Source: Alloascoidea hylecoeti
Taxonomy: Eukaryota
Direction of reading: 5' to 3'
DNA: 29,472 nt
NCBI GenBank assembly: GCA_001600815.1
Contig: BCKZ01000002.1
Location: 951,725-981,196, forward strand
Shown here: piece by piece, positions 1 through 29,472 of the stretch
How the letters are laid out: every line of letters starts with the position of its first letter
Position numbering within the stretch: the stretch's first letter is position 1
The notes under the pieces: model-generated
What the model saw: the letters and a program-made list of their open reading frames with translations, nothing else
What the model was told of the DNA's origin: nothing
Database searches by the model: none
Translations under genes and position numbers: made by a program

Positions 1-2560
1 CCGAGTCATCATCAATAGCACTTGTAGGTACTGGTGTAGATGAACCAAAGTCATCATTATTATCTTTTGATTGCCTTTCCTCTCGTTCGTTTTCCATTTC
101 TTCCCATTTTAATTCCGAAGTATCAGTAATACTTAAACTTTTCATTTGTGCATACCAGGTTCGTGCAATTTCTTCATCATATGCTTTCTGTTGCAAAGCA
201 ACATTATAACTATGACCACCAAATTTAGATTTATCTAATTTTTCATCAATTGATTCCCCAACTGCTTTGAAGCCACCTTTCATAGAAATTTTTAAGAAAC
301 TAAAAGCTTCACCTCTACCCGACGGATCACCTTCACCATGTAATTGTAGCATTGCCTGACCTTGGGTTGCTTTGATAAAATTTTTTGATGTATTCCATGG
401 CGCTAATTCTTCTTCGATACTCATTCCATCGTTATTATCTTCATCTTCAACAGTTTTACCATACCCGGCATCTTCTAAATGTTGTTGTCCAACCTGTGTA
501 GATTCCAATAGGGTGATATCTTCAGGTGTTAACATCGACCTAATTGCTTCTTCATCTGGAAGGGGAGCTGGAGGTTTTATTTTCCAATAACCTCGATCCT
601 CACCATTATGTTGAAATTCCATGAATTCTTTTAATCTTTGACGGTTTTGCATATCATTTTGATCGGGAAAGTGTGATGAAATATCTTTAACTAGTAACCT
701 CTGTCTTTGACTATGATTTAAAACTCGATAAACAATCATTTTTAATCTATTTTTACTTGCAGTTGTAACTCTTCTTGAATGTGGACCTGGTATTTCAACA
801 ACAGGGTATGTTTGGCCAACCACAAAAAGATTGCTAATCGATCTTAAGAAATACTTTTGACTCTGATTACCACCAGTACTTCTAATGAGTAAGAAATCTG
901 TATTTTTAACATCATGTTTGATCACAGGTGCTCTTATTAAATTATTATAAAATGTTGGGACGATATTACCAGGCTCAACAAATCCAAAATTCCAAAATGG
1001 ACTTCTATCTTGAACACCTAAAACATGGGTTTCACCTAGATATAATTTGGGTCTTGATGTATCTTCTTCATTTTTTTTTCTATAATAATTAATTAATTTA
1101 CTACCCATACCAAAATTTGATAAAACAGGTGGGAATTCTTCGGAGTATTCAAATAAAAATAAATGACCTGTGTCACCTAATGTCAAATCATTAGTTCTAT
1201 TAAATACTTCAGAAATTTCTTTACCTCTATCTCTTTTTCTTTTTCTTGTTTTTATTTTTGAAAATGAAAACTTGGTACCAGGTCTAACGATAAATGAAGG
1301 TCTGTGGAATGAACGCATTTGAGCTTTTGATAATTTTACTTTATAATAAGGAGTTTGTAATCTTCTTGCAGGCATAGTATGATCAATACTTAAATTACCA
1401 ATAGTTGCACGAACTTTGGATTGATAATTTTCTTTTAAGAGATCATAAGCAGTATCATTTGATATATTGAACTTTCTCATTAATGCCTTTTCAGTTTGTG
1501 GTATTGAAGCAGTTATTTTATCATTTGAAATCTTTGTTTTCCTTTGTTCAATATTAAACAAAAGTTCCGGATCGTTTAAATTGAACTGTAATTTTGTTGA
1601 AAGTTGACCTTCTAAAATCATATCATCATCCATGGACCATTTATCGTCATCCATTAGTTTTGCTCTCTTATGCCGTGTTTCTGGGTATTCTTCTTTGTTG
1701 TGTGTGTCACTATCATCACCAGCATTTAGTATTTGATCATAACTCCACTCTATCGACGCAAGAGCTAAATCATTTGCTCGTATATTTCCAAAGAGCTCCG
1801 TTTGATCATCCTCACCGGTCACTTTTGAATTTTTTGGTTCTAAGACCTTGGGGTCAATGTAAATTATCCTTTGACCGGCTACTCGTTCCTGTGATTTTAT
1901 TGGTTTGTTTATACTTTGTTTAAAAGCTTTTCTATCATCAATTTCCGGTTCTAGTTCAAGTTTTGTGGGATGAAGTGGTCTAATGGTTTTTGGTTTTTGA
2001 GACTTAAAATGGCCAATTGGAGGACCGAAAAGGTTTAACTGTAGAAATCCTCCACGTTTAAAATCGGGGTATAAGATCTTGAGTAATTCATCATCTATTG
2101 CACTTTTCATCTCAGCCTCAGCTTTTGGGTCTCTGACAGGTGGAGGAGTTGGAGTACGCGTTACTTTATTAATTAATTGTTGAGGTTGGTCTTTTACTAT
2201 GGGAGTCTTCGTTTCTCGAGTATCTTCACCCCATGTGTCACCATCAGCAAACAGTTCATCAAAATCGACATCCTGTTTGACCTCAGTCGTGTTGCCTTCC
2301 CTCATTATGGCAGCTAAATCATCGTCATCATCATTTTCATTATTTACGTTTGTAGATTGGCTTTTGGCAGGTTCTTCATCAGGTAATTCCTCATCCGCTA
2401 GTTCATCTTCGTCTTCAAAATCAATGGCATAATCAGCGGGTTTAATGGCACCAGCGCCAGAAACACCTTTTGAAGTTAATTCATCAAGCTTGAAACTGGA
2501 CATTCCACCACCCATAATGGAGTCAAAATCGTCGGTTCCCATGTCATTTTTGTCTGCCAT
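1..2560 (-). CDS. TAF1: TFIID subunit Taf1 (partial; 3' end lies beyond the left edge of the window)
   Basis: Not in the ORF track because no stop codon is in the window. Manual translation from ATG at 2560 gives MADKNDMGTDDF...AIDFEDEDELADEELPDEE (Taf1 N-terminal acidic motif) and, near 280-370, ATQGQAMLQLHGEGDPSGRGEAFSFLKISMKGGF (conserved Taf1 central domain). The frame is consistent down to base 2 (...AIDDDS). Confidence 0.95.
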   Translation of the reverse strand, partial: MADKNDMGTDDFDSIMGGGMSSFKLDELTSKGVSGAGAIKPADYAIDFEDEDELADEELPDEEPAKSQSTNVNNENDDDDDLAAIMREGNTTEVKQDVDFDELFADGDTWGEDTRETKTPIVKDQPQQLINKVTRTPTPPPVRDPKAEAEMKSAIDDELLKILYPDFKRGGFLQLNLFGPPIGHFKSQKPKTIRPLHPTKLELEPEIDDRKAFKQSINKPIKSQERVAGQRIIYIDPKVLEPKNSKVTGEDDQTELFGNIRANDLALASIEWSYDQILNAGDDSDTHNKEEYPETRHKRAKLMDDDKWSMDDDMILEGQLSTKLQFNLNDPELLFNIEQRKTKISNDKITASIPQTEKALMRKFNISNDTAYDLLKENYQSKVRATIGNLSIDHTMPARRLQTPYYKVKLSKAQMRSFHRPSFIVRPGTKFSFSKIKTRKRKRDRGKEISEVFNRTNDLTLGDTGHLFLFEYSEEFPPVLSNFGMGSKLINYYRKKNEEDTSRPKLYLGETHVLGVQDRSPFWNFGFVEPGNIVPTFYNNLIRAPVIKHDVKNTDFLLIRSTGGNQSQKYFLRSISNLFVVGQTYPVVEIPGPHSRRVTTASKNRLKMIVYRVLNHSQRQRLLVKDISSHFPDQNDMQNRQRLKEFMEFQHNGEDRGYWKIKPPAPLPDEEAIRSMLTPEDITLLESTQVGQQHLEDAGYGKTVEDEDNNDGMSIEEELAPWNTSKNFIKATQGQAMLQLHGEGDPSGRGEAFSFLKISMKGGFKAVGESIDEKLDKSKFGGHSYNVALQQKAYDEEIARTWYAQMKSLSITDTSELKWEEMENEREERQSKDNNDDFGSSTPVPTSAIDDDS

Positions 2561-2848
2561 TGTACGCCATTATCGAGAAGGTCAAACAGGATTTAATTTA
2601 TAGTCAGCTAAACACCCGTACATCCAATATAATGCAACTGAATGGGACAATACGAGATTGATACGTTAGAATAGCAGACTATACGAAAAGTAGATATTCC
2701 CCTTTTAATAAAACCTATCGGCTACCAGCTAATAACTGTCCATGGTTAACTAGAAAAAGGCATATATATTTACACTCGATAAATACATATAACTAATAAT
2801 AATCAATTACAATTTTCGGAGTTTCGATAAATATATATGGCGTAGCTG

Positions 2849-2856
2849 GTCACGTG
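2849..2856. promoter_or_regulatory. Cbf1-type E-box (GTCACGTG) in the TAF1/VPS25 divergent promoter
   Basis: Exact RTCACGTG match about 60 bp upstream of the VPS25 ATG. Confidence 0.5.
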
Positions 2857-2917
2857 TAACTTATGCTACAAAGTCCTTTAATCCTTTCCAAGCTTGTATT
2901 TTTATAGCTACACCATC

Positions 2918-3634
2918 ATGTCCTTGGAATTCACTTATCCACAAATATATAACTTCCCTCCATTCTTCACACGTCAGCCAAACGACCAGACATGGCAATC
3001 TCAACTTCAAACATGGATAACGCTTCTTATACAATTTGCCAAACATCATCGTATATGGATCCTTGATGAGAATGGTGATGCAATATCATATGGCGATATG
3101 AATACACCTGATCAACTTGATGATCTTGATGAGTACGATGATGACACACAACAAAAGAAATCTGTAGCTGAATTCGGGAATATATTTGACAATGTGAAAC
3201 TGAAAAGAAAGCTAAAGAGAGAAACAATACTTGAAATTTATAAAGAATTAATTACACAAGGTTATGCCGAGTGGGAAGAAAAAAGAAATTCCAAAAAATC
3301 TTTCAATAGATCTGGAAATGTGATTATATTCTGGAAAAGACCTGAAGAATGGGCAGGAATCATCTCTGATTGGGTACGTTTATTATATATTTTATCGATT
3401 TTACAATTCCATATTCACTAATTGTATTGACAATTATAGGTTGAATCAACAGGCCAAAGTAATTCAATCTTAACTTTATATGAACTGAGAAGCGGTGAGC
3501 TTTCTTCATCAACTGAGTTTCATAATATACATCCCAAAGTTCTATTGAGGGCTTTAGAAGTTCTGGTTAAAAGGGGAAAAGCTCAGATTATGAAGGATGA
3601 AGATGGTCAATTTGCTGGCGTTAAAATTGCTTAA
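2918..3634 (+). CDS. VPS25: ESCRT-II subunit Vps25; exons 2918-3373 and 3440-3634, 216 aa
   Basis: N-terminus FTYPQIYNFPPFFTRQPN...W and WKRPEEWA. Intron 3374-3439 has GTACGT...CACTAAT...TAG. Exon 2 continues in frame as VESTGQSNSILTLYEL...LLRALEVLVKRGKAQIM...GVKIA*. Confidence 0.95.
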
Positions 3635-4132
3635 TAATCTATTGCTATAAGCAATTGTATTCAGATAAAGTAGTTTGCAAATTATATTTATTACGTAGAA
3701 AAAGCAATTTGATGATATTAATTATAATATACGAATCCAAAAATGTTATCGTGATTCCAGACAAACCGAAGGTACTCTCGATGAAGTCGTACAAGCTCTT
3801 ATTTTGTTATGTTGAAGGGTGTTCATTTTGGTAAAATTTCCAGTTATGCTCATCCTCATCCAAACAACGTATCAAGTGTTTAAATTAAGCTCAAATATAA
3901 TTGCTGTTTAAATCATTAATATTGTTCCTTGTCTGATATACCTATTTGTATATATATTCTGACTTCACATTGTGTTTATTTATTTAGACCTTGAACATCA
4001 ATGAAAAGTCTTGTTTAATCGCTTAAACACTACGGTATACAAGTATACCACCGTCGTTAAAAGTTGTTGTGTTCACGTTCGATGACCTAACACAAGTGTA
4101 TTATTAATGTCAATTGATCTAACAAATTATGA

Positions 4133-4139
4133 TTAGTAA
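4133..4139. promoter_or_regulatory. Possible Yap1-type response element (TTAGTAA) upstream of the oxidoreductase
   Basis: Matches the reverse complement of TTACTAA about 80 bp upstream of the ATG, with TATAAA nearby. A short AT-rich motif, so weak. Confidence 0.3.
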
Positions 4140-4220
4140 TTGAAACTTCAAATATAAAACTTTATAAATCCTTGATTCTTCCTGTTTTTTAATTCCATTC
4201 TTAACTCACAATAATCGATC

Positions 4221-5354
4221 ATGTCTTCATCAATTCCAATTCCCTCCACTCAAACAGCCGCCATTTTAGGTAAAAATAAAGATGTTCTAGAAATCAAACA
4301 AATTCCGGTTCCAAAAATTGCTTCTGATGACGTATTAGTTAAAGTCGAGGCTTCTGCCGTTAATCCAACCGATTGGAAACATTTGGTATTTGGTTGGGGT
4401 GCTCCAGGTACAGTTTCTGGTTGTGATATAGCTGGATCAGTTGCTGCTATTGGTTCCAATGTTCAAAATGTGAAAATTGGCGACACTGGATTTGCTTTTA
4501 TCCATGGTTCAAATACTGTCGCCCCACAAACCGGTGGATTTTCTGAATATGCGGTTGTTAAGTCTCATTTATTTTACAAATTTAAAAATCCTTTGCATAA
4601 ATCAAAAGAAAATGAAATTCCCCAAGAAGTCCCAACAACATTTGAAGGCGCTTCCTCTTTGGGTGTATCTGTGGTTACAATTGCCATTAGTCTTGTTCAT
4701 AACCTAGGCGGTTCAATTGGATTATCAGAGAAAAATCCAGAAGAAGCAAATAAATATTTATTGATTTGGGGTGGTGCTACGTCAACTGGTCAAGTTGCAA
4801 TCCAATTTGCCAAATTAATTGGTTGGAAAGTCATAGTCGTTGCGTCTAAAAAAAATGAGGATCAATTAAAAGCTCTTGGTGCCGAAGCAGTCTTTGATTA
4901 TCATGATAGTGATGTAGTTCAACAGATCAAAAACTATGGTGGTGAAAACATTGTTTATGCTTTGGATACGATTGCTTTACCAAATACTATTCAATTAATT
5001 CATGATGCAACATCTGATACTTTACCCGTTAAAATTGATAATTTACTATTCCATGGTAAAAAAAGTATTAAGAATTTTAAATCAAATGCAACAATCACTG
5101 ATTCATTGGCTTATTTTGCAACAGGTAATCCATTCGTTTGGGGGGATAGGGAGCTTGGAAAACCGGATGTTGCAGAATTTGCCAAATCTTATTATTCAAC
5201 TCTGGAGAATGTTCTTAATAATGGATCAATTAAACATATCCCAATTAAAGTCCTTCCAAATGGGTTTAACTCGGCCAATGAAGCATTTTCATTGTTAAAA
5301 AATGACAAGGTTTCGAACCAAAAACTTGTTTTAAGACCATCTGACACAAAATAA
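4221..5354 (+). CDS. Medium-chain dehydrogenase/reductase, enoyl-reductase-like (YNL134C/ToxD-type) NADPH oxidoreductase
   Basis: 377-aa ORF with VLVKVEASAVNPTDWKH, GCDIAGSV, LLIWGGATSTGQVAIQFAK (Rossmann) and LGAEAVFDYHD motifs. Confidence 0.9.
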   Translation: MSSSIPIPSTQTAAILGKNKDVLEIKQIPVPKIASDDVLVKVEASAVNPTDWKHLVFGWGAPGTVSGCDIAGSVAAIGSNVQNVKIGDTGFAFIHGSNTVAPQTGGFSEYAVVKSHLFYKFKNPLHKSKENEIPQEVPTTFEGASSLGVSVVTIAISLVHNLGGSIGLSEKNPEEANKYLLIWGGATSTGQVAIQFAKLIGWKVIVVASKKNEDQLKALGAEAVFDYHDSDVVQQIKNYGGENIVYALDTIALPNTIQLIHDATSDTLPVKIDNLLFHGKKSIKNFKSNATITDSLAYFATGNPFVWGDRELGKPDVAEFAKSYYSTLENVLNNGSIKHIPIKVLPNGFNSANEAFSLLKNDKVSNQKLVLRPSDTK

Positions 5355-6056
5355 TTCCTTTTCTAGCATTATTTTACCGAGGTTGTCTTATTCTCCTTTA
5401 TTTACTGTGGAGAAACCCATACAAAATATATTATATTTAGTGCTTTATTATAAGTTTTAAAATTTATCTTACATATATTCTTTGTATTTGACCAATGTAA
5501 ATAAATCGACCTGAGAAATTGTGAGAATCACGTAACTAATTAGATTATGTGGTCGATTGTAAATATCATACCAAATTATTTAATAACAAACTATAGCTAC
5601 TGTTGTGAGCGCTTAGGCTAAACACTACTCTGAAATGTCAAAGACAATATTGATGATTATCTATATATGAAAAGTTAGAGATGCTAGACTAATAATTACT
5701 TTATGTTTGTAATCATAGTGATCCTTAAAGTACCTTCATTTTTGGTTCAAGATGTTGAACGTCATTGTGAAGTCTTGTGATTGTTAACGCTGTTTGGTAT
5801 GCTTCTTTCAAATTGGTGGGTCCAAAAGCATTTTCAAAAACAGTTTCGGTTTTTGAAAGTGATGCTAAATGATCTATGAAGTTGGTGGAACCTATTTTTA
5901 TGGTATAAATATTTGTTCAGAGCCGCCTCTTCGGGTGTTTGACTTAATTACTAATTTTGGATCAACTATTTTGTATAGAGGCATGACGTCTACTTTGATA
6001 AATTCAAGATACTCCATTGTTTGATTTTATATTTTGCTAGTTATAATTAATTTCAA

Positions 6057-6171
6057 TAGTTCGTTGGTAGAGTGTTCGGCTTTTCATGTGTGATCTATAT
6101 TCTAAAGAATTACGAAATTTATCTTGTTTTATTGTGAACTATTAGTATAAATTAGGACTAATTATACCGAG
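6057..6171 (+). pseudogene. Degenerate tRNA-Lys(UUU) remnant (D-arm and anticodon 5' half; possible intron and anticodon-stem 3' strand)
   Basis: TAGTTCGTTGGTAGAGTGTTCGGCTTTTCA (6057-6086) matches the recalled yeast tRNA-Lys(UUU) TAGCTCAGTTGGTAGAGCGTTCGGCTTTTAA at about 27/31. ACCGAG at 6166-6171 can close the anticodon stem. No T-arm/B-box or acceptor stem follows. Confidence 0.55.
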
Positions 6172-6520
6172 GAATATGCAACCAAATCCCATTTTAAAAG
6201 AGGCCAATATAACTGTAGAGTGTAGACCCATTTGTTTTGTGTGACAGCAATCCCGGAATCGTCATCAATTACTATGGTGTTCACACCACAGAGCCACAGA
6301 CTGCACAACTATGATATTTAAATGTAAGGTAATATTATAATCTCGTTACGAATACGGTTACGGTGATCATGAGGATGGCAGACATTAAATCTTCAAGTCA
6401 AACGAAGCACAATTTTTATGCATTGATTAAAAATAATGAAATAGAAAAATGGCTAGACAATTGCAATCGTAATTGATCATTATTTGATATTTATTAAATA
6501 TAAACCTTCAATTGGAAATT

Positions 6521-6918
6521 TTAGGCGAATGTACCATCACCATCATTTCTTGAATTATAATGTTTTTTATCGAGAGATTTATTCACACCTTTAATATCAC
6601 CATTCTTTATAATTTTTTCGATAATACTGTCAGTATCTTTTGTTCCAAACTCATTCTCCAATTGTAGGTCTGAAGCTTCGTCAAGTATACCACTAGCACC
6701 CCCTGTTCTAACTGTGAATACGGTGAAGGCTTCGACAACATCTATCAACGGGGTTGAAGAATCCTTATTATATTTTTGAATGGCTTCCAAAGAAGTTCCT
6801 AGGACAATGAAGTCAGTTTCGCTTCCTTTGTAATGAATTTTGATCTAATGTGAATTGAGTATTATTAGTATATTGTAGGTGCAACCACATATGATTAGTG
6901 AACACTTACTGAAGACAT
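6521..6918 (-). CDS. RTC3: Rtc3, stand-alone SBDS N-terminal domain protein; exons 6918-6910 and 6844-6521, 110 aa
   Basis: ATG TCT TCA | GTAAGT...TACTAAT...TAG | IKIHYKGSETDFIVL...LIDVVEAFTVFT...GASGILDEASDLQLENEFGT. This matches the Rtc3 pattern YKGxxTDxIV...ASxxQxENEFG. Intron 6845-6909. Confidence 0.9.
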
Positions 6919-7156
6919 TTTTTGTTTTTTGTCTTTTGAATATATATAACAATTGATCAACCAATGTTGGGGAAGGGCCTTTTATAATCCTTTGTTTTAA
7001 TTAAATGGCCCAGCCAATTATGGTATGCCATCATTCAGCGTCATAATGTTGGCCATAAACACACGCGGGCAGGAGTATAATGACTTCAATATTAAGATTA
7101 TTAAATGCAATTGCTACCAGGTCCGTAAATTACCGGATTGGGAGGAAGGTGCAGCA

Positions 7157-7386
7157 CACGTGATTTGGAAATGCCAAACTTCACCAGCCACACCGATCTG
7201 GTTCTATGGCGTTCCATGTGTCTTCAGCCAGTATAAAACACAGAAAGAGTGGAGGATTCTCGCAATTGCTCTGTATTGCGTGACCCGTCGAGGCTCACAC
7301 AATTTTGCAGCCAATAAACTGCTCGGAATCAGCTACATATTCAACTTTTAGCCACAATTGCCTCATCCCTGCTGACGACACGTGAT
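7157..7386. promoter_or_regulatory. Two Cbf1-type ATCACGTG sites (7157-7164, 7379-7386, minus orientation) in the RTC3/PRX1 divergent promoter; CCAAT boxes near 6961, 7014, 7311; TATAAA near 7421
   Basis: Direct motif matches in a 548-bp bidirectional intergenic region. Confidence 0.45.
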
Positions 7387-7466
7387 ATTACACCACGGCC
7401 TCCTCTGCTATAACCTTCGATATAAATTGCACTACTTTCCTTGCTTTACAACCATATCTCATAAAA

Positions 7467-8147
7467 ATGTCTATTCCACAGCCTTCTTCAACTCTTCGTC
7501 TTGGTTCAAAAGCTCCTAACTTTGAGTCCGAAACTTCCAATGGTCCAATTAACTTTTATGACTATGCTGGGGATAGTTGGGTAGTTTTCTTCTCTCATCC
7601 TGATGATTTCACTCCAGTTTGTACCACCGAACTTGGTGCTTTTGCCAAATTGGAACCTGAGTTCACTAAAAGGGGTACTAAATTGATTGGTTTATCTGCA
7701 AACAATGCTGACTCTCATCAAGCTTGGATCAAAGATATCAATGAAATTACTGGCTCAAAATTGTCATTCCCAATTGTTGCAGATCCAAAGCGAGAAATTG
7801 CTCTTAAATATGACATGATTGACTATCAAGATGCTACCAATGTTGATAATAAAGGTGTTCAATTTACTATTCGTTCTGTTTTCATCATTGATCCAAAAAA
7901 GACAATTAGATTGATTTTATCATACCCTGCATCAACCGGTAGAAACACCGCTGAAGTATTGAGAGTTCTTGATTCTCTACAAACTGGTGATAAGAATCGA
8001 GTTACTACTCCAATCAATTGGGTTCCTGGTGATGATGTTATTGTTCATCCTACTGTTTCTAATGAGGAAGCAAAGACCTTATTCCCAAAATTTAGAACAA
8101 TCAAACCTTATCTTAGATTGACCCCTTTACCTGAATCTCAGGTTTAA
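7467..8147 (+). CDS. PRX1: 1-Cys peroxiredoxin (Prx6 subfamily), no obvious mitochondrial presequence
   Basis: FSHPDDFTPVCTTELG peroxidatic-Cys motif, YPASTGRN, TPINWVPGDDVI and C-terminal PYLR. Confidence 0.95.
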   Translation: MSIPQPSSTLRLGSKAPNFESETSNGPINFYDYAGDSWVVFFSHPDDFTPVCTTELGAFAKLEPEFTKRGTKLIGLSANNADSHQAWIKDINEITGSKLSFPIVADPKREIALKYDMIDYQDATNVDNKGVQFTIRSVFIIDPKKTIRLILSYPASTGRNTAEVLRVLDSLQTGDKNRVTTPINWVPGDDVIVHPTVSNEEAKTLFPKFRTIKPYLRLTPLPESQV

Positions 8148-8503
8148 AAGAATTGTTCTTTGTTTTATATTATATTAATAGTTAGTTTTAATGTATTGAT
8201 GATTATTTTATTTGTGTTTTGAATGAAATAACCTCATGTGTTCCACTGTATCAAATATTGGTTTTCAACCATAGAAAGGATCAGGAGTTTATAATTATTA
8301 GCGTTATGCACGAATGCATATTGCTGACATCAAACGTTTCTTTATCTTGTAATTGTGGTGTAATATTAATTATAAGCTTATAAAAGTACACACCATGGCC
8401 AATTAACCCTGGAGACTGGTGTGTATTTTCCTTAATTTTAACATCATTTTTTACTGTATCACTAATATATTAGTACGTAGAAACATATAAAGCTTTACCG
8501 CCA

Positions 8504-10603
8504 TTATTTCTTATTATTATTGCCATTAAGCTTAACTGTAGTATTTCTCAAAACACTGCGAACAAATTCTATAAAGTCATCTTCATGTCCTACATCCAAA
8601 TATCTATAATCATCTAAGAAATCTGGGTTCTTTAATAAATTCTCTAATGATGATATATTAGCTTCAGCATTATCATTTCTCAATTTTTTAATCATATGGA
8701 TACGATATTTATTATAATTCATTTGTTGTATACTGTCCCAACCAATGATATTTAAAATATCTTCTTCATTACTATAAAGCCTATGTTGAATTTTCATTAA
8801 TAACCCCAATGAAGCACGTAATAAGAAAGAATCACCTTCAAAAACCATTATGTCAAATATCCTACAACAAATCTTAAATGATAAATGTGATGTAAGCATC
8901 GGTAATAATAAAGGTCTTAAATATTTCAATGGATCAAGTTTAATATTATAAAAATGATTGTATAAATTAGGACATGTTGATAATAAAGCGCGTTGAAAAG
9001 ATGATGAAACATCATTTAAAAAATCATTAAACTTATCATCACCATTCAATAATAATAATGCCTTTGGTAATGGCCTTTCTAACAAATTTGAAAGCGTTAT
9101 GAAAACTTTATAATCATCATCATTAATATTTATTAATAAAATTGCAGCAATTGAATTAATACTTTTATGATAATATTTATAATTATTTGGTGTCATAAAA
9201 CACCATGCTTGAATAATTTTTAGTAATGAATCATGATAATTATAAGAATCAATATCATCATTAATATTATTAGTATCGTTGTTTGGGTCCATTTCTAACG
9301 ATGGATTTGAGTTTGAATTAAAATTACAAGAAGAAGTAGAAACAGGAGTACTATTAGTGGTAGAATCAGGCGCTGAAGTTGTTGAAGTTAAAGTAGAATT
9401 AGTTGTAATATTTATATCATAAATTATATTTGTTTTATCAATATCTGTATATGATGGAGTTTGAAATATTTGAAGATCCGGGAAGATTGTTAATATATCA
9501 TGATCTATTTCATCAAATAAAGATTTATATTCTTTAGCTTTAAGACCCAAATCCAACTCTGAACTTGGAGTAGTATTATATTGTGATTGTGAGCCATTGA
9601 TACCATCATTATAAAATTGTTTAATTAACTCTTTTGCATTATTAACTTCCTTTAATGCATTTTCAAAAGTGTCTTCAGTAAATTTTAAAGAATTTCCAAT
9701 AGTAGTACTCCATACAAAACTTCTGTATTTATTAGGTACCCCTCTCCACCATAATTCTCTAATTTCTTTTTTCTTTTCATCTTCATTATTAATTATAACA
9801 TTATCATTATTATTCTTATTCTTTTTATTATCAATTTTTGTATTCAATGTTAATTTTTCAAATTCATACATACAATTATAAAAATTTGGTATTATTTCAT
9901 GATCCCAAATTAATAAATCTTTCTTTTGTTGAGTTAACCTTTGATTTAATAAATCTAATTCTTTTAATTTTCTAGATTTTTCATAATCCATTGCATTATC
10001 CATCATTTTTTTATATTCCTTTAAATGTTTTTTCTCCTCTTTTGCCGATTTTGGTGGTAGCCAATTTGGTCTTGTCATTGATAGTAGTTTTCTTTTTTCT
10101 TTACTTAATGGTATCTCCTTATTAGCTATCGAAATATTCAAGCTAAAAGTAGAGGCTGAGGGGGAACCATTTAATGAAATTGATGATAATGAGGGAGATA
10201 GTGTAGGGGTTTCGCGTTTAAGATTTCGGAAAGGCAGTTTAGAAAAATTACGCCTTTGAATTAGCTCTTCTTCCGCCAATATTGTGGGTGAAGATTCAAA
10301 CGCCAAGGTTATATCACTAGCATCTTTCGATAGATACTCCAAGCGTGAACGAGAAGCTGGTCCTCTCGATAAAGTAGGAGTCGATTGCGACACATTGGAA
10401 AGAAGTCTGGAATTGTTTGAAGAGCCAAGAGTATTAAGGCTAATATTATGGGGTAAAGAGTCCGAAGTCCCAGACGAATATGTTGCCAGATCCATGAGAG
10501 CAGGAGACACCGGTAGATTAAAGATATAACCGTCCTCGGGCAGAAAGTCGTCGTCCTCATCTTCAGTGTCAAATGCGTCATCGTCCGTGTTTATCTTCTT
10601 CAT
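8504..10603 (-). CDS. TBC (Rab-GAP fold) domain protein, fungal TBC1D12/14-like; catalytic fingers substituted
   Basis: TRPNWLPPKSAKEEKKHLKEYKKMM, IRELWWRGVPNKYRSFVWSTTIGNSL, CPNLYNHF and CCRIFDIMVFEGDSFLLRASLGLL (TBC C-terminal motif). Contains Asn/Ser/Thr-rich insertions. Confidence 0.85.
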   Translation of the reverse strand: MKKINTDDDAFDTEDEDDDFLPEDGYIFNLPVSPALMDLATYSSGTSDSLPHNISLNTLGSSNNSRLLSNVSQSTPTLSRGPASRSRLEYLSKDASDITLAFESSPTILAEEELIQRRNFSKLPFRNLKRETPTLSPSLSSISLNGSPSASTFSLNISIANKEIPLSKEKRKLLSMTRPNWLPPKSAKEEKKHLKEYKKMMDNAMDYEKSRKLKELDLLNQRLTQQKKDLLIWDHEIIPNFYNCMYEFEKLTLNTKIDNKKNKNNNDNVIINNEDEKKKEIRELWWRGVPNKYRSFVWSTTIGNSLKFTEDTFENALKEVNNAKELIKQFYNDGINGSQSQYNTTPSSELDLGLKAKEYKSLFDEIDHDILTIFPDLQIFQTPSYTDIDKTNIIYDINITTNSTLTSTTSAPDSTTNSTPVSTSSCNFNSNSNPSLEMDPNNDTNNINDDIDSYNYHDSLLKIIQAWCFMTPNNYKYYHKSINSIAAILLININDDDYKVFITLSNLLERPLPKALLLLNGDDKFNDFLNDVSSSFQRALLSTCPNLYNHFYNIKLDPLKYLRPLLLPMLTSHLSFKICCRIFDIMVFEGDSFLLRASLGLLMKIQHRLYSNEEDILNIIGWDSIQQMNYNKYRIHMIKKLRNDNAEANISSLENLLKNPDFLDDYRYLDVGHEDDFIEFVRSVLRNTTVKLNGNNNKK

Positions 10604-10744
10604 CCGAGCGAGTAGGTGTGTTGGACATATACACTTTATAGTATTTATACCAAGGCACTATTAAATTGTAGATAACCTGTACTTTAATATGCCCAAGAGT
10701 GTTTACAGGCATTTACCATGACAACTTAACAAGGGTATTTCACA

Positions 10745-10812
10745 TTAGGGCTAAATCATAGATCACGTGCAACTTTGCTTCCACCACCTCTGGTTTGGGA
10801 AACACAGTCACA
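10745..10812 (+). promoter_or_regulatory. Ribosomal-protein promoter module: Tbf1-type TTAGGGCTA (10745-10753), Cbf1-type ATCACGTG (10762-10769), Homol-D box CAGTCACA (10805-10812)
   Basis: Three exact motif matches within 70 bp, 70-140 bp upstream of the RPL42 ATG. Each is a known fungal ribosomal-protein promoter element. Confidence 0.75.
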
Positions 10813-10883
10813 ATCCAAGCACACACGGTAATATTGAAAAACGAAATCTAATAATTGTATCCACCGACGAACAAACTTCAACA

Positions 10884-11524
10884 ATGGGTAAGAGATTATA
10901 TATAAATCTGGATTTATTCACAATGGAGCACGAAAAAAGTAGCAACAAAATAATATTTGACAACCTATATGTGATTTAATTCCAACTTTTTCATTCAATA
11001 TTAATACCAATATCAACCAACATTAATCAATATAAATCAATATAAATCAATATGAACCAATATATATCAACATTTTTCGTGAACTAGCTGTCTGAACCTC
11101 CAATTGGTAATTGAATATAATTATTAACAACAATTTAATACTAGTCAATATTCCAAAGACAAGAAAAACATACTGCAAAAAGTGTAACTCTCACACAGTG
11201 CACAAGGTCACCCAATATAAGGTATGTTTTGGAACAAGATGATAACAGTAGTGCAGGGAAATATCTAACAAATTAACTTCTAAAATGTAGGCCGGAAAAG
11301 CTTCTCTTTTCGCTCAAGGAAAAAGAAGATACGACCGTAAGCAAGCCGGTTACGGTGGTCAAACCAAACCAGTTTTCCACAAGAAAGCTAAGACCACAAA
11401 GAAGATTGTCCTTCGTCTTGAGTGCACCAAGTGTAAATCCAAGGCTCAGTTAGCCTTAAAGAGATGCAAGCACTTTGAACTAGGTGGAGATAAGAAACAA
11501 AAGGGACAGGCTTTACAGTTTTAA
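10884..11524 (+). CDS. RPL42: 60S ribosomal protein eL42 (L42/L44/L41); exons 10884-10887, 11145-11221, 11291-11524, 104 aa
   Basis: Spliced translation [104 protein letters not shown]. Intron 1 is 10888-11144 (GTAAGA...TATTAAC...TAG). Intron 2 is 11222-11290 (GTATGT...ATCTAAC...TAG). Confidence 0.97.
11001..11070 (+). repeat. Seven imperfect copies of a 10-bp unit (consensus TATAAAYCAA) in RPL42 intron 1
   Basis: ttaataccaa tatcaaccaa cattaatcaa tataaatcaa tataaatcaa tatgaaccaa tatatatcaa. Confidence 0.85.
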
Positions 11525-12058
11525 GGGTATATAATTATATTCGAAATAATAAAATAATAATGTTATGTCATTTAATACATTTGTACTTTTGATCAAGATA
11601 TTTAGAAGTAAATATATAAGTTACATGTAGTAAATCATAAATGTGAGTGTGTCATATTTTAAATTTATTTTAAATTTATTATGCATTTTATATGGTTTAT
11701 AATTATGCTCAGAATTCGCCCGCCTTTAAAGCTTCGCTAAGTATACAGATTTAAACAGAATGTGTTTTTCTAGGCAATTGTATAAAATTAAATCAGATAA
11801 AACTTCCGGATCCCTTTCTTTTTTATTTTGCTTCCTTCTCCTCCATTCTCATCCTTGTTCACCTCTCAATCCCGCAATCCCGCCATTTAAGATCTTATAG
11901 CTTTCCTCAAGCCTTGAAATCTCCTAATCCTCAAATTTTTTGATTGTGCACCCCCATACTTCCGCATATCCCTATCAATATCAACTTCTCCTACCAATAC
12001 TCAAACAAATTTGAACCCATAATATATTTATTACCTCGGACGAAATCACATCTACCCT

Positions 12059-13630
12059 ATGACTAGTCTACATTTACAAGCCTCCGGACCCCGTTCTTCT
12101 CAAACAAGAGCACATAATACTTCTTCTTCGAATAGCTCAAAATTCTCAAACTCAAACTCCATTTCTCCTAGTAATGATGATTTTGCTACTTTTGAAAAGA
12201 AGCCGGATACATTCCCCAGAGCAACCCAAGAAAGAGCATCATCTGCCAAACTTCGGATCGAGAACTTTTATAAAATGAGTGTTCAACATGCTGTTGAACG
12301 AAATCAAAGACGTGTTGACTTAGAATCAAAATTAGCTCATGAACGAGGATCCGAAGAAAAAAAAAATAGACAATTACAATCACTAGGTAAAAAAGAATCA
12401 GTTTTTCTAAGATTAAGAAGGACAAGATTAGCACTCGAAGATTTTCAAACTGTTAAAGTTATTGGTAAAGGTGCTTTTGGTGAAGTTAGATTGGTTCAAA
12501 AGAAAGATACTGGTAAGATCTATGCGATGAAAACATTATTAAAGTCAGAAATGTATAAAAAAGATCAATTGGCTCATGTCAAAGCCGAAAGAGATGTTTT
12601 AGCTGGTAGTGATTCTCCTTGGGTTGTGTCTCTATATTATTCTTTTCAAGATTCTCAATATTTGTATCTAATTATGGAGTTTCTACCTGGTGGTGATTTA
12701 ATGACAATGCTTATTAGATGGCAAATTTTTACTGAAGATATTACAAGATTTTACATGGCTGAATGTGTTTTAGCAATCGAAGCAATACATAAACTTGGTT
12801 TCATCCATAGAGATATTAAACCCGATAATATTTTAATCGATATAAGAGGTCATATTAAACTATCTGATTTCGGTTTATCAACAGGCTTTCATAAAACTCA
12901 TGATTCAGCATATTATAAAAAAATAATGGCAAATGATAATTCCAACTCTTCATCAAATCCACAAAGAAATTCAGTTGTTGGTGATTCTATTGCACTTACC
13001 TTATCAAATCGTGAGCAGATGCAAACTTGGAGAAAATCAAGAAGATTAATGGCTTACTCAACTGTCGGTACACCAGATTATATTGCACCAGAAATATTCA
13101 TCCACCAAGGTTATGGTCAAGAATGTGATTGGTGGTCACTTGGTGCTATCATGTTTGAGTGTTTAGTTGGTTGGCCACCATTTTGCTCAGAAACTCCAAG
13201 AGAAACATACCGTAAAATCTTAAATTGGCAAGAAACTTTACAAATTCCGGATGATGTTCATTTATCACCTGAATCAGAAGATTTAATAAGAAGATTCTTA
13301 ACCTCTTCTGAGCATCGTATTGGTACCCGTGGAGGAGCAAACGAAATCAAATCCCATCCTTTTTTTAAAGGTGTTAATTGGGATTTAATACGTGAAGTGG
13401 ATGCACCATTTATACCAAAGTTAAGTTCAATTACTGATACAAGATTTTTCCCTACTGATGAATTGGAGAATGTTCCTGATTCTCCTGCAATGATGAATGC
13501 ACAAAGACAACAACAACAGCAGCAAGGTGGAGGCAATGGAAGTACTGATGGTAAAAATAAGGATGATATGCCATTTATTGGTTATACTTACTCAAGATTT
13601 GATTATCTCACGAGAAAAAATGCTATTTAG
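12059..13630 (+). CDS. CBK1: NDR/LATS-family Ser/Thr kinase Cbk1 (copy A, canonical)
   Basis: Mob-binding N-terminal region (ENFYK...AVERNQRR...[16 protein letters not shown]), [39 protein letters not shown] and the hydrophobic motif FIGYTYSRF. Confidence 0.97.
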
Positions 13631-14234
13631 TTGACTACTCAATAATTTTAAGATTAATCTATTAAATTATAAGTATTTTACATTTAAATGATCATGATGG
13701 TAGGCGATAGTGAATAAACATATAATATATAAACTGAATAGTTGTAGATCAATATTAAAACTTTCAGGATCAATTGTAATTGCGAGTTTTGTTTCATTTA
13801 TGTTACAGACAGGTATAGCCGTAGGGCTATTAGTTGATCAGGCGCAACTGCAGGTACCAAAGCACCCTATCTCAACCTTCAATTATATAAACAGTATATG
13901 CTGTACTTCCATATGATATGGTTCCTATTTAAATATATTGAATGTATTGCCAGTCAGCAATTAGTAGATATCACTACATTTAGTAGGTATAATTCATGTT
14001 TTGTGTTCTAGTATCCCTGATCCTGATACGGTAGTCAAGCCACTAAGTTACATTAGTAGCCAAGTAATATTTATGTATTGGATTCGCCTTGATTTTTTCT
14101 GAAATACAATTAATATTTAATATTTATCTGTTTGCTCTGCTCCATTTCCCTTTTTATTTCTTTTATTACTTCTCATTCTCCATAAATTATAATCTCCGGG
14201 CATATATATATTAAACGAAGAAAGAAGAAAAGCC

Positions 14235-15719
14235 ATGGATCCCTCACAAATGCAAGTCGACGAAAATCATGATACTCCTATGTTACCAGAAGACTATGTA
14301 GCCTTCGACAGAGAACCAGATTTATTTCCTACCAACACTCAAGCCCATGCTCAATTTTTTAAAGATAGACTAGAGAATTTTTATAAGACTAGTGTTCAAC
14401 ACGCTATCGAAAGAAACCAAAGATTAGTTGAATTAGAAAAGAAACTAGCAAACGAAAGAGGATCCGAGGAGAAAAAAAACCGACAGCTACAATCGCTAGG
14501 TAAAAAAGAATCAATTTTTTTAAGATTAAGAAGAACACGATTATCTTTGGATGATTTTCAAACTGTTAAAGTTATTGGTAAAGGTGGATTTGGTGAAGTT
14601 AGATTGGTACAAAAGAAAGATACTGGACACGTATATGCGATGAAAACATTATTGAAATCAGAAATGTATAGAAGAGATGAACTAGCTCATGTCAAGGCTG
14701 AACGGGATTTAATGGCTAGAAGTGATTCAAAATGGGTTGTCTCGTTATATTACTCATTTCAAGATGCTCAAAATTTATATCTAATTATGGAGTTTCTACC
14801 TGGTGGTGATTTAATGTCAATGTTAATACGATTTCAAGTATTCTCAGAAGATATGACAAGATTTTACATGGCTGAATGTATTCTAGCTATAGAAGCAATT
14901 CATAAACTTGGTTTCATCCATAGAGATATTAAACCTGATAATATTTTAATTGATAGTAAAGGACATATTAAATTAACCGATTTTGGTTTATCAACAGGTT
15001 ATCATAAAACAACAAATGATCCTAACTATTACAAAAAGATTATGGATAATGGACCAATGCCAAAAGCAGTTGAAAGGAATTCGTTTATCGCTGGAGGGTC
15101 TATAGCACTTACATTATCCAATCGTGATAAGATTCAAACATGGAGGAAATCTAGAAGATTAAAAGCTTATTCAACGGTTGGGACGTCTGACTACATTGCA
15201 CCAGAGATATTAACACAACAAGGATATTCGCAAGAGTGTGATTGGTGGTCTCTTGGTGCAATTATGTATGAATGTCTAGTAGGTTGGGCTCCATTTTGCT
15301 CTGAAACGGCTAGAGAAACATATATAAAGATTCTTAACTTCGAACAATCACTTTATTTCCCCGACGAAATTCATTTATCGCCTGAAGCGGAGAATTTGAT
15401 TAGAAGGTTATTAACATGGTCAGACCAACGTATTGGGTCAAGAGGAGGAGCGGATGAAATCAAGAATCATGCTTTTTTCAGGGGAGTCGATTGGAATACG
15501 ATTAGTGAAGTTCAAACTCCATTTGTGCCCAATCTCAGTTCGATAACAGACACAAAGTTCTTCCCAACCGACGAACTAGCCAACTTGCCTGATAACCCAG
15601 CGATGGTGAATGCAAGAAACCAGCAGCAAAACGGTGGCAGACCGGAGAAAGATGATATGCCATTCATCGGCTACACGTATTCTAGGTTTGATGATCTTAC
15701 AAGACAGAGTGCTATATAG
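14235..15719 (+). CDS. CBK1: Second Cbk1-like NDR kinase (copy B, tandem paralog, diverged)
   Basis: Same architecture as copy A with a different N-terminal ~45 aa. Carries [31 protein letters not shown] and FIGYTYSRF in an intact 494-aa ORF. Confidence 0.93.
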
Positions 15720-15877
15720 ATTAAACATGCTATAATAAATTATGTGTTTGTGTTCGTAGCTTATAGTTAAAGTTAGAGTTAACTTAATGTGTGTCCAGAT
15801 GTACGCTGCTGTGCACTTTTCAGAACAGCTCTGCTGGTAAAACTTTTCAAAACATTCCGAAAAGAAACAAAACAGTC

Positions 15878-15941
15878 AAATTTTTCAAAAAAGCAGTCTC
15901 ATTTGCGTCCTCAATCACAAACCTCCAAACGAAAGCCCTAA
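15878..15941. promoter_or_regulatory. RRPE-like AAATTTTTCA (15878-15887) and Tbf1-type AGCCCTAA (15934-15941) upstream of the DUF3020 gene
   Basis: Direct motif matches. Short motifs, so modest support. Confidence 0.3.
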
Positions 15942-16118
15942 GCAGCGAATATAGATAGTTGATAATCCTTACACCTCATCTTATCAAACTATCGACCATT
16001 AACTTAAAGCTAATTTATATTTGATCACACCTACTCGGTCTTTAGAAATCCCTATTTGGGGTTCCTGTTAGGTTTCTGTTATCACCCATTTTATAGTGTT
16101 TATGCTAAGGTTATTATC

Positions 16119-19100
16119 ATGGCAGAATCTCACAATACGAATGACCAGTTGACTACCACTCATCATCTTAATGATAACGACGAGGAACATCTTCAAACAG
16201 AGGAGCTCGATTTAGAGGCTGAAATTGCTAAATTGACTGCTGGTCATCGGCAAGATGTTCCCAATCAGTTCCCCCTTGACTTAGAGAATGCGGATTCGCA
16301 TCCTGAAGATCGCAATCACAATCAATTGGACAATCTGGCTGATATGGGGGATGTTGATTATACTTTTGATCCTTTTTTCTCAAAAGATCACGAACACAAA
16401 GAACAACACGAGCAAGATCAAAGTCACCTTCATGACTATCAAAATAATAATGAACACGATCTACACGATGAAGGTAATGAGGCTGATTCCCTTCAAAACT
16501 CTATGAATGCTCTTTTCGCAACCCAAAACTTGCCATTCCCGCATCAAGATGAACTTGAAAATGCACATAATGAGGATGAAGAAAAAGACCCTCACGAGGC
16601 TCTACATGCCGAACTTCAAAAAGACTTGAGTGAAGGTGGTACCCAAGATGTGACTGGAGCCCAAAACGATATAAACGAAGCGGAACATGAATATGCAATT
16701 GATCCAGAATTATCATCGATACCACCGCATGAAGATTATTATGACGAAGCCGAATTTGAACTTTTAGGTAAAGTTACAGACTTGTTTAATGAAAGTGAAT
16801 TAACTACAAATAAAAATGATGGAACTTCAGATGCAAACAACCATAATATCAACTTGTCTGATTCAGCTGCTGAAGCAACAGCCCGTATCAATGATGCTTT
16901 ATTACTTGCCGCTGAAATTGGTGATGTTGATATTGTTGCTGAACGAATGAATTCTATTATCCATCCAGATAAATCAGAACATGAACATGAACTGGAACAA
17001 CGGGATGACGATGATGAATATGGTTATGATATCATTGATAATAATAATAATCTCACGACTTTAGAACGGCTAGGGAAGCATGGCGACATTGCTGCTATTC
17101 TTGGTGTAAATGATCATGAAAATGTACTATCTGAACACTCGGAAATAGACCCTCATTTAAGTCAAAATGATTTGAATTTTAGGAAGAAGAAGCAAAACAA
17201 TCGTAAGAAGCCAAAGGGAAAGGAAACAATGATGAATATTGCCGACACCTTGGCTCAATCACGTTCGGTTATTGATAAAAATAGAAGTTATTCTTCAAGC
17301 CGATCATATGACGATACATCACGAAATCATAATGATCAATTGAAATACTATCATTCTCCATACCACCCTCGATTTAATGGTTACAGAACACCACAACAGG
17401 TTACACAACAAACAAAATTTCGACTTGATAAGCCATCAATTAATAACTATAATAATCGTAAAACACAATTAAAATCTTCATCATTATCTGATAATAGCAA
17501 ACAAGGTTTATCATCTTCAACTACAATACTTCAAGATTCGCAATCTAATGATAATAATAATAAACTAATGAGTGCTTTAGCACTTGCAAAGCAGTTAAAT
17601 CAATCAAGTGAAGGAAGCGCCAACATATCACCTGAAAACGTGGCAGCAATTCAATCAATTCTCGAGAAATTGATCGCTTACAATCAAACCAATAATAATA
17701 AATCAATTTCTACTTCAAGGGAATCAATTATAATTCAAGATCGTCCCAAATCATTGTCAACTATACCATCATCTTCTTCCACATCTGCATCTCAAAATGA
17801 AACTAAAGATAATAAAGCATTAGTTACGGAAAAAACAAGAATTAGTAACAGGGAAAGAAAAAAGAAATGGAGAGAAGAAAATGATGAAAAAAATAAAGAT
17901 AATGATTTAAGATGTAGAGTTCATAAAAGAGCAACATTAGTTTTTGGTGAAAATGATACTGAAGAAAAATTGAAATGGATTGAAGAAGAATTTACAAAAA
18001 GAAAAGAAAAGAGAATTAACAGATTGAAAAAAAATGAATATATTTCTCAAATTTATAATATGAATAACAATCTCCATATTCATAATAATATGATCAATGG
18101 AAACAATAATTCTAGTAACGATTCTAATAACAATGCAAATATGAATAAATCAAACTCTTCAATTTCTTCATCTTATGGAATAGCTGATGTTCAAAGAAGT
18201 CTTGCATCTGTTATGGAGTCGATTGTAAAAGATTCAAATATTATGAAAAGCCTTGGTAATGTCTCAGCTAATCCAGGTGATAATCAAGAGTTAATAAAAT
18301 CGATTACAACACTGGTTACTGCGACTATCTTTGATCAGCAACAATCACAACAAAATTTGGTTAATTCAGCTGATGCTGGTGCAATCCCGACATTTCAAGT
18401 TATTACTAGTAATGGCGGTATGAATGATCATTCTAATATGGATACTTCATTATTAGTTAATCAAAGGATGCCCGATTATCCAACTTTGGCTCCAGATAAA
18501 GCGTTAACGTCTTTTGTTAGAGCAGGTAGACAATCACATTCAAGGGCATCATCAGTGACCATGACTTCTTATAACCATAGACATCATGATACTAATATAT
18601 CACATGACAACGTCCGTCAATTATTAAGTTTTAACTCTAGTATTAAATCAGAAACGCCGAATGAGAATATAAGTTCTAATTCTGGTTCTAATAATAAGTA
18701 TAAACATTCAAATTCAATAGTAGATGGTTCAAGGAAAAGGTCACTTGAAATTGATGATTCTAACGGTCATAGTAACGGTATAAAGAAATCACATTCTCAA
18801 GATTCGGATACTATTGTTAAAAATATTCAAAAACTAAATGATCATGAGTTACAGAAAAGTATTCCATCAAATATGAATATTTTATCTAATTCATCTATTA
18901 GACCTCCTCAGTATAAAGCGAAGGCAAAATCGAAACCTATAACAATTACAGAATCGAATTCGAATTCGAATTCAGCTTCTACGCCAATTATAATTGATAG
19001 TAAAGATGTTATAATGACTGATGTTGAAGTGTGTTCAAAGGAAAAAGAAGATGGGGTTATTGAGATAAAAAAGGAAAAATCAGCATCACTATCAGTATCA

Positions 19101-19454
19101 GCGCCACCAGTAGCTGCACAAGTATCAACACAAGCTCTAGAATCGCCAAACAAAAAATCTCTCACTCCTAAATTGAGTTCACCATTATCAATAAATTCTG
19201 ACAATAACATTTCAGAAACATCAACTAACGAGTTAGGACCCAATCATAAATTGAACTCAACCCCATCATCAGGATCACATTCAATGATTCCAAAAATTCA
19301 GCCTACCCTTAATACGATTTCTTCCCATATTCAATCGTCTCCTTATCTCAATCGAGGTAGAATAGGTGTTAAATCTTCTCAAACCGGTGGTACTGATGTT
19401 CTTTTTAATTTTAACAATATCATTAAGAGACCAACCTTTAGCAAGAAACGATGA
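16119..19454 (+). CDS. Large low-complexity nuclear protein with DUF3020 domain (Spp41-like)
   Basis: First ATG is at 16119; the ORF-track start at 16056 is TTG. Central RISNRERKKKWREENDEKNKDNDLRCRVHKRA...KWIEEEFTKRKEKR matches the DUF3020 signature found in Spp41. The N-terminus is acidic/His-rich and the C-terminus Asn/Ser-rich. Confidence 0.75.
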   Translation: MAESHNTNDQLTTTHHLNDNDEEHLQTEELDLEAEIAKLTAGHRQDVPNQFPLDLENADSHPEDRNHNQLDNLADMGDVDYTFDPFFSKDHEHKEQHEQDQSHLHDYQNNNEHDLHDEGNEADSLQNSMNALFATQNLPFPHQDELENAHNEDEEKDPHEALHAELQKDLSEGGTQDVTGAQNDINEAEHEYAIDPELSSIPPHEDYYDEAEFELLGKVTDLFNESELTTNKNDGTSDANNHNINLSDSAAEATARINDALLLAAEIGDVDIVAERMNSIIHPDKSEHEHELEQRDDDDEYGYDIIDNNNNLTTLERLGKHGDIAAILGVNDHENVLSEHSEIDPHLSQNDLNFRKKKQNNRKKPKGKETMMNIADTLAQSRSVIDKNRSYSSSRSYDDTSRNHNDQLKYYHSPYHPRFNGYRTPQQVTQQTKFRLDKPSINNYNNRKTQLKSSSLSDNSKQGLSSSTTILQDSQSNDNNNKLMSALALAKQLNQSSEGSANISPENVAAIQSILEKLIAYNQTNNNKSISTSRESIIIQDRPKSLSTIPSSSSTSASQNETKDNKALVTEKTRISNRERKKKWREENDEKNKDNDLRCRVHKRATLVFGENDTEEKLKWIEEEFTKRKEKRINRLKKNEYISQIYNMNNNLHIHNNMINGNNNSSNDSNNNANMNKSNSSISSSYGIADVQRSLASVMESIVKDSNIMKSLGNVSANPGDNQELIKSITTLVTATIFDQQQSQQNLVNSADAGAIPTFQVITSNGGMNDHSNMDTSLLVNQRMPDYPTLAPDKALTSFVRAGRQSHSRASSVTMTSYNHRHHDTNISHDNVRQLLSFNSSIKSETPNENISSNSGSNNKYKHSNSIVDGSRKRSLEIDDSNGHSNGIKKSHSQDSDTIVKNIQKLNDHELQKSIPSNMNILSNSSIRPPQYKAKAKSKPITITESNSNSNSASTPIIIDSKDVIMTDVEVCSKEKEDGVIEIKKEKSASLSVSAPPVAAQVSTQALESPNKKSLTPKLSSPLSINSDNNISETSTNELGPNHKLNSTPSSGSHSMIPKIQPTLNTISSHIQSSPYLNRGRIGVKSSQTGGTDVLFNFNNIIKRPTFSKKR

Positions 19455-19960
19455 CGATGTTTAATTATATTTTGCTTTATTCTGAGTATTGGTGGGATTA
19501 TGACATTAATGGTTTATATTTATAATTTGATTTTATGTGTTTTCTTTTGTATACTATTGCTTTTCCTGTCTTGTAAATGAGCATATTTTTATTGTTTTAG
19601 CGATCAAAGATGTTCTATTTACTTGTGGACTGATTTTTATGTTTATTTGTCTCTCTTCTTTAATTTTATATAGGATATATAATGATTAAGAAGAAAATAA
19701 TAATACCTCACATCAATATTATGATTGAATAGAAAAGCTTTATATATTTTAAGCTGATGATCATTATTATAATTAAGATTATAACACCCACAAACCTTAA
19801 TAAAAATAGATAAATAAGTTTTTAAAGATTAATAAATTTAATTCTTTTCTTACTAATTTTTCTTGTTCAACTTATCAATATTGCAATTGCGATTGCAATT
19901 TCAAAATTGAAGTTGTAGTTGAATTTGTAGTTGGAGCTGTTATATATATAAATATTCACG

Positions 19961-20653
19961 ATGAGCATTGCTCAACTCTCAGACCAAATTTCCCTGCAAT
20001 TGGGTCCTAGCATATCATCACCCCTTCACAAAACATACACAACAACTCTTCTAATCGAACTAATATGTTTATCATTCTCACTTATATCAATATCTATTCC
20101 AAGATGGTTGAGATCTATGAAAACGTTTAATCAAGATGGTGTCATTGTACGCATCTGTTATGGGTTAAATTCAAAATGTACATTCGATGCTTCAGATTCC
20201 TTTTTTAAAAGAAACTATTTAACATGTTCTCCGTTTCCCGAAGAATATGACTGTGATGCTGATAGCGAATTACCTTGTGTTCTATGGAAAACGGCCACTT
20301 TTTGCATGTTTCTAAGTATTTTAGTTCAACTAAGTATAGTAATCGCGATACTAAATTCTTTATACGGTGGTAAGAAAGCGTTTGAAAATGGATGGAAAAT
20401 AATAGTAATGCTACTATTATTAACAATTATACTACAAGCTTACACGACTTTTCAATTTGTTGGTTTTTTGGAAACTTATTCACAATTTATAATCGGTTGG
20501 AGGCTTGGTGCATCATGGGGTTTCGCCGTTGTTTCATGGGTAATTTCAGTCATTGTTATCGTTGTTCTATCTGTTGTTGGTTCCATTACTCCCCATGAAT
20601 ATACTTATTATGATGAAAATGATTATGAAATATACTATGATGATGTTTATTGA
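19961..20653 (+). CDS. Four-transmembrane claudin/SUR7-PalI-like membrane protein
   Basis: Four hydrophobic segments, W after TM1, YGLxxxC with a Cys-rich first loop, and GWRLGASWGFAVVSW before TM4. Confidence 0.65.
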   Translation: MSIAQLSDQISLQLGPSISSPLHKTYTTTLLIELICLSFSLISISIPRWLRSMKTFNQDGVIVRICYGLNSKCTFDASDSFFKRNYLTCSPFPEEYDCDADSELPCVLWKTATFCMFLSILVQLSIVIAILNSLYGGKKAFENGWKIIVMLLLLTIILQAYTTFQFVGFLETYSQFIIGWRLGASWGFAVVSWVISVIVIVVLSVVGSITPHEYTYYDENDYEIYYDDVY

Positions 20654-20689
20654 TATATATATACGTGTTATATAATTATAGATCTATGA

Positions 20690-21700
20690 TTAAGCAAATA
20701 AAAATGCCTCTTGTGCTTCGTTATATCTTCCTCCAGAAACACTAAAAGAAGATAAGATCTTATCAATGTTCTCTCCATCATCATCTGTAAAAGAAACATT
20801 AACACTTTTGGTGTTCTCTTCTACTCTTTCAGAGGTAGTTGCACCAGGAATTGGTATAATTGAAACTCCAAGTTTTTTCCCTTGATATAAAACCCATGCT
20901 AGTGCTAATTGAGCAGCTGATATATTCTTAGATTTGGCCAATTTCTTTATCTCTGCAACCAATTCTAAATTCTTATCGAAATTCTCAGGTTGAAATCTAT
21001 CAAAATGTCTCCTGAAATCACCTTCTGGAATATCAGACAATTTTTGAATTTGGCCCGTAAGGAAACCTCTACCTAAAGGTGAATAGGCGACAATTGGTAT
21101 ATTTAATTCTTTACAGACATCAAGAACACCATTTGTTAAGATCTCAGTACTCCAAAGTGAAAATTCAACCTCAACTGCAGAAATAGGATACACCAAAGAA
21201 GCCTTTCTTATAGTTTGAGCACCAACCTCAGAAAGTGATATACCGTCAATCCTACCATCTTTGACAAAATCGGCAATTGCACCAATGGTTTCTTCAAGCG
21301 AAACATTTGAATCTATTCTTGCAGGTTCAAAGATAAACTTTTTGAATTTGTAATTACCATTCAAATGAGACAGAATATTATTAATTGATTTAGAAATATT
21401 CTCTTTATCACCCTGTGGGGCAAGTGTATTAAAATCAACGCCACCTTTAACGGATAAAACTATTTTCTTGGCATCCTCTGGATATTTGGTAAAGTAACGG
21501 TTTATAAGCTCGAGATTTGCATTACTATGGGGTGGTGTTCCATAAAATTCACCAGCATTGAAGAAAGTTGCACCTTGGCCAATGGCAGATTTTATTGTTT
21601 TAAAGGCTTGTTCGTCTGGAGTAAGGACGGGTCTCCAAGTGAAACCCATTAAACCGAACCCGATTGGGCCAACTTTGGAAGGAAGATCAATTGATGACAT
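20690..21700 (-). CDS. Aldo-keto reductase, pyridoxal reductase-like (Plr1/YPR127W type)
   Basis: GPIGFGLMGFTW, FFNAGEFYG, IVLSVKGG, GISLSEV, VEVEFSLW, AYSPLGRGFLTG, AQLALAW and IPIPGAT motifs. Confidence 0.9.
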   Translation of the reverse strand: MSSIDLPSKVGPIGFGLMGFTWRPVLTPDEQAFKTIKSAIGQGATFFNAGEFYGTPPHSNANLELINRYFTKYPEDAKKIVLSVKGGVDFNTLAPQGDKENISKSINNILSHLNGNYKFKKFIFEPARIDSNVSLEETIGAIADFVKDGRIDGISLSEVGAQTIRKASLVYPISAVEVEFSLWSTEILTNGVLDVCKELNIPIVAYSPLGRGFLTGQIQKLSDIPEGDFRRHFDRFQPENFDKNLELVAEIKKLAKSKNISAAQLALAWVLYQGKKLGVSIIPIPGATTSERVEENTKSVNVSFTDDDGENIDKILSSFSVSGGRYNEAQEAFLFA

Positions 21701-22563
21701 TTTTCAATGATTTAAAGATGTTGCAGAAGTTGTTCTTTTTGCAATTGGATTGTTGGGTATTTCTTTGTGTTTATATAGTTAACGAAATAGTATATAGATA
21801 TTATAGAAGCTGGATTATAACGGCTTTAAGCACCTTGCGCACACATACTGTTAAGTACGAATATTGGTAACAACTTAATTTTGGTTGGAACCAGTTGCTT
21901 TTTGACCGGAACTTGACGGAAAATATGCCCATCAGATGGATAATGATGATACATATGTAGCTGAGATTTGTGATTAAGTAACTCGGAACAAGAAGTCCAA
22001 CAAATCGATTACAAATATATAATAATGTACATACTAGATAGTAGGTATCACCAATTGTAGTTTTACCACTCAATTATGTCGCAGATTCGCAATCTGAACA
22101 TATTTGCATCCTATGGTTGCCCTGATTTCCTCACTGTTGCGGAGAAACTAAGATTATAGTACGACAGGAGTGAGAATAGTTGTAATAAACTTTTAGAATC
22201 GTGCCGTTTCAAAAGGAGAGCCCATATAGTGTGTAGTTGTGGCTAGAAGTGTGATGGTACTGTAATATAAAATAGCAAGCTCTAGAGTCCTGATTTTGAT
22301 GATGGGACACTTCTAACACCGAAAAAAGTGGACGTCTAACCAGAAGTTACGGTACTATGTGTTGCAACATGGATGCCATTTTCCTAGTATCCTCTTTATA
22401 ACTTATAATTATGGGAATTTTTGGCTGTCACTTTTAATTGTAATACTTCAGCTTGATTTAACCAACGTTACAGAATAAAGGTAATATCGATTAGGCAAGA
22501 TATTATACCATATGTATGCTAATCATAAACTATATGAAGTCTCTATTACTAAATTTAAGATTC

Positions 22564-25530
22564 TTAAACCTTCTTCTTCTGTTTCCGCCTCAGAGAAGGT
22601 GGTATCATCATCGTTGGTCTCTTCGCTTTACTGCTGCTAGCGCTATTATCATTAATATTTTTATTGTTAAGTAGATCGTTTCTCGTCCCTATTTTAATCT
22701 GTTTTCCACCAATAACACTGCCTTCTAATGCCATCCCAGCTTTGCCGGCATCCGATACTTTCTCATACTCAACTAGAGCTCCTTCAAGATCGGGAAGAAG
22801 CGTAACGTTCTGCACTGGACCTATTTGCTCAAATAATTGCTTCACTTGGGTATTATTAACAGTATCGGCAAGGTTCAATACTCCAATTGTTCGCAATTTT
22901 ATATCTTCTGGCGACCTGTCACCCTTAAGTTCAGTATTATAGTCACCGTTAGTAATTGTTGAATTATTTTTGTTTCTATTTTCCGCAATCGAAACTTCAA
23001 TATCTCTTCCTTCAAGACTCGTTTTATTTAACTCCGTACTTTGCTTAGCACTTTCATAATCACTAAACGTTATAAATGCAATCCCATTATGTTTTCTATT
23101 TAATCTTTTATTTTTAGGTGATAACGGCAAATGAATTCTTTCAATTTTACCATATTTCGAAAATAATTTTTCTAACATTTTTTCATCAACTTTCTCAAAA
23201 TCTATTCCTTTAATAAAAACCTTTCTTTGTTGAATCGTTGCGTCATCTCTTACTGTTTTCTTCTCGGGATCTGATATCTTCACTTGTAAGTTATGAACAT
23301 CATCAATAATCTTTCCATTAAACTCTTTAACCGCCAACTGAGCTTCTCTACTAGATGAAAATTCAATATAACAAAATCGTCTTCTTTGTTCAAATCTTAA
23401 TGATGGCATTCTTACTTCAAATATGTTGCCGATGGATGAAAATAATTCTCTTAATTTTTCATCAGAGTACGTTTCTGGGTAATTTGTTACCCAAATAACA
23501 TTTCCTTTTGCATGAGTAATTTTAATTTCCTTTCCTTTATCTTTATCAATGGATTTATTATTTTGTATTAATGCTGATAATACAGATTCATAATTTTCAA
23601 ATTCAATACTAGCAATTTTTGAATTTTCATCCTCATTCGATTTTATTAAAGTTATTTTATTTATTATTCCACATTGTTTGAAAAATGTTCGTAATGTCTT
23701 TTCAGTTGTATCAATTGGAAGGGCTGTTACAATTATTGTGTTGTTTTCACGATTTCGTTTGTTTGGCAATGTATCCCGTTCATATTTAGATTTTTTAATA
23801 TTTGGGCCTTGATCATTTGAACCTTCCCGTGTTCGTTTTGTTACTTTCATTTCTATTTCATTTGAATCTATTACGGTATGTTGCTCCGTTGCCCGTGGTA
23901 ATTCTTCCAATATCGGTTGTTGTTGTTGTTGTTGTTGTTGTTGCTGATATTGTTTTAACCTCAAATCATAAACCTGTTTAGATTGTTTTCTGATCTTTAT
24001 AATAGCAGTTTGAAATGATGCTTCATCACCATTTTCGCTTTCAAGAATCGTTAATTCTTGGTATATACGTTCAGGCCAATCCATATTAACCCTTGCAATT
24101 GCTCTCAATAAAATTTTCCTTGCTTGATCAATCTCGTCAAAAGATATCTCCCATCGTGCCCATGATAACCAAACTTCACTTTCTTTATTTCTTTGTTGTG
24201 TTAACTTATTAAAACACAACCTTGCCTGATCTATATCCGTTAATTTCGTATAAATTCCAATTATTGTCCTTTCAATTTCAAATAGTGGATCTGCTTTATT
24301 CACTTCATTATTAACCGCTATATTGAAAAACTTGTCGCAATAATCAAACAATACAGCTAATATGCCAGCATCCAAATTATTTTTAGCCATATTATAATAA
24401 GAACGTAACAATTGTAACACTAAACATTTCCAGTTCTCAAATTCTTCAGGTTGTGCATCTGGTGGTATGTCCAGTAGCCCCAATTGTGTAATCATATCTT
24501 TTAATGTTTCAATTTCATCATCATGACTATTGGTGTTATTATTACGATTAATTAAAACTCGAACTTTTTCTGCCCAAAGTTTCCCCGATTTCGGAATGCT
24601 TTTAACTGAACGATCAATGGTTTTATCAACCAAATCATATGGCCAATTAATTCCATATAAGTAATAAATATAATCCAACCATAAGGTTTCATTTGCTATT
24701 TTAATAGAGCGTTCATATAATGTTATAATCAATTCCTTAGGTGTAAATTTAGCAGGTCTCTTCTTAATATATTCAAGATATGTTTTAAAAATCGATTCTG
24801 TTTCTTCATCTGATTTTGATTTTGATATATCATCTTCAAAATTCTCAAAATAACTCAAAGACTTTTTAGTATTCGAACATATTTTAGAAACTGGTGGGAG
24901 TTCATTTAAATAAACTTCATTGGCAAATGTCGAAACAAAATTAGAGAACTTTTCAAATGTTGAATCAATTTTCAAGTGTGGTATTCTCAGTCTTGATATA
25001 AAAATTTGTTTTATAAATTTAAATTTTTCTTTAAATTCTGAAGACCCATATTTATATCCCTTCAATCGTTTTAAATGAAATTGTAAATAAATATCCCACA
25101 CCAAATCACTGCTACTAATATGCCATCCCGTAGCATCTAACCCATGTGCAAAATATACCTTAGCTTGATCCTCATCAATATAATTGTTATCAAAGCCCTT
25201 CACAATAAATTCTAAGAATTCTTTCCAAACCAAAACATCAACAGGGTACTCCGCCAAGTATAATTCATAACCCTTAACCACAATTTCAAACGTTTCCTTG
25301 TTTTCTCCCCTGTTCATTGCCGAATTTATCCAACTCCTCCATTGCTCAGATGACACCGAAAATAGTGAAAAGTATAGGCGTTGTTCTTCAATAGCCTCAT
25401 CGTAAAACCCTATACTATTTAACAAGTCAATAAGTTCAATCCTAATCTGTTTATTATAGATATCAGAAGATATTGAAGTATAAAGATCCTCTATCCGAGA
25501 AGCAGGATCTTTCTCTTCGGCTTCACTCAT
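22564..25530 (-). CDS. PRP24: U4/U6 recycling factor Prp24 (long SART3-like form: HAT repeats plus four RRMs)
   Basis: First ATG at 25530. The N-terminal region has HAT-like Trp-containing helical repeats. RRMs include KRNRENNTIIVTALP, IWVTNYP...VRMPSLRFEQRRRFCYIEF, VFIKGIDF...HNGIAFITF and IGVLNLADTVN...GALVEY. Confidence 0.92.
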   Translation of the reverse strand: MSEAEEKDPASRIEDLYTSISSDIYNKQIRIELIDLLNSIGFYDEAIEEQRLYFSLFSVSSEQWRSWINSAMNRGENKETFEIVVKGYELYLAEYPVDVLVWKEFLEFIVKGFDNNYIDEDQAKVYFAHGLDATGWHISSSDLVWDIYLQFHLKRLKGYKYGSSEFKEKFKFIKQIFISRLRIPHLKIDSTFEKFSNFVSTFANEVYLNELPPVSKICSNTKKSLSYFENFEDDISKSKSDEETESIFKTYLEYIKKRPAKFTPKELIITLYERSIKIANETLWLDYIYYLYGINWPYDLVDKTIDRSVKSIPKSGKLWAEKVRVLINRNNNTNSHDDEIETLKDMITQLGLLDIPPDAQPEEFENWKCLVLQLLRSYYNMAKNNLDAGILAVLFDYCDKFFNIAVNNEVNKADPLFEIERTIIGIYTKLTDIDQARLCFNKLTQQRNKESEVWLSWARWEISFDEIDQARKILLRAIARVNMDWPERIYQELTILESENGDEASFQTAIIKIRKQSKQVYDLRLKQYQQQQQQQQQQPILEELPRATEQHTVIDSNEIEMKVTKRTREGSNDQGPNIKKSKYERDTLPNKRNRENNTIIVTALPIDTTEKTLRTFFKQCGIINKITLIKSNEDENSKIASIEFENYESVLSALIQNNKSIDKDKGKEIKITHAKGNVIWVTNYPETYSDEKLRELFSSIGNIFEVRMPSLRFEQRRRFCYIEFSSSREAQLAVKEFNGKIIDDVHNLQVKISDPEKKTVRDDATIQQRKVFIKGIDFEKVDEKMLEKLFSKYGKIERIHLPLSPKNKRLNRKHNGIAFITFSDYESAKQSTELNKTSLEGRDIEVSIAENRNKNNSTITNGDYNTELKGDRSPEDIKLRTIGVLNLADTVNNTQVKQLFEQIGPVQNVTLLPDLEGALVEYEKVSDAGKAGMALEGSVIGGKQIKIGTRNDLLNNKNINDNSASSSKAKRPTMMIPPSLRRKQKKKV
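23917..23946 (-). repeat. (CAA)9 plus CAG microsatellite encoding Q10 in Prp24
   Basis: ttg x9 followed by ctg on the + strand. Confidence 0.9.
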
Positions 25531-25584
25531 CTTTAGTATCAAATATCGATATCACAGAATAGAGATAATTCCAGTTGTTAATAT

Positions 25585-25613
25585 CCGGGTAACGGGACTG
25601 TGTGAAAAATATT
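25585..25613. promoter_or_regulatory. Reb1 site (CCGGGTAA, 25585-25592) and RRPE-like TGAAAAATATT (25603-25613) in the 146-bp PRP24/TMA23 bidirectional promoter
   Basis: Exact Reb1 consensus. The RRPE has one mismatch and lies upstream of a ribosome-biogenesis gene. Confidence 0.6.
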
Positions 25614-25676
25614 AACTGTAAATTTGGTCTTCTCCCAAAGCTCATAATTATAAGTAGTATTATCGTTTTTCCTATT

Positions 25677-26474
25677 ATGAATTCACATGGCTACTTAACT
25701 TCATACGGCTGGATACCTGGGGAGGCACTTAAACATGGAGGATTAAAGAAGCCTATACTAGTCACACACAAGAAGGATAAAAAAGGCCTTGGACATGAAG
25801 TCATTAACAATGATGTGTGGTGGGAAAGAGTGTTTGATGGACAATTAAAAGGTTTGGATATTTCCATAGATGATGAAGAGGATGCCAAAAACAAAGGAAC
25901 TGAAAGTGGTATAACGTTTAAACAGTCTACAGTTGTTCCAAGCGCTATTAAAAAGAACGAATCTCCCCTGTATCGAAGGTTTGTTAAAGGTGAAGGTTTA
26001 CAGGGTACATTAAGCAATATAGAGGAATCCAAGAAAATTAACAATGATGTTGTGATAATAAAAACAGTTGATGTCAATACTAGGAAGGAACATAAATTAA
26101 AAAAGAAAGGGTGTAAAGTGAATGTAACTACTACGATGGAAGCAAAGTCCAACGATTCAACAAAAGAGCTGTTAAAGTCGTCAAAAAGAAAGAAGAACCA
26201 TACAGAAGGAGATAAAACGAAAAAAAAAAATAAAGCCAAGCAAGTCAAAAAAGCCAAAGAAGCCAAAGAAGATGAGAAGAAATTAATTATCAACGCTATA
26301 ATTTCATTTAAAAGGAAGCGCACAGACGATGGTATTGAACAACTCGAAAGAAAAGACAAAAAGTTTAAGGAAAAAAAAGGAAGGAAAGATAAAAAAGATA
26401 AAACAAATAAAAAGAAGAGAAAGGAGATAAAAATAATAAAGACAAAAAAAACTAAAAAGATAGAAAAGCTGTAA
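25677..26474 (+). CDS. TMA23: Tma23, nucleolar G-patch-like ribosome-biogenesis protein with Lys-rich tail
   Basis: First ATG at 25677: MNSHGYLTSYGWIPGEALKHGGLKKPILVTHKKDKKGLG...WWERVFDGQLKGLD...SPLYRRFVKGEGLQGT, followed by a poly-Lys C-terminus. Confidence 0.92.
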   Translation: MNSHGYLTSYGWIPGEALKHGGLKKPILVTHKKDKKGLGHEVINNDVWWERVFDGQLKGLDISIDDEEDAKNKGTESGITFKQSTVVPSAIKKNESPLYRRFVKGEGLQGTLSNIEESKKINNDVVIIKTVDVNTRKEHKLKKKGCKVNVTTTMEAKSNDSTKELLKSSKRKKNHTEGDKTKKKNKAKQVKKAKEAKEDEKKLIINAIISFKRKRTDDGIEQLERKDKKFKEKKGRKDKKDKTNKKKRKEIKIIKTKKTKKIEKL

Positions 26475-26576
26475 AAATGATAATTTTAATATTAAGTTAG
26501 AATAATAGGAATATTAGTAATTCACTTAAATGAACTCTCATTCCTTTAACCCACACTTATTTATCCATCTTTAGTA

Positions 26577-27404
26577 CAGTACTTTGCGTTATCAACCATA
26601 TGTTAACCTATAATTATATTCGCCCAGATGTTAAATAATTCGGCCGCTATTTGCATTAGATATTCGACCATATAATGCATAAAATATTAGACCACTTATT
26701 GAATTAAATATTCGACTTCTGTTTCAACTTATTATTCAACTATTTCACGTATAAATATTCGGCTGGTTAATTAGCACTTTAATAAATTATAGGGCCACAT
26801 TTTGAATTAAATATTCGATCACACCCTGAATAAATCTTCAATCATGCCGACTAAAATATCGGCCACCTTCACTAACATGGCACCAGGTATAGGCCTATAT
26901 CGTAAATATTTTTATATCTTGGATATTTCATTAGCATATCAATGAATTGTAAAATTTAAATATAGTTCAAATAGTGGAAATTTAAGATACCGGTATAGTA
27001 CTGTTCGAGAATTTTTGGTCCACTTTATGCAACTTTAGGGAAAACAACGCCGGTTCATCCCTGGAAATAGCACCAGTAACAGAGTTACTTACTGCAGGCA
27101 AACTGTGAACTGACCGAAAATCATTGTGAGGTGGCCGATTATTTTCGTCGGCATGATTGAAGATTTATTCAGGGTGTGATCGAATATTTAATTCAAAATG
27201 TGGCCCTATAATTTATTAAAGTGCTAATTAACCAGCCGAATATTTATACGTGAAATAGTTGAATAATAAGTTGAAACAGAAGTCGAATATTTAATTCAAC
27301 AAGTGGTCTAATATTTTATGCATTATATGGTCGAATATCTAATGCAAATAGCGGCCGAATTATTTAACATCTGGGCGAATATAATTATAGGTTAGCATAT
27401 ACTG
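26577..27404. mobile_element. Non-autonomous Tc1/mariner-type DNA element (MITE) with ~271-bp terminal inverted repeats and TA target-site duplication
   Basis: Arm 26598-26868 matches the reverse complement of 27129-27400 with 3 substitutions and 1 indel. Ends are TA|CAGTA (26575-26581) and TACTG|TA (27400-27406). The 260-bp spacer has no transposase ORF. Confidence 0.82.
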
Positions 27405-28284
27405 TAAGTTATATGACTTTAATTATTATTGAGCATCTTTCTTATTTATCCGTTTTCATATAAAGAGAACTATTATTGTCTCTCATTTACAAATCTATAT
27501 CCTATGGCTCTTATATATATAATATAATCTTAAATACCCGTACGTACCTCTAAGGATATTATATTTATTTTTTCTTGAACTAAATAACAACCTCAGAGCC
27601 TATAGCCTATTATTAACTTATAAGTTATATAACTTTTTTAGCCTTCATCGTATGACTTATGCATATGAACGGTTATACTGTATTTGAAATTATGTTAATT
27701 TCAATATTGACAAACATCTTTAAAGATGCCACTTTTATGTAACCGGAGTGTTTGCTTATGGTGGTCATGGAAATCTTGTATCTATATAAATGGTACTCTT
27801 GAATCTTAGTCATACCTAATCAGTTATTCCCTTGAGTTCTTTTAACGTTAATTTAATTCAAGTTAATGGAAAATGAAATGAAAAGGGATTAATTTCCAAT
27901 TATTTTACATAAATCAGATATTGGTACAATTATATAATTCAAACTATGTTTAATAAAGCAAATCTATCTATAGAACAGGATCAGAAATCAAATAAAATAG
28001 ATAAATAAAACAATAATATACAGGTGTATTATTGCTCAACATGAAGAAGAAAATATCGCAACATCAAGTATGTATTATAAATTACNTTCAGAGTGTTTTA
28101 AATAATTCAAATTTATTATATAGTCCGTTACTTAATAAGGCATTAAGTATATAACCAATGAGTTTTAACTCGAGAGAAAAGAAAATGTTCTTACATGTGG
28201 TGAACATAACCCCAAAATTTTGACTCTAAACAATATAAGTTCTAACAACAATATTTTTATATGCATTAATCAATGAGCAATCTC

Positions 28285-29472
28285 TTAAAGTGATAGACAT
28301 ATATAAATGCCAACCAAAGTAATAAATAGATTCAATGAAGATATTTTTGTGTTAGATGAAGCAGAACCAAACTCAACATTCGAGAGAACAAGAGAGGGAG
28401 TAATTAAAGGATTGGAAGACGATTCCAAAGGTAAAACTTGGGTGGCGAGCAAAACCAATGATTCTGTAGTTAAAAATGGTTCAGAAGTTGATGTAGTTTT
28501 AAATTTTATGGTACTGGTCATGGTAGAAGTAGGTTCTGAAAGTGGGACTGGTGTGGGTAGCTCGCTTGATGTTGATGTAGAGACCAATCGTTTATTAATA
28601 GGCAGTAAAGAAGTCGAAGGTGTAGTATCACGACTGGTAAGCGTAGAAGTAGAAGTGGTAAATCCAGAAGATGGTGTTGAAGGTGCTAAGGAATCAGTAG
28701 AAGTGAGTTTAGTAGAAGTAGTATATTCTTGGGATAGTACTAAACTCGATAGTATTGAAAGCGGTACAAAATCAGTACAAGTAGTAAGTGTAGTAGTAGT
28801 GGTGGTGTATTCTGGAGATGGTGCTAAAGTTGGCATATAGTCAATGGAAGTAGTAAGTGTAGAAATAGCCCATTCTAGAGATGTTTCTGAAGAATCGGTA
28901 CAAGTAGTAAGTGCAGTAGTAAAAGTAGTGAATTCTAGAGATGGTTCTAATAATGGTATAGAATCAGTGAAGATGGTAACTGTAGACGTAGTGTATCCTG
29001 GAGATGGTTCTGAAGATGGTAAAGAATCAGTACACGTAGTAGAAGTGACATATTCTGGAGATGGTACTGAGCTTGAAAAGGTGATTGCTGGAACTTCCGA
29101 AGGTAGATCACTCGGAAAAGTAAAATTAGAATAGGGTGAAGTTGGAATTGGTAATATAACAGGTAGTACTGAGCTTGAAAAGGTAATTGACGGAGGCGCT
29201 GAACTAAATAATGAACTTAATGGTAGCGTTGCATTGGGCATTGAGCTTAACGGCAGCGTTAAACTAGACAGTGAACTTAATGATAGCTCTGAACTTTGAA
29301 TTGCGCTACTAGAAACGTTTGTTAACACTGGAAGCTCACAGTCTTCAAGACAGTATTTCGGCGAAGTATAAGTTGTGTAAACAACATCACAAACTTGTTC
29401 TCCATAACGACCTGTACGCCACGCACTAACACAGTGACCAACTTCTACCACAACTGGTGCAACACATGTCTT
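28285..29472 (-). CDS. GPI-anchored Ser/Thr/Pro-rich cell-wall protein, adhesin/flocculin-like (partial; 5' end beyond the right edge)
   Basis: Open frame from base 29472 (KTCVAPVVVEVGHCVSAW...). A Cys-containing segment is followed by an S/T/P-rich stalk with repeats and a C-terminal GSASSN plus hydrophobic tail LNLFITLVGIYICLSL. Confidence 0.8.
   Translation of the reverse strand, partial: KTCVAPVVVEVGHCVSAWRTGRYGEQVCDVVYTTYTSPKYCLEDCELPVLTNVSSSAIQSSELSLSSLSSLTLPLSSMPNATLPLSSLFSSAPPSITFSSSVLPVILPIPTSPYSNFTFPSDLPSEVPAITFSSSVPSPEYVTSTTCTDSLPSSEPSPGYTTSTVTIFTDSIPLLEPSLEFTTFTTALTTCTDSSETSLEWAISTLTTSIDYMPTLAPSPEYTTTTTTLTTCTDFVPLSILSSLVLSQEYTTSTKLTSTDSLAPSTPSSGFTTSTSTLTSRDTTPSTSLLPINKRLVSTSTSSELPTPVPLSEPTSTMTSTIKFKTTSTSEPFLTTESLVLLATQVLPLESSSNPLITPSLVLSNVEFGSASSNTKISSLNLFITLVGIYICLSL
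28630..29065 (-). repeat. Degenerate coding tandem repeats of about 18-30 aa (PSPEYTTST[T/L]TTCTDS[L/I]P) in the adhesin stalk
   Basis: PSPEYVTSTTCTDSLP, PSPGYTTSTVTIFTDSIP, PSLEFTTFTTALTTCTDS, TSLEWAISTLTTSIDYMP, PSPEYTTTTTTLTTCTDFVP, LSQEYTTSTKLTSTDSL, PSSGFTTSTSTLTSRD. Confidence 0.75.

Follow-up and report, generated by a model that had tools for sequence, protein, structure and literature searches.

An 828-bp element with two long, almost identical inverted arms lies between convergent genes, and it raises the question of whether such well-matched ends mark a transposon that moved recently. The stretch of DNA analyzed as a whole, referred to here as the window, comprises 29,472 nucleotides (C2:951725-981196 of a 24.8-Mb, 136-contig assembly). 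Its initial annotation described a young, recently mobile or homogenized MITE with pogo/Fot1-like ends and a partner transposase elsewhere in the genome. Remeasurement by alignment confirmed the foldback structure: 26598-26868 and 27129-27400 are inverted copies, 98.5% identical over 272 alignment columns, that enclose a 260-bp core and differ by three substitutions (26603/27395, 26698/27300, and 26852/27146) and one 1-nt indel near 26858/27140. Between its flanking TAs the element runs from CAGT at 26577 to the ACTG that ends at 27404, and the letters TA-CAGT...ACTG-TA were confirmed at both ends (Table 1). It contains no open reading frame (ORF) of at least 100 aa and has no Rfam match at an E value of 0.1. 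The periodicity of the arm sequence revealed subrepeats of approximately 24 bp, a point absent from the earlier description, as is the 17-nt stretch between the left CAGTA and the matched arm.

Table 1. Features of the element and of its two neighbors, in positions of the window
Feature	Position	Strand	Remarks
TMA23-like neighbor, 265-aa lysine-rich protein with an N-terminal G-patch-like stretch	25677..26474	+	PF01585 score 19.6 bits, below cut-off (22)
Left TA target-site duplication	26575..26576	.	TA also outside 22/30 family termini examined
Left terminal inverted repeat (TIR), 292 bp	26577..26868	+	About 7 subrepeats, 24-bp period
CAGT terminus of left end	26577-26580		
17 nt of the outermost subrepeat, behind CAGTA	26582..26598	+	Left arm only
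248-bp tract, probably homogenized	26604..26851	+	Partner 27147-27394; one assembly mismatch (26698/27300), absent from second strain
260-bp core, probable decayed and internally deleted Dici-type DD34E transposase pieces	26869..27128	-	
Core segment like 'ILGAIS'	~27110-27015	-	Protein order kept
Core segment, 'HFLxF'-like	~26976-26908	-	Protein order kept
Core segment, C-terminal 'CH'	~26900-26869	-	Protein order kept
Right TIR, 276 bp	27129..27404	-	CAGTA kept, next 17 nt missing
ACTG terminus of right end	27401-27404		
Right TA target-site duplication	27405..27406	.	
Repeat ORF rich in Ser, Thr, and Pro, with only its composition adhesin-like	28285..29241	-	No Pfam family

The ends of the element recur elsewhere in the genome. 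A shared 26-bp terminus had at least 49 matches at three or fewer mismatches, compared with none for the reversed pattern used as a control (counts from genome searches are lower bounds), and TA stood outside 22 of the first 30 family termini examined. At least 216 subrepeat units were found in 56 arms, most commonly spaced by 23-24 or 47 nt. Two-ended copies were about 170 to 1629 bp long, and some, for example L034 (988 bp), are complete from TA to TA. They form a genuine transposon family that is dispersed and heterogeneous, unlike the uniform copies of a MITE burst; its terminus pattern had no match in the metagenome and viral contigs. Among the genome matches listed, the best were 69-82% identical to the element and none was a near-identical second copy, and the collected family arms were at best 75-85% identical to its own. 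The anticipated dispersed, TA-flanked relatives thus exist, but none is near-identical. The term MITE likewise fits in part: size, lack of a 100-aa ORF, TIRs, and target-site duplication agree with it, but the element is single copy by read depth and its relatives are 69-85% alike and 170-1629 bp long.

TA on both sides and TIRs common to dispersed copies uphold the classification as a non-autonomous IS630-Tc1-mariner derivative with TA duplication. The pogo/Fot1-like affiliation did not hold up. Profile searches found at least 22 DDE_1 and at least 29 DDE_3 matches in the genome; no family terminus or array lay within 1.5 kb of the 15 DDE_1 matches (of 22) that were examined, and the signal pointed instead to DD34E transposases of the Dici type. 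Six open frames of 306-1007 aa with a DDE_1 domain (L017-L021 and L030) may be pogo elements or CENP-B-like domesticates. A profile built from the host DDE_3 proteins retrieved among its relatives a 473-aa Diutina catenulata transposase and a 1155-aa Ogataea protein, which by length and species are Dici2 and Tc1-OP1 (PMC13469147, PMC9977792).

The core was originally called non-coding, which is correct as far as open frames are concerned, but it probably holds decayed transposase sequence. A profile of 47 outside relatives was used to score the cores, with frameshifts permitted and 200 shuffles for each core. The L034 core reached 32.3 bits (0/200 shuffles as high), the core of the element 19.1 bits on the minus strand (3/200), and the C11 core (L004) 19.5 bits (4/200), whereas the C5 core (L008), homologous to that of the element, scored no better than shuffles (14.2 bits, 87/200). 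Read in a single frame, the element core reached only 2.6 bits, a score equaled by about 7 in 1000 shuffles, and it matched no Pfam family. At the DNA level it aligned collinearly with the cores of the C5 and C11 copies (0/200 shuffles each), and the C5 core in turn overlaps that of L034; three other cores were not significant and one was borderline (3/200). The KKRK motif, which in Dici lies within the catalytic domain, was not readable in the element core; a lysine run occupies the equivalent place in the C11 copy, and the motif is present in a second Dici-type family of the host, where DD34E spacing was also seen. The catalytic residues fall outside the element core. Taken together, these alignments suggest that the core is probably transposase debris.

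An intact element for comparison came from the 80 metagenome loci of the Dici alignment, of which the two most similar, L200 and L205 (incomplete), were examined. L200 (L200:218-1847, on a metagenome contig) is a 1630-bp Dici-type element with TA-CACTA ends and imperfect arms that have a period of 23 bp, as in the second host family; its left arm holds five 23-bp subrepeats and its right arm one unit fewer. The terminal 26-mer of the family and the L200 terminus were not significantly alike (1050/20000 shuffles). The family is Dici-like on sequence grounds, and its membership in Dici is probable but not proven. Given the paired HTH domain of Dici-type proteins, the subrepeats are probably former transposase binding sites.

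We compared the family with published systems. Dici transposons are DD34E ITm elements of D. catenulata, other yeasts, and Mucorales, and a 1053-bp Dici1 MITE has been published; of the 24 TIRs listed, 3 start with CAGTA, and the TIRs have an arm identity of 0.78-1.0 and are 8-187 bp long (PMC13469147). Shared with Dici are the TA duplication, the CAGT-type start, the long and often imperfect TIRs, and the occurrence of non-autonomous derivatives in yeast (PMC13469147), and the host transposases, which show DD34E spacing and the KKRK motif, share 28-44% identity with the Dici2-type protein over fragments. In contrast, the arms found here measure 272-383 bp (272-292 bp in the element and 379 bp in the copy on C31), beyond the published range, and the family looks dead, whereas Dici is expanding (PMC13469147). 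The main text of that paper makes no mention of 23-24-bp subrepeats or arm homogenization. Tc1-OP1 of Ogataea parapolymorpha and Tc1-MP1 of Mucor piriformis belong to the clade retrieved by the host proteins and also use TA sites, but they are intact and autonomous with TIRs of 141-169 bp (PMC9977792), whereas the element is a coding-dead singleton with longer arms.

No transposase able to move the element was found in the assembly, contrary to the partner predicted initially, and no autonomous copy with the same TIRs was found. Among 26 matches there was no intact catalytic DD34E ORF; the only four whole ORFs all have G for the first catalytic D. These four Dici-like ORFs of 421-434 aa (P0001-P0004, at C3:326575, C3:349246, C3:351687, and C1:1577043) also lack TIRs and were rejected as partners. 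A word search found no relatives of similar length outside the genome, and they are probably domesticated. In three open frames of 157-242 aa (L149 at C20:486790, L150 at C10:438012, and L153 at C21:277540), the HTH half is all that is left of a Dici-like transposase; these might be domesticated DNA-binding proteins. Family subrepeats occurred near only 2 of 29 DDE_3 loci, on C13 and C27, and neither qualified as the autonomous partner, the array immediately preceding a broken transposase that itself lies within the TIRs of the second family.

This second Dici-type family has TIRs with a 23-bp period and a broken DD34E transposase (C13:697470-699940, corresponding to L095:3472-5942; C27, L093:1700-3810; and C17, L075). 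Two copies carry the first-family subrepeat array just before the start codon. In three copies, an inverted duplicate of approximately 150-190 bp of the transposase 3' end directly follows the gene; the arms within a copy are 96 and 93% alike, and the duplicates are 89% alike to each other.

We then compared the locus with contigs from four public runs. X1 and X2 may themselves be the source of the assembled DNA; X4, from another sample and study, is the only independent run; X5 does not cover the element. In three of the four runs, the arm formed a collapsed contig at about twice the single-copy depth, and the core was at single-copy depth. The tract at 26604-26851 had a depth of 20.6 in X1 (flank, 9.7; core, 11.7), 95 in X2 (flank, 62; core, 50), and 18.7 in X4 (flank, 8.9; core, 5.6); contig depth is a rough measure, compatible with two arms and one core per genome. 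The collapsed arm contigs at about double depth exclude an assembly artifact, and the depths of arm and core indicate that no hidden copies of the element exist. In all three runs that cover the site, the element was present and no joint crossed it. Joints at 27043 that might have indicated an inversion of the core were not retained as evidence, as their sides are only 31 nt long and fit the C11 relative.

Over about 2800 bases of flank and core, the X4 strain differs from the window at 15, a divergence of approximately 0.5%. It shares the differences between the arms that lie at the edges of the tract, namely the 17-nt indel, 26603, 26852, and the 1-nt indel. It lacks the difference at 26698 and has four arm-specific differences of its own at 26660-26697; four such changes in 248 bp are no fewer than the flanks predict. 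The second strain carries the element, and no empty TA site was found. X4 also has a 20-nt insertion at 25591, which lies upstream of the TMA23-like gene, between the two divergent genes.

The element is thus inserted at a TA, is one member of a family characterized by a conserved 26-bp terminus and subrepeats of 23-24 bp, is single copy, and is carried by both strains. Its description as young and recently mobile does not agree with the lack of a near-identical copy, the damaged termini, the presence in the second strain, and the failure to find an empty site. L034 provides the clearest comparison: its termini deviate from the consensus by one or two mismatches each, yet its arms are only 70% alike, which indicates that imperfect arms are the normal state of this family. 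The element is the reverse, with matched arms and damage at both termini (deletions of 3 and 17 nt, the left end departing from the family 26-mer by the 3-nt deletion and two substitutions). The alternative term used initially, homogenized, agrees well with a near-perfect tract of 248 bp in which strain-shared differences occur only at the edges. In simulations, the probability that four strain-shared differences leave such a 248-of-292 gap was ~0.003, a value based on only four events and on edges picked after seeing the data.

Arms with much higher identity to one another than to any other collected arm were found in three of nine long two-armed copies; the other six showed no homogenization. 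In the element, own-arm identity was 98.5% compared with 85% for the best outside arm, and the longest exact runs were 153 and 21 nt. The values for the C31 copy were 98.7% over 379 bp compared with 86% (runs of 280 and 29), although both arms carry an N at the same place and the assembly may have mixed their reads. For the C7 copy they were 91% over 135 bp compared with 83% (runs of 68 and 27). A short C7 copy had 98% over 63 bp compared with 92%. The agreement between the arms of the three matched-arm copies includes private departures from the subrepeat motif. The C31 copy (C31:166861-168489; L172:1062-2690) lacks CAGT at one end, and its core fillers are 7-11% diverged from their nearest assembled relatives, nearer sources possibly being unassembled; the filler matches C13:451518-451808, interrupted by a 367-bp insert. 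This insert was considered as an LTR and rejected, as it is a copia reverse-transcriptase fragment.

We therefore favor, with a probability of roughly 70%, the reading that the element is an old relic, Dici-like and non-autonomous, and that its arms were homogenized in place by gene conversion or a template switch. A Dici-like (DD34E, IS630-Tc1-mariner) transposon derivative would have inserted at a TA long ago, and internal deletion and decay would then have removed its coding capacity. Later, at about the time of the strain split (~0.5% divergence), one arm would have overwritten the other at the same locus, and a perfect tract of 248 bp would have resulted, flanked on each side by older differences. 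Replication template switching and intrachromatid conversion of one inverted arm by the other both fit and are not separable, and arm and subrepeat comparisons gave no assignment of the donor arm or of 5' versus 3' TIR type. Matched ends, then, do not show recent transposition of this element. It is probably immobile, given the damaged outer subrepeats and the lack of an intact catalytic partner among those found, and most likely a passenger that does nothing for the host.

Could the element nevertheless have transposed recently, from a lineage whose arms were already matched? Cut-and-paste movement would have kept its copy number at one, and the partner would have been lost or left unassembled. 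The 98.5% arm identity and the intact TA and CAGTA at both ends would agree with this, some Dici TIRs are 97-100% alike (PMC13469147), and homomorphic maize Mutator elements arise and can found clades (PMC10401008). Still, the reads indicate two copies of the arm and one of the core, every covering run carries the element with no joint across it, and its outer subrepeat is damaged at both ends. Moreover, three singletons with private matched arms would require three active lineages, and none of the 26 matches is an intact catalytic DD34E ORF. We regard this scenario as unlikely.

The matched arms might also have been kept for use, if read-through from the convergent neighbors produced a hairpin that fed Dicer/Argonaute siRNAs against Dici-type elements or tuned the 3' ends of the neighboring genes. 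The upstream gene, which we take to be TMA23-like, has its stop codon 102 bp before the element, and the Ser/Thr/Pro-rich ORF, convergent with it, has its stop codon 880 bp after the element. As RNA, the element has a predicted folding energy of -509 kcal/mol (z = -33.5, 20 shuffles), so that read-through, if any, would yield a long hairpin. By its single-RNase III Dicer-like genes and gene content, the host is indeed of the budding-yeast type, although five proteins of the window gave no named close relatives. It has an Argonaute ORF of 983 aa at C6:146302. Among at least eight RNase III matches, three ORFs were read (C1:2116959, C19:20847, and C19:264612); each has one RNase III domain followed by what appear by eye to be dsRNA-binding domains, and the signature looks intact in two and is altered in C19:20847. 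One RNase III domain with dsRNA-binding domains is the layout of budding-yeast Dicer and Rnt1. C19:264612 is apparently a shortened duplicate of C1:2116959.

On this basis the hairpin is a possible source of siRNAs, and the inverted transposase 3'-end duplicates in three second-family copies and the lack of a catalytically intact partner among those found would suit such a use. However, transcription would have to extend more than 650 nt beyond the upstream stop codon, arms only 70-85% like other copies would make poor siRNA guides, and the four X4 arm-specific differences show the arms drifting apart no more slowly than the flanks, so that a function of the hairpin for the host is not indicated. 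We consider maintenance for use quite improbable. Equally improbable, in our estimate, is a broader version in which dead Dici-type transposons repeatedly become long perfect hairpins, fed by arm-to-arm conversion, whose siRNAs silenced and extinguished the active elements. By analogy, such a process would cover both the matched arms of the first family and the transposase 3'-end duplicates of the second, and it could be likened to 'Mu killer', the name for a comparable silencing route.

A further scenario makes the right arm a new inverted duplicate of the left, created by break repair in place of the prior sequence, such that the present unit never transposed as such. In its favor, matched tracts end short of the termini here (by 17 nt) and in the C31 copy (by 4 nt), and the copy on C7 combines a matched inner tract with the lack of a right terminus. 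But the right end retains CAGTA-TA-type letters and an inner subrepeat of its own, collinear with the C11 arm-core junction at 75-82%, and an original right TIR therefore existed, which makes the scenario very doubtful. Finally, the inverted arms around an AT-rich core recall the inverted-repeat centromeres that occur in some yeasts, but a centromere is scarcely credible for a 0.83-kb structure in a 1.8-kb gap between convergent genes, with a TA duplication, transposase traces, a GC content of 29-33% like that of other intergenic DNA of the window, and an arm family scattered in several copies per contig.

In-place homogenization, the reading that we favor, has precedents in other systems. In maize Mutator, conversion of heteromorph to homomorph TIRs has been described, gene conversion was proposed, and the similarity of paired TIRs was stated to be no measure of age (PMC10401008). 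There, as here, the two TIRs of one element are closer to each other than to those of other elements, but Mutator belongs to another superfamily (9-bp TSD, MURA), and conversion occurred there with active lineages rather than in apparently immobile relics (PMC10401008). Template switching turns imperfect inverted-repeat arms perfect in Saccharomyces cerevisiae, in promoter inverted repeats, as opposed to transposon TIRs of ~250 bp with a 260-bp spacer (PMC13100816).

Long arms with internal repeats are also features of Foldback elements and of the IR-DR Tc1 elements (Sleeping Beauty). Foldback elements are grouped with Mutator or P, their TSDs being longer, and IR-DR elements carry two or three repeats per arm and not a regular 23-24-bp array. 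We found no paper on TIR homogenization in fungal Tc1-type elements in the literature searched, with subscription papers mostly outside it, and the main text of PMC4479816 mentions no MITEs.

MITEs of the Dici type have thus already been published for yeast, and TIR conversion for maize Mutator; new, as far as the literature was searched, are arms longer than in any listed Dici, the 23-24-bp subrepeat array, and the repeated homogenization in place. DNA transposons are scarce in budding yeasts (PMC13469147), and the present genome adds a further lineage with a sizeable load of the Dici type. The subrepeat arrays occur in two host families and in one intact outside element (L200), and we found no description of them for Dici. 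With three singletons whose arms appear to have been matched in place, the family is a clear case in which near-identical TIRs mislead on age. These copies could also serve, as naturally occurring loci, to measure how inverted repeats of 130-380 bp convert one another and to ask whether hairpins feed budding-yeast RNAi.

Some observations concern other parts of the window. A segment of approximately 108 bp (28065-28172), single in the assembly, was represented by read contigs at about 12-20 times the nuclear depth and is probably a mitochondrial insertion. Another segment (28215-28365) matched a contig of 3-4-fold greater depth with many differences. The tandem kinase genes at 12059-13630 and 14235-15719, presumably CBK1-like, lie 2113 bp apart and share 75-84% DNA identity over two 300-bp blocks.
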